In this document: piece by piece, positions 1 through 64,000 of the stretch
Layout of the letters: every line of letters starts with the position of its first letter
Position numbering within the stretch: the first letter of the stretch is position 1
Source of the DNA: Picochlorum sp. SENEW3
Taxonomy: Eukaryota
Direction of reading: 5' to 3'
DNA: 64,000 nucleotides
Assembly: GCA_034226945.1 (NCBI GenBank)
Contig: CP120453.1
Location: 1,054,001 to 1,118,000, forward strand
Program-made: the position numbers and the translations under genes
The notes under the pieces: model-generated
What the model was told of the DNA's origin: nothing
Databases searched by the model: none
What the model saw: only the letters and a program-made list of their open reading frames with translations

Positions 1-1645
1 TCGTTACCCTTTTTTCTGTGGCAATTTCCCTCAGGCTTTGAATGAGTGAAAATGCAGAGCTTGAATCCAACCCAGAAGTGGGCTCATCAAGAAAGAGAAC
101 CTTTGGTTTCTGTACCATTTCTAGGCCAATATTCACACGCTTCTTCTGCCCCCCACTAATACCATACTTTGAAGATGGATCCCCGACGAGCTCATTTTGT
201 ACACTTTGCAAATGCAGCAAGCTAATGGTTTCAAACACAGCACGCTGATGGTCTTCCCATGTTGACGAACTCTTCATTCCAAAGCGTGCTGCATACAAAA
301 GGTTCTCTTTCACCGTCAGCGTGGAAAACATGATGTCATCTTGTGGCACATAGCCCAAATTCCCCCTCAAGGCATGCATATTATTCTCTTTGCCATTCAC
401 AAAAATGTGCCCACTTGTCTGCACAGCATACGAAGATGCACGCCCTCCTAATAACGACAAAAGAGAAGACTTTCCGGCCCCTGATGGACCGAGAATAGCC
501 GTGACACTTCGTTTCTCAAACCGACCGGAGACATCAGAGAGCAACACCTTTCTGGTATGACTCACCAGCTCCATACTTATATGAAAAAATGCCACATCAA
601 TATCTGCATCAGCATCTCCATACGATGATACATCTGAATCTGATATGTTATCCGAAGATATTGGCACTGCCGTATCGAACTCAATGCGGTGGTGCTTTTT
701 GGGCGCAACATGCAACCGTGGAGGAAATTCCTTCCACCGTATTCTCAATCTATCCTGATGGGTAATATTCGACATAATCTGGCTGTACTGCTTGGAAACA
801 AACCATATGATTGCCAAAAGCAAGAGCAGTAAAACATCAGCTGACACGCCCCCATAATTGGACAGCGGAACCTCAGTCTTCTCTGGACAGAAGGATCCAA
901 TGGGGCAGGGCTGGGGTGCTACAGATCCTTGCTTACAATAATGCCCCCGAGGACACGCGAGTTTTGTCGTCGTATTTGGACAAAAATACCGTTTTGGGCA
1001 GTACATATTACCACTTCCGTACTTCCATGATTCAACCCCTGGAAACGCATCCTGTGGTATGATACTCCAGGTATCCGCACCACCACAGGGAAGATCCATT
1101 CGCCTCTTATATGCAAACGGTGCACACCAATACGAAGAAGATTCCTGCGGAAAACGCTGTGGTGGAGGACGAGGTGTCGCCCGTAGACACAAACTTCCCT
1201 TTGGACACGGTATCATACAATTCAAACCTCGTGGGCAAAAGTACCCATCACAGCATGGGTGATACTTTGTTCCCTCATCATCATACCCAAAAAATCCAGG
1301 CAAGCATTCTGCTTTATTCACCTCTGCGGCTGGACATGCCGATGTCGAAGGTATTTTCTCAGGATTCTGTGTCAGAAGCATGAATTTATAGTATATTTCA
1401 ATCGCCTCAGGTCCACATAAACTCTTGACCAAGACACTCGAGTTGAAACACACATGGTCTGACATTGACTGTGTTGGAAATTCAAACGACTCCTCCATGG
1501 CACTAGCGATATCCAGTGGATCTCTTCCGAAACAAAACCCAACATGATGCTCAACTTGGTCATACAAGCGATGCAAAATATCCAACCAGGCGTCTCGGGG
1601 ACTGCCCTTTGCTGACACAAGCAAAAGCAACAATAACAACGCCAT
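1..1645 (-). CDS. ABCG (White-type) half-transporter with N-terminal signal peptide and Cys-rich ectodomain (ABCG24/28-like); 3' part lies outside the window
   Basis: Continuous minus frame from ATG 1645 (MALLLLLLLVSAKG), absent from the ORF track because it runs off the edge. Contains CCDGYFCPRG/CPRGHYCKQGS Cys repeats, a TM helix, Walker A GPSGAGKS, GYVPQDD, signature ISGGQKKRV and Walker B LFLDEPTSGLD. Confidence 0.9.
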   Translation of the reverse strand, partial: MALLLLLLLVSAKGSPRDAWLDILHRLYDQVEHHVGFCFGRDPLDIASAMEESFEFPTQSMSDHVCFNSSVLVKSLCGPEAIEIYYKFMLLTQNPEKIPSTSACPAAEVNKAECLPGFFGYDDEGTKYHPCCDGYFCPRGLNCMIPCPKGSLCLRATPRPPPQRFPQESSSYWCAPFAYKRRMDLPCGGADTWSIIPQDAFPGVESWKYGSGNMYCPKRYFCPNTTTKLACPRGHYCKQGSVAPQPCPIGSFCPEKTEVPLSNYGGVSADVLLLLLLAIIWFVSKQYSQIMSNITHQDRLRIRWKEFPPRLHVAPKKHHRIEFDTAVPISSDNISDSDVSSYGDADADIDVAFFHISMELVSHTRKVLLSDVSGRFEKRSVTAILGPSGAGKSSLLSLLGGRASSYAVQTSGHIFVNGKENNMHALRGNLGYVPQDDIMFSTLTVKENLLYAARFGMKSSSTWEDHQRAVFETISLLHLQSVQNELVGDPSSKYGISGGQKKRVNIGLEMVQKPKVLFLDEPTSGLDSSSAFSLIQSLREIATEKRVT

Positions 1646-1852
1646 GGAGACGCAAAACCCTATTACTATGAAACAATATACGCCATATAGTTAATCTAGA
1701 TAGGGTTTGAGAGCTCTAGCGCAGTGATGAAGTGTCATGGTTACAATTTTTCCAACACATGTAATTTCAGTCAACTCGGAATGAATGACGGAGTCTCCAT
1801 ATCCTTCACTCGACTCTGATATACATTTAGTTTATATAAATATACTATATTA

Positions 1853-3102
1853 TCAATGGGCGCGGTCAAGGTACGAGTCTATTCTATGTTTGAGTTGTAC
1901 CATGTCCTTCTTTGCAAGTTGGGCTCCCTGGAATTGAACAGCCAATGCTCCTGCCATGCACGCACATCTGCATGCATCCTTGAGGGGAGCATGTCGTATC
2001 AAAGAATATAAGAATGCTGCACTGAAATGATCTCCAGCACCGATGGTATCTACTACATTGACCTTGTCGGCATGTGAGGACACAATATATGCTGTGTGTG
2101 CTGGGGACCTCGTGTCAAGGGCACCAGCAAGGCAGCCCTGATCACCTCGGCTGACAACCATGGTGAATTGATATCGTTCTACCATGTATGTAATGAAATC
2201 GTGCAGGTACGCTTCTCGAGATACCCCCAGGGCATCCCTCCCAATGAGGGATGCAAACTCTAGTGCTTCGAATTCATTGCAAAACAGCAAATCTATCAAT
2301 TTGTCTTCTAATATCTGCAGGAAAAGTTCAATGAATCCCTTGACAACATCAAAGCTGGCAAAATCAAAGGATATTTTGGATCCTGTGTCCTTCAGATGCC
2401 TCATGGTGTCTACAATGGTCGAGCTCTTGTGAACATAATATCCTTCAAAATGGGTCCAGGTGGGACGCAGCTCATGAATCTCCTGTTCAGATAATGTATG
2501 GTTCATGGAGGCTCTGAGACATGTTCGCATTGTCCGCTGTCCATCAGGGCCAACGAGACACAGGCATACACCATTCCCTCTGGTCTGGTCTATTGATGCA
2601 TATTCCATCCGTACGCCACAGGATGCCATCGCTGATACATACTCCTGACCATTTTGATCACTCCCTAGAGTACCTGAAAAGTTGACAGAGACACAATCGT
2701 TGTCCTCCGATGGCTCGATATGGTCAGGACGCTCCGTCTGAGGGTCTTGTACTGTGCTGCAGGAAGAAAGCCCAGCCAAGCATTTGGCCACATTTGCAGC
2801 CGATCCTCCCGGAATCCTATACATATATGACGAAAATAATGAGATGAATCGGCCATACTATCAATATATCCAACTCTCGCATGCGTGTGACATGCAGTCA
2901 GTCAGCATGTGCCATACCTCGCCACGATCTCAATCTCTTTTAGGCATTTCTCGAGTTCATCTTCATCTATGATATCAGATCCTCCAGCAGAGTATCCAAA
3001 ACGCTCTAGTAAACCCTGTGGTGACTCACATGCAATTATATCAAGTACTGGATCACCAATACATAACACAGTAGCCTTTAAGGGGCTCTGGTTACCATTC
3101 AT
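1853..3102 (-). CDS. PfkB/ribokinase-family carbohydrate kinase, 2 exons
   Basis: Exon 1 (IGDPVLDI) joins exon 2 across GT-AG intron 2917-2817, giving IPGGSAANVA. C-terminal VDTIGAGDHF PfkB signature. Confidence 0.9.
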
Positions 3103-3310
3103 TTCAAGAGATATCGATATATAGTGGACAATGTGGTATATAGATGGAAGAATATGAGGCAGATCAGTGTGTACCTTGTTTGAAATAAAGGCTCCGGTCA
3201 AAAAAATCATTGGATGGGATCAATGTCCCATCTATACGTTGTGTTCTCTTGATGCCTCTTTCATCTCTCGACAAACTGAAGGCAGGCAATACAATGAACA
3301 GAAATAGAAA

Positions 3311-3873
3311 ATGACAATGACCTCTGTGATATATTCGCTGTGGATTGTGGGGAGGAATGGGGGTCTGTTGTTTAGCAAGGTGGGTTTTTTTCATTCACTG
3401 TTTCATTTTTTTTCAACTCCATGTTGTTTCATCCCGATTGGTTTGGATTTTCGTAGGATATACCAGGTCAGAAAGATTCATCAACTCTAGGAATTGATTT
3501 TAATGATAAATTACGGTTGGCGAGTAGTTGGTTTGGGATGTGCGGCATATCGTCTCAGTTGTCACCTCAGCCTTTGAGTCCCTCATGGTCAGGTGGCATG
3601 CACGTGCTCAAGGCGGATACGTTTGATCTCCATAGCTATCAGACTCTGACTGGGACAACGTTCATGATGGTGACGAGCCCAAATTATAGGAATGCGGCTA
3701 GTGTTTTGAAGGATACAGTGTACAAATTGTATTGTGACTATGTGCTCAAGAATCCGTTTTATGAGGCAGATCAGGTGATCAAGAGCAGTTTATTCGATCA
3801 AAAGATAGTAGAATCGCTTTCAAGATATTCAATAGGAGCATCTGGGGTGGCATCTGCGCCACTCGCTGCATAA
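3311..3873 (+). CDS. TRS23: TRAPP complex subunit Trs23/TRAPPC4 (sybindin family), 2 exons
   Basis: Exon 1 MTMTSVIYSLWIVGRNGGLLFSK, intron 3380-3456, then FDLHSYQTLTGT and VYKLYCDYVLKNPFYE motifs. Confidence 0.85.
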
Positions 3874-3953
3874 ATATCACATTTATTACAATTCAACAAC
3901 GATATTATGTGTGCGTCTTTTCAGGGAAAAAACATGAGGGTTTCAGACGTGTT

Positions 3954-5501
3954 CTACCAAGATGGCAACTCTCGAATGTCCACTCGTTCAAACTTTGATG
4001 CGCGGGGCTTGTGTCTCTTTCTGGATGTGTCTCTCAGGGCGACTTGGTCCTCGAAAACATCCTCTTCTTCCTCTACAGCCCTCCTATTGGTATTCCTTCT
4101 TCTCTTACTCAAAGAGTCTTCAAATGAGCTGATAATATTTCTATCATCGTCTTGGAAGGCGTCTTCTTCTTCATCATCCAATCTGTTCTTACGAGTATGT
4201 GTTCTGGTCTTGCTATGCCATGCCGTGCGCTGAGGCATGTCTTCCTGCTCCTCGTCCTCCTCCTCCTCGTCTGCAAACCTATGTTTCCGTGGTGGACTCT
4301 TTCTGCGTCCAGTACCTGACCCGCGTGTTCTACTAGGAGCTTTTTTAGAGGATATTGGAGAAGGACGATACGTAGATTTCACATGGCTAGCCTTCTTTGA
4401 TGGCCTTTTTGGTTTCTCATACCTGGTGAATGATGTTGTAATGTCTTCTTCTTCTTCTTCCTCGTCCTCCTCTGCTTCTTCCTGGTCTTCCTCGTCGTCC
4501 AGATTCAAGATAGCTGTCACATCGTCTTCATTGTTAATAATATCTTCATCGTCAACAATATCGTCGTCTTGCTGGAAAAGACCATACTGTTGCTCTTCAT
4601 CTTCCTCAGGCTGCTCCTCATCAAGTCCTTCATCATCCTCTGGCTCAAACACATCATCGTCTGCCTCCTCCTCCTCATTGCCAAACACCTCATCTTCGTC
4701 CTTCTCTTGTTCCTCGTCATCTCCTGGCTCCAGCAGGCCATCATCACTTGCCTTGGCCAAGGAGCCATCCTCTTCTTCTTCTTCTTCTTCTTCCTCACCC
4801 ATCATCATCATCTCATTCCCTTCCTTGTACATCGGCATGACCATCTCAGCCATATCATCACTCAGCGTAAAACTCACAGGCGATTTCATTATCTTCATCT
4901 CCGTCCCATACTCGGGATGCACCACAGTCTTGACCACCTGGACCGCAATCAAATCTGTAGAGACAAAATCGTCCACCATACCCACCACGGTATGCGCGTT
5001 CGACCACTCATCATGGTCCAACAATGCAATGTAAAATTCTCCCGTAGGAGGAATCACGACCACATCACCAGCCACAATCCTCCTCCTACCCTCCTTCTTT
5101 GTAGGCAATGGAATACTCTTCCCAAAAGATCCCTGCAACAGACCATATGGAGGCCCTTTCGAACCCCTTCCCTTTGGTCGAGCCTCAGCTCTGTAGAACT
5201 GGCACTTGGAGCACCTATCGCTTCTCAACGCAGCCGCCTTGATCAATGCAGCGGTCGTCTTTGGAGCATTCTTGGTCAACAGAGACACATGGATGGGCCC
5301 ATACGGAGTCAGCAAAGATATCCTCTTGGTTTCGGGCAATACACCGCCAGTATACCTTTTACTACGTCTATTGGTGTCTAAACTGCTGTGTAAACCTTCC
5401 CCACCCGTTCTTCTGTTGGGGATCCGTGCTGCGAAAGACGGTGACAGCAAAAGTGTCAAAAATAACACAATCTGCACTAGAATTGTGCACACGCGATTCA
5501 T
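3954..5501 (-). CDS. Signal-peptide protein with divergent cyclophilin-like domain and long Asp/Glu-rich tail
   Basis: 515-aa ORF. Hydrophobic N-terminus; TPYGPIHVSLLTKNAPKT, FYRAE, GPPYGLLQG and HDEWSNAHTVVGMV resemble plant cyclophilin-like proteins. Confidence 0.7.
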   Translation of the reverse strand: MNRVCTILVQIVLFLTLLLSPSFAARIPNRRTGGEGLHSSLDTNRRSKRYTGGVLPETKRISLLTPYGPIHVSLLTKNAPKTTAALIKAAALRSDRCSKCQFYRAEARPKGRGSKGPPYGLLQGSFGKSIPLPTKKEGRRRIVAGDVVVIPPTGEFYIALLDHDEWSNAHTVVGMVDDFVSTDLIAVQVVKTVVHPEYGTEMKIMKSPVSFTLSDDMAEMVMPMYKEGNEMMMMGEEEEEEEEEDGSLAKASDDGLLEPGDDEEQEKDEDEVFGNEEEEADDDVFEPEDDEGLDEEQPEEDEEQQYGLFQQDDDIVDDEDIINNEDDVTAILNLDDEEDQEEAEEDEEEEEEDITTSFTRYEKPKRPSKKASHVKSTYRPSPISSKKAPSRTRGSGTGRRKSPPRKHRFADEEEEDEEQEDMPQRTAWHSKTRTHTRKNRLDDEEEDAFQDDDRNIISSFEDSLSKRRRNTNRRAVEEEEDVFEDQVALRDTSRKRHKPRASKFERVDIRELPSW

Positions 5502-5862
5502 ATTTCGCCTTTATATTCCTAAAAATAGTTCTTTTCGCAGAATATCCTAATATCTTACGTTGCAACCCTACACCGGAAGAAACGCATCGATCGAATTTGA
5601 CATGCCCATCAGACGACTGCTTTGACCGTATATTGTGTACTGCACAGCATTGTCACCTTGACCACCAGCATATATGCCGTGTACATGATGGAATCCACAG
5701 CGATGAATAGCCAGTGATACATAAAATATGGTATGCATACCTCTGGGTCTGGAAGGATCTCACATTGTGGGTTCGGGTGTGGCCTACTCACTGGCTCAAG
5801 GCTATTGAAATATCGTACGACTCTGATTGTTACCAGGTTTCACATGGGATTGTAAGCATCGT

Positions 5863-8445
5863 ATGATTGAGGGGATGATAAGGGGATCCAGCATCAGGAG
5901 TGACGCATATTGCTGGTCTTTGTGCTCACGGAACTCATGGCATGTGCTCTTTCGTATATCTTTTCGTCACGGCTGTTTGTCTCAGCATGGTGGTGGAGTA
6001 GCACGCAATCATAACCATCGATTCATCAAGATTCGATGTAATGGGTGTGAGAAAGATGATGCCTGCCCTGTTGAAGTTGAGCAAGGGCGTTTGTGGGAAG
6101 CTTGTGTTGAACTCTTGTCTGGGGACATGGAGCGTGTTGATTTGAGTGTATTTGACGGTGTCGATCAGACAATTGTGGCACAAGGGATTTTGAAATATCT
6201 TCATAATGCACGGAATGTAGAACGGGTTGTGAATGTGCTTCTGTGTCTTCGGCATGCTGGTGTGTTGGGTTCACAGGTTGGATTCACCCAGAGTAGTAGT
6301 AATAGGGATGTGCATGCGTATGGGTTTCTTCGATATCGCTTGAAGGCGCCAGAGTGTGGAACAAATTATTATAACTACAATGTTCAGGAGAATAGCGATC
6401 TTGATTTGTTGTACGACAAGGTGATATTCATGGCACACAGATCACATAGGTTGGGCCTGATTGATGCTGTGTTTGATATGGCCTTGATTGATGGATGTCG
6501 AGTTTCGAGTAAAATGGTTGGAAGATTGGCGTCTTGTTTACGAGAATATGATGGAGAAAAGGCATATTATTTTTATTGCGATGCGGTTGAGAGAGGTTGG
6601 CGATTGGATGCGTTTGCATACAAGTCGATTGTGATCAACATGTTGGCAGGTATGGCATCCTGATGATACCACTGATCTGCATTCATGGGTTTGTATGCTA
6701 TGATCTTTATCAATGTGTATGTAGATGGAACGCAGTATTGGAATATGTGCATGGATATTCTTCAGAGATTCCACATGTCCATGCCGTATTTTCTAGAGAC
6801 AAATCTCCACACATCAATTGCTGTCACGTGTGGTAAAAATGGATGGTTTGAAGAGATGATTGATTTATATTACGCGATGCTGCGCGATGGAGTTGAGCCG
6901 AATACGATAACCTGGAATGCGTTTATAACAGCATGCCAGAGATTGCACAAGCCTCGTGTTGGGTTTGAATTTGGAGATGCCATGAGGGCCATGGATGTGC
7001 CCATGGATGTCAACACATATTCGTCGCTTTTGGCATGCGCAGCGGCTATGCGAGATGAAACATTAGTGATACAGACATGGAATTCAATGATAGATGATAA
7101 TGTTAGGCCAGATAGGATTGTATGTGGAGGATATATGTGGGCGTTGTTAGAGTCGAGTAGACCAGATCTTGCTGTTGACGTGTTTGAGAAGTGGAAGAGG
7201 GATGGCAGGCCTCCTGGATCGAGTGAGACTCATTCTATTGAGTTGGAATATTTTCACCAAGTATCAAAACAGCTGGAGCAGGAGGAGAAATGGAGTATGC
7301 ATCGCAAAGCCCTCCGGATACAAAGGTGGATGAGGTCACAAGGGGTCAAGCCAGAGAGTATCGGGTTGAAACACGTTGTAGACAAGGGGAAGAATTCGAC
7401 AGGGTTGTGGAAACAGGCTGCCATGTTGGCAAAAATGTATTTACCTTTAGATTCTGCAGATCTGCTGCCATCAGTTGCCGCGTACAGTTTTGCAATAATA
7501 GGATATCATAGGCTTCGAGATGAAGCAAAGGGGCTGGAACTTGCAAGGGAGTTTGAGAAGTTGGAGATGCAGAGGTCGACTGCTGAATACGCGACTGCAT
7601 TAAACGCATGTGCGCATATAAATGCATTGGAGCCTGCATTGAAATTAATTAAGAGAGCGAGGGGATCTGGAGTGAAATTGTCACCTCAGGCTTTTACATC
7701 AGCTATTAGCATTTGCTCAGCCAGAGGGAGTGCAGATTCAGCTCTTTGGTTGCTCAGGGAAATGACCTCAAGTGGAATAAAGCCCAATGAACACACGATT
7801 AATTGTGTTTTGACCGTTTGTGGTGCTACAGGCCGTGTTTCGGGAGCTTTGAAATTGTTCCAGTCGATGGAGGCTAGCTTTGGAGTCAAACCTGACATGG
7901 TGTGTTTTGCAACCATGTGGGAGATTCTCGGTGCGCGGGGAAACTGGTGGGAAGCTGCCATCTTTTATCTTGTTGGAGAAGGTTACGTTGAAGCATCTGT
8001 ATGGCCATATGCCAGGTTCATTGGATCAGACGGGATTTTGACATCAATCGACCTCCATTTGTTTTCGGTTGTTGGATCTAAAATGGTGATACGAATTTGG
8101 CTATTGCTGCTCAGGGATGCACATCGAAGAGGAGGTCTCCAAGACAACCAGCGACTTGCAATAATTACTGGGAGAGGAAAGAATAGTCCAGATGGTCAGT
8201 CGCGAATCAAGCCAAGCATTGAGGAATTTTTATCGGAAGGACTGGGAGTCAAGATTCCGTGGTATGTTGAGAAGGCTAACAAAGGACAAATTTGTATCAA
8301 GTCTGCAGACTTAAAGTCGTGGTTTGAAAATGAAATGTCGAGCATTGGCCTCGGCTCTCCTGCTGATGAAGATGTGATTCTCAAGATTTGCAGAAACAGC
8401 ACGAATGCAGACTTGACACTGTTGCAGCAGGTCCAAGTACAATAG
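5863..8445 (+). CDS. PPR-SMR protein (organellar RNA binding), 2 exons
   Basis: ORFs 5827-6663 and 6685-8445 join in frame via intron 6650-6724. PPR repeats (GVEPNTITWNAFITAC, GIKPNEHTINCVL) and SMR motifs IDLH and IITGRGKNS. Start codon uncertain. Confidence 0.9.
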
Positions 8446-8504
8446 TGTAGGTTTTTACAATCAATAGTACTAATTTCATTTATTTATAATATAAATTCGT
8501 TCCT

Positions 8505-10739
8505 TCAGTCTTCTCTATGCGTCAGCATTTGTTGAAAAAATGTCATGTATTTTGGGAAAGAGTCAATCAGTTTCAAAGGGAGGCAGAAGCCATCAAAGGC
8601 AATGCCAACTTTTGAACCTTTTTGAGGAAAACCAGTCGGAAACTTGGGATATCTTTGGCTGAAATGTGTCAAAACTGTCCTGGATGCATTCATTCTATCC
8701 GACACATCGACTGCTTCGTCCAGGGTGCTATGTCTCTTTCTCCGAGCATCCTGGATCATCTCTGGTTCAAATGTGGCTTCGTGAATCAACAAATCTGCAC
8801 CCTCCCCATCTCTCACCAGCTTGTCACATGGTTCTGTATCTCCTGAATACACCAGCTTAAAAGAGTCCGAAAACACAAATGACACACCATACGCATCTGC
8901 ACAGTGACGCACGGGAATGCATTGTATTGTTGCTCCTCCAATCTGTTTTAGCATCCTCTTGCAGGCTGATGAATCCACATCTGATACATGCTCTATTCTG
9001 AACGCAGGAAAATCTACCAACTTTTTTAATCCCAACATCCATCGAATACATGACTTGGGGCCTTGTAGAAGCACTTCCTCTGAATCCTTTGGCCGCATGG
9101 ACAAGAGCTCTGCCAAACCAGACATGTGGTCTGCATGCCGATGAGAAATCCATATCAATTTCAGCTTTGAAATCCTATCTCTTGCGCCTTGGAAACCATA
9201 CAGTCGAACCATCTGGCCAAAAGTACCTTCACCGCAATCCAAAAGCACATATGCCTCCCCGACCATACCAGGTACATCAACCAGAATCCCACTGGGCCCT
9301 CGGTATTTGGACGGTTCTGCTGAGCCAGTCCCAAAGAAGGTTACACAGGGCCCTGAAATCATGTCAGCAAACACTGCGGCATCAGATGTCTCCGCCATCG
9401 TATCAGAATTTCGTTTACGTTTTAACATCCGGTCCTTGAGTACCTGTGCTGCAGACAAATTGCTCGTCTTTTGTCCTTTAAAACTAGCTTGCATCAATGT
9501 CTTTGTCTCATCTTGCAAGCATCGCAAAGCAGATACATCTATGGAATCCCTCAGTCTTTGATTATCCTTTAAATCTCTCAAATTATCGATACTATCTGAA
9601 GATTCATACTTTACACACTGCATGTCATCGCTCTGAACGTATATCGCCTGAGAAATAGGTCCAAATATCTTTCCGTCCGCTCCATGCCCATTACAATTCA
9701 TCCTCTCCCCTTTCAACAAGGGCTTCCATGCAAATGGAAGTGGAAACATATATGGACAGATGGCATTCAATTTGGAAGACACTTTTGCAGTGGAATCAAA
9801 CCCAAGGCGATGATCTGCCAATGTAGAAGGGTGGCGACATGCAGATGCAACTGTACTCACCAACACCACTGTATCAGTGCTGTCACGAGACATGAGGCCA
9901 CCATCCTCTTTCAAACATGCAGCATCCATTATTTCCTCTTTCGTAAAAGGACTAGAAATGACTGTTAGACATCGTTTGGATGTATCTGTAGAACACTGAA
10001 GCACAACAGGATGTTGCACAAGCTCTTTGATCTGGTCAACACTATCCAAAAGCCCTGACACAAGAATCATATCCTTTGCCTCTTTCAAAACGCAAAGATA
10101 TCCCAAAATTGTCTTTGTACACACTGAATTGGCTTTTTTTCTAGCCCATATATTGCCCTGTCGACTATTCTGGAGCTTGTCATAGCGTCTGTTGAAAATA
10201 CAATGTTCTGTGCTGGAAGGGCTCGGTGCCAGTCCACTCAACTGACTCAACACCATTGCCTTGTCGTACGTCGACTCTTGAAAAAAACTGTCATGAAAAT
10301 CTCGCACAATAGGATGTACAATGATATTCTCGTCCTCGTACATGGCATCTGCAGAAGGCTTGGGGTCTATTTCTGATACCAAGACTGATGGATTCTTCCA
10401 AAAACACACATGAGTCAATGCCTCGACATATGTCACACAGTCCCGTGGACCAAACAACTCAAACGCCCCATGGCCTTCTCCTCTCAGTCGCATCAGAAGT
10501 CCAGGCAGCCCGTGACATTCATGACCCAATCCAGTCAAAAAGACGCCCCTCAGTCCCAACCCAGGGCGCAACTTGTGCTCCAATACAAATCGAGAAAACC
10601 CTTCTGGAACATTAAATAGGTACTGAGATGGTATGATTCCTTTAACTGTCAGTATCACTGATGGATTTAATCCATCATTTGGTGCAGTAGCAACGTCCAA
10701 CCGGAAAGAGCCTCGATGTCTCCCAAGATTTGAAGACAT
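8505..10739 (-). CDS. TRZ: tRNase Z long form (RNase Z/ELAC2-like)
   Basis: YLFNVPEGFSR, GTGSAEPSKYR, LLDCGEGT, SHRHADH, YSGDT, LIHEATF, KRHST, LTHFSQRYPK. Confidence 0.92.
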   Translation of the reverse strand: MSSNLGRHRGSFRLDVATAPNDGLNPSVILTVKGIIPSQYLFNVPEGFSRFVLEHKLRPGLGLRGVFLTGLGHECHGLPGLLMRLRGEGHGAFELFGPRDCVTYVEALTHVCFWKNPSVLVSEIDPKPSADAMYEDENIIVHPIVRDFHDSFFQESTYDKAMVLSQLSGLAPSPSSTEHCIFNRRYDKLQNSRQGNIWARKKANSVCTKTILGYLCVLKEAKDMILVSGLLDSVDQIKELVQHPVVLQCSTDTSKRCLTVISSPFTKEEIMDAACLKEDGGLMSRDSTDTVVLVSTVASACRHPSTLADHRLGFDSTAKVSSKLNAICPYMFPLPFAWKPLLKGERMNCNGHGADGKIFGPISQAIYVQSDDMQCVKYESSDSIDNLRDLKDNQRLRDSIDVSALRCLQDETKTLMQASFKGQKTSNLSAAQVLKDRMLKRKRNSDTMAETSDAAVFADMISGPCVTFFGTGSAEPSKYRGPSGILVDVPGMVGEAYVLLDCGEGTFGQMVRLYGFQGARDRISKLKLIWISHRHADHMSGLAELLSMRPKDSEEVLLQGPKSCIRWMLGLKKLVDFPAFRIEHVSDVDSSACKRMLKQIGGATIQCIPVRHCADAYGVSFVFSDSFKLVYSGDTEPCDKLVRDGEGADLLIHEATFEPEMIQDARRKRHSTLDEAVDVSDRMNASRTVLTHFSQRYPKFPTGFPQKGSKVGIAFDGFCLPLKLIDSFPKYMTFFQQMLTHRED

Positions 10740-11204
10740 GCCAAAAGGTGTCGTCCTTTTCTGGACAGATTTGAACGGCTTGTATTGTTATATAACCATT
10801 ATAAAGGGTAAAATCCTTTCAATTTACATATCTGATGGCCAGAATGCGAACAGACCTCATGTACTTGCATGCCAGTTGCGACATGCTCATGATCCGAATA
10901 GTTCATCGGTCAATGATTCTTTTTGATGGGAACAGAGTTCCTGCCTGTTCCTCATCACTGGACCCAGTATTTCAGATGCACGCGTCATTTGGCTGAATAC
11001 CAATAAGGTACTACTTAATTATTTTCATATACTATTTCATTAGAGTACTGAAGGATTGTCAAAAGGCGGAGCAGACTGCTGTATTGGTGAAACTCTTTAT
11101 TGCAGTTGTGAGCTTTTTGTTTTTAAGCAAACGGAGTCGTATTTGGCCCTATTACGGTATGGTGGGGCTGCATTGTATATAAAAACGCTAAAAATTGAAA
11201 ACAG

Positions 11205-13364
11205 ATGGAAGGGCAGGAGAATGCGCCTCCTTCGACGTCGAGCTCGACTGTGAAGAGGGGAGCACGTCGTAGGCAGAGGACAAACCAGGGGAAGCGCGAG
11301 TCTTCTCGAGCGCGACAAAACGGGGCACTTGACCCTTTTGCAGCAGAGTTTAGGCCTACTCTGGAAAATGGCTCAGCAGGGTTGTCTCGAACAGCGGGAC
11401 GGAATAGAAAGGGACGTGGTGGCTCTCGAAAGGGCAAGGTGGACTGGAGGACTCTTGGAAGCGGTCAACAGAAGAAAGAGGAGCAGACTGTTCCGGAAGG
11501 GCATCAAGACGAAAGTATGCCAATGTGTATATTGTGTTGTGAGCCGATGGAGGTGATGGCTTTTGGTGAATGCAATCACTGGGCCTCATGTTACAAATGC
11601 TGTCTTCGACTGAGGATGTGTTATGATAATACGGAATGCCCCATGTGCAAGAAGGAATTGCGTGATATTGTGATTGCACCATGGAGAAAATCTATGCCAA
11701 AATTTAGTGAGTATGTGCGCGGTACATTGCCATATAAGATACATAGGGTAGATTTAAAGCTTGGCCCAGGGGTGGTCATGGTGGATGATCCTCCTGGCAG
11801 GTCACAGAAATTGCTCAACGAGCTGCTGGGTATGGTTTCCCTGTCTTGTTCAAAGTGTAGCACTACATCTCGGAAAAGGTATAAGAATGCGAAGCAATTG
11901 ATGGATCACATGCAGAAGCAACATTCTACATACATGTGCAAGCTGTGTTTGGATGAGAAGCGAGTATTCCCTTTGGACCTAGAAACGTATCCGTCATTAT
12001 CAGCGCTCAAAAAGCATAAAAAGGAAAAGCATCCAGAATGTCGATTTTGCAATAGGACTAGATTTTATGACAACGATGCACTGTGGCATCATTTGACACA
12101 GCATCATTTTCGGTGCATGTTGTGTGATCAGGATGGAGCACATGATGCATGGTATCGTAATGCACCGGAATTGCAGCTTCATCTGTCACATGATCATTTT
12201 GCATGCGATCATGATAATTGCAGAAGCTGTTTGGTTGCGTTTCATACCCTTGATGAGCTTCAAGAACACCATATGCAGCATCATAGTGGGAGGATGCGTC
12301 GATGGGATCGATCACAGAGCCGGCCCCTGGAAATCGACATTTCCTATCGTGCAAACCCAGCAAGAGCTGCCGAAAATTCAAGAGCATTTGATAGAGAGGC
12401 TCGTGGAGGATTAGAAGTGATTGATGATGATTTTGGAATGCTGAGCCTTGCTGAAGCAAACTCATGGCGTGGTGCTGTACCACCACCACCATCACGAGAG
12501 GAACACTTTCCCTCGTTAGGAGATACAATCGATCGATCGCATGCTGAAAGAACAGCATCTGACAGAAAATTAGTGAGCCATGCTGTACGGTGTCCCTGTG
12601 GAAGAAGGAAAACACACCATGTTGTGCCTGAAGGAGATGATGCCCCTATTCTGGAGTGTGATACCATCTGCAGGCTCGAGGATCGCAAGAATCGCCTTGA
12701 CGATGCATTCGGAATTGATAGGAGCAGACATATTCCTGTGTTCAATAGGCGTAAAGCCAGCTGGAACGGCGCATTATTGAAGGCTGCAAAGGATGATATT
12801 GCCACTATTCAGATGATTGAAAAGGAATTGGAGGACTTTGTTCGCAGTTCTTCAAATAGACGACAGATGGCACCATCCCCAAAATCTCAGCGAGCAATAT
12901 TTCATATGATGGCAGAACAATATGGAATCACAACCGCATCGACAGGAAGTGGCCCAAACAGAGCTGTCCAACTGTTCAGAGGTACATCCTGTGGACTACC
13001 AGACAGACTTTTGAGCTCTGTCTCTCCCACAGTCTCGGAAGAAGAAATAGCCAAGTTATTGCTCGCTGCGGAAGGCTTTCAGCTGAAATTTGTAGATATT
13101 GCACCGACTGTTGACCTACATTATTTCCTCCGCCAGTTTGAATCCCACTATACACTGTCATGGCCCTCGAGCACAACAGCCATTGCCACATTCGATGAGG
13201 AATCCGTGAAACAGGCCGTCGTGAACCAACTGGGAGGAGGCATCCGAGGTCTCTTTCGTATAGACCATGCATGGGAACCAAGAATTGCCATCAATGTCAG
13301 TGATGCCAGCTTATCGTCATCTCATGCTCCCTGGGCTGCCCAAGCCAATGAGCAATCCGCATGA
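11205..13364 (+). CDS. ZNF598/Hel2-like RING E3 ligase with C-terminal R3H domain
   Basis: RING CILC...CNH...CYKCCLRLR...CPMCK, several C2H2 fingers, EEHFPSL motif, and R3H motif QRAIFH. Confidence 0.85.
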   Translation: MEGQENAPPSTSSSTVKRGARRRQRTNQGKRESSRARQNGALDPFAAEFRPTLENGSAGLSRTAGRNRKGRGGSRKGKVDWRTLGSGQQKKEEQTVPEGHQDESMPMCILCCEPMEVMAFGECNHWASCYKCCLRLRMCYDNTECPMCKKELRDIVIAPWRKSMPKFSEYVRGTLPYKIHRVDLKLGPGVVMVDDPPGRSQKLLNELLGMVSLSCSKCSTTSRKRYKNAKQLMDHMQKQHSTYMCKLCLDEKRVFPLDLETYPSLSALKKHKKEKHPECRFCNRTRFYDNDALWHHLTQHHFRCMLCDQDGAHDAWYRNAPELQLHLSHDHFACDHDNCRSCLVAFHTLDELQEHHMQHHSGRMRRWDRSQSRPLEIDISYRANPARAAENSRAFDREARGGLEVIDDDFGMLSLAEANSWRGAVPPPPSREEHFPSLGDTIDRSHAERTASDRKLVSHAVRCPCGRRKTHHVVPEGDDAPILECDTICRLEDRKNRLDDAFGIDRSRHIPVFNRRKASWNGALLKAAKDDIATIQMIEKELEDFVRSSSNRRQMAPSPKSQRAIFHMMAEQYGITTASTGSGPNRAVQLFRGTSCGLPDRLLSSVSPTVSEEEIAKLLLAAEGFQLKFVDIAPTVDLHYFLRQFESHYTLSWPSSTTAIATFDEESVKQAVVNQLGGGIRGLFRIDHAWEPRIAINVSDASLSSSHAPWAAQANEQSA

Positions 13365-13452
13365 TCCAGAAAAGCACATATTATTTATATAAAAATATTT
13401 ATTTTCCATGTAATGGAGTGATAGAATCATTGGTATTCAGACGAGTCTCTGT

Positions 13453-14493
13453 ATGGTTGCAGAGATTCAAACAACTGCTGGGATTCTTCTGTTTTTCCTC
13501 ATTACAGCCATTCTGTGGTTGCCAGCTCAGTATATACTTTTCAATAAATCATTTATGGGCATATTTGGACGTAGAAAAGACCTCAGGGGCAAGCATGTTT
13601 TCATTACCGGTGGCTCCAAAGGAATTGGATTTGCAATTGCACAAGCTTTCCTTCGCAAGGGCTGTCGGGTCTCGATTATCGCTCGATCAATCAAAGACCT
13701 TGATAATGCCAAGAAGATTCTGATGGAAGATAGTCCTGGGCGAGTTTCTAGGTACTCTGCCGACACGACACGCAGTGACCAGCTCTCCAAGGCAGTTGCT
13801 GCTGCTGAGCAAGACATGGGCCCGATTGATATACTCGTTTGTAATGCGGGCATTTCAATACCAAAGCTTTGTACGCAAACGAAAATAGAAGAGTATGAGA
13901 AGCAGGTTGACGTGAATTACATGGGAACTGTGAGGACAACAAAACTGGTTCTTCCTGGGATGCTGGAACGACAGTCTGGTCACATTTTGTTTGTCTCTTC
14001 GGTGATGGGCGTCTTGGGGTTTGCTGGGTATAGTTCATACGCACCAACAAAATGGGCTATTAGAGGATTTGCGGATTGTTTGCACAATGAATTACAAGGA
14101 ACGGGTGTGTCTGTGTCAATTGCCTATCCACCTGATACGGACACCCCTGGGTTTGCCATTGAGAATGAGGTCAAGGCGGATTTATGCAAAACTGTCAATG
14201 CTGCGCTAGGAAGCCATACATTTACATCAGATATGGTTGGAAATACAATCGTGGATAAATTCCAAAAGGGGCAGTACCATCTGACCCCTCCTGATCTTGG
14301 TGCCAGCATGTTGATCTCCACCATGACTGGTCTGACACCAAAGGTGTTTTGGTTTCCAATCACCATGCTTTTGGCGCCGATTCTAGCTCTGGTGAGCTCT
14401 ATATTTGGTATGATTGGTAACAGAGCTGCAAGAAAATGCAACATGGAGTATGGCTATCCTTTGCCATCTTCCTCTTCTTCTTCTTCTAGTTAG
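13453..14493 (+). CDS. TSC10: 3-ketodihydrosphingosine reductase (SDR family)
   Basis: N-terminal TM, ITGGSKGIG, CNAG, YAPTKWA (YxxxK), AYPPDTDTPGF typical of KDSR/TSC10. Confidence 0.88.
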   Translation: MVAEIQTTAGILLFFLITAILWLPAQYILFNKSFMGIFGRRKDLRGKHVFITGGSKGIGFAIAQAFLRKGCRVSIIARSIKDLDNAKKILMEDSPGRVSRYSADTTRSDQLSKAVAAAEQDMGPIDILVCNAGISIPKLCTQTKIEEYEKQVDVNYMGTVRTTKLVLPGMLERQSGHILFVSSVMGVLGFAGYSSYAPTKWAIRGFADCLHNELQGTGVSVSIAYPPDTDTPGFAIENEVKADLCKTVNAALGSHTFTSDMVGNTIVDKFQKGQYHLTPPDLGASMLISTMTGLTPKVFWFPITMLLAPILALVSSIFGMIGNRAARKCNMEYGYPLPSSSSSSSS

Positions 14494-15257
14494 TAGATAT
14501 GGTTGAACACAAAGGATACGAGGAGGAGCATGACAACCGGCGATACTAATAATGATACTGCCGACGAAGAAGGAGCAGCAGCAGGCTCCTCTGATCCTGT
14601 TAAGAGAGCAACATTCGAGTTATTCCTCAAGCCCTCTGGAATATTTGTTGTTGGGCATGCACAATAAAAGTACGACCCATCTGGCAGTTCCTCCCCAAAG
14701 CCAAGGTACTCTCTGCGGGTTGCACTTTCAACATATTCGCCAAGGTTTTCACTGGACGCCTGACTAAATGCCATGGAAAAGTTGAAAATATTTCCACAAC
14801 ACGTGTCGATGGCCTTCATGGCGGGTGTTTGGTGATCAGCATCGGCAACATCTTGCTCCTCTTGACTCTTTCCTGCAACAGCCATGCCAACTGATTGACC
14901 CAGAGGTAAATAAGGATGAATGAACCTCACAGTACCAAGTGCATTCGTTTGTCCTTCTGTAATGTTATTATAGCAATAGACGTAGGCCCCAGAAGGATAT
15001 TCTGTGTACTGTCCAGCAATAGTCGTGGCAAGCCCCTCGGTCCCACCGTCATCAAACCCTTGCATTGCAGAGTCCAACAGGTCTTCACATGTCGCTGAAT
15101 CACCATCCGCATACACCCCTGCGTACAAAAGTCCATCCAGCGTTATTTCTTTGGCGAGCACAAGACACCTCACCATCATGTCGAGTCACAAGAATAGAGA
15201 ACACCTACCCATCACCATCAGCACCATCAGCATCACGACGCGTATTTCCCCGGCCAT
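14490..15257 (-). CDS. Secreted/GPI-type protein, Cache-like domain; paralog of 60688-61590
   Basis: Exon 1 MAGEIRVVMLMVLMVMG, phase-1 intron 15208-15119, then VYADGDSATC... and a C-terminal Ser/Ala spacer plus hydrophobic tail. Confidence 0.75.
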
Positions 15258-15496
15258 GATTGATTTATATGTGCACAGAGACCTGATACATGTACAGATT
15301 TAATTCTTTTCATGATGATGCACGTGAGATGCTCATAGTCTGACGTCATCACACATGTGACGTTTCCATGATTTAGAATTGCGAAACATGTTCGAACTCG
15401 TTCGATCAATCCCAGATACAGAACAGAACGCATCTTGAGTTGCAAAACTAAGATTTAAAGGTATTTAAAGGCACACACATGTAACACGATAGAACC

Positions 15497-15955
15497 ATGA
15501 TAGCGTCAAGATTGTGCTGCCACCACCAGCAGCAGTGGTTGACAATGTCTGTGGGACGACAACAACCACACGCACGTGGTCGGATGATGCCTCCCCACGC
15601 CCTGAATTCTGAATATAGTCGACAGAGCCAACATCAAAGAGAAGGAACAGGTCGCTGGGTGGCAACAGGATTGCTCATCGCTGTGCTTGCAAGCACTCCA
15701 TCTCCAACCATGGCCATGGAGGATGGAGATGGTAGCAGTCCTGGAAGCAGCAACACCAACCCATACATTGAAGAGCTCCTCAGGAAGTCAGAGAGCAAGA
15801 GAGAAGAGCGCAGGAAAGAACGTTTACAAGATTATTACAGAAGGAATTTCACCGACTACTTTACCTTTGAGACGAGTCCAGGAATGAGCCAACAGGGACT
15901 CTCTCCAGAAACAAGCAATCAGATGAAACAGTGGCTCAAGGACAACACTCAATAA
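15497..15955 (+). CDS. PsaN-family-like thylakoid lumen protein
   Basis: Bipartite transit-like N-terminus ending AMA; IEELLRKSESKREERRKERLQDYYRRNFTDYF resembles PsaN-like plant proteins. Confidence 0.6.
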   Translation: MIASRLCCHHQQQWLTMSVGRQQPHARGRMMPPHALNSEYSRQSQHQREGTGRWVATGLLIAVLASTPSPTMAMEDGDGSSPGSSNTNPYIEELLRKSESKREERRKERLQDYYRRNFTDYFTFETSPGMSQQGLSPETSNQMKQWLKDNTQ

Positions 15956-16012
15956 CTACCATATATATATTTCATTCATTCGCTCATGTACCATACTATC
16001 TACTATTGATTA

Positions 16013-16478
16013 CTACTGATTCAAGAACTGCGGCCTATATACTTTCATTCCATACTCTCGAGCAGCGACAGCAACATCCTCTGTGAGCACAACAGGCCTC
16101 CTGTCCTTTGTAGGATACCCCTCATTCTGCTGAAACTTCAATGGAGCTTGCATCCTATTCTGCTGAACGACACATGCTTCGTCGACGATATCGTTCAAAA
16201 ACATCTGGCCGGCTAATGAGAACAATCGAAGGGTTCTCACATCCTCACATGTAACGCCAGCCTTGGCCAGAACGTGACGTGTCAATTCGTCAGGAATCTG
16301 CACACCAGGATGACCATTAGATCATGAATCTTTATAGTGTTAAGGTTCGGCGTACCAAAAGGGTCGTTTCTTGGCCACCCACGGGGTCGAGGTTTTGCAA
16401 TAATTCGATTACATCTGCCGTCTTGTCTTCTCCTGCAGCATAGGTACTTGTCGTGGGCTGATTTGCATATTCTACCAT
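16013..16478 (-). CDS. TAF10: TFIID subunit 10, 2 exons
   Basis: Intron 16355-16298; IPDELTRHVLAKAG, DVRTLRLFSLAGQMFLNDI, VLTEDVAVAAREYG. Confidence 0.88.
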
Positions 16479-16648
16479 GATTACATTTGTATAACTTGTA
16501 TGCATTTGATACAGTATGGATACGGGGGCTATCATGATGAAATCAATCACAAGCATCCGTATCTATCTATTTTAGGAGAGTCAACATCTGTTCACAGGGA
16601 GCAACTCCCTGTTGACGACGTTTTCAGAGCATGTTCCATACCATACTC

Positions 16649-17887
16649 TCATTCGACAAACATCTCTTCTTCGTCATATTCATTCCCCTTCAGTTTGTTT
16701 TCAACGTGCTTCCACCAGTACTCCATCGAAAGCCTGTACAAGACTTCCAGTCGCCCTTCGGGAGTGCTGTAATATGGATGCAGCCTTCTCTTCCACTCTG
16801 CCAGTTTCTCCTCAGTGATGGAGTCTTCGCTCCATTCGTCAACCAGAACTACTGGTAACTGTCGATAGGCAGAATCATCGTTGTACTTTTTGATGATTGG
16901 TATCACTCCCAGTGCGATAGCCTCCCATGCTTTGGGACTGGGGTCCAGTCCCCCTCCATGAGGGCACAACAGAAAGGAGTAGTCCATCAATGTGAAAAGG
17001 TACGCATCGCCCCTTGGGAGTTCAGATTTGGGATCACAGAATTCCCACGACTCGCACAGCCTCCGTACCAGGATACGATCGTCAGAATGAGGTCGGCTTG
17101 TATCCACTACTCTCAGCATGCCACGTTTGTGACTCACAATAGTCTCAGCATCATGGTTATGGTACGGTGACAATGCCTTATGCTGGGCCACTATATCAAG
17201 AATATGTTCTGGACTGTATTCATGAGGATTCATTCCCAAAGGCAGTGGTGTCACCTTGGGCCCAGCAGTATCCAAATTCTCAGCAAAGTGATGGATGATC
17301 ATTTCATTCTCAGCCTGATGAAGTTGTTCCCACGCAGTCTCATTAATACACTTGAAGTTAAATCTCGGATCCAGTTGGCGAGGCACTGTCTTGTCAGAAT
17401 CTCCCGAAAGCAGCACGATTGGTTCTGCCAGACATGGCATAATCTTCTGATGAAAATCACCCAAGTGCTCCGTCCTGACAAACACGGTGCGTGGATGCTC
17501 ACTGGAATGTACATTCATCCATACAAAATCGGACGGATTCATCGTAACCGAAGATCGCGTTCCATACACAAGATCACACCTCCCGGGAAACCCTGAAGGT
17601 ATTGAACTCTCTGAAAGCTGCCTTGTGGCCATCATAATGCTAGCCGTGTTTGGTTCATGGCTCAAGATGGATATATTCTTCGACATGAGACACTCTACGA
17701 ATTCCTGGCGCGAAGACGTTGGCAGTCGCCTGCTCTGTTCGTGCTGGTCAACGACCCACCAAAGGGAGGGATTGCTGCTGCTCCACTTGGGTGTGGACAC
17801 AAAACCCAGGTATAGCATGCACGCAGCCACAATGGATGTCAAAATAGCACATCTATGTTTCTGATGAGCCCCCAACATGGTTGCCAT
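16649..17887 (-). CDS. Type II membrane exostosin/GT47-like glycosyltransferase
   Basis: N-terminal TM anchor; FLLCPHGGGLDPSPKAWEAIALGVIPII matches the exostosin C-terminal motif. Confidence 0.6.
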   Translation of the reverse strand: MATMLGAHQKHRCAILTSIVAACMLYLGFVSTPKWSSSNPSLWWVVDQHEQSRRLPTSSRQEFVECLMSKNISILSHEPNTASIMMATRQLSESSIPSGFPGRCDLVYGTRSSVTMNPSDFVWMNVHSSEHPRTVFVRTEHLGDFHQKIMPCLAEPIVLLSGDSDKTVPRQLDPRFNFKCINETAWEQLHQAENEMIIHHFAENLDTAGPKVTPLPLGMNPHEYSPEHILDIVAQHKALSPYHNHDAETIVSHKRGMLRVVDTSRPHSDDRILVRRLCESWEFCDPKSELPRGDAYLFTLMDYSFLLCPHGGGLDPSPKAWEAIALGVIPIIKKYNDDSAYRQLPVVLVDEWSEDSITEEKLAEWKRRLHPYYSTPEGRLEVLYRLSMEYWWKHVENKLKGNEYDEEEMFVE

Positions 17888-18466
17888 GTGGATGCAGTGT
17901 ATAAATTATTCGTGTACCTCAGTCACACGGTGCAGCAGCGAATACCGTCGTCTCCTTGAATATCATTTCATGCTGCATGATCCAGCATGCGAATTCACAG
18001 TTTCAAAACTATGTATTTGCATAATTATCCAAGGGACCTTGAACTGGGAACACACTGCTTCTTCTAGTGATCCTTATTGTTGACCGGTCAACTCGAATAG
18101 TTGATTTTCAAAAGAAGAACCATCGGTTTCTTTCGCCCATCATACCATGGGTGTGATGGGAATCTGACCAAAACATTCACTGCCACATTGCCATCGTCAT
18201 GATGAAAGAAACATCCATCAGCATGTCTCATTGGAGTACAAATTTCACATGAATAATCTCAATCCATTGATCTGCTGCCAATGTTGTTATTGAGCCCTTT
18301 CCATCATCATGAGTCAAGGCCATCTGACCCTTCTTCTTACTTTTTAAATCCATCCCAACAAACAAACATCACGTGCCATCAGCTACTACTACTACCAGTG
18401 TATACCAATTGCATTTCTGTGAATAAATGCATGATAGATACATTGATGCAAAGTACTCGTTAGGAC

Positions 18467-19165
18467 ATGGAAGCATCGAATCGGCTGGTTCGAATTCTCT
18501 GTTTACATGGGCATGAACAAAATGCCCAACTGTTCAGGCAAAGGACCGGATCACTGAGAAAAGCACTGAAAAATACTGCAGAATTAATTTATATAGATGC
18601 TCCGCATCAATCCTCCACCCCAACGCTTCGCACGTGGTGGCTACGACCTTGTGGCCCTCAAGTGTACGAAGGATGGGAAGAATCACGAAAACGCATACAG
18701 GAGTCTCTCCAGGAGCATGCACCGATTGATATACTCTTGGGATTCAGCCAAGGGGCAGCAGCTGCGGCATTATATCTGGTACAACAGCAGCATACAGAGG
18801 CCTTGTCAGCTCCAGCTGAAGCAGCAGTGCAGTCTTTGATCAGCATAGCTGGCTTCATCCCTCGAGACGAACGATATAGAGAGGTATTCTACAGTACACA
18901 AAGAGATCTAGAATTGCATTCGTGCCATATATATGGGGACATGGATGATATTATCACGCCAGAGCAGAGTAGAGAGTTGAGCCAGGCAATGGCAGCAATG
19001 GACCCCACCAGTGATGTTGTTGTATGTAGCCATAGCGGAGGGCACATGGTGCCGACACTCCGCAAGGGTGATACTTCATCATATGATGGTGATGATGAGG
19101 ACATGAGGCGAGTGGTTGTTCTGTCTCAGACTGTGAAAGACTTTGTTCGGCGAAGACTACATTGA
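18467..19165 (+). CDS. FSH1/OVCA2-family serine hydrolase
   Basis: ILCLHGHEQN, GFSQG, HIYGDMD, HSGGHMVP catalytic motifs. Confidence 0.9.
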   Translation: MEASNRLVRILCLHGHEQNAQLFRQRTGSLRKALKNTAELIYIDAPHQSSTPTLRTWWLRPCGPQVYEGWEESRKRIQESLQEHAPIDILLGFSQGAAAAALYLVQQQHTEALSAPAEAAVQSLISIAGFIPRDERYREVFYSTQRDLELHSCHIYGDMDDIITPEQSRELSQAMAAMDPTSDVVVCSHSGGHMVPTLRKGDTSSYDGDDEDMRRVVVLSQTVKDFVRRRLH

Positions 19166-19411
19166 GATGGGCTGTCTCTTTTTTTTTTTCCAAACAAGGA
19201 TCACGGACCTGATTCTTCTTCTTCTATTTGTTGTTTGGTTGTCGCAACGCGTATAAACCTTGTCTCATATTTAAATATACTAGAAACGCAGTGTGATATT
19301 CGTTGATACTGTACTGGTCCATTCTGTAAGCACGTGTTCATGTATTCCTGTCCACAATTGAATTGAATTCAACTCTGAGACGAAAAGAGAAGGAGACAGA
19401 TATTGAGCAGG

Positions 19412-20462
19412 ATGCCAGTAGCACAGCAGGGTGAGACTATTCATAGAGATAATACAAATCCAGGCAATGATGAGGGGGTGAATGGAGACCAGCGAGGAGG
19501 GAACGACTCATCAACGAGACCGTCCGAGCGAATGTTCTCGAGAGTGTTTAGAACGGTAGGTTTGGTTATATACCATGTATGAGAGATGCATAGATGTGTG
19601 TATCTGATTATAATACTGGTTGTAGCCGCAGAATAGGCCTGACTTTGAGCAGCAGAACCGAGGTCGTCGACGACCTCGGGATGAAGGCTGGGAGGATTCT
19701 CAACGACCGATATCCCTTCCACCGACATTTGCTGTACCATTTGTTGGATCTAGAGATTTAAGTGAAATATTTAGTGAGATATTTGATGTGGCGAGGCAGC
19801 CGGATGTTCGAGTGCGTCGAGTACGTCAGCCGAGGACGGTTGGGCCGTTGCGCAAGGTGAGTCGTGCACCGTCGAATTGGTATTTGAAGCAGGGGCAGAC
19901 GTGGACTGGGTGGCAGCATGTGCAGCATTGGCCTCCTGGGTCTTCAGAAAAGTGGAATGTTCGAGTTGTGCTGGACCATGTGGATTTGGAACGGGGGGAG
20001 GTGTTTGGGACCATGACTGCCACGGACGTGCCTGGAGCTGAGTCACAGGTTGTGACGTATTTCGAGGGGGAGATGATTGATAACGAGAATGCGACATTTT
20101 ATTCTGATCCTGATGCGTCAGCTCGGGTATGCTTGTCAGAGCTGCGGCATTGGTCTCGGTTTCCTGCATTTAGGCCTCTAAGGGATGGGGTGTTGGAGGA
20201 GGATGGGAGGTCTCCAGAGTTGGCAGCGAGCAGCAAGGTGTTTATGCGGTGGAAAGAAAAGTGTTTTCTGTCTGGAGGGGATTGTCGGTTGACAATTGCG
20301 GGTGTATATTATGTGACTTTGGATAGAAGGAATGGGGATGTGAATGCCTATTACTTTGATCAGAATTCAGCACCCGAGCAGAGAATGATACTCAAAGCAG
20401 GGGCTGGGAATGCGTCGAATCAGCAGCAAGGGTATGCCCTTCCTGCGCTCAAATATGCCTGA
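19412..20462 (+). CDS. GID4: GID4/Vid24 substrate receptor of the GID/CTLH ubiquitin ligase, 2 exons
   Basis: Exon 1 from ATG 19412 splices in frame to ORF 19788-20462. GTMTA, TYFEGEMID, HWSRF, FMRWKE, LTIAGVYY motifs. Confidence 0.85.
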
Positions 20463-21217
20463 TGGATGCAACGTTGGAATACTGTCACTGTTGAGGTGTT
20501 CTGTAAAGTGTCATTATTATTCTTTGTCATGTCGAATGAGTGGTTGTATTAGTAGTATTCATAGTATATGTTATTAACCATATAAAAAAAAACCTATTAG
20601 TCTCGTATTCGCATTGTGCATGCGTGTAATTCAGCAGAGACGGCAATGCATTGTTGGGATTTGTGGAGACATATGTGCTGTTACGAACAGCAACCGTTTC
20701 CTCTCCAGGCGCAATACCACACTCACCCGAGCGACACGGTGGTAATGAGATTCATATGAGGTATCCGAATGGCAGTGCAGGTCTAATAATCAAATGACTT
20801 CGAATCACAGCACTCGAGCACCAACTCCGTCTGTCACCACGTCTTCCAAAGAGAGGACCATTTCCTCCACAAAAAAATACCGATATGCGGTAAATTTATA
20901 ACTGAAACACAATTCCAGCAATTTAGGAAGATGGCACTGGCAGGCACGCATGAAAACAGAGGAGAGAGAGGCACATGTGTACGACATGACCCTCACTACG
21001 GGACCTACACGTTGAGCGAAAGTGTGATCTTTGCAGCACGGCGATTGTCAAAACAATAGCTCTACTCTTGTGAAGATAACTTTTCAGACAATTGCGGTAT
21101 CGTCCGTAGACGCAAATTGCCCGATTTATGGGTGGGGGGTCGGGATCGGTAGTATCCTTCATTGATGGAGCCAAGCACCGAAAGGTTTGATTGCTTCTAA
21201 CGCGTTATATCATCATC

Positions 21218-22126
21218 ATGGGCAAGAACCTGTAGAGACCTGTGCTATGCAAAAAATATTTCAAATTGATTGGAAATATTCGACCTTTTCGTGAAAACTA
21301 CCCTCGTGATTTCCGTAACCAGATATGTCTCTTTCCAGGACCGTGACGGCTTTCGCCCTGTTGATGGCCTTGCTTTGCTCATGGTGTGACGCCCGAGAAT
21401 TGCTGCAAAACGTACGTGACATATATTGCATACATGCGAGGTGGACGAAATCCTAGGGAAAATAGCACTGAGCAATGTGTCTGGGAAAGCTGAGTACAGA
21501 CGTGTGGTTTTGTATCTACTACAACTTGTAAACAAGTAGCGTGAGATGTAATGGCAACACATTGTATATTGCCGCAGAGATGCTCTTCATCTCCAGGGAA
21601 AAGACCCAGAGAATGCAACAGGTCGGTCTACAGAGATACTGAATGGTAGGTTCTTATTTGGTGATTGATGACCCTGGAAACATTGTGCTGCCATTGAAAT
21701 GCACTTTTTAGTCCTGAAAATTCACGATCATCATGTTCCCTATAATTGCAGGCGCCGTGATGAGATTGAATGCAATGTGAGGGGTGCTGAGTTGGTACGT
21801 GGGTGCTTTTGATCTGACATGTCTATTCATGTAGTACTGCATGTGTATCATTATATATATTTGGAACCCAACGCCCGAGTTGTGACAAAAATGATAGAAG
21901 TAACTATGCTGTGGTACTACAGAGTTGCGACCTTGAGGACGACTGGGATGAAAATGGAGATGTGGAATGCGAGTTGGACATCCCAGGACAGAGAGACATT
22001 GAATTCCGTTGCCGTGTCAACAGCAATTGCAACCTCAAATGTCCTAACAATGTGCTCAACTCTAGAATACCTAGGAGATATCGTTCAAAAACCAAGAAGA
22101 TCCTTTCTGCATGGAAACCAACATGA
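21218..22126 (+). CDS. Small secreted Cys-rich protein, about 5 exons (manual model)
   Basis: GT-AG splicing gives MGKNLTVTAFALLMALLCSWCDA-RELLQN / RCSSSPGKRPRECNRSVYRDTEW / RRDEIECNVRGAEL / SCDLEDDWDENGDVECEL...; the first donor is weak. Confidence 0.6.
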
Positions 22127-22470
22127 TCTAACCTTACGTGGTTGAGTTTGCTTTGCCAGAAGCAAAAGGGTTTGAGAAGAAATATCACAAAAGTGTTGGT
22201 TTGAAAATCGACTCACATCTTTTCGCGATCCGATAGAGAGAATCAGCTCTACTGCTGATGTACCATGTCATATTGTTGACACCATCAACCATGTGTAAGA
22301 CTTCCATGTGTTCTCAAATATGCACCAGTATGTTACATGAGTAATGTACATCATCATTATTGAATGCTGTCGTTCTTCGATGAAGAAAGAAGGACACAAA
22401 AATCCTTGTCATCATCAAACGAATTATTATTATCATCATTATTCATATCAGTACTACTATTGATGGATGC

Positions 22471-22839
22471 CTATTCTGCGAGTGGCGTTTGCTTTGTGAC
22501 AAATCCAGCGTGCAATTCTTTGTCTGCATACCCATGAGATCCAGCAGCCTCAGCAGCCTTTTCTGTGGCTCCTGCTCCACCTCCTGTCAGCAAATCATCC
22601 GCCCCGCGTGTCTCCTCGGCCGGTTCAACATCAAAATGCTCAAGTTCCACTGGTCGAGCCTCGTGCTTGGACACGTGCTCGTGTCCTTCAGCTGGAGGTA
22701 AGCCACTCTGTTTTGATATGAATCCTGCATGCAGATCCTTATCGGCGTATCCTTTGGATCCCGCGTGTGCTGCTGCTTCTTCCGTCAATCCTGCTTCGGA
22801 CCCGAGATTGGGTTCTACTCCTTTGATATCCTCTTGCAT
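22471..22839 (-). CDS. Small hydrophilic protein with internal repeat (LEA/stress-protein-like)
   Basis: 122-aa ORF with two copies of AAxxAGSxGYADKxLHAGFxxKQ. Confidence 0.65.
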   Translation of the reverse strand: MQEDIKGVEPNLGSEAGLTEEAAAHAGSKGYADKDLHAGFISKQSGLPPAEGHEHVSKHEARPVELEHFDVEPAEETRGADDLLTGGGAGATEKAAEAAGSHGYADKELHAGFVTKQTPLAE

Positions 22840-23179
22840 TTCTATATCGTTGATATCTATGATTTCTATTAGAGTTTATATAATCTTTGTATGATATAAA
22901 ACGTTGTAAATAATTTTTAATGACACCCTTGGACGGTCTCGGAGCTTTTATAGGGCCCTGTGATCGACATGTGCCACGTCATCATTGTTTGGCACACTGC
23001 CTCAGTCTTCTGCTCAGGTCATCATTGGAGTCCAGATACGCCATAATGTTACACATGTAAAGCAAGATATACGAGTCAAAACGTTCGTCAAATGATATAG
23101 GTACTCTACTCTGAATTAATATGGTATGGAGAAAATGGTCACGCCTTTATGCAAGGCCAAAGCTGTTGTCATCCTATCT

Positions 23180-25219
23180 TCAAGTACGCGCTACAAAGAA
23201 TTGGTAATCTGGGCAGATGTCTTCACCTTGAAGGTTAGACACTGCATTGTCATGGAAGGGCTGTATTCCAAGGCCCAGTGCCAAGCGTTTGGCACCCTCT
23301 GCAAGCTCTTCCAACTGAATGTCCCATGAGAGTGGGCCTCCTTTAGATATAGGATAGTCCTTCTTCACAACCACGTATCCAGAACTTACACTGACGACAC
23401 ATGCGTTTGTTGAACCTGGCAATGAGTCACCAGATGACAAGCGTGTCTGGTCAGATGCGTTGAGCTTGACCATGGTGTCTGTCCAATTCTCTGCTGGAAG
23501 TCTTCGCCTGTTTATTGAGTTTCCTGTGGATGTGTGCCAGCATAAGCCAACCGGTGGGAGTTCTAATTTTGATAATGAAGCGGTCGACGATATGGTAGTT
23601 GCTGCACAGCTGGCATGCTTTTCCTCATCCTCGTCCTCTTCCTCCACCCTTGAATGGGCCTGAGATGGTGGGCTTGAACTCCCATGCGACGCGGTCACAG
23701 AAGCAGTATCGCTACCTTCATCCGTTTTATCACCTCTCTTGGATGCTCCATTATTCAAATCCCCATGTGTTGTCGGCTCTGACGCATCTGAGCCAGGAAA
23801 TGAGGTCACCCCTTTTGGTGTTGTTGATGATGTGGTGGAGCCATCCTTTCTTCCCATCTCTGGCAGTCGGATATTTGCCTGAGAGTGAAGCGCACTTATT
23901 ATTTTCTGATCAGCCATTCCTTGCATCACTGCTTCCCACAAGGGAGCTATTGAATGGAATGTCAAGAACCTGGCTGTCAGTGGTGCCTCTGGTATCCTGT
24001 ACAGGGGATACCAGGCTACTGCAAACCAACTGTATGGATGCACATCGCCTATTTTCGAGGATGTCAGGACACGTTTCATGCCTTCATCTTCACACAGTTC
24101 CATAATTTGCTGATACAGTGGGAGTCTCTCTCCAACGTGATTTTTGGCCGACCAACTAAAACTTCGCTTCATGTGACTTGGCCAGGCATCCAAACCATCT
24201 CGAAATGAGAGGGCCATATCATCGCTTTCATGTGTTGGCTCAAAGATTTGCACACTTGATAAAAACGGAACGAAAAAGCACGTCGATGGTCCTCGTGGTC
24301 CTCCAAGTGTTGGGCACTTGATGCCATTTGCACTGATCCTCTCAAAATACTTCCAGACATCTAACAGTTTCAAATCTCTCAGAGAGTTGGGATCAGTGCT
24401 GATTCTAAACCGAGGAGTTGCTGCTCTTAGAAACCGTTCCAAGTCTGGTGCATCGTCCTTCTTATCCTCTATTGCTGGAAGGGCGCTACTTGTCCACAAT
24501 CTTCCCAAGGTAGACACTGGTGCAACTGTGCACTCGTTTGGGAGATGCTGACCATCTCCGTGACTGGCTTTCGGTTTAGGCAATGATGGACGACGTCTAT
24601 TCTCCTCACAATTCATCTGTGAAGCTCTGTACAAAACTTTAGGTTCACGATCACGCATCTCATGTCCCATGTCATACTTCACATGCCCATGCTGCTGGGC
24701 AAACATGTCCCATCCAAATGTTGGCACAAATGTCTGCGCCATATATAATGGAGCAGAATTGATTCTTGGCACATGTGATGCATCATAATTTCCGTGATAC
24801 CCCTCTGCATGGTGATATCCATAGGGATAGCCTCCAAACCCATTCACATCGTACTGCACAGCTGTGAAATGATCAGAGCTTCTGGATCGTTGCGTATTAT
24901 TACTGCTTCTCCGATTCCCATGTTTCTTCCGAGAATGATTTTTATTTCCTTTTGATCCGTGCTTTTGTTGCTGCTGATTACGGCTCTGTTCCCTCTGAAC
25001 AGCAGTTTTCACGTCTTCAACTGCCTCGGAGCCTCCAGGCCCTCCAATGCCTGTCTTTACCATGAAATCTACAGAGCAAATCACGCACGAGCTCTCCACC
25101 AGCCCCACTGGAAAAAATCGTTGGCACACGTGTTGTCCTGTATCAGTGTGTACAATTCCTTTCAACTTGCTTGCTGCGAGTGTCTTGCAAAACACAACAG
25201 TCTGCATATCAATGTACAA
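23180..25219 (-). CDS. Plant DUF789 family protein
   Basis: LERFLRAATP, FFVPFLSSVQIF, PLYQQIMEL, HPYSWFAVAWYPLYRIP, FLTFH. True start probably near MVKTG. Confidence 0.85.
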   Translation of the reverse strand: MYIDMQTVVFCKTLAASKLKGIVHTDTGQHVCQRFFPVGLVESSCVICSVDFMVKTGIGGPGGSEAVEDVKTAVQREQSRNQQQQKHGSKGNKNHSRKKHGNRRSSNNTQRSRSSDHFTAVQYDVNGFGGYPYGYHHAEGYHGNYDASHVPRINSAPLYMAQTFVPTFGWDMFAQQHGHVKYDMGHEMRDREPKVLYRASQMNCEENRRRPSLPKPKASHGDGQHLPNECTVAPVSTLGRLWTSSALPAIEDKKDDAPDLERFLRAATPRFRISTDPNSLRDLKLLDVWKYFERISANGIKCPTLGGPRGPSTCFFVPFLSSVQIFEPTHESDDMALSFRDGLDAWPSHMKRSFSWSAKNHVGERLPLYQQIMELCEDEGMKRVLTSSKIGDVHPYSWFAVAWYPLYRIPEAPLTARFLTFHSIAPLWEAVMQGMADQKIISALHSQANIRLPEMGRKDGSTTSSTTPKGVTSFPGSDASEPTTHGDLNNGASKRGDKTDEGSDTASVTASHGSSSPPSQAHSRVEEEDEDEEKHASCAATTISSTASLSKLELPPVGLCWHTSTGNSINRRRLPAENWTDTMVKLNASDQTRLSSGDSLPGSTNACVVSVSSGYVVVKKDYPISKGGPLSWDIQLEELAEGAKRLALGLGIQPFHDNAVSNLQGEDICPDYQFFVART

Positions 25220-26210
25220 CAGCCATGAGCAACATCTAGACTATACCACTCGAAAAGTATTCTATCGTAAATTCAATGCATGACAATGTGCCATATACCA
25301 CGGACGTGCCGTGATATGCACACCAACTACCCCTCCCGACCACCTTCCCATCCTCCTTCCCATTCTCAAGGAGGAGCCTTCACAACAGCAGCGCAACGTT
25401 GGACATTCCAAGGGCGCAGACGCTGACTGGAAAAAATGTACAGAGATGGCCACGCAATCTCATCTAAAATCCATCAGATGATTTTGTACGCGCACTGTCT
25501 ATACCATTTCAGACTTATCAGCCCTGACGCAGCAGGGAGTTCCCTGCGCGCCTCGCAGATTTTGGACTGCCATCCAGTTGGTCAAAGGCTCCCGCAATTG
25601 CCAGTCTTACCCCCATTATACCCCCAATTCAGACATATATACTTTAATTATTTCCGTATATGACGCATGCTCTCCCGCCCATACCCTTTCAGCACTGCCA
25701 GCAACAACGATTCCTCTAGAAAACCTTCACACTCGATTTCTAGACAAGTGGCGCACACAGGAGTCCCAAATATTTCATCACATATATTTAATAATGCTAA
25801 TAAAGCCACGGATAGGCGGAAAGGATTCTCAGTTGAAGACACCCGACCGCCTTCAGATTCACGGTGGAAACAAACCGTTTCCACCCCGTCCATCACACCA
25901 TTCCCGTCCTACCTACCTTGATAATTCAATCGATATCTCAATATTATGACAATTCATAACAGTTTTGTGTACTCGGTCAGTCAAGCAAGCACGAATGATA
26001 CATCTCCTCGGACCGTGCTTGCTCGTCGGGGCCTCTGATCCCGTCCGCGTCCGTTTCATCCGGTCCGAGGATCTTGTCGATCGTGGAGAGTGGATACCTT
26101 GTCTCATCCGAAAGAATCATGCTACATGGGGTGCTTCATTCGTCATGACTCGTGTATTAAGATCTGTGTATAGTATATAATACGAATGAACTGTTGCAAA
26201 GTCGCATGCT

Positions 26211-27797
26211 TTATTCATGAAATACTGGAGACGTCTCTGGAGAGAACACATGCCAAGAGTTGCCAATGAGTCTGCCTACTGTGAGTATTTTGATGGCTGC
26301 CCAGATGGATACGACGGACACCGTGAAGTGAGGTATGCGGCTCTGTACCAGTAAGGCAAGGACACACATCAAGCTGGTGAAGATCATGGTTCTGCTGAGA
26401 GCTCCAGTCTGTTGAGATCCTAGTAATACACCATCCAAAACTGATGCGAGTCCATCAAAAGGCATGAAGATGGCAATCAGTGGGATGCATGCTGTCACAA
26501 GGGCCATGACGGATGGATCCGATGTGAACACGGTGGGCAGTGTCTCTTTATAGAACAACAATGCTGCCATGACCACGATACCTGCACATGCAGTCAAGGC
26601 TGACGTCCTCAGGAACACCTGAGCTGCAGAATTTCTATCTCCATGCCCAATATAAAAGGCTACAAGGCTTTGTGTTGCGACATCAAGGGATGTGAATGTT
26701 TGGTTCGACACGACCCAGATATTTCTGATGCATTCGTGGGCTGCCAATGCTGCTGCTCCCAGTCCTGCCATGCTTTGCGTAGCAAACATAACCGTACTCA
26801 TCGCTAATATACTTCTCGTTGATAGTAATATACCGTTTCGAAGCATGGGTGCCACATCCAAGAAGGAGGGAAATTGCTTCATATCCTCAAGCTTGAGATA
26901 TTCATGTTTGAACACAATGCTTGAACCCAAAATAGCCCAATTCAGCCATAATGATATGGCTGTTGCCACCGCTGCTCCCAAGGCCCCCATATTCAAACCA
27001 AATATGCAAATATAATCTAATATAATGTGAGCAACGTTGCTCCATGTGCTCGAGATGAGAGTCGCCTGTGTGTCTTTGAACCCTCGAAACACACCACTCA
27101 TGACATACGTCATCATAATCGCTGGCGTTGCCAGGCAACGAATTCTAAAAAAGTTGACCGCATGTCCCATGACTTCTGGAGTAGCTCCAAGTATGGTGAA
27201 AAAGACAGGACATCCAAAGAATAGGACGGTGCTTGTGATTACTCCAATAGCAATTGCAAGCCACAATCCGTGTGCTGTAATCTTGGACACCTGGTCCATA
27301 TCATTCCTAGACGCTGCTGCTGCTATCCGCGGCGTAGTCGTGTATAATAAAAAGTTAAATATGAAGGTGGAAAAGTTGGAGAGCACCGTGCTACATGACA
27401 CTGCTGCAAGCTGCACAGTCCCAACCCTCCCAATGATTGATGCATCAATTAAACCCATGAGAGGATCCAAGAGGGTCGTCAACAATGCAGGAAGGGCAAG
27501 GCTGAATATTTCTGCATCCCATGGACTCCTTAGAGAGAGAAATTGTCGCCTAAACTGGCCAGCACCATCAGGCTGAAGAACTGCACCCTGACCCAACGAC
27601 ACTCGAATCTTTCCCTTCATGTGCCGAGGTTCTCCCTCGTCATCCTTCATCTGATTTTGAATTCGAAACCCATGCTGCAAGGATGCAGCATGTCGAGGCG
27701 GTGTCCTGAACCAACCACTTGTCGTTGGTAGCCTCGGTTGCTGGAAAGCAACTGTGCCTCGATATCCGGGCCTGTTCAACCGATTCATAGAATTCAT
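26211..27797 (-). CDS. MATE family transporter (DinF-like, probably plastid)
   Basis: EIFSLALPALLTTLLDPLMGLIDASIIGR, GVFRGFKDT, LAAHE; about 12 TM segments. Confidence 0.92.
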   Translation of the reverse strand: MNSMNRLNRPGYRGTVAFQQPRLPTTSGWFRTPPRHAASLQHGFRIQNQMKDDEGEPRHMKGKIRVSLGQGAVLQPDGAGQFRRQFLSLRSPWDAEIFSLALPALLTTLLDPLMGLIDASIIGRVGTVQLAAVSCSTVLSNFSTFIFNFLLYTTTPRIAAAASRNDMDQVSKITAHGLWLAIAIGVITSTVLFFGCPVFFTILGATPEVMGHAVNFFRIRCLATPAIMMTYVMSGVFRGFKDTQATLISSTWSNVAHIILDYICIFGLNMGALGAAVATAISLWLNWAILGSSIVFKHEYLKLEDMKQFPSFLDVAPMLRNGILLSTRSILAMSTVMFATQSMAGLGAAALAAHECIRNIWVVSNQTFTSLDVATQSLVAFYIGHGDRNSAAQVFLRTSALTACAGIVVMAALLFYKETLPTVFTSDPSVMALVTACIPLIAIFMPFDGLASVLDGVLLGSQQTGALSRTMIFTSLMCVLALLVQSRIPHFTVSVVSIWAAIKILTVGRLIGNSWHVFSPETSPVFHE

Positions 27798-28206
27798 GAC
27801 AATATATGAATTAAATTAATGGCAGAAAACCCTCTCTCACCGCCTGTAGGTGTCCTTGTTGAAGGTCGTGTTTGAACGAATCCTCCAGGCAGATGAACAA
27901 CAACGATAACGACGACAACAATATCCAGAGATACTGGCACCTGCTCTACCCGAAGACTGCCGATGGTTCCATTGTATAGAATAGATGACTGTTGCTGTCT
28001 ATCGATGTCAGTTGTATGACTACTACAAGGTTACAGGGTGCACGTGTTCGGGTGCTTTGATTTCCTAGAGTCCCATCGAGGTCGACCTTGGATGGGGTAC
28101 CATGTTGTTGTGGATTCCTCACGAAGAATCTCACCCATCAGGAGGAGAAACACGCAAGATGATGGCGATGCTCAGGGTTTGATCCATGTAATCTTTGAAT
28201 AACATC

Positions 28207-29082
28207 ATGAAGGTACATCTTGCAATTTGGTTGCTTGGGTTGGCGATCGCCATCAGCAGATGTGCAGGTAGCCCTGGAAAGAAAGAGCCCAGAATCATTT
28301 TCGGCGAGCAAGCGAAAAAGGGGGCATATCCCGGCTTCACAGTGATATCAATAGTAGGATATCGAACATGTGGTGGCGTATTGATCAGCAAGAATGTGGT
28401 CCTGACGGCTGCGCACTGCTTGGAGATTGATGGATTTGATTTTGCAGAAGTGAGCAACGATTTGGGTCTCTTACAGGTCGGCAGGGGTAACATACGGCTG
28501 CAAGCATACACGGGAGCGTTTATTTCCTCGGATGAGACGTCAGCCGTGAAGAAAATAGTGGTTCATCCGAAATACAAGTTTGTCTCGATGACTGAGGTGG
28601 AGAATGATATCGCCATGTTGATTTTGGAAAAAGATTTCTCAAAACCATTTGCACGAGTTGCGAACAAGGCACCAGCTGCTGGTGCTAAAAGTATTGCTGT
28701 AGGATTTGGTCTGAACAATGATTATTCATGGCCAGGTCCGGACGGCTCGACAGAAATTGGAGCCCCAAAGAGACTCTACCAAGTTGGCTTGACAATTGGA
28801 AAGATTGGAAAGAATCCATGCCCTTCGGAATACGATGGAGCCGCGATCAATTCATCAACCAGCTTGTGTGCATATGGAAAAGCCGTCAAGGGTGGATTTC
28901 CGAGCATTTGCTGGGGTGATAGTGGAGGGCCATTATACAATTCACAGACCAATGATGTGATTGGTCTGACATCATGGGAACCTGATGCATGCACAGATTT
29001 GGCCACGCCGTTTAACATTTTCACATCAGCACCATACTATAAGAAGAGTTTCATCGATCGTATCGTAAAAAAGTATGCTTGA
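28207..29082 (+). CDS. Secreted trypsin-like (S1) serine protease
   Basis: Signal peptide, activation site R|IIFG, LTAAHC, NDIA, GDSGGP. Confidence 0.93.
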   Translation: MKVHLAIWLLGLAIAISRCAGSPGKKEPRIIFGEQAKKGAYPGFTVISIVGYRTCGGVLISKNVVLTAAHCLEIDGFDFAEVSNDLGLLQVGRGNIRLQAYTGAFISSDETSAVKKIVVHPKYKFVSMTEVENDIAMLILEKDFSKPFARVANKAPAAGAKSIAVGFGLNNDYSWPGPDGSTEIGAPKRLYQVGLTIGKIGKNPCPSEYDGAAINSSTSLCAYGKAVKGGFPSICWGDSGGPLYNSQTNDVIGLTSWEPDACTDLATPFNIFTSAPYYKKSFIDRIVKKYA

Positions 29083-29474
29083 TGGAACCTTGAGTACACA
29101 TGCAGCATACTGATGCTCAGTATATGCACAAACTCTGTTTCAAAATACCCCCTGTGTTGTATCTTAGGGGAACACATTCGACAATCCCCTCTTCTGTAAA
29201 AGATCTGATTACAAGAAGATGCTTGAATGCGATAATAATAATAATGATGATGATGGTGATGATTGCAGTATGGCGGCATTATTCCTTTTTGGTACACACA
29301 CAACACACAGTAATTGCCAATTTATTGGTCGTGCAACTCTCTGTAGCGCTCGAGTTTTATATTTATCTACATATCAAATGAAGGAATGGCATGGCTTCAT
29401 TGTGTGTATACAGTGTTGCCCAAGGTCGAAGCCAGGCAGGAAGCCAGCCTGCCTCTTCCCCAAGCGGCATACGC

Positions 29475-29831
29475 CTACTTTTTCACGTAGCCGCTGTAGT
29501 GCTTGCATCCTTTGCAGCTATTCTTGTTGAATCTTTTCCATCTCGCTGATCTTTCGAACAACTTGCAAACCTCAGTCTCCCCGTTGTCCACGTAGTCCCA
29601 CTTTCTGCAACCACATGTCTTCTTACAGTACCAGCAGCAGGATGAATCTCCATTCTTACCGGTGATATCAATCTCCTCTAGCATTCTTCTGGACCCATAG
29701 TACTGTTTGGTACGACTTCTAGAACATTTGGCCAATAATGTGCGTCCTGTGCCAGACGTGCCAGCGACCGCCCCTGGGATCCAGGACACGGTGGAGAGAA
29801 GAAAGACGACCAACAGACAAAAGCGCAGCAT
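29475..29831 (-). CDS. Small secreted PAN/Apple-like Cys-rich basic protein
   Basis: Signal MLRFCLLVVFLLS..., propeptide-like GRTLL, CCWYCKKTCGCRKW...C pattern. Confidence 0.65.
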   Translation of the reverse strand: MLRFCLLVVFLLSTVSWIPGAVAGTSGTGRTLLAKCSRSRTKQYYGSRRMLEEIDITGKNGDSSCCWYCKKTCGCRKWDYVDNGETEVCKLFERSARWKRFNKNSCKGCKHYSGYVKK

Positions 29832-30368
29832 TTCCGTTAATTCTAGTTCCCAAAGATGTATCCTTTTCCAAAGCAATATAAAATGTGATTTAAAAAGTGG
29901 CTTGAAGCGACAGAAGAGGAGTTGATGTAGCTGTACCCGTGTTCGGCTTCCTGGTCGCGTCGGGGCGAGATTGATCCTGCCCCCAGGATGACGGTCACAA
30001 GGGGGAAGCGGTCTTTGCTCGGATTTGTTCGCTTGTTTTGGCATTGATCAACAGGCACTTCCTCATATATACTAGTCATTAGATGCTGCCATTGAACCCC
30101 GGAGATACGAGTGTAAAGGATACCTGAGGATACCTACTGGAAAGCCGCTTGCTACCCGCTGCCAACAGGCCCAGGTCTCTAGAGATCTGTAGAGATCTGT
30201 CACCGGCATGATGACCACTCTCGAGCCGGTTGCATGTTTGTCTTTCAGGCAAACCATGTCCCCAATTCCCTGCAATACATATCCATTGTGGACAAAAAAC
30301 ATGATGCTGAATAGGACGTGAGGAATCGTATTTGTTTTTTGAAAACGTAGGATATTGGTGGTTGGACC

Positions 30369-32972
30369 ATGCGCACGGTTTGCAGTTTTGAAAGACTGCA
30401 TGCGCTTGGGCATACTCATTCCAACATGGGGTTTTATCGGAAATTTATACACGGTTGCTGCCATAGAAATGGCCTGAGGACGGCTGTGCGTTCGACTTCT
30501 GAGGCTGGGAAAGACCAGTTGGATTTTTCAAATGTTTTGAGTTTCATGTCCTCTGAAGGTATCCAAGGAACCTCATACGATGATACTAGGATTGAAAATG
30601 ACATTATTATGGATATCAAATGCATTGTTTTCGTCAATCGGTGTGCACAGGAGACGATTGTTGTAATTCTACATGAGAAGGACAAGGTGAACCTGAGAAA
30701 GTTGGCAGATCAGTTGCAAGTAAACAGGGATTGCCTATCGATGGCTCCTCGCAATGATTTGGTAAGGCTGGTTGGGTATCCTCAGGGATATGTTCCACCA
30801 TTCGGGCACCTGGATGGTGTGCGCCGTATAGTGGATGAGAGGTTGGTCGCCTCATCAGAGGCGCTGGTGAGGTTTGGCGAGGATGGGAGACGCGTTCTTC
30901 TGCGTCCTGATGATTTGGTGATTGAATCGAGCTCTTTAAATCGAGCATATGTGATGGATGTGAGAGAATATGGGGTACTCAAGGCGGCAAATGATGCCTC
31001 TCTACTGCACCCTCTGCCTTGGTCTGGTGGTGATGAAAACACTCTGGTTGACCTGACTGTTTCGGTTGTGAGAAAACGAAAACTGGCAAAGAGGCTATTG
31101 TTTGCTACTGTAGTCCCTGCAGAGAATAATGATAGCACTTCCACTGCGTTCCGGTTCTGGAGAGGTGGTAGAAAAAGCCTTGTGTGGCAGCACCCTGAGT
31201 TGGCTGTGCCATGTGAGCTTCAATGCATCTTTGGCAAGACATTAGAGAAACGATATGGTACGGCTGTGATGGAGAAAATTCTCAAGAAAATCGTGAAGGG
31301 GGGTTGTGTTCGTGTGGTGGGGCAGCCAAAGAAGAATGTGAAGAATAGCAATGAAACTGTCATAGATCTGGTGATTCATGATGTCAGTTTTGTGTCCCAG
31401 CATGGGCGTCTAGGGAGCAAGTCAGCGCCCACTGCAGTTCAGCCTTTCGTTCCTGTGGGAGAACAGACTCCAGCCCCGATTCCTGCATGGGTTGAGAAGA
31501 AGAGGATGAGGAGGAAGAATCAGCGTGACCCAAACATGCCACTATATGTAAGTTCTGTGACCAATGTCTACATGGTCACCACTGCTGATGATGTAAAAAT
31601 GATGGCAGATACACTTGGATACTATACATGGAAAGAGGGTGGTGGGGTGATTCCTGACAATTTGGAGGAGGGGAAAATGTTCACCTCATGGTATATGAAG
31701 GCATCAAAGGATATGTACCCACCTGTGGGATGGAAACCGCATGCGGTAGTTGCGTTGGATGCAGAATGGCGACCTTCTTCAAAAGAATCTGCTTCTCCAG
31801 TAAGTCTGTTGCAAATAGGAACCCAGGATGAGGGAGTCTTCTTTCTAGTCGATTTGCTTCGTATCTGTCACCTGGACAGACAACAGGACAACAGATTAAC
31901 AGAGGCGCAGATGCTGCTTAGTGATTTTTTCGAGTACATGTTTGGGAATCATAGGATAGTGAAACTTGGTTTCGGGCTGCGATACGATATCAAGCGGATG
32001 GCAGAATCGTACCCATGGATGCCCTGTTTTCAAAAGCAAGGCAAGTGTATCAGGCCCATTTTGTCTCATGTGGACGTCCTGATTCTTGCGCGCCTCTCGA
32101 CCTTTGCACACAGTAATATTGGATTTAAAAAAATTGGGTTGAGTTCATTATGCTCCAAAATTCTGCACAAGTATTTGGAAAAGGAGGAGCAATTGAGTGA
32201 CTGGGGCCAAAGGCCTCTGACAGATAGTCAAAAGGAGTATGCTGTAGCTGATGTTGCTTGCGTTGTGGACATCTATCAAGCCATTATAAATGAATCACCA
32301 GACGTACTGAATAGGAACAACATGGTGCAATGCGCGGCGAATTTGTTTGATTTGGCCGGAACTAGCAGCCACAGAGTCAGGAATACAGGCAGCAATGATG
32401 GGGTATCTTTGTCCCCCGAGGCAGCATATCGCAAACAGGCACCCAAAAAATTGCCTCTTATTGAAGCTGAATGTCGCTTCGATGATGCGCGACAGCAGTG
32501 CTTGGGTCAGCATGTGCCTGGAGGAGGCAAGATGGGCTGTGTACAGATTTGTCTAGGGCCTGAAGAAATTAAATCATACAGAGTCCCACGAGGCGGGGCA
32601 ATGTTGGAGATGTCCAACGCGTTCTTGCTTTTTATAAACGTACCATCGAGAGTGTATCCGAATACATTCGAAATCGGTGAGACTTGCAGGATGAGCTGGT
32701 GGAGCAGCCCAGGACAAACAGAAAAACATCCTCAGATTGAACGGCTACTGAGTGGTACAAAACGCATCATGCTCTTTTGCAGAAAAGAAAAGGAGCATTA
32801 TGTCAACTTGGGTGAATTGAAAGTCGATGCTGTAGAAGAAATGGAGTCGCCGCAAATAAAGGTACTCTTCAGTCTCGAGGACTGCAACAATAATAATATT
32901 GTTTCAACACAGGTTCATGACTACATCCGTGCCGGTGCACCATCGAATGCATCGTCGTCGATAGAATCATGA
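30369..32972 (+). CDS. Multidomain protein: YbaK/ProXp-like + OB-fold + DEDDy 3'-5' exonuclease + DUF3427-like C-terminus
   Basis: GYPQGYVPPFGH (YbaK); VALDAEWRP, LLQIG, QLSDWGQRPLTDSQKEYAVAD (EXD3/Mut-7-type exonuclease). Confidence 0.8.
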   Translation: MRTVCSFERLHALGHTHSNMGFYRKFIHGCCHRNGLRTAVRSTSEAGKDQLDFSNVLSFMSSEGIQGTSYDDTRIENDIIMDIKCIVFVNRCAQETIVVILHEKDKVNLRKLADQLQVNRDCLSMAPRNDLVRLVGYPQGYVPPFGHLDGVRRIVDERLVASSEALVRFGEDGRRVLLRPDDLVIESSSLNRAYVMDVREYGVLKAANDASLLHPLPWSGGDENTLVDLTVSVVRKRKLAKRLLFATVVPAENNDSTSTAFRFWRGGRKSLVWQHPELAVPCELQCIFGKTLEKRYGTAVMEKILKKIVKGGCVRVVGQPKKNVKNSNETVIDLVIHDVSFVSQHGRLGSKSAPTAVQPFVPVGEQTPAPIPAWVEKKRMRRKNQRDPNMPLYVSSVTNVYMVTTADDVKMMADTLGYYTWKEGGGVIPDNLEEGKMFTSWYMKASKDMYPPVGWKPHAVVALDAEWRPSSKESASPVSLLQIGTQDEGVFFLVDLLRICHLDRQQDNRLTEAQMLLSDFFEYMFGNHRIVKLGFGLRYDIKRMAESYPWMPCFQKQGKCIRPILSHVDVLILARLSTFAHSNIGFKKIGLSSLCSKILHKYLEKEEQLSDWGQRPLTDSQKEYAVADVACVVDIYQAIINESPDVLNRNNMVQCAANLFDLAGTSSHRVRNTGSNDGVSLSPEAAYRKQAPKKLPLIEAECRFDDARQQCLGQHVPGGGKMGCVQICLGPEEIKSYRVPRGGAMLEMSNAFLLFINVPSRVYPNTFEIGETCRMSWWSSPGQTEKHPQIERLLSGTKRIMLFCRKEKEHYVNLGELKVDAVEEMESPQIKVLFSLEDCNNNNIVSTQVHDYIRAGAPSNASSSIES

Positions 32973-33157
32973 GTTCCACACTAGATTCAACGCATGAGCG
33001 TGGCATCTTTGCAAAGATCGGAGTATACTCTCCTTGAAATGAAACCTGCCGGTCTCTCAAGCAAAGGGAGGAAATCTGCCCCTTGGAATCAGGTAGGGTT
33101 CTTCATGGGCCGACTGTCTAATCTGTGTCTTATTCATTACTATTTTTTGAAATTGAT

Positions 33158-35050
33158 ATGACAATGACTCGGAAAGATCCATCGTCCTTTTCAAATGTCC
33201 ACCAGGTGGAAATCAAACACTCTGATTTTGAAACTCGTGTTAACTTTCACACGAACGAACTTGATTGCTATTGCTGTCACTCCTGTACTCTTTTGGACGA
33301 ATCATGCCGTGAGGTAATTTTGGATACCCGGGATTTGTCCGTGACAAAGGCCTTGGTGAATGGCACAGTTGCTGAGTTTAAAACCACGAAACAGACTGCT
33401 GCACTGGGCAGTGCTCTAGCCGTCTCATTGGGACAAAATATGAGTGGAAGCTTTCGACTGGAGCTATGGTGGAAAACATCTCCAAATGCTCTGGGTGCTC
33501 AATGGCTCTCCAAAGAGTTGACGCTGGGAAAGAAGCATCCCTTCTTTTTTACACAGTGCCAGGCCATCCATGCTCGCAGTATTTTTCCATGTTTGGATTC
33601 CCCGGGAGCCAAATTTACGTACAATGCTGCTGTCAAAGTCCCAAAACCTTTGACTGCTGTTATGTCAGGGATATCAACCGACTTGGACCCGACGCCAGGA
33701 GAAGAAAAGCAGGGGCTTGTGTATTTGGAGGAAGAGGAGGAGACACATCAGATCTTCAGGTTTAAGCAAGGACGGTGTATATCAAGCTACTTGTTTGCTT
33801 TAGCTGTGGGTAATATTGCATATAAGGATGTATCGTCTACATCTCGAATATGGGCCGAGCCAGAGCAGTTGGATGCAGCATACAATGAGTTTATTGACAT
33901 CCCTTCATTCCTGGAGGAGGCTGAAAAGCTTGCTGGTCCCTACGTTTGGAAGCGATATGACTGTTTGGTATTGCCCCCTAGCTTCCCGTACGGCGGGATG
34001 GAGAACCCGACTTTGACGTTTGTGACTCCAACCCTGATTGCTGGGGATAAATCCTTGGTCAATGTGATTGCACATGAAATCAGTCACAGCTGGACAGGAA
34101 ATCTCGTCACGAATAGAGAATGGAATGGTTTCTGGTTGAACGAAGGGCCTACTGTATTTTTAGAGAGGAAAATCATGTGTGCAATGGAAGGTGGGGATGA
34201 TGCCCTGTTTGATTTCTTGGCGATTTTAGGGTGGAATGCCCTCGAGTCCACAGTTGAAGCGCTCGGTCCAGACCACAAATACACTCGTTTGGTGCCAGAT
34301 TTGGATGATGGCGCGGATCCGGATGATGCTTTTAGTAAGATACCGTACGAAAAAGGATTTGCATTCTTATATCATATCGAATCTATGGTGGGAAAGGACA
34401 ATTTTGCAGAATGGTTCAGGGCATATTTGAACAAGTTTGCTGATTCTCCACTTACTCCGGACGAATTTAAGCAGCATCTCGTCGAATTTTTCCACGAGAA
34501 AAACATCCACTCAATCGATGAATTGGACTGGGATGCTTGGTACTATAGTACAGGCATGCCACCTGTGACCAATGTATACGATGATTCTCTTGTGAAGCAG
34601 TCAAAAGAGTTGGCTCGTTCCTGGGCAGCCCATGATGGAAAAGGGACAGAAGCACCGATGGGTGGCGCTATGAATTCATGGCAATGTCTTCAAATTGTTG
34701 CTTTTCTCAACGAATTACTGACCTGTGCCAAGGAGTCTCCCCTACAGGTGTCCACACTGAGGGCAATTGAAAAGGCAGAAAAGGTCCTCCAGCCTCGCAT
34801 CCTCAATGGCGAGATTAGACTAGGTTGGTACACGATTTGCCTAGAATGTGGAGATGAGAGTATCTTGCCAGAGGTTGAAGATTTCCTCGGTGCACAAGGT
34901 AGAATGAAGTATTTGAAACCATTGTACAGGGCATTGTTTCGATCCTCAATTCCTAATGCACAGACACATGCTCGGGATTTATTCCAAAAGAACAGCGCTC
35001 ACTATCACCCGATTGCAATACATATGTGTTCAGGAGAGGTTGGACTCTAG
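33158..35050 (+). CDS. LTA4H: Leukotriene A4 hydrolase-like M1 leucine aminopeptidase
   Basis: DPSSFSN, QCQAIHARS, GGMENP, HEISHSW...NEG, PYEKG, GRMKYLKPLY. Confidence 0.93.
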   Translation: MTMTRKDPSSFSNVHQVEIKHSDFETRVNFHTNELDCYCCHSCTLLDESCREVILDTRDLSVTKALVNGTVAEFKTTKQTAALGSALAVSLGQNMSGSFRLELWWKTSPNALGAQWLSKELTLGKKHPFFFTQCQAIHARSIFPCLDSPGAKFTYNAAVKVPKPLTAVMSGISTDLDPTPGEEKQGLVYLEEEEETHQIFRFKQGRCISSYLFALAVGNIAYKDVSSTSRIWAEPEQLDAAYNEFIDIPSFLEEAEKLAGPYVWKRYDCLVLPPSFPYGGMENPTLTFVTPTLIAGDKSLVNVIAHEISHSWTGNLVTNREWNGFWLNEGPTVFLERKIMCAMEGGDDALFDFLAILGWNALESTVEALGPDHKYTRLVPDLDDGADPDDAFSKIPYEKGFAFLYHIESMVGKDNFAEWFRAYLNKFADSPLTPDEFKQHLVEFFHEKNIHSIDELDWDAWYYSTGMPPVTNVYDDSLVKQSKELARSWAAHDGKGTEAPMGGAMNSWQCLQIVAFLNELLTCAKESPLQVSTLRAIEKAEKVLQPRILNGEIRLGWYTICLECGDESILPEVEDFLGAQGRMKYLKPLYRALFRSSIPNAQTHARDLFQKNSAHYHPIAIHMCSGEVGL

Positions 35051-35107
35051 TGGTCATTTCTCACTCAATAAACAATAGAAGAATAAATAAATACGCAAAC
35101 AAAAATC

Positions 35108-36143
35108 CTATGAATCAAACCGTGTGACAAGAGGCACACCAGAGCAATTATCTAAAAGGTCATCAGCAGAAGATTCCTGAGGCATTTTGTGCCCAATGTG
35201 GCGGAGTCCAATATCATTTGTCAAGAGTAATCGAATAGGCCTCTTAAACATGTGCTGGCGAATCTTCACACCAGCAAGTGCCAACAACTTTTTCGATGCA
35301 GCATACTGATCGGCCAGCCTGCACAACAAAGCAGCATAGCATTCCAATCAGTCATCATATAAGAAATGTAACAGCAAAAATAGAGCATCACACACGACGC
35401 ACCGAAATTTTCCCGTCCCAGGAGTCTCTGCTTTTGGCTGAGCTTTATCCTCGTGGAAAATAATCTCTGCAATTCCAGCTTGAATCATCAGTTTGGCACA
35501 CTCATTGCAAGGGAACATGGTCACATATACTTTTGATCCCACTACAGACGCCCCATTCTTGTTCAGGATAGCATTCATCTCGGCATGGCATACGTAGGGA
35601 TACTTGGTATCCAGCTTGCTTCCATTTCGTGACAACTTGGCCCAGGGCAATTTTGAATCTGGGCACCCTCGGGGAAACCCATTGTATCCGATACCACATA
35701 TCACATTGTTCTGATCCACAATACATGCCCCAACTTGCTTATTAGGATCTTTACTTCGCTGAGAGCTCAGATATGCCACAGCCATGAAATAGTCATCCCA
35801 AGACAAGTAACTGCAATGATCACCGATCTGTTACACCACCATTCTTAGACACCGCATTCAATTAATGGTCAACGTACTCAGATCTAGGTCTTGGATCATA
35901 GGGATCTGCTCGACGCCCCGACCTACCGCCCTCGCATGAATTTGAATTCGTGCTTGTCGATGCCAACTTGTCAGGAGAATCACAATACGCCGGATTCTCG
36001 TACTGAATAGTCATAGGTTCATTAGGTGTTCTATTAGAACGAGTATCGCCGTTATATTTTACAATCGCGTACGTCACTGCCGCAGAGGACAGGGCAGCAG
36101 CAGCAGCAACAGTCCCAAACGCTACTAGATTTGACTGTTCCAT
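35108..36143 (-). CDS. DCTD: dCMP deaminase, 3 exons
   Basis: Introns 35877-35811 and about 35402-35319; [36 protein letters not shown]. Confidence 0.92.
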
Positions 36144-36191
36144 CCAAGCAGATCTTTTACAAGTCCGTATACATTAAAAAACTGAGGAGAA

Positions 36192-38306
36192 TCAAGGCGA
36201 TGGACGGGGTATTATTGTTTTCTTTTCTTTATCCCACGAGGCAGCAGTTTTCAAATCCAAATGAGTGTATCTGACAGAGCCAATCAACCTTTCAGGCAGC
36301 TCATCTGGCGCTTGGCCTTCAATAAGGGGCGATAGATCAACAACTAACGATGTGATTGAATTGACAACGAGCTTTGTGACATTATTTGCCACAGTATTAC
36401 TCGTGATGTCCACATCCATTTCAAAATAGGAGCACCCCTTTGCCGTTCTCCCTCTAAAATATTTGGAACTGAGTTTTTGCCCAAGCAATACTGGAGTCGT
36501 TCCAACGCTTTGTCTCACAACCCACGAGCCTTTCGCGACCCGAGGAATCAGTTTGAATTTTTTATTGCGTCTCTCATCATCTACAGCGTCGTCTCCCTGG
36601 ACCCACTCTCTGAAATTCTTAAAAAATGCTCTCAGTGATCCATCAACATCTTCTTCTGGCCAGTTTGCCAGCAATGTATCTATGTTTTCTTCCGTCGGAT
36701 CCACCGGACAAGTCCATACAGTCACAAGAGACTGGAGAGGATTATTTGGAAAGACAAGGTTGAGCACGAATGCATACGGCGCATCACAGAATTGCACCGA
36801 GGGCAGGTTTGCACCCACATGGAACAAGACCTGGTCACTGTCTATCAAATCACTGCTATACAATTCAAACACTGGTGATCTCGCCTGAACCTTGATCTTA
36901 TCTTGTAGATACGTTTTGCCTCTAATTTTGAGAAAATTGAAGCCAGGATACGACCAAAACCGCTTCTCGCAGCACCCTTGCTTTCCAAACACAGAGAGCG
37001 ATGTTCTGTGAATCGTCTCCTGCCTCCTCTGCTTCATCGATGCGGATGATTCCGAGTAGTCTATCCAAGTTTTAGAAATGTGTTCATGTGTTTCTTCTTC
37101 TAGCATATCTTCCTTCTCGTCATGCGAAAGCATCGATGGCATGACAGTAAACCGACTCTGTTCCAACCTATCCCGCAACAGAATGAGACTCATGAGCAAT
37201 GGCTCCATCACCTTCATTCGAACATACGCAAACAAGAATGGAAACAGTCGAGAAAATATCCCATTATTTGTCAACCAGCCTCCAGCATCAGCTTTCACCA
37301 CCAATGTCACAAGAGACTCTTGTGACAATTGCTCCTCATGATGGATATACTCATTCCTGAGGGGTGCAATCGTAAACCCTGCCGCAATAACATTGGCCCT
37401 CACCCCATGTGTCTCCGACGCCCCATACAAATCATCTTCAGGAACAGCCTGATACACGATGACATACGTTCCATCATCATCCTTCCTCCACGTCCTCTGC
37501 AGGACAGATTCACGGGGTGAAAAGAAAAATCCTCCCATCATGTTTGACAACCCCCATTTGATCTTTACTATCGACGTGAACGTATCAATACGTTTCAACA
37601 CCTCTACCGAATCTGCAAACGCCATCGTCCCTCCTACTTTCGAACTCTGATACCCACCAGACAAGAGACTCTTGAGGCATGCCCGAGGAGTTGACCGAAT
37701 CACCACTGATGACATCACCGCAGCATTCCCATCCAAATTATGTTCGCGAGCCTCCGTATAAATCGAAATACCGTTTATATGCAGAAATGTATTCCAAAGA
37801 TTCTCAGCATCCTGCTCTTCCCGGGACACGTGCCGCGATACCACCTCTGGCATACAAAACCGTGCCAGCACCTCCTTCCACGCAACAGCCTGGCCTCGAT
37901 CCTCAAAACACAACCGCAGTACACTCTTCTTCCAGGGCACACTATCCTCAGAGAAACACATGACGATCGAATACATATCAATGGTATCCTTGGAAGAATC
38001 CTGAAGAGTATATCGCCGTAAACCATGCTCATCGAATGAGACACCCACACTAGAATCCACCTGACACGTCTCCCCTTCACCCGAGTGTTTCTTCTTCGTC
38101 CGAACCACCCCAGCATCCGTATGAGGCATTAAGACAAGCCTAGCAGTATTCGTTGATGGTTTATGTTCAATTCTTCCATGCTTTCTCTTCACATATCCAT
38201 CCAATACGTGAGATTCGGCAAACACTGTTCCTGACACTAATTCGACGAATCCATCTAATCCTCCTCCTCCTCCTTCGCCTAATGGTCTATGATTCGTATC
38301 AGTCAT
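36192..38306 (-). CDS. EDR2-like protein (PH-like, START, DUF1336)
   Basis: START-like WRKDDDGTYVIVY; C-terminal IRGKTYLQDKIK, FKLIPRVAKGSWVVRQSVG, ELPERLIG. Confidence 0.88.
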   Translation of the reverse strand: MTDTNHRPLGEGGGGGLDGFVELVSGTVFAESHVLDGYVKRKHGRIEHKPSTNTARLVLMPHTDAGVVRTKKKHSGEGETCQVDSSVGVSFDEHGLRRYTLQDSSKDTIDMYSIVMCFSEDSVPWKKSVLRLCFEDRGQAVAWKEVLARFCMPEVVSRHVSREEQDAENLWNTFLHINGISIYTEAREHNLDGNAAVMSSVVIRSTPRACLKSLLSGGYQSSKVGGTMAFADSVEVLKRIDTFTSIVKIKWGLSNMMGGFFFSPRESVLQRTWRKDDDGTYVIVYQAVPEDDLYGASETHGVRANVIAAGFTIAPLRNEYIHHEEQLSQESLVTLVVKADAGGWLTNNGIFSRLFPFLFAYVRMKVMEPLLMSLILLRDRLEQSRFTVMPSMLSHDEKEDMLEEETHEHISKTWIDYSESSASMKQRRQETIHRTSLSVFGKQGCCEKRFWSYPGFNFLKIRGKTYLQDKIKVQARSPVFELYSSDLIDSDQVLFHVGANLPSVQFCDAPYAFVLNLVFPNNPLQSLVTVWTCPVDPTEENIDTLLANWPEEDVDGSLRAFFKNFREWVQGDDAVDDERRNKKFKLIPRVAKGSWVVRQSVGTTPVLLGQKLSSKYFRGRTAKGCSYFEMDVDITSNTVANNVTKLVVNSITSLVVDLSPLIEGQAPDELPERLIGSVRYTHLDLKTAASWDKEKKTIIPRPSP

Positions 38307-38396
38307 CTATTTATTCGACATTAAATATATATGTAATAAAAAATATGTCATTCTCGGCGCAATGCAGGGATTTTATGACTTCAGTCAGGACAGTTC

Positions 38397-39657
38397 TCAT
38401 GACTTCATGACACCAATGTATGGGAGCGATCGATAGTGTTGATCATAATCTAATCCATAGCCTACGACAAACTTGTCTTCAATCTCAAAGGCCAGCCAGT
38501 CGGGTTCAAATGGTACTTCTCGCCTCGATGGCTTGGACAGGAGGCTGACGAGTTTGACAGAGGCTGGGCTGTGCTGTTGGAAATAGGCAGTCAATGCCTG
38601 TCCAGTGAGACCTGAATCTACAATATCTTCAACCTACATATGGATGGACACATACAGTTGTTGAGTTGTATGATGGTATACACAAACAGTATCACCACAT
38701 ATTTTTTGGTGCGTGGCAAAGAAACACTCTTCTTCTGTTTTTTTTCTCTGTGTGTGTGTAGCCCGGCAAATAGTGAACACGTGCTGTGGGATGGCAGCTC
38801 GTATCCGTGGGTAAAGGCACGGTTGTCAGCCGGATACAAGAGTAGACTCTCGTATCGATCGATGTAGGCAACGGAAGCAGAGGGTATACTCATAATGGTG
38901 GAATAGACCACAGGCATTGTGTTGCCATGACAGCAGAGAGAATCTCAACACACACACATGGCAATAATAATAAGAAGAAGGTATAGATGGGGGTAGAATA
39001 GACACGACACATCCATACCCACACGTACCAATAAAATATGTCTACCTTTAATATCGTCGTCAGATAGGGTGGACATGGTGATGGACACCTGTCCAGACGT
39101 GGTTGTCCCACTTCCGTAACTGGATGCTCTGATGAATTCCAAACGCATGTTGGGTGGAACCGGTTGCATGCATCTCACTAAATCAGACATGAATATGGTG
39201 GATCCTTTGAGCGTCTACACATCAGCAAACGTATACATGGTATCAGCCTGAAGAATGAATGCATCCAGTAATATTGTGTATACACTATTACTCATAATAA
39301 GATTGAGGACGTACGGCGACAACCAGGGGCTCCTTATCCGCATATTCTTTCGCAAGCTCTCTGTAAGTACACAACCATATACATATATAAGTAGGCGATG
39401 CCAAGAAATCGCATAGCATATCCTGTTGTGTCTTTCGTTGACATGCATGCATGCCACAGAATGTTTTATTTTCGTTTTTCGTTCAACGCGCATGCCTGTT
39501 GCTACCGCATGGATATCGATGTCGATTTCTACTTGAAATAAACTCAGTATAATCTACTACTTCCAGGTAATTCAACAGTCTCGCACCTCCCAAGCTCTGT
39601 CACACGAAAAGAAAGTTCCTCCTCTGAGAGCAATATATCACTCAGATCAGGATGCAT
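38397..39657 (-). CDS. HPT: Hypoxanthine-guanine phosphoribosyltransferase, 4 exons
   Basis: Spliced: MHPDLSDILLSEEELSFRVTELGR / ELAKEYADKEPLVVA / TLKGSTIFMSDL...ASSYG...HILL / VEDIVDSGLT...FVVGYGLDY. Confidence 0.93.
38749..38958 (-). ncRNA. Candidate structured intronic RNA (snoRNA-like or cis-regulatory) in HPT intron 3
   Basis: GC-richer island closed by a (UG)5/(CA)5 stem, with several internal complementary segments. Confidence 0.45.
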
Positions 39658-39871
39658 TGTGATATCCTTGTTATTATTTCATCACGTTATTAGGCATTTG
39701 TTTGTGAAGTAAGGCATGGTTGAATGAATAAGAGTAGGTCTTGAGCGCATCCTATTCCGTAATATAATAGTTTAGAAACATATTAATGTATCTAAATACG
39801 ACATGCAAGCATTCTTGTGGCTCTCCACGGCAATACGCGTGAGCATTAATAATTACGTATTTGTATTCATC

Positions 39872-41357
39872 ATGGAGATGCAAACAGAGAATGATGGGGT
39901 GTATTGTAGCACTGCTGGTGCTGTGTTTCAGGAACGAGAAGCCTTGCAGGAACATTACAACTCTGAGTTTCATAGGTATGTGCATTCTCTTGTTCTGGTT
40001 TTTTCCTTTGAGCAGAAAAACATTCAAGAGGGTGGTGGTGTTGAGTGTCCAAGAGAGCATTGAGAGATGGGGTGTCGTTGCATGGTGCATGAGCACAATT
40101 CGCTTTTTTTTTTTTGCACGTGTTCTGTAGCATTCCTTTTCCTCTTTCTACAGAGCGTTGTACTACTATTACGAGTTATTATTATTATTATGTTTATGTT
40201 TATACTGAAAAAAGAAATGATATGGATGCTGCAGGTATAATTTGAAGAGAAAGGTGGCTGGGTTGCCCCCTGTGACCAAGGAATGGTTTGAAGCACGGAG
40301 GGCTCAGATGACGTCGTCGTCGTCGAAGAAGAATGTGCAAAAGATATGGATCGATCCTCTGTCGAAGAAAAAGTTTCTGAGTGAGAATACGTACGTGGCG
40401 TTTACAAAGTCGAAAAAGTATCAAGAGTTGGTGAGAAAGAGTGGCAAGCCTGCGCCAGAGCCTATTGTCCGCATCAAGGCTGTGGAAACGGATGGTAGAG
40501 CCAGTGTTCCGTCATCATCCACGGTTGGGCATGGTGCAACGCTTAAACCAGTTGCTGGAAGCATGGTGGATAGGTTGATGAAGAATGCAGAGAAGGATGA
40601 GGATGAAGAGGAGGAGGAGTCGGAATGGGAGACTGCGAGTGATGAGGAGGATCCGGATTCATGGGAGAAATGGGATGTATGTCGCTCCTTGTTTGATAAT
40701 CATACGAGTGGAACGATGGAGGAGAATTTAGAGTACATGTGGAAAACGTATGGATTTTACCTCCCAGATTCCAAGTACCTGAAAGATCCAGAGGGATTGT
40801 TGGCATATCTTGGAGCAAAAATGCAGTATGGTAAATTGCCATTGTACGAGTCGGGACTGAACCCAGATGCAAAGAGGATGGCGTCTCTTCATGGAGTGCA
40901 GCGGCATATGATTGATTCAGGAAAGTGCAAAATGCTCTATGATGGGAATGAGGATGAGTATGAGGATTATTATGACTATGGAGATGAGGAGATGGGACCG
41001 GATCTTATTATTGCGCCAGAGGATCTTCCATTCACTGCAACAGCTGGGTATGAGTTGGCTATTCCATCAAAGAAGGGTGACGGGAATGTCAGAATATTAG
41101 GGTCCAGAGAATTTGCAAGGTACTACAAGCAACGGCATAGAACTGGAGACACTAGAGCAAGCGCTTCTGCTGCATTAGTAGTATCCACATATAATCAGCT
41201 GACGGTTCCCATACTGGGAGATGGTACTGTCGAGGGAGTCCGTAGAGCAGAGCAGAAGAGAGTCATGAAGTGCAAACAGCGGGTAGAACGAGTTCGTCTT
41301 GCCGCCTCCCTCCGACGGAATGTCAATGATAATTTGCCAAAGAATGTACCATATTAG
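39872..41357 (+). CDS. REI1: REI1/ZNF622 60S maturation factor, 2 exons
   Basis: Intron 39976-40234 gives HYNSEFHR-YNLKRKVAGLPPV; YGFYLPD, VQRHM, LGSREFARYYKQ. Confidence 0.92.
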
Positions 41358-41537
41358 TCAATTGATTGTCTTCATACTACATGTTACATGTTAAGAATCT
41401 ATCTACAGGCTCACATTTCATGACCAACAGATTTTCATCGTTTCTCACGTGATAACAAGCATATCTATCATGAATGCACGCAAAGATGGCTATAAAAAAT
41501 CCAATAGGTCTGTAATGTATTCCACACAACAGCAAAT

Positions 41538-42308
41538 TTACTCCTTGTCCACCCTGACCAATGTACCGCGAATACGTCCAGTTCTCCTGGCAGCAATAAG
41601 ACCGACCTTCTGTCCTGGTGGTGCATCTCTGCGCACAGTAGATGCGTGTCCAATATGCTGATGGTTTCCTCCTCCGTGTGGATGCTCGACTGGATTCATA
41701 GCAACACCACGAACCTTTGGCCAGCTGTTGCGCTTGACGCGATACTTATGGTAGGCTCTTCCAGCCTTCAACAATGGCTTCTCGGTACGTCCTCCACCGG
41801 ACACCTGTCCAACGGCGGCACGGCATGCACTGCTGATAATCTTCTTACTTCCAGATGGGAGCTTTACACGGGTGATTCCAGCATCTGGGTTGTGGGCAAC
41901 AATGATGGCATAGTCACCAGAGCACTTGGCAATGGATCCTCTGTCTCCTGGCTTCTCTTCTAAGTTGCAGACAATTGTACCTTCTGGCATTTCACCGATA
42001 GGCTTGACATTTCCAATAGTGAGGGTAGCATTCTTTCCACAGTACACATACTGTCCAGAGTACACTCCCTCTGTTGCAATGAAGAGCTGCTTGTCCTTTC
42101 CAAACTTGTTCATGTTACGGAACTCAACCTTGGCCAAAGGAGCACCACGTCCAGAATCGTGGATAATATCAGTAACTACACCACGAATGTATCCGTTCCT
42201 CTCATTTCCATCCAAAGGTCTGAGCTTGGCAGCTCCCTTTCTGTGGGTGTTGTGGGATTTGAAGACGGATCCTCTTCCCTTTCTCTGTCCACGAATGACA
42301 CGTCCCAT
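41538..42308 (-). CDS. RPL8: 60S ribosomal protein L8 (uL2)
   Basis: [11 protein letters not shown]...[20 protein letters not shown]; 5'-UTR intron 42763-42309. Confidence 0.98.
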
Positions 42309-42356
42309 CTACACATATATATATATAGAAGAATACTTAGAGACGTGTGTTGTCGA

Positions 42357-42494
42357 GAATGTCAGGCACGTTTTCCAACGAGTGGGCCATGAATTTATCG
42401 ACGGCAGCCGAAACCCACGCAGACTCAGGAGACTGATATGAGATGGAAGCAAATCAAATACATAAATACAGATGACTGGATCTTATCAACCATC
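42357..42494 (-). ncRNA. Candidate H/ACA snoRNA in RPL8 5'-UTR intron
   Basis: Hairpin GAUGG...CCAUC, H box AUAUCA (42439-42434), hairpin with GUGGG/CCCAC, then ACA (42362-42360). Confidence 0.45.
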
Positions 42495-43219
42495 ATGCGA
42501 GATGTCGCACAACAATATCGCAAATCCTTGAATCGTGGCAAGGCGACGGCGGCCCCCTCATGGCACCTCCATCCCCCTCACAGCCACCTCACAGCCATCA
42601 CAAGTATCTAAATTGATTGTCTTTCCATCCCACAGAATCCTTACAGCATACGAAGGCTCTCTTCTTCACAGAAGACCATGTGCCGCCTCCATGGGTCGTG
42701 TTGCGAGGAATTCGCTCTTCTTCCAACAAGAGCCACCAGAATTTGCACTGGGCATTGACGTACCTTTATAAATATATATCAAATATTGGATACGGATGAT
42801 TGAGCGTATGGTTCGAGTATGGGAAGAACCATGGCACGCACGACGGTGTGATCAAATCGATTAGACTATCCGATTAAATCTATGCATTGACGGTGAATAC
42901 GGATACATCTTTGTATCTCCCATCAAACATACTTCTTGATAGGAGTTTTAGAAAATAAAACGATACTTCAGGTTGTTGCAACATCACCACTTGATGACTT
43001 GCACGTCACACGCGTGTGTTTTGTTTTCAATCCATCATCTTGTATATACAATATCTATATATCAGTTACATGCGTTACTACTACTATACATGCAGCAACA
43101 AGTTGAGCATTAAAAAAGAAACAGAAGAAGGAACAATAAAAAAAAGACAAGACACCACAAAAAACCATGCCATATCCATCTCAAGAAGAATGATTCAGCC
43201 CATTCGTTCATGAATTCAT

Positions 43220-43555
43220 TCACAATGGCTCAATGCCAGTTCCGAGCCAAGAATATAAAGCCGTCTTTATATCCAAGACAAGTTTTGCCAATCCATGAGG
43301 ATGTGTCTTTTCATAGTCCTCTTCTTCCTCCTCCTCCAGCTGACCTTGCTGCTGTTCCACCTGAACTGCTTCCTCCTCGAGTGGCAGTTCATCGCCTCTC
43401 TCCTGTCGCATTGGAGCTTGTTTCTTATGCCCATGGTGATGAGATTTCGATCCCTTCTTCAGTCTAGAATGGGCAATCACACGATCACGTGTCCGGGACT
43501 GTCGAGACACGACAAGGGCAGAGGGCCCTATTGGGGTTACAAGAATACGTTGCAT
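43220..43555 (-). CDS. Small hypothetical protein
   Basis: ORF with transit-peptide-like N-terminus and acidic middle; no recognised domain. Confidence 0.4.
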   Translation of the reverse strand: MQRILVTPIGPSALVVSRQSRTRDRVIAHSRLKKGSKSHHHGHKKQAPMRQERGDELPLEEEAVQVEQQQGQLEEEEEEDYEKTHPHGLAKLVLDIKTALYSWLGTGIEPL

Positions 43556-44063
43556 CGTATCCGAATACAAATAGGTTTGATATGAAATTTCAAGATGTAT
43601 TTCTTAATATCGTTCATTAATCATTGACAATGTAGGGTTTCTGTCTGTGTCATGTTTTTTTTCGACATTCTGCCTCGGGACACGTCATCACCGTCGATCG
43701 GAAGAGTCCTTAAATAGAAATGAACAGGTGTGTACTCCTCCTCCTCCTCCTCCTCCTCTGATCGAGTCTAATAATGTATAGATCATGAACAATGTTACGA
43801 TGAATTATTATCAATCTACGTTAGATTGCCAATCATCATCATTATCCCATGCATACTTGGGATTTGACCCACATGTGGGTGTGTACACTCATTGGATTGT
43901 CCAATGAAGAAGCAAGTGCCTGCTTTTTCCCAGACATGCCATTGCCTGGGACAGGGGCATTGTCATCTCATGATGCGTCCGAGTGACTCGCGCATGATTG
44001 ATCTGATGCACCTTAATCTTTATACAAATTGTTTATATATCGAAGGAATCTACTGCTGCTGCG

Positions 44064-45080
44064 ATGGTGCGCGTGCGCGCCGCTCACATGTCACATGTGA
44101 TAAGGACAATGCTGCTGCTGTTCGTGTGCTGTGGTCTACCAGGCATGGTATGGGGAGCGGACGGGGCGTGCAGAGGAGCAACAAGTCGGGATGTGCTCTC
44201 AAACTTGCAGATTTACAGTGGGAATGAGAATGCTATTCTCATGTGGGAGTACCCGGAGGGTGTGTGTTTCCTGAGTTTTGTGGTGAGTGCCACAGAGCTG
44301 GATGGCTCTGGGCAGGATGTGAGGGAGGCTGCATCGTTCGAGACTACCCTGAGAAATACACTTGTGCCAAAGCTGAAAAACGGCATTCCATATCGGTTTG
44401 ATGTGCAAGTCAAGTATGCGAGTGATGCGTTCGGCCCGTCAATTTCCAACACGACCATACCATCTCCTCCATGCAAGCAGAAGGGAGAGCCAGGGCCTGT
44501 CAAAGGTCTGAGCGTGGTGCGACAGACACCAGAATCTGTGGGAATTTGCTGGTCTGCCCCCGAGGATGGAGTCGGATGTGTCGATGAATACATTATTGGG
44601 AAGAGAATGAAACCCAGGAATGATGCCGAGGCATTTTCAGAGGAATTCGAATGGACTATTAGCAAAGCAGCACTCCCTGGCTGCCATACATTTACAGACC
44701 ATGAGCTCAATCGGCCATATGAATATGGTGTCCAAGCATATAATGCTCCTTCACAGATTGGTGGTGAGGCCAAGGTTGTCAATGTGTATGTGGCTGATTC
44801 ATGGCGATGTCTTCCTCTTGGAACATACTACCCCACATGCCAGGCTGCCAAGGATGGTGTCTGTGAGGCACTTGACTGCTCTGAGATTGCAGCTCAGGAT
44901 AAATGTGATCTCCCATCGGTGAGAAAGTATGATGCATTGAGAAAAACTGTTGTTCAGTACTGCTCAAGCGTTTGTCCGTGTGATGTGCCTGATGAGGAAG
45001 AGATTGCCGTCATTGATGAATTGGAATGGATGGATTTTCAGAGTCCAAGTCTGCTGGATGATGACATCTGCTGCGCATAA
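44064..45080 (+). CDS. Secreted protein with two fibronectin type III domains and a Cys-rich C-terminus
   Basis: Signal peptide; ILMWEYP...PKLKNGIPYRFDVQV and ICWSAPEDG...YEYGVQAYN FN3 patterns. Confidence 0.8.
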   Translation: MVRVRAAHMSHVIRTMLLLFVCCGLPGMVWGADGACRGATSRDVLSNLQIYSGNENAILMWEYPEGVCFLSFVVSATELDGSGQDVREAASFETTLRNTLVPKLKNGIPYRFDVQVKYASDAFGPSISNTTIPSPPCKQKGEPGPVKGLSVVRQTPESVGICWSAPEDGVGCVDEYIIGKRMKPRNDAEAFSEEFEWTISKAALPGCHTFTDHELNRPYEYGVQAYNAPSQIGGEAKVVNVYVADSWRCLPLGTYYPTCQAAKDGVCEALDCSEIAAQDKCDLPSVRKYDALRKTVVQYCSSVCPCDVPDEEEIAVIDELEWMDFQSPSLLDDDICCA

Positions 45081-45123
45081 TCAATTATTAAATCATTGAA
45101 GCATTCTTATTTTGAATTTATTA

Positions 45124-45943
45124 TTATTGAAGGATTGCATGCTTGACTGCGGTATGCATGAACGCCGAAGCCATTATGACACATATATGAAAGGCCTCGT
45201 GATACCCAAAAAGAGACGGAGCAACATTTGGCCAGTGCATAGCATACATGAGGCCACCAATTGAATACGTCAGTCCTGCACGCAACAGTAGCATCAATCT
45301 ATTTTGTACTTGAAGTATTGCCTAGTGTTCAGTATGTAACAAAAATACAAAACACACCTCCTGCCACAAGATTAGTATACACTGTCGGCCCAAACATATC
45401 ATGAAGGTTGCTCAACACTGGAATCCCAATCCAACCCAAGGCAATGTATAAAGCAACAGACACCATTTTTGATTGAAACCCGCCTGCATTGAAGATGGAA
45501 TGTACAATCCCCAGTATAGCTCCAACCCACACGAGGAGCAACAAGTATGATGCATTCACCTCCTCTCTGTCCAATGCAAGTGCACAGAATGGCGTGTATG
45601 TACCAGCTATCAACATGTATATGGCTGCATGATCCCATCTTCGAAGCATCAATCGTGTCTCTGGGTCCCAATGGGGTGTGTGGTATATCGATGAGATGCT
45701 GAACAGGCATGTTGTGCTCAGTGCAAATACCAGACACGCAGCTCTGCTGATGGGCGTTGATGCCTCAGAGATCAATCGGATACCTACACTCATGAACAAA
45801 TTGTGATGAATACTATTTAATATGCCTTCTATCAACATCGATTGTCCCGTACCGAAAGGAATCGAGAGAAAAGCAGCAATTATGTGGGAAACCCCACGGA
45901 GCTTGGCCTTTGCAGGCGCCTGGGCTTTGTTTGCAGTGCCCAT
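45124..45943 (-). CDS. Hemolysin III/PAQR family membrane protein, 3 exons
   Basis: LRGVSH, SSIYH, RRWDHAAIYMLIAGTYTP, YIALGW, final exon FGYHEAFH. Confidence 0.9.
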
Positions 45944-46141
45944 TTTATCAGCGTCCCTATAGTACTCTATTACGATCAACAATACTATTTATTTTATCGA
46001 TTTAATGACACAAAGTACGAGTTTGTGCGTGAATGAGCGTCACGTCATCGTTCTTATGTTGTTTGTTTGTCCAACCACATTTTCAAAGTTGATCTCTGTT
46101 GCTCCCTTTTTCTTCCTATGGTAGATATCCCATTATCATTG

Positions 46142-47794
46142 TTACTCTAATGGATACATGATGACATTTCTGTCAGGGAACTGTCTCTTGATATCCGGCA
46201 CAATGCTCTTGGCATCGCCAATAATCATAACTGTCATCTGTTTTGGATGCAAATGTCTTGCTGCAGCTGCCTGCACGCTCTGTGGAGTCGCAGTTTTCAC
46301 CTTGTCCATGTACTCGTAAATATAGTTCTCATCAATACCGAACGTTTCAAATATGACAGCCCTTCTTAGTTGGTTCTGCAGACTTGCAAAACTGAAAACA
46401 AATGAATTTAAAGTTTGCTCTTGTGCTCTACTGAATTCCTCCTCACTGGGAATCATGGTCGTTGCCATATCAAGCGTAGTGAACAGGCTTTTTAATAGTG
46501 GTGCTGGTCTTTCTGTCTGCGCCGTGGCGAGAAAGAGACCAGGATGATCAATTGGGGTCGATGCCCAACCAGCCGAGACAGAGTAGGCCAGGCCTTCTTT
46601 GCTGCGAATACGATCAAACAAGCTGCCCCCAAATGAATTGAGCAACTCTGACAGAATACCCAGGTCTATTTCATCGGGATCTTTAAGGGCTATTCCAGGC
46701 TCTGCCACCGCTACCGTGCTCTGTCTCAAGCCTGGGGAGTCAATGACATACACATTGCCTGCTACATCTGTTTGGTCTGGAATCCCTGGGTTTGGAACGA
46801 CCACAGTATCATTCGAGGCATCACTCTTCCAATCTTGAAAATAATCTTGTAATGTACGGGTCATGCGTTTTGTGTTGAAATCACCAACAATACCAATAAC
46901 GGTGGCCTTGGGATTCTCATGTTTTTGAATCCATGCTCGCATGTCATCCATGGTCGTCTGAACAATCTGATCCTCGGTCGGTTCGGCAATATATACTGAA
47001 TCTTTACCATATATTAGCTTTTCAATCTCTCGAAGTGGCACATTCTGTGGAGAATCATTCTTATGAGCCAAAGCATTGATCAACTGCAATTTGTTCAACC
47101 GCAATTTGCTCTCAGACAAGTGAGGATCCTGCACCATTTCAGATACAAGTCCCACGACTCTACTCGCATCCCCTTTCAAACAGGAAAATCCAAATGTTAC
47201 GGCTTCAGAACCCGATCCTCCTTCTATCTGTGCAGACATACTTTCTAAAATTTCATCAAACTCTTCCTCTGGATGAGAAACACTCCCACCAGATCTCTGT
47301 ATCGATGCAGATAAAGTCGACAATGCTGGATTGGAAGCTGGAGCGAGTCTATCTCCCCCCTTGATGGATACAATCCCACGCACAAGAGGCACTTCATGGT
47401 CCTCTAGAAGAATAAGCCTGACACCATTCTTCAAGCGCAACCTTGTATACGTTGGTGCATCCGGTGTTTTGATCCCTGCAAATGATTCAGGCAGCGATGG
47501 AAGGCTATCAAACGCGGATTTCACCCGCTGATCAAATTGATACATGGTGGTCACCTCTGGAGGAGGTGGACCAGCATGTGCATCACTAGAAACACCACAT
47601 CCAAGTTGCAGGGCAAGCATACTCCCGACAACAGATACAGTTGCCTGTCGTACAATGTCTCCAGTAGATGCAGAAGCAGGTGTCTGTGCCCTTGAACAGT
47701 GCAATGCTCTGCCTGGGACCACCACCCTACCACTCATAGCTCCTTCTTGCCTACCATGCCATTCTCGTGGTCCCGATACCGACCTTATTTTCAT
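46142..47794 (-). CDS. M16 (insulinase-family) peptidase-like protein, probably non-catalytic subunit, plastid-targeted
   Basis: LKNGVRLILLEDHEVPLV and LFDRIRSKEGLAYSV; no HxxEH motif seen. Start uncertain (ORF extends to 47902). Confidence 0.85.
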   Translation of the reverse strand: MKIRSVSGPREWHGRQEGAMSGRVVVPGRALHCSRAQTPASASTGDIVRQATVSVVGSMLALQLGCGVSSDAHAGPPPPEVTTMYQFDQRVKSAFDSLPSLPESFAGIKTPDAPTYTRLRLKNGVRLILLEDHEVPLVRGIVSIKGGDRLAPASNPALSTLSASIQRSGGSVSHPEEEFDEILESMSAQIEGGSGSEAVTFGFSCLKGDASRVVGLVSEMVQDPHLSESKLRLNKLQLINALAHKNDSPQNVPLREIEKLIYGKDSVYIAEPTEDQIVQTTMDDMRAWIQKHENPKATVIGIVGDFNTKRMTRTLQDYFQDWKSDASNDTVVVPNPGIPDQTDVAGNVYVIDSPGLRQSTVAVAEPGIALKDPDEIDLGILSELLNSFGGSLFDRIRSKEGLAYSVSAGWASTPIDHPGLFLATAQTERPAPLLKSLFTTLDMATTMIPSEEEFSRAQEQTLNSFVFSFASLQNQLRRAVIFETFGIDENYIYEYMDKVKTATPQSVQAAAARHLHPKQMTVMIIGDAKSIVPDIKRQFPDRNVIMYPLE

Positions 47795-48028
47795 CGTGTC
47801 ACCATGTGTGAAACAGGCATTTAGTAATTGAAATTTGTGTCGATCAGGCGAAAGCCTTGGATGGATGACATTCAACTTTGGGTGTTTTCTAAATCTTAAC
47901 ATCGGAAGAAAAGCATGGTCTGATTCACGGATGGTCCTATTCTGTCCAAAATTTTCAAGAATCAGAGTACAATTAATGCCTAAAATACATTACTCAAGCA
48001 TATTCTCGTGTTGATTGATTCATCCACC

Positions 48029-50011
48029 ATGGGAAAGGGTGATACGAGTGAAAAGGCTGCAACCATGTCTCATGGGGTGTTCTCACGCCATACTGTGTGC
48101 TTGGTTCTGGATTACGGATCACAATACACTCAATTGATTGCAAGAAGAATTCGTGACAATGGTGTTTTGTCAATGTTGCTCCCAGGGGATGTTTCTTTGG
48201 TGCGTCATGCATCCCACAATGTCATGCATGTTCGAATCGCCTCTGTCGGAGGCAGTGTGGAGCATGATGCGTGATATTATGATGTATATCTGACTGATAC
48301 TAATGAAATGTTACTATATCGTGTAGGATCGTATCAAAGAGGCGCAGCCAAAGGCAATTATTCTGTCTGGAGGACCAAACTCTGTCCATGTGGAAGGGGC
48401 TCCTCGTTTACCTGATGGATTCTTCGAGTATTGTGATGAGCATAGTATACCAGTGCTTGGTATTTGCTATGGGATGCAGTTAATCGTGCATACTCTCGGA
48501 GGCGAGGTGAAGAGTGCTACTGGTGGAGGAGAGTATGGAAGGATGCCAGTGCACACTGTGTCTGATTCCATCTTGTATGAGGGTGTTGATGGTCCATCGC
48601 AGTTGGTATGGATGAGTCATGGCGATGAGGCAGTGCGACTGCCTGATGGATTTGTTTGTGTTGGTAAGAGTGAACAGGGGGCTGTTGTTGCGATTGAGAG
48701 TCCATCGCGGAAGATTTTTGGGCTCCAATATCATCCAGAAGTGGTTCACTCAGAGCGAGGAGGGGAAACGATCAAACACTTTCTGTTTGATTTGGCACAG
48801 CTGAGTGGAGATTGGAAGATGGAGAATGTCTTGGAAGAAGAGATGGAAAAGGTGAGGAAGCAAGTCGGGCCAAAGGATCATGTGATTTGTGCATTATCTG
48901 GAGGTGTGGACTCTACTGTGGCTGCCACCCTCGTGCACAAGGTTTTGGGTGATCGTTTGCACTGTGTTTTTGTTGATAACGGTTTACTTCGGTATAAAGA
49001 AGGAGAGAGAGTTATGAGTACGTTCAAAGAGCATCTGCATTTACCAGTGACAAAAATTGATGATTCCAAGCGCATGCTGTCCAAGCTGGCAGGGGTATCT
49101 GATCCCGAGAAGAAACGTAAGACGATTGGGGCAGGATTCATAGACGTGTTTTCGGAATTTGCAACAAAACTCGAGAATGAATTGGGCCACAAGCCTAAAT
49201 TTTTAGTTCAAGGAACTCTGTATCCCGATGTGATTGAATCATGCCCTCCTCCAGGGAAGGGCCAGAAGCACAGTCACACCATCAAGAGTCATCATAATGT
49301 TGGTGGGTTGCCCGAGGATTTGCAGTTTGATTTAATTGAGCCATTACGGGAATTGTTCAAGGATGAAGTACGGGCGATGGGAAGGCTTTTGGGTGTGCCA
49401 GAACAGTTTATAGCTCGCCATCCATTCCCAGGACCTGGTCTGGCTGTCAGAGTGCTGGGTGATGTGACTGAAAACAATGCACTGGATATCTTGCGGGACG
49501 TAGATGAAGTATACATCAATGCTATAAAAGAACATGGATTATATGATAAAATTTGGCAGGCATTTGCAGTATTTTTGCCCATTAAGAGTGTTGGTACGTG
49601 TTTTTTAATGCAAAAGAAGGACTGTCGCGGTGATGATTGAAGAAAATTACAATTGCTGTTCAATCCGACTGTACAACGTACATTATGGTGGACACGCTGA
49701 CCCTTCCCCAGCTGAGCGACACAAATTACTCTTCTTCCTCAATGTGGCATATGAAAATGTACCATGAGTTGATACTAGTATCCTTTTGTTTGTCTACCCC
49801 TGCAGGAGTCCAAGGAGATCAGAGAACGCATTCCTACGTTGTTGGTCTACGGGCAGTTACGTCATCCGATGGCATGACTGCAGACTGGTATCCCTTTGAA
49901 CCAAGCTTTCTTCAGTATGTCTCTACCAAAATCTGCAATACGATTCGAGGGGTCAACCGAGTCGTCTATGATGTCACATCAAAGCCTCCTGGAACAATCG
50001 AGTGGGAATAA
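48029..50011 (+). CDS. guaA: GMP synthase (glutamine-hydrolysing), 3 exons
   Basis: [55 protein letters not shown]. Confidence 0.96.
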
Positions 50012-50355
50012 ATTCAATCGATCCATGAAGAAACGGCTGTAAAATAAAAAAAACCTAGATTATTCATAACTTAACGTACTCCATTGGTACGATATACGTG
50101 AATATTCCCGAGAATCGCCAAAGAATTAAGGACAGCATGTGCAAGTTCTGCATGTCAACTTGACTGGTGTCGATTCCGTAGGCGACGATACTATTCGATT
50201 TCCTCGAATTAATGACATAAAACTTGTATACTATTGTAGGTCAATTCTATTTCCTGGACACGACAGCCAGCAGAAAAGTACTTGTGCCACGACATGCGTC
50301 TTTTGTCCTAGAGAGAACATGACTCTGTTTTTCTGTCTAAAATAGTCTATGCATT

Positions 50356-50880
50356 ATGGAGGACCATCGCGAGGGAGAATCAACAACCAAACAGTCCACC
50401 TCTCAGCATGCATTGACTCCATACTCTCTTCTATCGATTGGATCTGCTGCATTTGCGGGGGCAGCAGTACTCACTGGGACTACGCACTATTACGGAACTG
50501 CCAAGGCACTGTCGAAAGAGGGCATACCCCCATCTTCTCGATATCAAGCATTCCCAGTAGCTGCAAAGGCTTTAACTGTAAGTACTCTAGGATGCGTGCT
50601 GTTTGGAGCATTGGCAGCATGGGGCATGACTTCTTTTGGTCAAGTAGGATACAAGTCTGTAGGTGTCTCAATTTCTGATGCCATATCTCTGGCCAAGCAA
50701 CAACGGGTGCGGTTTTACATACATTTGGTACAAATAAATAAATAGCAGTTCTGGGATGCATTTATTATTAAAATAATGTCATTCTGTCTTTGGTTGGCGA
50801 ATGCAGGAGATTATACAAAATGAGTTTCGGAAGCGCCTCCAGTCATCATCTGGACAGCATCCCAATGATGATCAACCATA
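50356..50880 (+). CDS. Small two-TM membrane protein (possibly TMEM242/DUF1358-like), 2 exons
   Basis: Two hydrophobic helices; donor after 50706 splices in frame to a final exon EIIQNEFRKRLQ...*. Confidence 0.5.
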
Positions 50881-51315
50881 AACATATCAGGAGTTTGTAT
50901 CCCTCGCTCTGTCATCTGGATAACGCAGTGTTGGTGAAAAGCTGTGACAATCCTCATTCGAGAGATAATGGTAAAGGAAAGGGAACATTTTCTGAACCTA
51001 GAGCTCGTTTGCAATAGTCAGCAATGCTGGATACGTCTTTTATTATTTGTACAGAGTCATACATTTCATCAACTGTCGCTGATATATAGTGCTACGCTGT
51101 GTGTTGAGCGAGGAGTATATTCATTTTCTATTTGCTATACATGCTGAATAAATCAATGCATCTTCAGGTGTTTTGTAACTGTGACGTTTCTTTTTTACTT
51201 GACATGTTTCAGATCGTGACAACACATTGTTTCTCCACAAAAGATTGCAAAATAATCGATCACTACTGCGTTTGTATTATTATGTACAATACTACATCTA
51301 TGTGGTTGCAGGGCA

Positions 51316-52161
51316 CTAGTATCGGTCATAGTCTCGATACGGGCGTCTGTCATAATGCACATCTCTGCATACAACACAATTGGTGAGACCCTTTCATCAT
51401 CTTCTCTGAAATACATTTTGCGTCATCTCCAGCAGCAGCACATGCGAATCATTCCACACAGTGATGTACTTACCGACCATCATATCTGTCCCGGCGGTCA
51501 TAATCGCGACGATCATCACGACGGTCATAATCGCGGCGGTCATAGTCACGACGATCATAGTCACGACGATCATAATCCCTTCTTCCGGAATCCCTGTATG
51601 AGCGCCTGTCGTCGTATCCCCCACGGCGATCGTACCCACCTCTACCAAAGTCCCTGCGTGGTCCACCACGGCCACGGCGAGGTCTTGGGCCAATCTCAGA
51701 CCGTGGAATCGCTGCGCGAACAGAGATACGACGTCCATCAATCTCTGTATCGTGTACCTTGGCAATAGCATCCTCCCTGGATGCTTCGTCCTTGAAGTAC
51801 ACAAACCCAAAGCCACGGCTCTTTCCGTTGAACTTATCCTTCATCACAACGCACTCATCCGGCGCAAAGTCAGCAAAAACTGCATCAATAAGACATTATA
51901 AAGATCAGAGTATCCATCGACATGAAGAAAGAATGCAAAGATTCAAGAGCATGCACGAATCTACGTTCATCAGCAGGACGCACTGTCTCTGAGGTCTTCA
52001 TCCTCAATCTTCCATGGGAGTCCACCTACAAATGCTTTGAATGAATTGTCTTCCTCATTTTCAGGCATGCGTTCATCCTTTGGGGACAAGGAACGGGCTC
52101 TGTCACCGTCGTCATCTCTGCGGGCAGGACTGCGGGAACGTTCTCTGTCACTTTCACTCAT
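51316..52161 (-). CDS. RRM RNA-binding protein with RS head and RRDYD-repeat tail, multi-exon
   Basis: RNP2 AFVGGL, RNP1 RGFGFVYF, tandem DRRDY repeats; last exon RDVHYDRRPYRDYDRY*. Confidence 0.88.
51495..51576 (-). repeat. 15-nt coding tandem repeat (RRDYD)
   Basis: Repeated gatcatagtcacgac-like units on the + strand. Confidence 0.8.
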
Positions 52162-52389
52162 CCTTACTCCTCTGATAGCTTTTTAAATATTTTTTATTGA
52201 ATATTTAATGGGCGGGATGCATGAGTAGACTTTGGTTTTGGTCAATAATCCGCCCATCATTGAAACAAAGACATGGAGGGTCCTTCTCCCATCAACGTAT
52301 CGATTTGATGGGTGTATTGGGCATTTGACGGGTTCTCCATGTGGGACTACAGTCTGGCTTGTTCAGTGAGCCATATCTATGTTGCATAT

Positions 52390-54356
52390 TAAATTGAATA
52401 GGTAGTAGGATGTCGTTGTTTAGACTTTGTAGAGGGTGGCGAGATCGAGAAGGATTGGCATGGGTGCGTCGTGGGTATCAGCAGGAAGGGGCAAGCCTTC
52501 TTGTTGGGAACAGTGCTGTCCTCTGCGGTGCGACGCAGATTGTAACACGATGTGTACATTCACTGTTTGAAAACAACAACAGACGAGTTTCGTCGAAAGA
52601 AACACCGAGAGCGAGACAGCAGCTGCCAGAATCTTTGCTTCCAGTGGTGAGTTGTTCTTCTTTGTCTGTGCTTGAGGAGTGAGACATTGCTTCTCTCTCG
52701 GGTTGTGTTATCCTCGTGCTGCATGGTGCATCTACTACTAATATTAATGTGCTACTAAATCCATGCAGGTTTCTATTGTTGGTCGGCCGAATGTGGGCAA
52801 GAGTGCATTGTTTAATAGATTTGTGAGGAAGCGGCAAGCCATTGTCAGAGATACTCCTTTGGGGCATGTGACAAGAGATTATCAAGAAGGAAGAGCCTCT
52901 GTTGCAGATTTACAATTTTTGGCTGTAGATACGTCTGGTTTAGAGCCTCATTACCCGACGGACTCGATACAGATGCGAGCAACATCATTGACTCGAGATG
53001 TGTTGCAGCGGTCTGATGTCATCTTGTTTCTGTTGGACGGTCGGGATGGCGTTCTGGTCACGGATGAGAATGTAGCAGGATGGTTTCGGTCTTCTGGAAA
53101 TGATATAGTACAGAAAATTATTCCCGTGGTGAATAAATGTGAAAGAAGTGCGCGTAGAGATGGTGTTGAAGCAGAGGTGTCACGGTTGGGGTTTGATGAC
53201 TATGTTGCTATTTCGGCGGAGACAGGGGAAGGTATGGCTGATTTATACCAGAGTCTTGCTGAGAAGATTGATAGTATTATTGAGTCACGGATAGAGGCGA
53301 TGGCGAGTCTAGGCGAGGAGGTGGTTAGTGAACGAGATGACAGTGTCCATGCTTCTTCTTCTGATGCACGGCATCCTAAAATTGCCATTATGGGGCTCAC
53401 GAATGTGGTGCGTCATCATAAATATGTATCTTAAATATCGCGCATGTGACAAACAAATGGGTTGTAACATGCTGTATCTAATGCAGGGTAAGAGCACGCT
53501 GATGAACAGGATCCTTGGGCATGAGAGATGCATCACTGGCCCAGAGCCGGGCTTGACTAGGGATGCCATCTCCACAAGGGTACATTTTGAGGGTGGAACG
53601 GTTGAGATAATAGACACAGCTGGATGGATCAAAAAGAGTCAGTTAAAGGCACACGATGATTCTGAAGGAGCTGTTGCAGAATTGACCATGCGCGAGGGTA
53701 AAACCGTGTTGCGTTTTGTGCACATCGTGTTGCTCTTAATCGACTGCACCAGGTGCGTGAATTTTGTATGTATTTATGGCTCCGACGGCTACCCTCAAAC
53801 TATAAATATCGATTGATGCAGGGTTCTCAGAAGAAATACGGGACTAACGCATGCTGAAGCAGCATTGGCAGCTGATGCTGTGGCCCAAGGCCGAGCTCTC
53901 ATTGTGTGCCTGAACAAGGTAGATATGGTGTCTTCTCATCCTGGACAGTACGAACATATCATAGACTTGGTACAGCAAGATTTAACCCGAGTCACACCAG
54001 AGCTAGGACAAGGAACGATGATTCCTATTTCAGCACTTCAAGGAAGTGGTGTACCAGGCATTCTGCCAGCTGCAATGGCAGCATATGAGACCTGGAATAG
54101 ACGCATCCCAACAGGAAAGCTCAACTCTTGGCTTCAGAAGGAAAGTAAACTGAGATTTGAAGGAGGAGGAAAAGAGATTGGAAGAATCAAGTATGTATCT
54201 CAAGTCAAGTCTCGTCCCCCATCCTTTGTTGCCTTTGTCTCTGGCAAATCCTCCCTGAGTGATGCCACGTGTCGTTTCCTGGCCAATAGCATTCGAAAAG
54301 AATTCAATCTCGAAAGCATACCGATTCGAATTACGGTGCGAACGACCAGAAAATAA
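52390..54356 (+). CDS. engA: Organellar EngA/Der double GTPase, 4 exons
   Basis: GRPNVGKS, VTRD, DTSG, NKCE; second domain GLTNV-GKS, LTRDAI, DTAG, NKVD; KH-like IKYVSQVKSRPPSF. Confidence 0.9.
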
Positions 54357-54395
54357 AATAAAACTTCCTTATGTGTTACACGAGAAGAAAATATT

Positions 54396-55673
54396 TTACA
54401 CGAAAAACTCTCTCCCAGCCTCATCCCTCACCTTGATCTTCTCCTCAACCCCAAGGGATGCCATCTCCTCTGCAATGGATGAAAACAACACTGATGACAG
54501 ATATCTCTCCCCAAACGATGGAATCACGACAACTATATTCTTTCCTTTATACTCCTTCTTTGACGCCACCTCCAACGCAGCACACACAGCAGCTCCGCTC
54601 GAAATACCCACCAACAAGCCTTCCTCTGTGGCAAGCCTCTTGGCCATCTCCACTGCCGCATCGCTTGGAACCTTGACAATCTCATCATATATCTTGGTAT
54701 CCAAAACCCCTGGAACAAACCCAGCACCAATTCCCTGAATCTTGTGCGGCCCGGGGCCGCCACCAGACAGCACCGCGCTCTCCTCTGGCTCCACCGCAAC
54801 CACCTTGACTGATGTCTTCTTCTCCTTCAAATACCTTCCAGTCCCAGTAATAGTCCCTCCTGTCCCCACCCCAGACACGAGCACATCCACTTCTCCATTC
54901 GTATCATTCCAAATCTCAGGACCCGTCGTCTCATAATGAATTGCCGCATTCGCAGGGTTTTCAAACTGCTGCAAAATGTAGGCATTCTCCGTCTCGGCAG
55001 CAATATCCACTGCCCTGGCAACAGCACCCTTCATCCCCTTGGCCGGGTCAGTCAACACCAGCTTTGCCCCAAACGCTTGCAACAACACCCTCCGCTCCAA
55101 CGACATGGATGCTGGCATTGTCAGAATCAAATCATACCCCTTGGCAGCAGCCACAAAGGCAAGACCAATCCCTGTATTCCCACTCGTTGGTTCCACCAAC
55201 GTTGTCTTCCCAGGCTCAATAATACCCTTCTTCTCCGCCTCTTCAATCATATTCCTACCAATTCTATCTTTCACACTACAGCATGGCTCCATGCTCTCCA
55301 ACTTGGCAATCAGAGTCGCCCCGCAGCCCGCACCAATTCGATTCAGATTCACCATGGGGGTATCCCCAACCAAGTCTGTAATAGACGACGCAATCTTTTG
55401 GGTCTTCTTCGTCACAGGACCCGATGATGACACTGTTGATGATTCATTTGTAGTAGACGACGCAGCTGCTACATACTGCTGTCGTCTCGTGCCAAGATTC
55501 TTCAAGGACGACAATGGAGATGATTGTCGACCACTCCCAACGCCCCGCATACCTGCTAGAGGCGATGGGTTCATCTGAGTATGCATTCTTGTCATATGTA
55601 ACATCGCATTCATATGAAGTATAATTCTACACAGACCGCAGTCTCGTGTATCGTAGAGGTTCAGTGGAAACAT
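54396..55673 (-). CDS. cysK: Cysteine synthase (O-acetylserine thiol-lyase), organellar
   Basis: [41 protein letters not shown]. Start probably at a downstream Met. Confidence 0.96.
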
Positions 55674-56531
55674 TTTAAATGTACAATTTACAAAACTTTC
55701 GTGAATTCTACGACAGGGTCAATCTCCATCGTCATAACTCCTGTTCCATTTAAAGAGTTTCCTATGTAGTCCATATCCAGATATCACTCAATACGTCTGT
55801 GTCAACCTGTATACTGCCCAGCTTCACATTGAGGAGATGAATGTCATCCCACCTGTTGAATGCAATAACATCTACAAAGTCGTGCAATTCATATCCCCTG
55901 TTCTATACTCAGAGAATAGAGGTCATAAGACGTATCACATGGTATCCTGTCAAGATCTGGGCAACGCAGACTGGGTGCCCTGTCCTGGCTGGTGTGTATC
56001 TCCAACAAGGAGACTGTCAGTCGGTTCAAACACACCACTCTGCATGGCAATAAACTGCCATCACAAATGTTATCAATATCAATTCTTTTTGCTATTACAA
56101 CATAGGAATGTGATTATATCGCTGGAAATGGCACGTCGCACGAGAGGCTCTTCTTGCAGGTGGTACCCAAAAAAAAACTTCCGGAAGTTGGAATTCCGAT
56201 ACAATGTCAATTTGACGCTACTGTACAGTTCTATTCGTTTAAATATCAATTACAATGTAGTTACACACACGATATGGTTCTCCGAGGCACTCGGTCAAAA
56301 AGAATTCGCTAGACTCATCACCTCTCGTGGTAAGAGGCCCGCTGAACGGTCCGCGAGGACGTCCTCGAACGTCGACGTTGACAAGGCGCGCCTGGTGGCA
56401 ATAGTGATGCCATGACAATCTTACGCTACGCCCTACGCGGTCGGATTCCAACATCTGCTTTCAAAGCAAGCCTACCAATCCCTAGCACATTTGTAAATCT
56501 CACTTTCGACACCTTATTTTCCAATGGAGAC

Positions 56532-59500
56532 ATGGGACAGGTAATTGTCTCCCTCTGCTTCCTGCTTCAAGTCTGGAGCAGCTACCAGGGTGTTTCTGGG
56601 ACTGAAGATACTCCACTCCATGCTGAGAGCAAATATTTGAGGAGTAATGCGTGGGAACTAGTGAAAGCTGGTAATAAGGCCATTACGTCTCTCTCGGAGC
56701 TGACTGACGGTGTCTTTTCTTTGGAGTTGTTTGCAGAGAGATCTGATTGTGGAGCAGGTACAGTTTTTCTCACTACATGCCACGACTGACACGTGCCATG
56801 GTATTCCAATTACACGTGCGTTTTTGATCGTCTTAAATGATGATTCGATGTCCTCATGCAGAGTACTTGGGGTTCTACAACAGGACTTGTTCGGTAGCAT
56901 TGTCTACTAAATCCTCTTCTGGGCCTGCTATGCGGGGACCCAGTGAATCTATGATATGGCGAGAGTGGTTGATACGCGTAGAAGATGACAAAGATGAATC
57001 CAAGAAAATTTCTCTTCAGGCATTCATCCACCCAGAGTTGAAAAAGGAGGCCAGATGTCTCGGGTTTGTGAGCACCTTCTATAATAGCCCAGAGTACAAG
57101 GGGACCTGTGTTATTCCTCCATACGGAAATGAATTATTTCTGAATGCCAGCCAGGATCAATCTAGAAAAAGTTCGCAGATTTGGACAATCCGTTCTGCGG
57201 ATCGCAGGGTAGGAGCATTTGAGTTGAGTGCCTCCAACAAGCCAGATGTCTGCCGACGAGTTCTGGCTGTCGAGGACTGTCAATCTCAGCCGGCGCTTGT
57301 ATTTGAAGAATCTACCTCTTATATCACAACGTCCATCAAGTATAGGACCTGGAAGATAGTTAAGAGATATGATGTAGTGCCAACGTCATCTCCACCCCCA
57401 CCTCCATCTCCAACACCACCGCCAACTCCTTCTCCACAGGACCTTGTATCACCACCGCCACCGCCACCGGCTCCGGTCCCAGGCCCAATCATATCTGCTC
57501 CCAGCTCCTCGAGTTCCGGGTATGTAAATGTCCGGGTAAATCAATTGGGGGGCAACAACCGCTGTTTTGTCAAAAACATTGTGATCACTGTCACAGGTAG
57601 CAGCATTGGATCAACTGCACATACATTGGAGGTGTCTGCGTCCTGGCCAGAATTGAATTCTGCAGGCGTCGCCGTCCCTTTGCAACAAATTGGCTATAAT
57701 TCCATCTACGCTACAGGGACATGCTCTTCGGGAGAGTCAACAGAAAGATCGAATGGCCTGTCAGTTTTCTACTCTGCCCCTGTAGGTCCTGCTCCAAAAA
57801 TTGCAGACTCTGTGCTCTTTTCTCTTCGGTATGATGGCCTCAGTGGATCATCGTTTAGCTCAACCGACAAGGACTTGGTTTGTGCAAATATTGGTCAAGT
57901 TCAACCCGGGGGAACTTGCCGAATCCTCTCTGTGCTTCCTGGCAGTGCAGTGGTCACAGGCACTGTCACATACCCTTCCAGCCAGGAAGCAACTAACCTC
58001 GTGCAGCAGCTCAATAGTGGGTCTGCATCGACAACGTTGTTACAAGGTAATTGGATGTCGGGGACCCCAACAGGGGTGGACACGGAGGTTGCTGAGCAGG
58101 AACCCCTCCCACCAACTCCAAGGACACCAGACCCGCCAACTGGTGTTAGGATGACACCATACAATGGTGATTGTCCAACTGCTGGCTTAGAAGTATCTTT
58201 CACTCCTCCAGCAGATAGAGCAGGAATTCTCGGATACATCACAACTTGCAGTCCTTCAGGGCCTTATTCAACAGCACCCTCCCTGTTGACTGCAACTGTT
58301 GTGAAAACTGGTGCAGGCACATCGCTCATCCGCGTGACGCCACTCAGTCCTCAAGTGAGCTACTCATGCTCGATGCAGAGTCTATCTGTAGACGACGTAT
58401 CTGCGTTCGCAACGTCTGGAGCGTCGGTGGTCACTGGCTGCACTCCATTGCCATCACCACCACCTCCTCCATTACCGCCACCTCTATCACCGCCACCTCT
58501 ATCACCACCTCCTCCATCACCACCTCCTCCATCACCACCTCCTCCATCACCGCCACCTCTATCACCGCCACCTCTATCACCACCTCCTCCATCACCACCT
58601 CCTCCATCACCACCTCCTCCATCACCGCCTCCTCCATCACCGCCTCCTCCGTCACCGCCTCCTCCATCACCGCCTCCTCCATCACCGCCTCCTCCATCAC
58701 CACCTCCTCCATCACCGCCTCCTCCATCACCGCCTCCTCCACCCTCTACATCATCGGTCACTGCTCCAATCATCTCTTCAGTAGAAAGAAAGATTGGATC
58801 CGAGAGCAATACGCTGCAGGTGACATGGGCCCCAGGAAATGACAGTGTTCCTCCAGCAGGAGATCCAGCATTTTTTGTGACATGCCTCACGAACGGCAAC
58901 CCGTGTCCAGCATCTCCGTCATATATACTGAATAGGCCACCTGGGACGACGACCACTGATGTGCAAGGTCTGCCAACCAATACCTTGTATGACTGTTATG
59001 TGGTAGCGAAGAATTATGACGGTAATGGTGTGTGTTCCGCTGCACAAAGGAATTCTACATACCCTGCCCCTACTCCTCCAATAATATCTTCTGCTGATTA
59101 CAATTTTTTTGATGTGTCAGTGGGAGTCACATGGACCCCAGGAATAGACAGTGTTCCTCCAGCAGGAGATCCAGCTTTTTTCGTAACATGCGTTACTAGT
59201 GGCACTCCATGCCCAGTATCTCCAGCATATAATGTGAGTAGGCCATCCGCGGCAACCACCACTATTGTGAGAGGCTTGTCAACTGACACAACCTATGACT
59301 GTTATGTGGTAGCCAAAAGCTCTCAGGGCAATGGTGTGTGCTCGAATATGAAAACTGCCACGACAGCATGTTTCCCTGGAGATTCTGTTGTGATTACCCC
59401 AACAGGAAAAAAGCTAATCTCTCATCTTGAGGTCGGTGATAAAGTTTTGACCGTCTCCAGAATGGGTTTGGTAATCTTTGAGGAAATTTACATGCTGGGG

Positions 59501-60031
59501 CACAAAGATTTCCACTCTGTAGGGTTATTCCTACGAATTCATACCCTCAGTAATGCTACCTTGCGACTTACACGTGACCACCAGATTTCATTTACATCCC
59601 ACGTAGATCAAGCACCTAAATATGGTCCAGCAGCCGCAGTCAAAGTGGGTGATTATGTCCATGTTCTCTCAGAAGACAACACTATTGTATCATTGAGCAA
59701 AGTTACAGCAGTGGAAGAGATCTTTGCACAAGGATATTTCAATCCATACACCATGGAGGGAAATATTGTCGTTGATGGAATTGTCGCATCCTGCCATTCG
59801 TCTTTCATCTTGGACAATTTGTTCAATAGAATGGGAATATCCATCCCTGCTGGGTATCAGGCTGTGTTTGCTCCCTTGAGAGTTATTTTCAAAGCTGTTG
59901 GAGCAAAAGCATTCCAGCATATCCAATTCCTAATAGATGCCATCATTGACATAGTGAATCACCCTCACTTGACCTGGAGTCAGATCATCAGAAATGAATT
60001 CTACTGCGGCAAAGTCTCCAAATGTGATTGA
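56532..60031 (+). CDS. Secreted Pro-rich (SPPPP) FN3 protein with C-terminal Hedgehog-type Hint/Hog domain, 2 exons
   Basis: Signal MGQVIVSLCFLLQVWSSYQGVSG, phase-1 intron 56758-56861; Hint motifs CFPGDS, LEVGDKVL, LTRDH, NPYTMEGNIVVDGIVASCH. Confidence 0.88.
58450..58745 (+). repeat. 15-nt coding tandem repeat encoding (SPPPP/SPPPL)n extensin-like tract
   Basis: About 19 tcaccRcctcctcca-type units. Confidence 0.95.
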
Positions 60032-60687
60032 AACAAACTCTTGTACTAGAAATGAAATGCACATGTATTGAATGCAACACAATCTTGTAAACTAGCAAAC
60101 TATTTTAATGTCGCCTTGGTGAGGGAAATTCCTTGACTCTAGTGCTAGACACCTACTCTTTCATATGAAAGTAGTATGCATACTCAAGAGTACACTGACT
60201 GGACCCAAGATGGCCATTGTCTCCAGGTTTCGAACAAGCTTGTACAATACATGGAGTGTCCAGCTCGGAATGTCAAGCAGATTGTCCTACTCAGCCACAT
60301 TGTATCCATTATTCTGCTTCAGATGTCCCTAAGTTTCATCTAGCAGACACAGATCCGTCAACGCACCCCTATGAAACAGCGAGACGGCCAAGGTCGTTTG
60401 TGGCGCCCTGCGAGACTGGCAGTTGGGCAACATCTCTGCGTATGACTGCCTGGTCAGCACCTGACCGTCTATAGTCGCAGTATCCGTTCATCAGATCGCG
60501 ATTCCTCTAAAGAGGGATCGCCCATGGGCGCCACCATCAAATACGGCGGTGATCCCGCTTGTAAGCGGGAATGCCGCAGCGCATGGCACTAACGGTAAAA
60601 AAATATTTGTCTCCAGGCTGTGCGGCACGGATCATCAATATCGACTTAAAATTTTCGTCTCTACGGTAAACAAAATCAAACCCTAAC

Positions 60688-61590
60688 ATGTTTCTTAAAG
60701 TTTTGCTTTACGCCACGTTCATCGTCTCTTCGGGTACGAGTGATTGCCGCGTCCCACATGTATTCGACCACCAAGTATCGGATGGCCATTATTTGAAATT
60801 GCTAAAGAATTAATAGAGCACTGTGTGTTGCATTAGAGAGTGCAGTGCATTGTACTTGCCGGGTATGGTGCAGTGTTCTCACGGTGATATTCATTACAAT
60901 GTTTGTACGCCATGTGCAGGACCTACCTGCCTCGGTCAAGCAGGAGAGAAGAATGAGACCCAGGTGAACTACGACACCTGCGTCACGTATCTCGAGGATG
61001 CTAGAGACTCCAAAGACACAGGAGGATTTGAGGCACTGGAGAAGACTATTTTTACGCAGTACCTGGAACATCCTTCGGGCCCTTATCTTATGTGCCACTA
61101 CACGAACGATTCCACAGATTTCCGTCAATTAACCCGCTTGATTCACCCGTACAATCCCAGAGGAGTCTCTATGGGTGACCGGTACGATCAGATGGAGGGA
61201 CAAGAGGCTGACACGTATCGGGAGAGCCAAGAGCGCCTGGTGAGAACTTCCAGGGAGAACAAGGACTCCGAAAACCTATTCCTTCAATGGTATCCCAACA
61301 ACCAAACCGCCGCGCAGGAGGCCGGAAAATACGTGAGCGGGGATCGCAGGGAGTATGTCATGCTTTCATTTGGATTGAATGACACTGAATACGAGGCTGA
61401 CCTGTTCCTGTGTGGCTGCCCGTACACGGGAATTCCGGAGGGTGATAGAAACAACACGAACGCGGTGGTCTTCTTCGATACGCGCGGAGGCGAGGAATCT
61501 TCCGGGGATCCCCTCTCACCAGGAAATGTGGTTGTCTCTTGGGGGCTGGCAGCATCGGTCGTCCTGTGCGCATCGCTCGGGGTGATTTGA
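60688..61590 (+). CDS. Secreted/GPI-type protein, Cache-like domain; paralog of 14490-15257
   Basis: Exon 1 MFLKVLLYATFIVSSG, phase-1 intron 60734-60919; shares PSGxY, IHPY, RREY, CxCP and IPEGxRNN motifs with the paralog; hydrophobic C-tail. Confidence 0.78.
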
Positions 61591-61854
61591 TTATGGGTGT
61601 GCTATACGTTCCGCCCACAAGGAGCGGCGCCCACGGATGATCATCCGAACAATAGAAAAGGTTGGGTCTAAGAAGATCAATTTTGATCTGCTCACAGTCT
61701 GTCATGAATGCGTTAAAAAGCATCATCGAGTTACATGGTCATAATAAACAGTCATTTTGATGTTGGCAGACCGATTATTTCTGGGAGGTCGAAATGATAT
61801 TAAATATTCGCGGTTGTCCTCCATTTTCCGCCATTAAAAAGATTTTTACTGTAA

Positions 61855-62637
61855 GGGCGGATCAAGTCGATTGTGGGATTTCTATTAGCCCCGCCCATGG
61901 GATTTTCTCAGAATTGGACCTGATTTTGCAAAGTGGTAATTTGAGCCAAATCCACCCTGATTGGGCTTTAACCAACCCCTTCGATGCATTCAAACATCCT
62001 ATACGCTAAGAAATGTCATTAGGTACCCGGGGCAAGTCTCAATAATGATATAATACGGCAGAGCCTGGATCTGCATCTCAGCTTCAGATCTGTCACAGGG
62101 ACAACACGAAGTGGGTCCATTTCCAAGGAGTTTCTGAGCATAAAACATATTTGACGCCTTTTTGAGATATTGAATCAACAAATTGGATTTAGGGCGAAGG
62201 AAACAGCTGAAATCACATTGAATGGAAAGGACATGGTCAGAGGATGCTTGAATTTTGCACTGTGTCGACATCTCTCTCGTATCTGGCGTGAAATCGAATG
62301 CCAAATGCAGATGTTCTCTATCTTGGTGTATCATGAGAGTATTTGGGGATGATGAACCTCGCAAAATTCGCCGGGGCTTTGGGGCACAAGGCTCGTACAG
62401 AGGATGCTATGGACAGTGATCCAGGCAAGATTCCTCCACACAGGATCAGCCAAGCGACCATGTTTATTATGTTTGTGCACGAGGATATGCATACGCATTG
62501 ATTCAGAGGTTTTAAGAGGCGATTGGATGCCAGCTTGGCACCTTTATCAAATTATCAATTATCAAAAGACGCCCCGCTCCCCCATAGGATTTTTTGGAAG
62601 TCACTAATAGAAATCCCACAATCGACTTGATCCGCCC
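61855..62637. mobile_element. Non-autonomous PIF/Harbinger-type DNA transposon (Tourist-like MITE)
   Basis: Perfect 34-bp TIRs GGGCGGATCAAGTCGATTGTGGGATTTCTATTAG (61855-61888 and 62604-62637) flanked by TAA on both sides. Confidence 0.88.
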
Positions 62638-63057
62638 TAAGAAACAAACGAGACAAAGACAAAACTAACGACACACTACAATCATAATCTTCTCGAGATT
62701 TGAAAACTCCACTTGAAAGGAAACTGAGACTCAAAAGAGTATCGAAAGTCCTCTCACTTAGGTTCTATGCAAAAGATAAACATGGTATCAGATCTGATGG
62801 CCATCACCCATATGGGTGGTGAGAACATCTTTCGGAACATGTCGACATCGGTCTGCTTGTACGGTCCCGGTGTCTACTGTGTGGGGCCTGGACATCAATC
62901 TCAGTCCAATTTTCCAAGCAACCCAGACTCGTCTTGTCGAATGGATGGAGATGTAGCGGTTTTGGAATATTTGGTTGTATGTTAAAAATAATTAGGTGTT
63001 TATGGGAAACGTCGGGTTTTACATTTGAATAACTGTGTGAATACTATCGTGTCGTAG

Positions 63058-64000
<943 letters not shown>

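Follow-up and report, generated by a model that had tools for sequence, protein, structure and literature searches.

A conserved four-domain YbaK-OB-exonuclease-SRA protein of green algae with a possible role at tRNA 3' ends

The locus and its open reading frame

Within the window, the whole 64,000-nucleotide stretch of DNA that was analysed, the ORF listing and translation give an uninterrupted ORF of 867 codons plus a stop, starting with ATG (30369..32972, + strand; protein P0001). At the base composition of this sequence (~46% G+C), the chance of 867 open codons is, by arithmetic, roughly 1e-20. The initial annotation had described this ORF from the raw sequence as a single 867-aa chain without a stop, and we find it as described. 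Moreover, every motif quoted there could be located in the translation (Table 1).

Table 1. Features and motifs of the ORF. Coordinates are positions in the window and residues are those of P0001.
Feature	Residues	Coordinates	Strand	Basis
Whole ORF		30369..32972	+	ORF listing; 16 full-length relatives, 31-96% identity
Single-contig cover, run X2		30293..33112	+	2817-nt contig, no joint
N-terminal extension	1-49	30369..30515	+	Unconserved, net basic
YbaK-superfamily aminoacyl-tRNA editing (tRNA_edit) domain	~50-200	30516..30968	+	Pfam, alignments
OB-fold nucleic-acid-binding domain	~226-345	31044..31403	+	Structure prediction, fold searches
Basic cluster KKRMRRKNQR	377-386	31497..31526	+	OB-exonuclease linker, otherwise variable
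Mut-7/Nibbler-type DEDDy 3'-5' exonuclease domain	~400-655	31566..32333	+	Pfam, alignments
SRA-fold, DUF3427-like domain	~700-850	32466..32918	+	Structure prediction, fold searches, sub-threshold Pfam
Motif DIKCIVF	81-87			P0001 translation
Motif GYPQGYVPPFGH	136-147			P0001 translation
Motif VSVVRKRKLAKRLLFATV	231-248			P0001 translation
Motif GGCVRVVG	311-318			P0001 translation
Motif DAE	464-466			P0001 translation
Motif YAVAD	624-628			P0001 translation
Motif YPNTFE	763-768			P0001 translation
Motif MSWWS	775-779			P0001 translation
Motif IMLFCR	800-805			P0001 translation
Motif YVNLG	811-815			P0001 translation

The X2 contig extends 76 nt upstream of the ATG and 140 nt past the stop, and differs from the window by 70 other letters and 4 gaps. 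In the neighbouring minus-strand gene the same run shows a spliced, 84-nt skip of GT..AG type. Some parts of the window, such as the intergenic stretch ahead of the ORF, have no X2 contig over them, and these gaps were not counted as evidence. Two RNA libraries, X10 and X11, yielded short contigs covering only parts of the ORF (likeness of 88-95% for X10), and these indicate at most that related transcripts are present. Taken together, the conserved full-length relatives and the one contig across the entire ORF support reading the locus as a single gene. As part of our best explanation, we take the gene to be genuine and expressed, to lack introns and to lie in the nuclear genome of a green-lineage (chlorophyte-type) alga.

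Upstream of the first domain, residues 1-49 show a mean identity of 11% to distant relatives and carry 8 K/R and 5 H versus 3 D/E. A 79%-identical relative, P0004, starts at what in P0001 is a further in-frame ATG, at residue 20. The extension had originally been called transit-like, and it is indeed unconserved, net basic and presequence-like in composition. It may be a targeting peptide. A linker window with 5-7 K/R per 10 residues recurs in all of the aligned relatives (17/17), and this conserved cluster could serve equally well as a nuclear signal, against the putative organellar location first proposed.

The four domains

YbaK-type editing factors are small free-standing proteins that clear mischarged tRNA. 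The corresponding module of P0001 matches Pfam tRNA_edit (PF04073) over residues 83-183 (E 5.2e-15, 56 bits, above the gathering cutoff of 25.5), and the profile is matched by 17/17 aligned relatives. K84 aligns with the conserved Lys of trans-editing proteins of solved structure (3op6, 1wdv and 2cx5). The conserved G-x-x-x-P loop is present as G136-x3-G140-x2-P143-P144-x-G146, and the stretch GYPQGYVPPFGH (GYPxGxVPPFGH) aligns with the loop of the same three proteins. The profile match, K84 and the Gly/Pro loop all bear out the earlier YbaK assignment, and with its catalytic motifs intact the domain is a predicted deacylase. Across the wider family, the K84 column is occupied in 76 sequences, by K in 51, N in 21 and another residue in 4. 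Therefore, given the change from Lys to Asn in 21/76, deacylase activity may not be universal in the family. The cutoff of the NCBIfam equivalog TIGR00011 (YbaK_EbsC) was missed (36.9 vs 153.25 bits). A profile of the N-terminal half finds the chains of YbaK trans-editing factors of the same family (3op6, APE2540 1wdv, TTHA1699 2cx5, E. coli 2dxa and H. influenzae 1dbu) at E 6e-10 to 5e-6, while ProRS INS domains and ProXp-ala are a much poorer match (E 0.16-0.4). The solved factors of this superfamily are single-domain proteins of ~150-170 aa, whereas P0001 carries the domain as the first module of a chain of 867 aa.

For the OB segment, Pfam gave no match at E<=1 in P0001, tRNA_anti-codon (PF01336) included, and PF01336 was likewise absent at this threshold from the 17 relatives. 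Its model (pLDDT 84.2) is a five-strand barrel of topology E-E-E-H-E-E with a helix between strands 3 and 4, and the first strand is basic (VVRKRKLAKR). Fold comparison returned 22 chains at Z>=8, and all those listed are OB folds. The N-domains of AsnRS, AspRS and LysRS are found among the highest-scoring chains (Z 9.3-8.0), and Foldseek gave 96 matches at E<=1e-3 with LysRS at the top (E 1e-4). As in these class IIb aaRS N-domains, a helix lies between strands 3 and 4, but unlike them the segment has no Pfam tRNA_anti-codon match at E<=1. On the sequence side, only the language-model features of the Atlas point to tRNA_anti-codon, with 29/30 feature matches in that set (score 0.90), and the Atlas structure matches are SSB. 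Moreover, OB folds of PolC, MCM and SSB tie with those of the synthetases, their rows lying within 1 Z unit. Since the model fits PolC, MCM, SSB and RPA equally well, anticodon binding is not implied. Thus, of the aaRS-like OB domain first proposed, the OB fold stands, but the anticodon-binding type is matched no better than PolC, MCM or SSB.

Mut-7-type nucleases are known from RNA silencing. The third domain matches Pfam DNA_pol_A_exo1 (PF01612) at residues 458-641 (E 2.8e-17, 63.5 bits, above the cutoff of 23.6), and its DEDDy motifs align to those of the Mut-7 homologue and WRN. All five catalytic residues are present, confirming the intact acidic residues reported at the outset, and D464, E466, D540, Y624 and D628 are invariant in the alignment of P0001 with its full-length relatives. 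Among the sequences with a residue at the position they are kept in 129/129, 128/129, 136/137, 138/138 and 138/138 cases, respectively. The nearest exonuclease family is Mut-7/Nibbler/EXD3: the closest solved structure is a Mut-7 homologue (7jw2, E 2.6e-21; 7jw6, E 1.4e-15), and the next families, Pol I and WRN, follow at ~1e-9 (best 1.3e-9). Two relatives are labelled "exonuclease mut-7 homolog" and "EXD3" by their source records. However, canonical Mut-7 has the PIN-like C-terminal domain Mut7-C (PF01927), which was found neither in P0001 at E<=1 nor among the domains listed for the 17 relatives. Here an SRA-fold domain is C-terminal instead, and YbaK and OB domains are added N-terminally. 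A PADLOC search gave no more than a weak match of the last exonuclease motif to BrxHI (E 2e-6 to 6e-8) and one JetD match (E 0.012), and nothing in it matched the C-terminal domain.

SRA and DUF3427 domains are known for reading DNA methylation. The Pfam DUF3427 profile (PF11907) matches residues 753-826 of P0001 at E 0.0059 and 16.4 bits, below its gathering cutoff of 27.7. Among the relatives, 8/17 match at E<=1 (best E 1.2e-5), and the best family score, 25.2 bits in P0014, is still under the cutoff. The domain model (pLDDT 90.8) superimposes on the target-recognition domain of SauUSI (7clg, chain 803-953) with Z 11.7 and rmsd 2.3 over 112 aligned residues, and Foldseek matches it to SauUSI/SRA-type structures at E 7e-5. 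Further SRA matches are SUVH5 (Z 10.8), KRYPTONITE (9.4), TagI (8.8) and NP95/UHRF1 (8.4). The top 15 fold matches are all SRA-type (Z>=7.7), and the next has Z 5.2. The nearest Atlas clusters are DUF3427 or SRA, with DUF3427 structure rows at TM 0.64-0.70. The fold matches to SauUSI and to SRA domains (Z 7.7-10.8) thus sustain the DUF3427/SRA-like tail of the initial annotation, with a Pfam score that is sub-threshold. Conserved residues in this domain are F755, N757, Y763, N765, W777, R805, Y811 (Y/F in the wider family) and G815. A sequence profile of the C-terminal region alone, run against PDB sequences, did not find SauUSI or SRA chains. Its sole PDB match, a tau repeat (E 3e-4), shares a VPGGGK motif and was regarded as spurious.

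The same fold occurs in SauUSI, SUVH5/6, KRYPTONITE, UHRF1, TagI, AspBHI, LpnPI, MspJI, ScoMcrA, AbaSI and PvuRts1I. The solved relatives all read 5mC, 5hmC or phosphorothioate in DNA, not RNA. Known SRA-type readers bind dsDNA with modified cytosine or phosphorothioate and come fused to endonucleases, helicases or enzymes of chromatin, whereas the present domain, in a eukaryote, shares its chain with a deacylase and a 3' exonuclease. In SauUSI the pocket holds a flipped 5-methylcytosine through aromatic stacking and an Asp or other polar contact (PMC7913695). With profiles, predicted structures and fold searches combined, all four domain calls made from the raw sequence are upheld. The full-length Atlas model of the protein is poor (pTM 0.38).

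Distribution of the fusion

Architectures were counted in the 150 best cluster representatives. The complete order YbaK-OB-EXO-SRA occurs in 41/150, both YbaK and EXO are found in 88/150, and partial sets are represented by YbaK-OB only (6/150) and EXO-SRA only (13/150). Many partial relatives, for example P0022 and P0023, have an end that falls within a domain, as expected of truncated contigs. The sixteen full-length relatives align end to end, and named members of the family are, without exception, chlorophyte algae. Mean identity by segment is 47% for OB, 46.5% for SRA, 44% for EXO and 32% for YbaK, with 11-26% in the linkers; conservation of the OB and SRA segments is thus comparable with that of the catalytic segments. 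A homologue search of a word-indexed collection with the C-terminal region or a 19-sequence profile returned only known relatives plus P0200 and P0201. Of fourteen pattern matches on viral contigs none was confirmed, and that collection therefore gives no indication of a copy in giant viruses.

A second arrangement, EXO-tRNA_edit-Mut7-C, is seen in P0154 from Ostreobium (P0205 likewise) and in P0155, where the family HMMs did not detect OB or SRA-like domains. Our literature searches returned no paper describing the four-domain algal form. The nearest mention, in a classification paper of 2017, is one sentence noting fusions of Mut7 with an aminoacyl-tRNA editing domain in oomycetes, a description at sequence level (PMC5499597). 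As far as that sentence goes, the oomycete proteins, like those of Ostreobium, resemble P0001 in carrying a Mut-7-type exonuclease and tRNA_edit in one chain, but their order is EXO-tRNA_edit-Mut7-C, whereas the algal form has YbaK first. The suggestion that the architecture was uncharacterised therefore holds for the four-domain form within these searches, but the pairing of Mut7 with tRNA editing had been mentioned in oomycetes.

Proposed function and alternatives

The domains, the catalytic motifs they carry, the conserved fusion and the RNA-type contigs lying over the ORF are observations, whereas the substrate, the reaction order, the role of the reader domain and the cell compartment are inferred. 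The reading we favour, to which we give an even chance, is that P0001 is a conserved four-domain enzyme that strips and trims tRNA ends. The YbaK domain would hydrolyse the ester that links the amino acid to the terminal adenosine, either in an aminoacyl-tRNA or at an aminoacylated 3' end that resembles tRNA, and the freed 3'-OH would then be trimmed by the adjacent exonuclease, through the CCA end or further. The OB fold and the SRA-like domain would provide substrate binding and selectivity, with a pyrimidine, possibly methylated, probably flipped out into the SRA-like pocket. In this way particular tRNAs or tRNA-derived RNAs would be removed or, in a regulated manner, inactivated.

An alternative, which we consider unlikely though it is the best placed of the other explanations, is a Mut-7/Nibbler-like nuclease acting on small RNAs or in silencing. 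The exonuclease would trim the 3' ends of small RNAs, the SRA-like domain would tether the protein to methylated DNA or chromatin, and YbaK and OB would handle tRNA-derived precursors or would have been co-opted to bind RNA ends. This would agree with the closeness of the exonuclease to 7jw2, with the Mut-7 and EXD3 labels given to relatives by two sources, and with a C-terminal domain that has the fold of the SUVH and UHRF1 SRA domains (Z 10.8-8.4) and occupies the place that Mut7-C has in canonical Mut-7. The conserved K/R cluster might then act as a nuclear signal. However, such a nuclease offers no reason for keeping a deacylase with an intact Lys and loop, and the pairing of YbaK with the exonuclease occurs also without an SRA domain.

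We regard a DNA-directed enzyme as more doubtful than a silencing nuclease. Here the SRA domain would read 5mC or 5hmC, the OB fold would bind ssDNA and the DEDDy domain would resect 3' DNA ends, in repair or selective degradation of DNA, possibly organellar, with YbaK regulatory or vestigial. The exonuclease lies far nearer to Mut-7 than to exonucleases of DNA, with E-values 12 orders of magnitude apart. The YbaK motifs are under conservation and the fusion of YbaK with a Mut-7-type exonuclease recurs independently of the SRA domain; on the other side, WRN and Pol I proofreading domains belong to the DEDDy family as well (~1e-9), the top 15 structural relatives of the C-terminal domain are all DNA-modification readers, the OB model matches SSB, PolC, MCM and RPA, and the N-terminus is presequence-like in composition.

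A further variant of the tRNA reading, which we hold to be more doubtful again, is an enzyme that decommissions tRNAs when gated by a modification, as a counterpart of modification-dependent restriction directed at RNA. The SRA-like domain would flip out a pyrimidine, methylated or unmethylated, from a tRNA stem or a tRNA-template duplex, and the flipped base would license YbaK to take off the amino acid and the Mut-7-type nuclease to cut back the CCA end. Targets could be retroelement tRNA primers or the aminoacylated tRNA-like ends of viral RNAs. If true, this would link the 3' end of tRNA directly to the "mutator" family of silencing nucleases.

Lastly, an annotation or assembly artefact reading through two or more neighbouring genes would fit the relatives that hold only part of the set, but it is highly improbable given the absence of stops, the identical domain order in 41 independent cluster representatives, the end-to-end alignment of full-length relatives, the single contig across the ORF and the many partial forms that start or end inside a domain.

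Returning to the favoured reading of an enzyme acting on tRNA ends, the fusion of YbaK, Mut-7-type, SRA and OB domains is conserved across several green-algal classes. This suggests a pathway that couples amino acid removal to destruction or trimming of the 3' end, and a base modification may act as its gate. Should the protein act on tRNA, it would be a new type of eukaryotic enzyme for tRNA turnover or regulation, and the first case of a DUF3427/SRA reader put to use in connection with RNA. Should it act instead on DNA or small RNA, the role of the conserved deacylase domain would itself be new. Moreover, the recurring pairing of YbaK with Mut-7 in algae and, going by the one sentence on them, in oomycetes is a clue to the substrate of the Mut-7/EXD3 nucleases.

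The reading frame and its transcript

P0001, the 867-aa protein under study, is encoded by an uninterrupted frame, as seen in the ORF listing and its translation, where all ten motif strings quoted in the initial annotation were found at the expected residues. G+C is ~46% along the window, and arithmetic from base composition places the chance of an open frame this long near 1e-20. The window is densely packed with genes, with long unbroken ORFs on both strands; no tRNA genes were found within its 64 kb, and the ORFs neighbouring the P0001 gene bear no functional relation to it. DUF789 and EDR2_C-type families are associated with plants and green algae, and the set of neighbours has a green-lineage flavour.

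Coded sequencing runs with contigs matching the window provide transcript evidence. In run X2 a single contig spans the frame with no joint at 97.5% likeness, and its source is therefore a close relative, not the strain itself. In X2 the contigs track individual genes, and in the minus-strand dCMP-deaminase gene they skip 84 nt whose ends read CT..AC, or GT..AG in the direction of the gene. The skipped stretch is a spliceosomal intron, so the listed ORF does not make up the whole of this dCMP-deaminase-like gene. The label of X2 is a guess, and the splice-type skip argues that the run is RNA. The labelled RNA libraries X10 and X11 gave short contigs on portions of the P0001 ORF; contigs do not fix transcript ends. 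A second in-frame ATG occurs at residue 20, and P0004, a 79%-identical relative, begins at the equivalent Met, so that the true start and the length of any targeting peptide are uncertain. Inside the X2 contig cover is a short upstream ORF, 48 nt ahead of the main ATG and out of its frame.

Features of the P0001 gene, its product and its surroundings
Feature	Window position	Strand	P0001 residues	Detail
P0001 ORF	30369..32972	+	1-867	867 codons, ATG start
Second in-frame ATG	30426	+	20	
Upstream ORF	30301-30321	+		6 codons, ATG ATG CTG AAT AGG ACG TGA
X2 contig	30293-33112			2817 nt
Pfam tRNA_edit			83-183	
OB model			205-350	
Pfam DNA_pol_A_exo1			458-641	
SRA-like model			685-867	
VPGGGKMG	32493-32516	+	709-716	
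DUF789 protein	23180-25219	-		
START + EDR2_C protein	36192-38306	-		
dCMP deaminase	35348..35806	-		plus upstream exon
Skip in dCMP-deaminase gene	35317 to 35402	-		84 nt
MatE transporter				
Trypsin-like protease				
M1 / leukotriene-A4-hydrolase-type peptidase				

Four domains in one chain

The YbaK and DEDDy exonuclease domains first proposed from motifs both gave Pfam matches above the gathering threshold (tRNA_edit, E 5.2e-15; DNA_pol_A_exo1, E 2.8e-17); matches to NCBIfam YbaK_EbsC and RNase D fell below cutoff. A profile built from the N-terminal half retrieved from the PDB the free-standing trans-editing proteins 3op6 (E 5.7e-10), APE2540 (1wdv, E 7e-10) and TTHA1699 (2cx5, E 8e-10), together with YbaK of E. 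coli (2dxa, E 1e-6) and H. influenzae (1dbu, E 5e-6). In these alignments K84, the presumed catalytic Lys, pairs with the conserved Lys of the free-standing proteins, and GYPQGYVPPFGH with their Gly/Pro loop. At the K84 column, 21 of the 76 family sequences having a residue there carry Asn; these may form a subgroup whose deacylase is inactive or altered. Against the PDB, the family profile placed Mut-7 homologue structures first (7jw2, E 2.6e-21; 7jw6, E 1.4e-15), with Pol I, WRN, NrnC, RNase D and Rrp6 far behind. The catalytic motifs DxE, D and Yx3D align, and the five catalytic residues are conserved in 128/129 to 138/138 of the relatives with a residue at the column.

The OB and SRA-like segments were each aligned with full-length relatives (alignments A2, 42 rows, and A3, 40 rows) and each predicted alone. 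The OB model (pLDDT 84.2) has the strand-strand-strand-helix-strand-strand order of an OB fold. Foldseek against the PDB ranked LysRS best (E 1e-4, TM by query 0.50), with AsnRS and bacterial SSBs; an exhaustive structural aligner returned the PolC OB domain (Z 9.5), AsnRS (9.3), the AspRS N-domain (8.8), MCM (8.7-8.8) and LysRS (8.6), which are tied since all fall within one Z unit. Atlas features pointed to tRNA_anti-codon clusters (29/30 matches, score 0.90) and Atlas structure rows to SSB. As modelled, this segment is a nucleic-acid-binding OB fold; the suggested likeness to synthetase anticodon-binding domains is permitted, but the tie with PolC and MCM does not single it out.

For the C-terminal model (pLDDT 90.8), Foldseek placed SauUSI top (E 7e-5), then AspBHI, LpnPI, SUVH5, SUVH6, MspJI and UHRF1. 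The exhaustive aligner gave SauUSI (Z 11.7, rmsd 2.3, 112 residues, chain 803-953), SUVH5 (10.8), KRYPTONITE (9.4) and TagI (8.8), with fifteen SRA-type chains at Z >= 7.7 before a fall to 5.2. Excerpts of PMC7913695 and PMC6765204 describe SauUSI 806-953 as a target-recognition domain with an SRA fold, the DUF3427 region. Atlas feature and structure searches returned DUF3427, SRA, ScoMcrA and AspBHI clusters. The DUF3427/SRA-like tail of the initial annotation is upheld by fold, its DUF3427 sequence matches being sub-threshold: P0001 scores 16.4 bits against a cutoff of 27.7, and 8 of 17 relatives match at E<=1, the best at 25.2 bits. SRA chains were not found in the PDB by sequence with the C-terminal profile. 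A conserved VPGGGK stands just ahead of the SRA-like core; that motif gave rise to spurious matches between this profile and PDB entries for tau repeat peptides. The first Atlas structure row pairs residues 693-855 with a 265-member eukaryotic cluster of unnamed ~310-aa proteins (TM 0.82 by query), most commonly from Bacillariophyta. Judged from models, the SRA-like module may also exist outside green algae, in a different context.

Conservation among chlorophytes

A word-indexed search retrieved 16 full-length relatives (31-96% identity) and two more distant matches. The full-length relatives align from end to end (alignment A1), and 15 of the 16 are annotated with tRNA_edit and exonuclease, P0016 with exonuclease only. 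An exhaustive search of 1.84 billion representatives gave 1395 proteins at E<=1e-3 and 30 at E<=1e-30. Architectures were called by scanning the collected proteins with four domain HMMs made from A1 columns. Among the best 150 representatives listed these were YbaK-OB-EXO-SRA (41), YbaK-OB-EXO (30), EXO only (24), EXO-SRA (13), OB-EXO (10), YbaK-EXO-SRA (8), OB-EXO-SRA (7), YbaK-OB (6), YbaK-EXO (5), EXO-YbaK (4) and SRA only (2), where EXO is the exonuclease. Many partial forms, starting or stopping mid-domain, probably reflect truncated contigs. YbaK and EXO occur together in 88 of the 150; in a hand-picked subset of 35, Pfam tRNA_edit and exonuclease are both present in 18. Six proteins (P0018, P0064, P0075, P0083, P0107, P0150) have ankyrin repeats ahead of their OB or exonuclease portion.

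Mean identity of P0001 to 13 distant A1 members is 47% for OB, 46.5% for SRA-like, 44% for EXO, 32% for YbaK, 11-26% for linkers and N-terminus, and 6% for the C-terminal tail. Thus, constraint on the 'accessory' domains is no weaker than on the catalytic ones. Source-named members are chlorophytes without exception (Picochlorum, Parachlorella kessleri, Micractinium tetrahymenae, Pleodorina starrii, Scenedesmus sp., Pedinophyceae sp., Ostreobium quekettii), annotated as hypothetical, '3'-5' exonuclease domain-containing', 'EXD3' or 'mut-7 homolog'.

Proposed action and relation to known families

YbaK-family domains hydrolyse the amino acid-terminal adenosine ester of tRNA, and DEDD exonucleases require a free 3'-OH end. 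Given the conserved fusion, the simplest reading is that the two domains act in turn on an aminoacylated 3' end. The YbaK domain would deacylate this end first and the exonuclease would then trim it. The OB fold and a basic linker cluster (5-7 K/R per 10-residue window in 17/17 relatives) would hold nucleic acid, and the SRA-like domain would select or gate the substrate by recognising a flipped base. We give about an even chance to P0001 being such a deacylate-then-trim enzyme, with OB and SRA-like domains selecting the substrate. N-terminal composition is presequence-like in most relatives, and the internal basic cluster could be a nuclear signal. It is unlikely that P0001 is instead a small-RNA nuclease of the silencing type that is tethered to methylated DNA, and less probable still that it processes DNA ends. 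It is highly improbable that P0001 is an artefact and not one protein; separate transcripts, a refuting outcome named in the initial annotation, were not seen and one X2 contig spans the ORF, in agreement with the single gene first claimed.

Full-text searches, mainly outside subscription journals, found no literature on YbaK together with mut-7, and none on YbaK together with an exonuclease in Chlamydomonas. By titles and summaries, the P0001 architecture is absent among the matches listed for EXD3 and tRNA, and the DUF3427 papers found concern bacterial restriction or unrelated topics. The main-text literature, with few subscription journals, contains neither a description of the four-domain algal architecture nor a test of any member. 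By its sequence, P0001 stands apart from YbaK proper, canonical Mut-7 and DUF3427, because a defining feature of each was tested for and found lacking.

The sole full-text match for an aminoacyl-tRNA editing domain with an exonuclease was PMC5499597, an excerpt of which reports Mut7 proteins of Saprolegnia and Aphanomyces with this editing domain added to the two usual domains. P0154/P0205 (Ostreobium quekettii) and P0155 have the order EXO, tRNA_edit, Mut7-C; the domain HMM scan detected neither an OB nor an SRA-like domain in them. Therefore, the combination of YbaK with a Mut-7-type exonuclease recurs, differently ordered and lacking the SRA-like domain. No other observation argues as strongly that both activities may act on one substrate.

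Follow-up and report, generated by a model that had tools for sequence, protein, structure and literature searches.

A Hedgehog-type Hog domain closes an extensin-like modular protein of the green alga Picochlorum

The gene described here encodes a 1131-residue Picochlorum protein whose C-terminal module is a complete Hedgehog-type Hog domain by profile, fold and catalytic residues, so that self-cleavage before Cys912 is a sound expectation from homology. We favour, at about even confidence, the reading that this protein is the precursor of a secreted, modular glycoprotein of the cell surface or wall, bearing an intact Hog module for which a sterol would be the most likely acceptor. The first-pass annotation had proposed a self-cleaving hydroxyproline-rich glycoprotein that becomes coupled to an acceptor by a new route. 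The Hog identity stands on profile, fold and residues and the cleavage is argued from homology; the novelty was overstated. Since Hog proteins of red algae, of mosses and of many protists have already been published, the Picochlorum case brings no new mechanism; the protein is a new green-algal member of the Hog proteins with an unusual extensin-like cargo.

The locus is a real nuclear gene of the Picochlorum green alga. The genes adjoining it are ordinary green-alga genes, and a tblastn search of the window, the whole 64-kb stretch of DNA analysed here, finds this one copy. The gene lies on the plus strand in two exons (56532..56757 and 56862..60031), and its spliced coding sequence of 3396 nt translates into 1131 aa. 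In the spliced translation, exon 1 (56532..56757) holds the start codon, a signal peptide covering roughly residues 1-21, and the beginning of a head domain. The signal peptide, already noted in the earlier reading, is putative by a hydrophobicity rule of thumb, the best 10-aa window within residues 1-35 reaching 2.53 on the Kyte-Doolittle scale. An intron of 104 nt with GT..AG borders and phase 1 (56758..56861) joins the ATG exon (56532) in frame to a 1064-codon open reading frame at 56837..60031, as read from the sequence and its spliced translation, and the frame of exon 2 (56862..60031) stays open to the stop codon at 60029..60031. This intron and the N-terminal head domain of about 220 aa are additions to the first-pass annotation, whose listed features were otherwise found where it had placed them. 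The NCBI model of the ortholog P0001 agrees with our gene model in its N-terminus and has the same splice junction, and the exon-1 peptide is kept in it (18/23 and 183/223 identical). The relative P0032, an ORF-called product, starts just ahead of the equivalent junction. Among the contigs of four runs, most of them DNA-like, no RNA splice joint was seen; one contig from a metagenome oligo-dT RNA library covers 56780..56930, that is the 3' part of the intron together with exon 2 sequence.

The Hint part of the Hog module (residues 912-1056, 59369..59803) matches Pfam Hint PF01079 with E=4.1e-30 and 105.4 bits, against a cut-off of 29.7, and the match ends at profile position 163 of 213, leaving the tail unrecognised by the Hedgehog part of the model. 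By sequence, the closest solved structures are the fly Hedgehog-C entries. The AlphaFold model of the module (pLDDT 90.3, pTM 0.85) gives the same picture in Foldseek, where 6tyy and 1at0 are found at E about 1e-14 with a TM score of 0.94 and inteins are weaker (E 1.7e-9 or worse, TM 0.84 or less); the Hint fold is nearer to Hedgehog-C than to inteins. The best PDB match, 6tyy, is a fly Hedgehog-C Asp-to-His mutant. Both computational checks proposed in the first-pass annotation, a Hint profile search and a structure prediction compared with the Hedgehog C-terminal domain, thus bear out its assignment.

The catalytic set is likewise intact, as had been claimed, with each motif found at its proposed place. 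Cys912, the first residue of the module (59369..59371), aligns with fly Cys258, and Thr979 and His982 of the TxxH block (T979-R-D-H982, 59570..59581) align with the fly T326/H329 block. The second Cys, in Cys1053-His1054 (59792..59797), belongs to an ASCH motif aligning with fly ASCY, and His956 (59501..59503) occupies the Asp303/D46 site of Hedgehog in the alignment. The module continues into an adduct-recognition tail (ARR, in place of the Hedgehog SRR; residues 1057-1131, 59804..60028), for which the AlphaFold model predicts helices at model residues 160-165, 170-177, 179-208 and 214-226, with block pLDDT values of 91-97 up to model residue 200 and of 82 and 79 afterwards. Its FAPLR motif (59867..59881) aligns with the FAPVR of the Hedgehog-type relative P0077; BLAST finds nothing significant between the two tails, and the likeness lies at motif level. 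The protein therefore carries the features by which Hog proteins are recognised, namely a Hint profile match, a Cys in first position, TxxH, and a tail with motifs J (ASCH) and K (FAPLR), the FAPxR motif being what we take to be Burglin's motif K. The Hedge signalling domain (Pfam HH_signal) is found neither in the whole protein (E up to 1) nor in its separate segments (E up to 10).

These residues were followed in an alignment of 135 Hog regions, the query and 134 relatives. The first Cys is present in 134/135, and the TxxH block has Thr or Ser as well as His in 135/135. A His follows the second-Cys site directly in 124 regions, and in the tail the Pro and Arg of FAPxR are found in 123 and 118 of the 135. 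The Asp303/D46 site is taken by His in 133/135, and a His at the general-base site is thus a trait of the whole group. P0077, the sole Hedgehog-type relative, has Asp and SCY at the corresponding columns, so that the alignment separates the Hedgehog type from the His type. Position -1 is variable (G45, S27, N10, A9 and others), and the ortholog P0001 carries a Phe there despite 95% identity in the Hint part. The first-pass annotation had correctly read an Ala at -1 (Ala911) and GHKD at the Hedgehog Asp site (His956) and had raised both as oddities. Neither is an objection to activity, because position -1 is free (Ala in 9/135), His is the rule in the group (133/135), and the same substitution works in the fly: according to a review, fly Hedgehog-C with the Asp-to-His swap keeps its structure, still transfers cholesterol and accepts a wider range of sterols (PMC9163320).

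Constraint is stronger on the module than on its cargo. The ortholog P0001 of Picochlorum sp. BPE23, with 1125 aa and a matching architecture, is identical in 75/75 tail residues and 95.2% identical in the Hint part, whereas the remaining protein is 77-93% identical. It is also the only named relative returned by word-index searches, as a hypothetical protein; an alignment-based relative search restricted to proteins of 850-2425 aa returned 2 proteins. In a wider set, all 157 relatives terminate 0-124 residues beyond the Hint match, and the cargoes of 103 scanned relatives include DUF285, FN3, ricin-type lectin, chitin-binding, TSP1 and AIG1 domains. A membrane-span-like hydrophobic stretch follows FAPxR in 67 of the 135 Hog regions, which places the module at a membrane.

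The cargo of the Picochlorum module is of another kind. Tandem Ser-Pro3-5 repeats are a hallmark of extensins and of the hydroxyproline-rich glycoproteins of green algae, SPPPP being the classic extensin motif. Such a tandem array makes up residues 603-705 (58442..58750), with 76 Pro and 19 Ser among 103 residues and 18 S-P(3-5) units, out of 20 across the whole protein; at the DNA level, Tandem Repeats Finder reports a 15-bp unit in 18.9 copies at 58458..58741 with 92% matches. A first, shorter Pro-rich tract (residues 247-285, 57374..57490) has 21 Pro in 39 residues and two S-P(5-6) units. The two tracts and the roughly 19 SPPPP units announced in the earlier reading are therefore recovered. 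Compared with extensins as generally known, the likeness lies in these tandem SPPPP units; the Picochlorum tract differs in containing only P, S, L and T, with no visible Tyr cross-linking motifs, and in being one module within a mosaic protein. Three or more SPPP units occur in only 2 of the 134 Hog relatives, so that an extensin-like rod is rare among them. The rod is followed by two FN3 domains (residues 706-911, 58751..59368), which end with Ala911, match Pfam fn3 together at E=8e-12 and are 63% identical to each other. These account for two of the three FN3-like domains claimed earlier; the third, upstream of the rod (residues 491-602, 58106..58441), stays below threshold when taken alone (E=0.0077, 16.9 bits against a Pfam cut-off of 25) and is kept as FN3-like.

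On the model of Hedgehog, Cys912 would attack the carbonyl of Ala911 within the secretory pathway, and an N-to-S acyl shift aided by Thr979 and His982 would give a thioester, which may then move on to Cys1053. The second Cys of Hedgehog is described as forming a branched thioester (PMC12054796); the second-Cys site of the group holds Cys in 45/135 and Ala in 49/135 regions, and with a residue so little conserved this step cannot be general. The helical tail would next recruit a hydroxyl-bearing acceptor from the membrane, to be activated by His956 from the site of the Hedgehog general-base Asp. In a last step, a 911-residue N-terminal product comprising the head domain, the Pro-rich rods and the FN3 domains would be released with the acceptor ester-linked to Ala911, its predicted new C-terminus, and a Hog fragment of about 220 aa would stay behind. 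The acceptor would most likely be a membrane sterol of the alga. The sterol-bearing product would then be held by its C-terminus in the outer leaflet of the plasma membrane, and the hydroxyproline-type SPPPP rod, spanning about 30 nm as polyproline II (103 residues at 0.31 nm per residue), would carry the head domain outward through the thin wall. We tentatively extend this proposal to the group: its shared His may mark an ancient class of Hog enzymes outside animals, in which proteins are joined by an ester bond to the cell's own sterols rather than to cholesterol, with Picochlorum using it for a sterol-anchored, extensin-like glycoprotein that links plasma membrane and wall and displays its head at the surface. 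This wider scheme is possible rather than probable. Literature searches found no biochemical experiments on this protein or on any non-animal Hog domain.

An alternative that is unlikely but deserves to be taken seriously is that water resolves the thioester, which would make the module a device for maturation or release that leaves no adduct. The Hint core alone is enough to form a thioester; Asp-to-Ala mutants of Hedgehog are still cleaved by DTT (PMC13738340, PMC9163320), and they form the thioester but can no longer use cholesterol (PMC13738340). The Picochlorum tail also has no membrane-span-like stretch (best 19-aa window 1.05), and its likeness to the sterol region of Hedgehog comes down to one short motif. 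However, no part of the protein is better conserved between the two species than this tail, and both FAPxR and the His of the general-base site are kept in 118-133 of the 135 regions, although plain hydrolysis would need neither of them.

A covalent linkage to the wall, the boldest variant in the first-pass annotation, appears improbable; here a hydroxyl group on a wall polysaccharide or on another glycoprotein would resolve the thioester. Hedgehog processing occurs within the secretory pathway and precedes arrival at the wall, a membrane acceptor is suggested by the hydrophobic stretch that half of the aligned regions have past the tail motif, and literature searches found no precedent. What speaks for such a linkage is the wall-like cargo, made of the SPPPP rod, the FN3 domains and a head with sugar-binding beta-trefoils as its Atlas neighbours, together with the relaxed acceptor specificity reported for the fly enzyme with a His at the base site (PMC9163320).

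That the module is an unreactive relic with a purely structural or binding role is very improbable. Ala in place of Gly ahead of the Cys and His in place of the Hedgehog Asp could be taken as signs of decay, but the first is a position that varies throughout the family and the second is the family norm, the nucleophile and the TxxH residues are all intact, and the constraint on the module (95-100% identity) exceeds that on the cargo (77-93%). An intein or a bacterial-intein-like (BIL) element acting at both ends can hardly be entertained, given that the module lies at the extreme C-terminus with only a helical tail and a stop codon after the Hint core and no extein, that Hedgehog-C clearly outscores all inteins, that Pfam Hint_2 stays below threshold (17.4 bits against 28.4), and that the relatives, 157 out of 157, end shortly after their match.

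The sterol-accepting Hog domain that we favour resembles Hedgehog HhC (fly 1AT0 and 6TYY; PF01079) in Cys1, TxxH, the second Cys within S-C-x, a helical tail with a FAPxR-type motif, and its C-terminal position in a secreted precursor. The Picochlorum module is only about 25% identical to it and differs by a His instead of the general-base Asp, a His instead of Tyr after the second Cys, an Ala instead of Gly at -1, and a cargo other than the Hedge signalling domain. A functional parallel is offered by GPI-anchored surface proteins as generally known: if a lipid adduct is formed, a C-terminal signal domain would in both cases be exchanged for an outer-leaflet lipid in the secretory pathway. GPI anchors are attached by a transamidase, whereas the Hog reaction would be self-catalysed through a Hint thioester and would leave the protein esterified with a sterol-like alcohol.

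Non-animal Hog proteins have been on record since a 2008 catalogue, and the novelty claimed for the Picochlorum protein is reduced to that extent. No characterised green-algal or extensin-type Hog protein was found in the literature. The part of Burglin's catalogue consulted lists red algae, mosses, club mosses, alveolates, haptophytes, cryptophytes and others, whose Hog modules with motifs J and K follow unrelated and often secreted N-terminal regions, and chlorophyte green algae are not among the groups named there (PMC2362128). The 103 scanned relatives, with their varied cargoes, conform to this pattern. The Hog and Kelch+Hog genes of the red algal Cyanidiophyceae likewise join a secreted cargo to a Hog domain in a unicellular alga, and it has been suggested that they help to build the extracellular matrix via lipid modification (Plant Cell 2026, PMC13353863). 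These genes belong to another lineage, carry Kelch or trefoil-factor cargo in contrast to the head and FN3 domains of Picochlorum, and form subtelomeric multi-copy families where Picochlorum has one copy within the 64-kb window.

The gene offers a clean case for asking which molecule Hog domains outside animals join to their cargo: it has the full catalytic set, a tail identical in two species, and by nature the His that, when engineered into the fly enzyme, widens sterol use. Picochlorum grows fast in culture and is transformable. Should an algal sterol be found on the product, protein sterylation would extend beyond animals, and green algae would have a new means of keeping wall glycoproteins at the membrane. 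The green lineage would then have its first wall protein anchored by a sterol, through a lipid attachment independent of GPI. If simple hydrolysis takes place, the gene would encode an ordinary self-maturing surface protein.

The head domain (residues 24-246, 56601..57373, spanning the intron), with conserved Cys and Trp residues, finds no match in Pfam and no sequence match in the PDB with phmmer. Its profile matches the N-termini of the Hog proteins P0001, P0002, P0003, P0032 and P0018. Its Atlas feature neighbours, at a score of 0.94 and a low recognition of 1844, come from beta-trefoil families, and this fold is no more than a lead; hhalign against a relative bearing a ricin domain gives a probability of 0.4%, and the AlphaFold model, built from a 4-sequence alignment, is unusable with a pLDDT of 45.8. 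The middle region (residues 286-490, 205 aa, 57491..58105) has no Pfam match. A serine protease was considered for it on the basis of its sole PDB match (E=5e-4) and rejected; this match is judged compositional because it is located in Gly/Ser/Val-rich strands. Alignments indicate that the first part of the middle region is common to P0002, P0003 and P0032.

The 1131-aa protein encoded on the + strand at 56532..56757 and 56862..60031 of the window (hereafter the window protein) is a new green-algal member of the Hog family; its cargo is unusual in being extensin-like, and the base site is occupied by a natural His. The first-pass annotation had described an extensin-like protein with an apparently intact Hog module, i.e. 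a Hedgehog-type Hint domain and its C-terminal tail, and this is confirmed by the Pfam Hint profile (PF01079, 105.4 bits versus a cut-off of 29.7), by a Hedgehog-C fold and by catalytic residues that are in place. Indeed, fly Hedgehog-C ranks first in a sequence search of the PDB (6tyy, 6e-13; 6td6, 1e-11; 1at0, 1.3e-11), followed by human Sonic Hedgehog (7e-7). The AlphaFold model of the module, built on a 40-sequence alignment (pLDDT 90.3, pTM 0.85), is beta-rich in its core, through model residue 152, and then helical at 160-165, 170-177, 179-208 and 214-226, and its top Foldseek matches are 6tyy and 1at0 (E ~1e-14, target TM 0.94, rmsd 1.4-1.5 Å).

The locus is gene-dense, with ~46% G+C, and its neighbors are ordinary green-alga nuclear genes encoding a PPR protein, a START/EDR2-like protein, a DUF789 protein, a cysteine synthase and ribosomal protein L2. 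A long ORF of 1064 codons (56837..60031, + strand) is preceded on the same strand by a short exon that starts with an ATG at 56532 and stays open up to a GT at 56758; the intervening GT..AG intron is 104 nt long and its last base is 56861. Joined in frame, the two exons give a 3396-nt CDS whose spliced translation is the 1131-aa protein. The closest database protein is P0001, a hypothetical protein of 1125 aa from Picochlorum sp. BPE23, which is identical in the layout of the N-terminus, splice junction and domain order; the window can accordingly be assigned to a Picochlorum-type trebouxiophyte. The splice is predicted from the sequence and the P0001 junction. Sequencing runs matching the locus consist of contigs, in all probability from DNA, and list no splice joints. 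Positions 56780..56930, comprising the final 82 nt of the predicted intron and the start of exon 2, match exactly a 151-nt contig from an oligo-dT RNA library of a sediment metagenome, which could stem from an unspliced transcript, from carried-over DNA or from transcription that starts within the intron. The called product of P0032, another Hog relative, begins just ahead of the position equivalent to the exon-2 junction, which suggests that both genes share the intron position. Downstream, a + strand ORF (60823..61590, 255 aa) with a Cys-rich start and a hydrophobic C-terminal stretch has no Pfam match.

The window protein starts with a predicted signal-like hydrophobic segment (residues 1-21, best 10-aa Kyte-Doolittle window 2.53), followed by a head domain in which Cys and Trp residues are conserved (24-246), a Pro-rich tract (247-285, 21 Pro out of 39), a region without Pfam family match (286-490) and a sub-threshold FN3-like region (491-602, 16.9 bits versus a cut-off of 25). 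Of the 103 residues at 603-705, 76 are Pro and 19 Ser; they form a tract of about 19 SPPPP units, for which the DNA at 58458..58741 has 18.9 copies of a 15-bp unit. Two clear FN3 domains (706-911, E=8e-12), which share 63% identity, then precede the Hog module (912-1131). Long ORFs in other frames over the SPPPP repeat, at 58360..58980 (- strand, poly-GGGGD) and 58246..58842 (+ strand, poly-SSIT), were rejected as by-products of the 15-bp repeat. A second ORF with an FN3 match (44064..45080, + strand, 338 aa, fn3 E=4.2e-9) may encode another secreted FN3 protein of this alga.

The head domain has no match in Pfam and none by sequence in the PDB. A profile search retrieves this domain in further Hog proteins, likewise N-terminal: P0001, P0002, P0003, P0032 and P0018, with identities to the window protein of 60% for P0032 (E=6e-66), 47% for P0018 (E=4e-46) and, by BLAST, 27% for P0003. 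In P0032 and P0018, Pro-rich tracts, DUF285 repeats and the Hog module come after it, and the domain thus recurs as a Hog cargo within the lineage. Both proteins come from assemblies (P0032, 732 aa, five SPPP-type units; P0018, 781 aa, two). The AlphaFold model of the head domain is unusable (pLDDT 45.8); the sole hint of a fold, a beta-trefoil, comes from language-model neighbors, with low recognition.

Sequence and structure alignments equate Cys912 with fly Cys258 (Cys1), His956 with Asp303 (D46), Thr979 and His982 with T326 and H329, and Cys1053 with the second conserved Cys (C400/C143). An exhaustive HMMER search returned 4328 cluster representatives at E<=1e-3, 700 at <=1e-10 and 28 at <=1e-30. 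The best 150 and the relatives from an earlier search make up 157 proteins, and 134 of these were aligned with the query (135 rows), 23 being left out as their match starts past query position 15. Cys1 occurs in 134 of the 135 rows, His at the D46 site in 133, the Thr or Ser and the His of TxxH in all, and the Ser ahead of the second-Cys site in 133. This site itself is Cys in 45 rows, Ala in 49 and Ser in 19, and is followed by His in 124; the Pro and Arg of the FAPxR tail motif are found in 123 and 118, respectively. One of the rows, P0077, matches Pfam Hint over the entire model with 497 bits (positions 3-213); it carries Asp at D46, reads SCY at motif J and has FAPVR opposite the FAPLR of the window protein. 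The alignment therefore distinguishes a Hedgehog type (Asp, SCY) from a protist type (Gly-His, S-x-His), and the tail motif is common to both. Position -1, the residue before Cys1, is unconstrained (G45, S27, N10, A9, Q8, D6, K6, T4 and others); it changes fast, being Ala in the window protein (59366..59368), Phe in the 95% identical ortholog P0001, and either Thr or Ser in P0002 and in P0003.

In Hedgehog, Cys1 and the preceding residue form a thioester with the assistance of TxxH, and Asp303/D46 deprotonates the cholesterol 3-hydroxyl, upon which the thioester is displaced; the Asp-to-Ala mutant still makes the thioester and cannot use cholesterol, and with His in place of Asp, structure, pKa and activity are retained and the sterol range is wider (excerpts of PMC9163320 and PMC13738340). 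The second Cys bears a branched thioester (excerpt of PMC12054796). Every residue of this published mechanism is in place in the window protein, with His natural at the D46 site. The favored reading is that the protein cleaves itself between Ala911 and Cys912 and passes the product to the hydroxyl of a membrane lipid, each step past the presence of the residues being one that we infer. The 911-residue product would be joined at its C-terminus to this lipid, for which an algal sterol is the likeliest candidate, and thereby anchored; the FN3 pair would sit beside the membrane, and the SPPPP rod (~30 nm by arithmetic if polyproline II) and head domain would be directed outward. Of the earlier proposal that the protein self-cleaves and couples to a sterol, lipid or wall hydroxyl, cleavage is reasonable from residues and homology, and the adduct is a candidate step. 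Plain hydrolysis is a rather unlikely outcome, and an acceptor other than a lipid, for instance a wall sugar, is improbable. Identity to P0001 is 75/75 in the tail, 95.2% in the Hint part and 77-93% in the cargo domains, so that constraint is strongest on the part shed after the predicted cleavage; this speaks for an active module and a tail role beyond folding, and an inactive relic is accordingly very improbable. Intein-like behavior is scarcely credible, inteins appearing no earlier than 2e-4 in the PDB search and reaching at best E 1.7e-9 and TM <=0.84 in Foldseek. Regarding transfer to a membrane lipid, a hydrophobic stretch (19-aa Kyte-Doolittle >=1.6) downstream of FAPxR in 67 of 135 rows locates the module at a membrane for half of the group; the Picochlorum group is without it (best score 1.05).

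The material covered from Burglin 2008 (PMC2362128) reports Hog proteins in red algae, mosses, club mosses, alveolates, cryptophytes, haptophytes, jakobids, cercozoans and a glomeromycote, none in chlorophytes, names the tail the adduct-recognition region (ARR) and defines motifs J and K. According to excerpts of a 2026 Plant Cell article (PMC13353863), Cyanidiophyceae genomes carry 2-17 Hog genes each, of unknown function, "potentially" including matrix construction via lipid modification. No characterized green-algal or extensin-type Hog protein was found in the literature searched, nor a remark on the group-wide His at the D46 site, which the supplementary alignments of Burglin 2008 may show. 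A protist Hog protein as such will not surprise a specialist, but the window protein is well suited as a substrate for addressing the long-standing question of what protist Hog modules attach.

An extensin-like cargo is rare among the Hog relatives: at least three SPPP units upstream of the module occur in 2 of 134 (P0001 and P0032), and a 30-aa window with at least 50% Pro in 6. The Pfam scan, covering the 103 of 157 relatives within the size limit, found Hint in all 103 and the Hedge signaling domain in none, with DUF285 (6), FN3 (3), TSP1 (2), AIG1-type GTPase (2) and, once each, a ricin-type lectin, a chitin-binding domain and Xlink plus F5/8-C as cargoes. AIG1/GTPase-type domains are normally cytosolic, and those ahead of the Hog module in P0059 and P0068 are an odd cargo for a supposed secretory-pathway module. 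In P0180 (1164 aa), precomputed Pfam data join a pore-forming-type MACPF domain (PF01823) to the Hint/Hog module.
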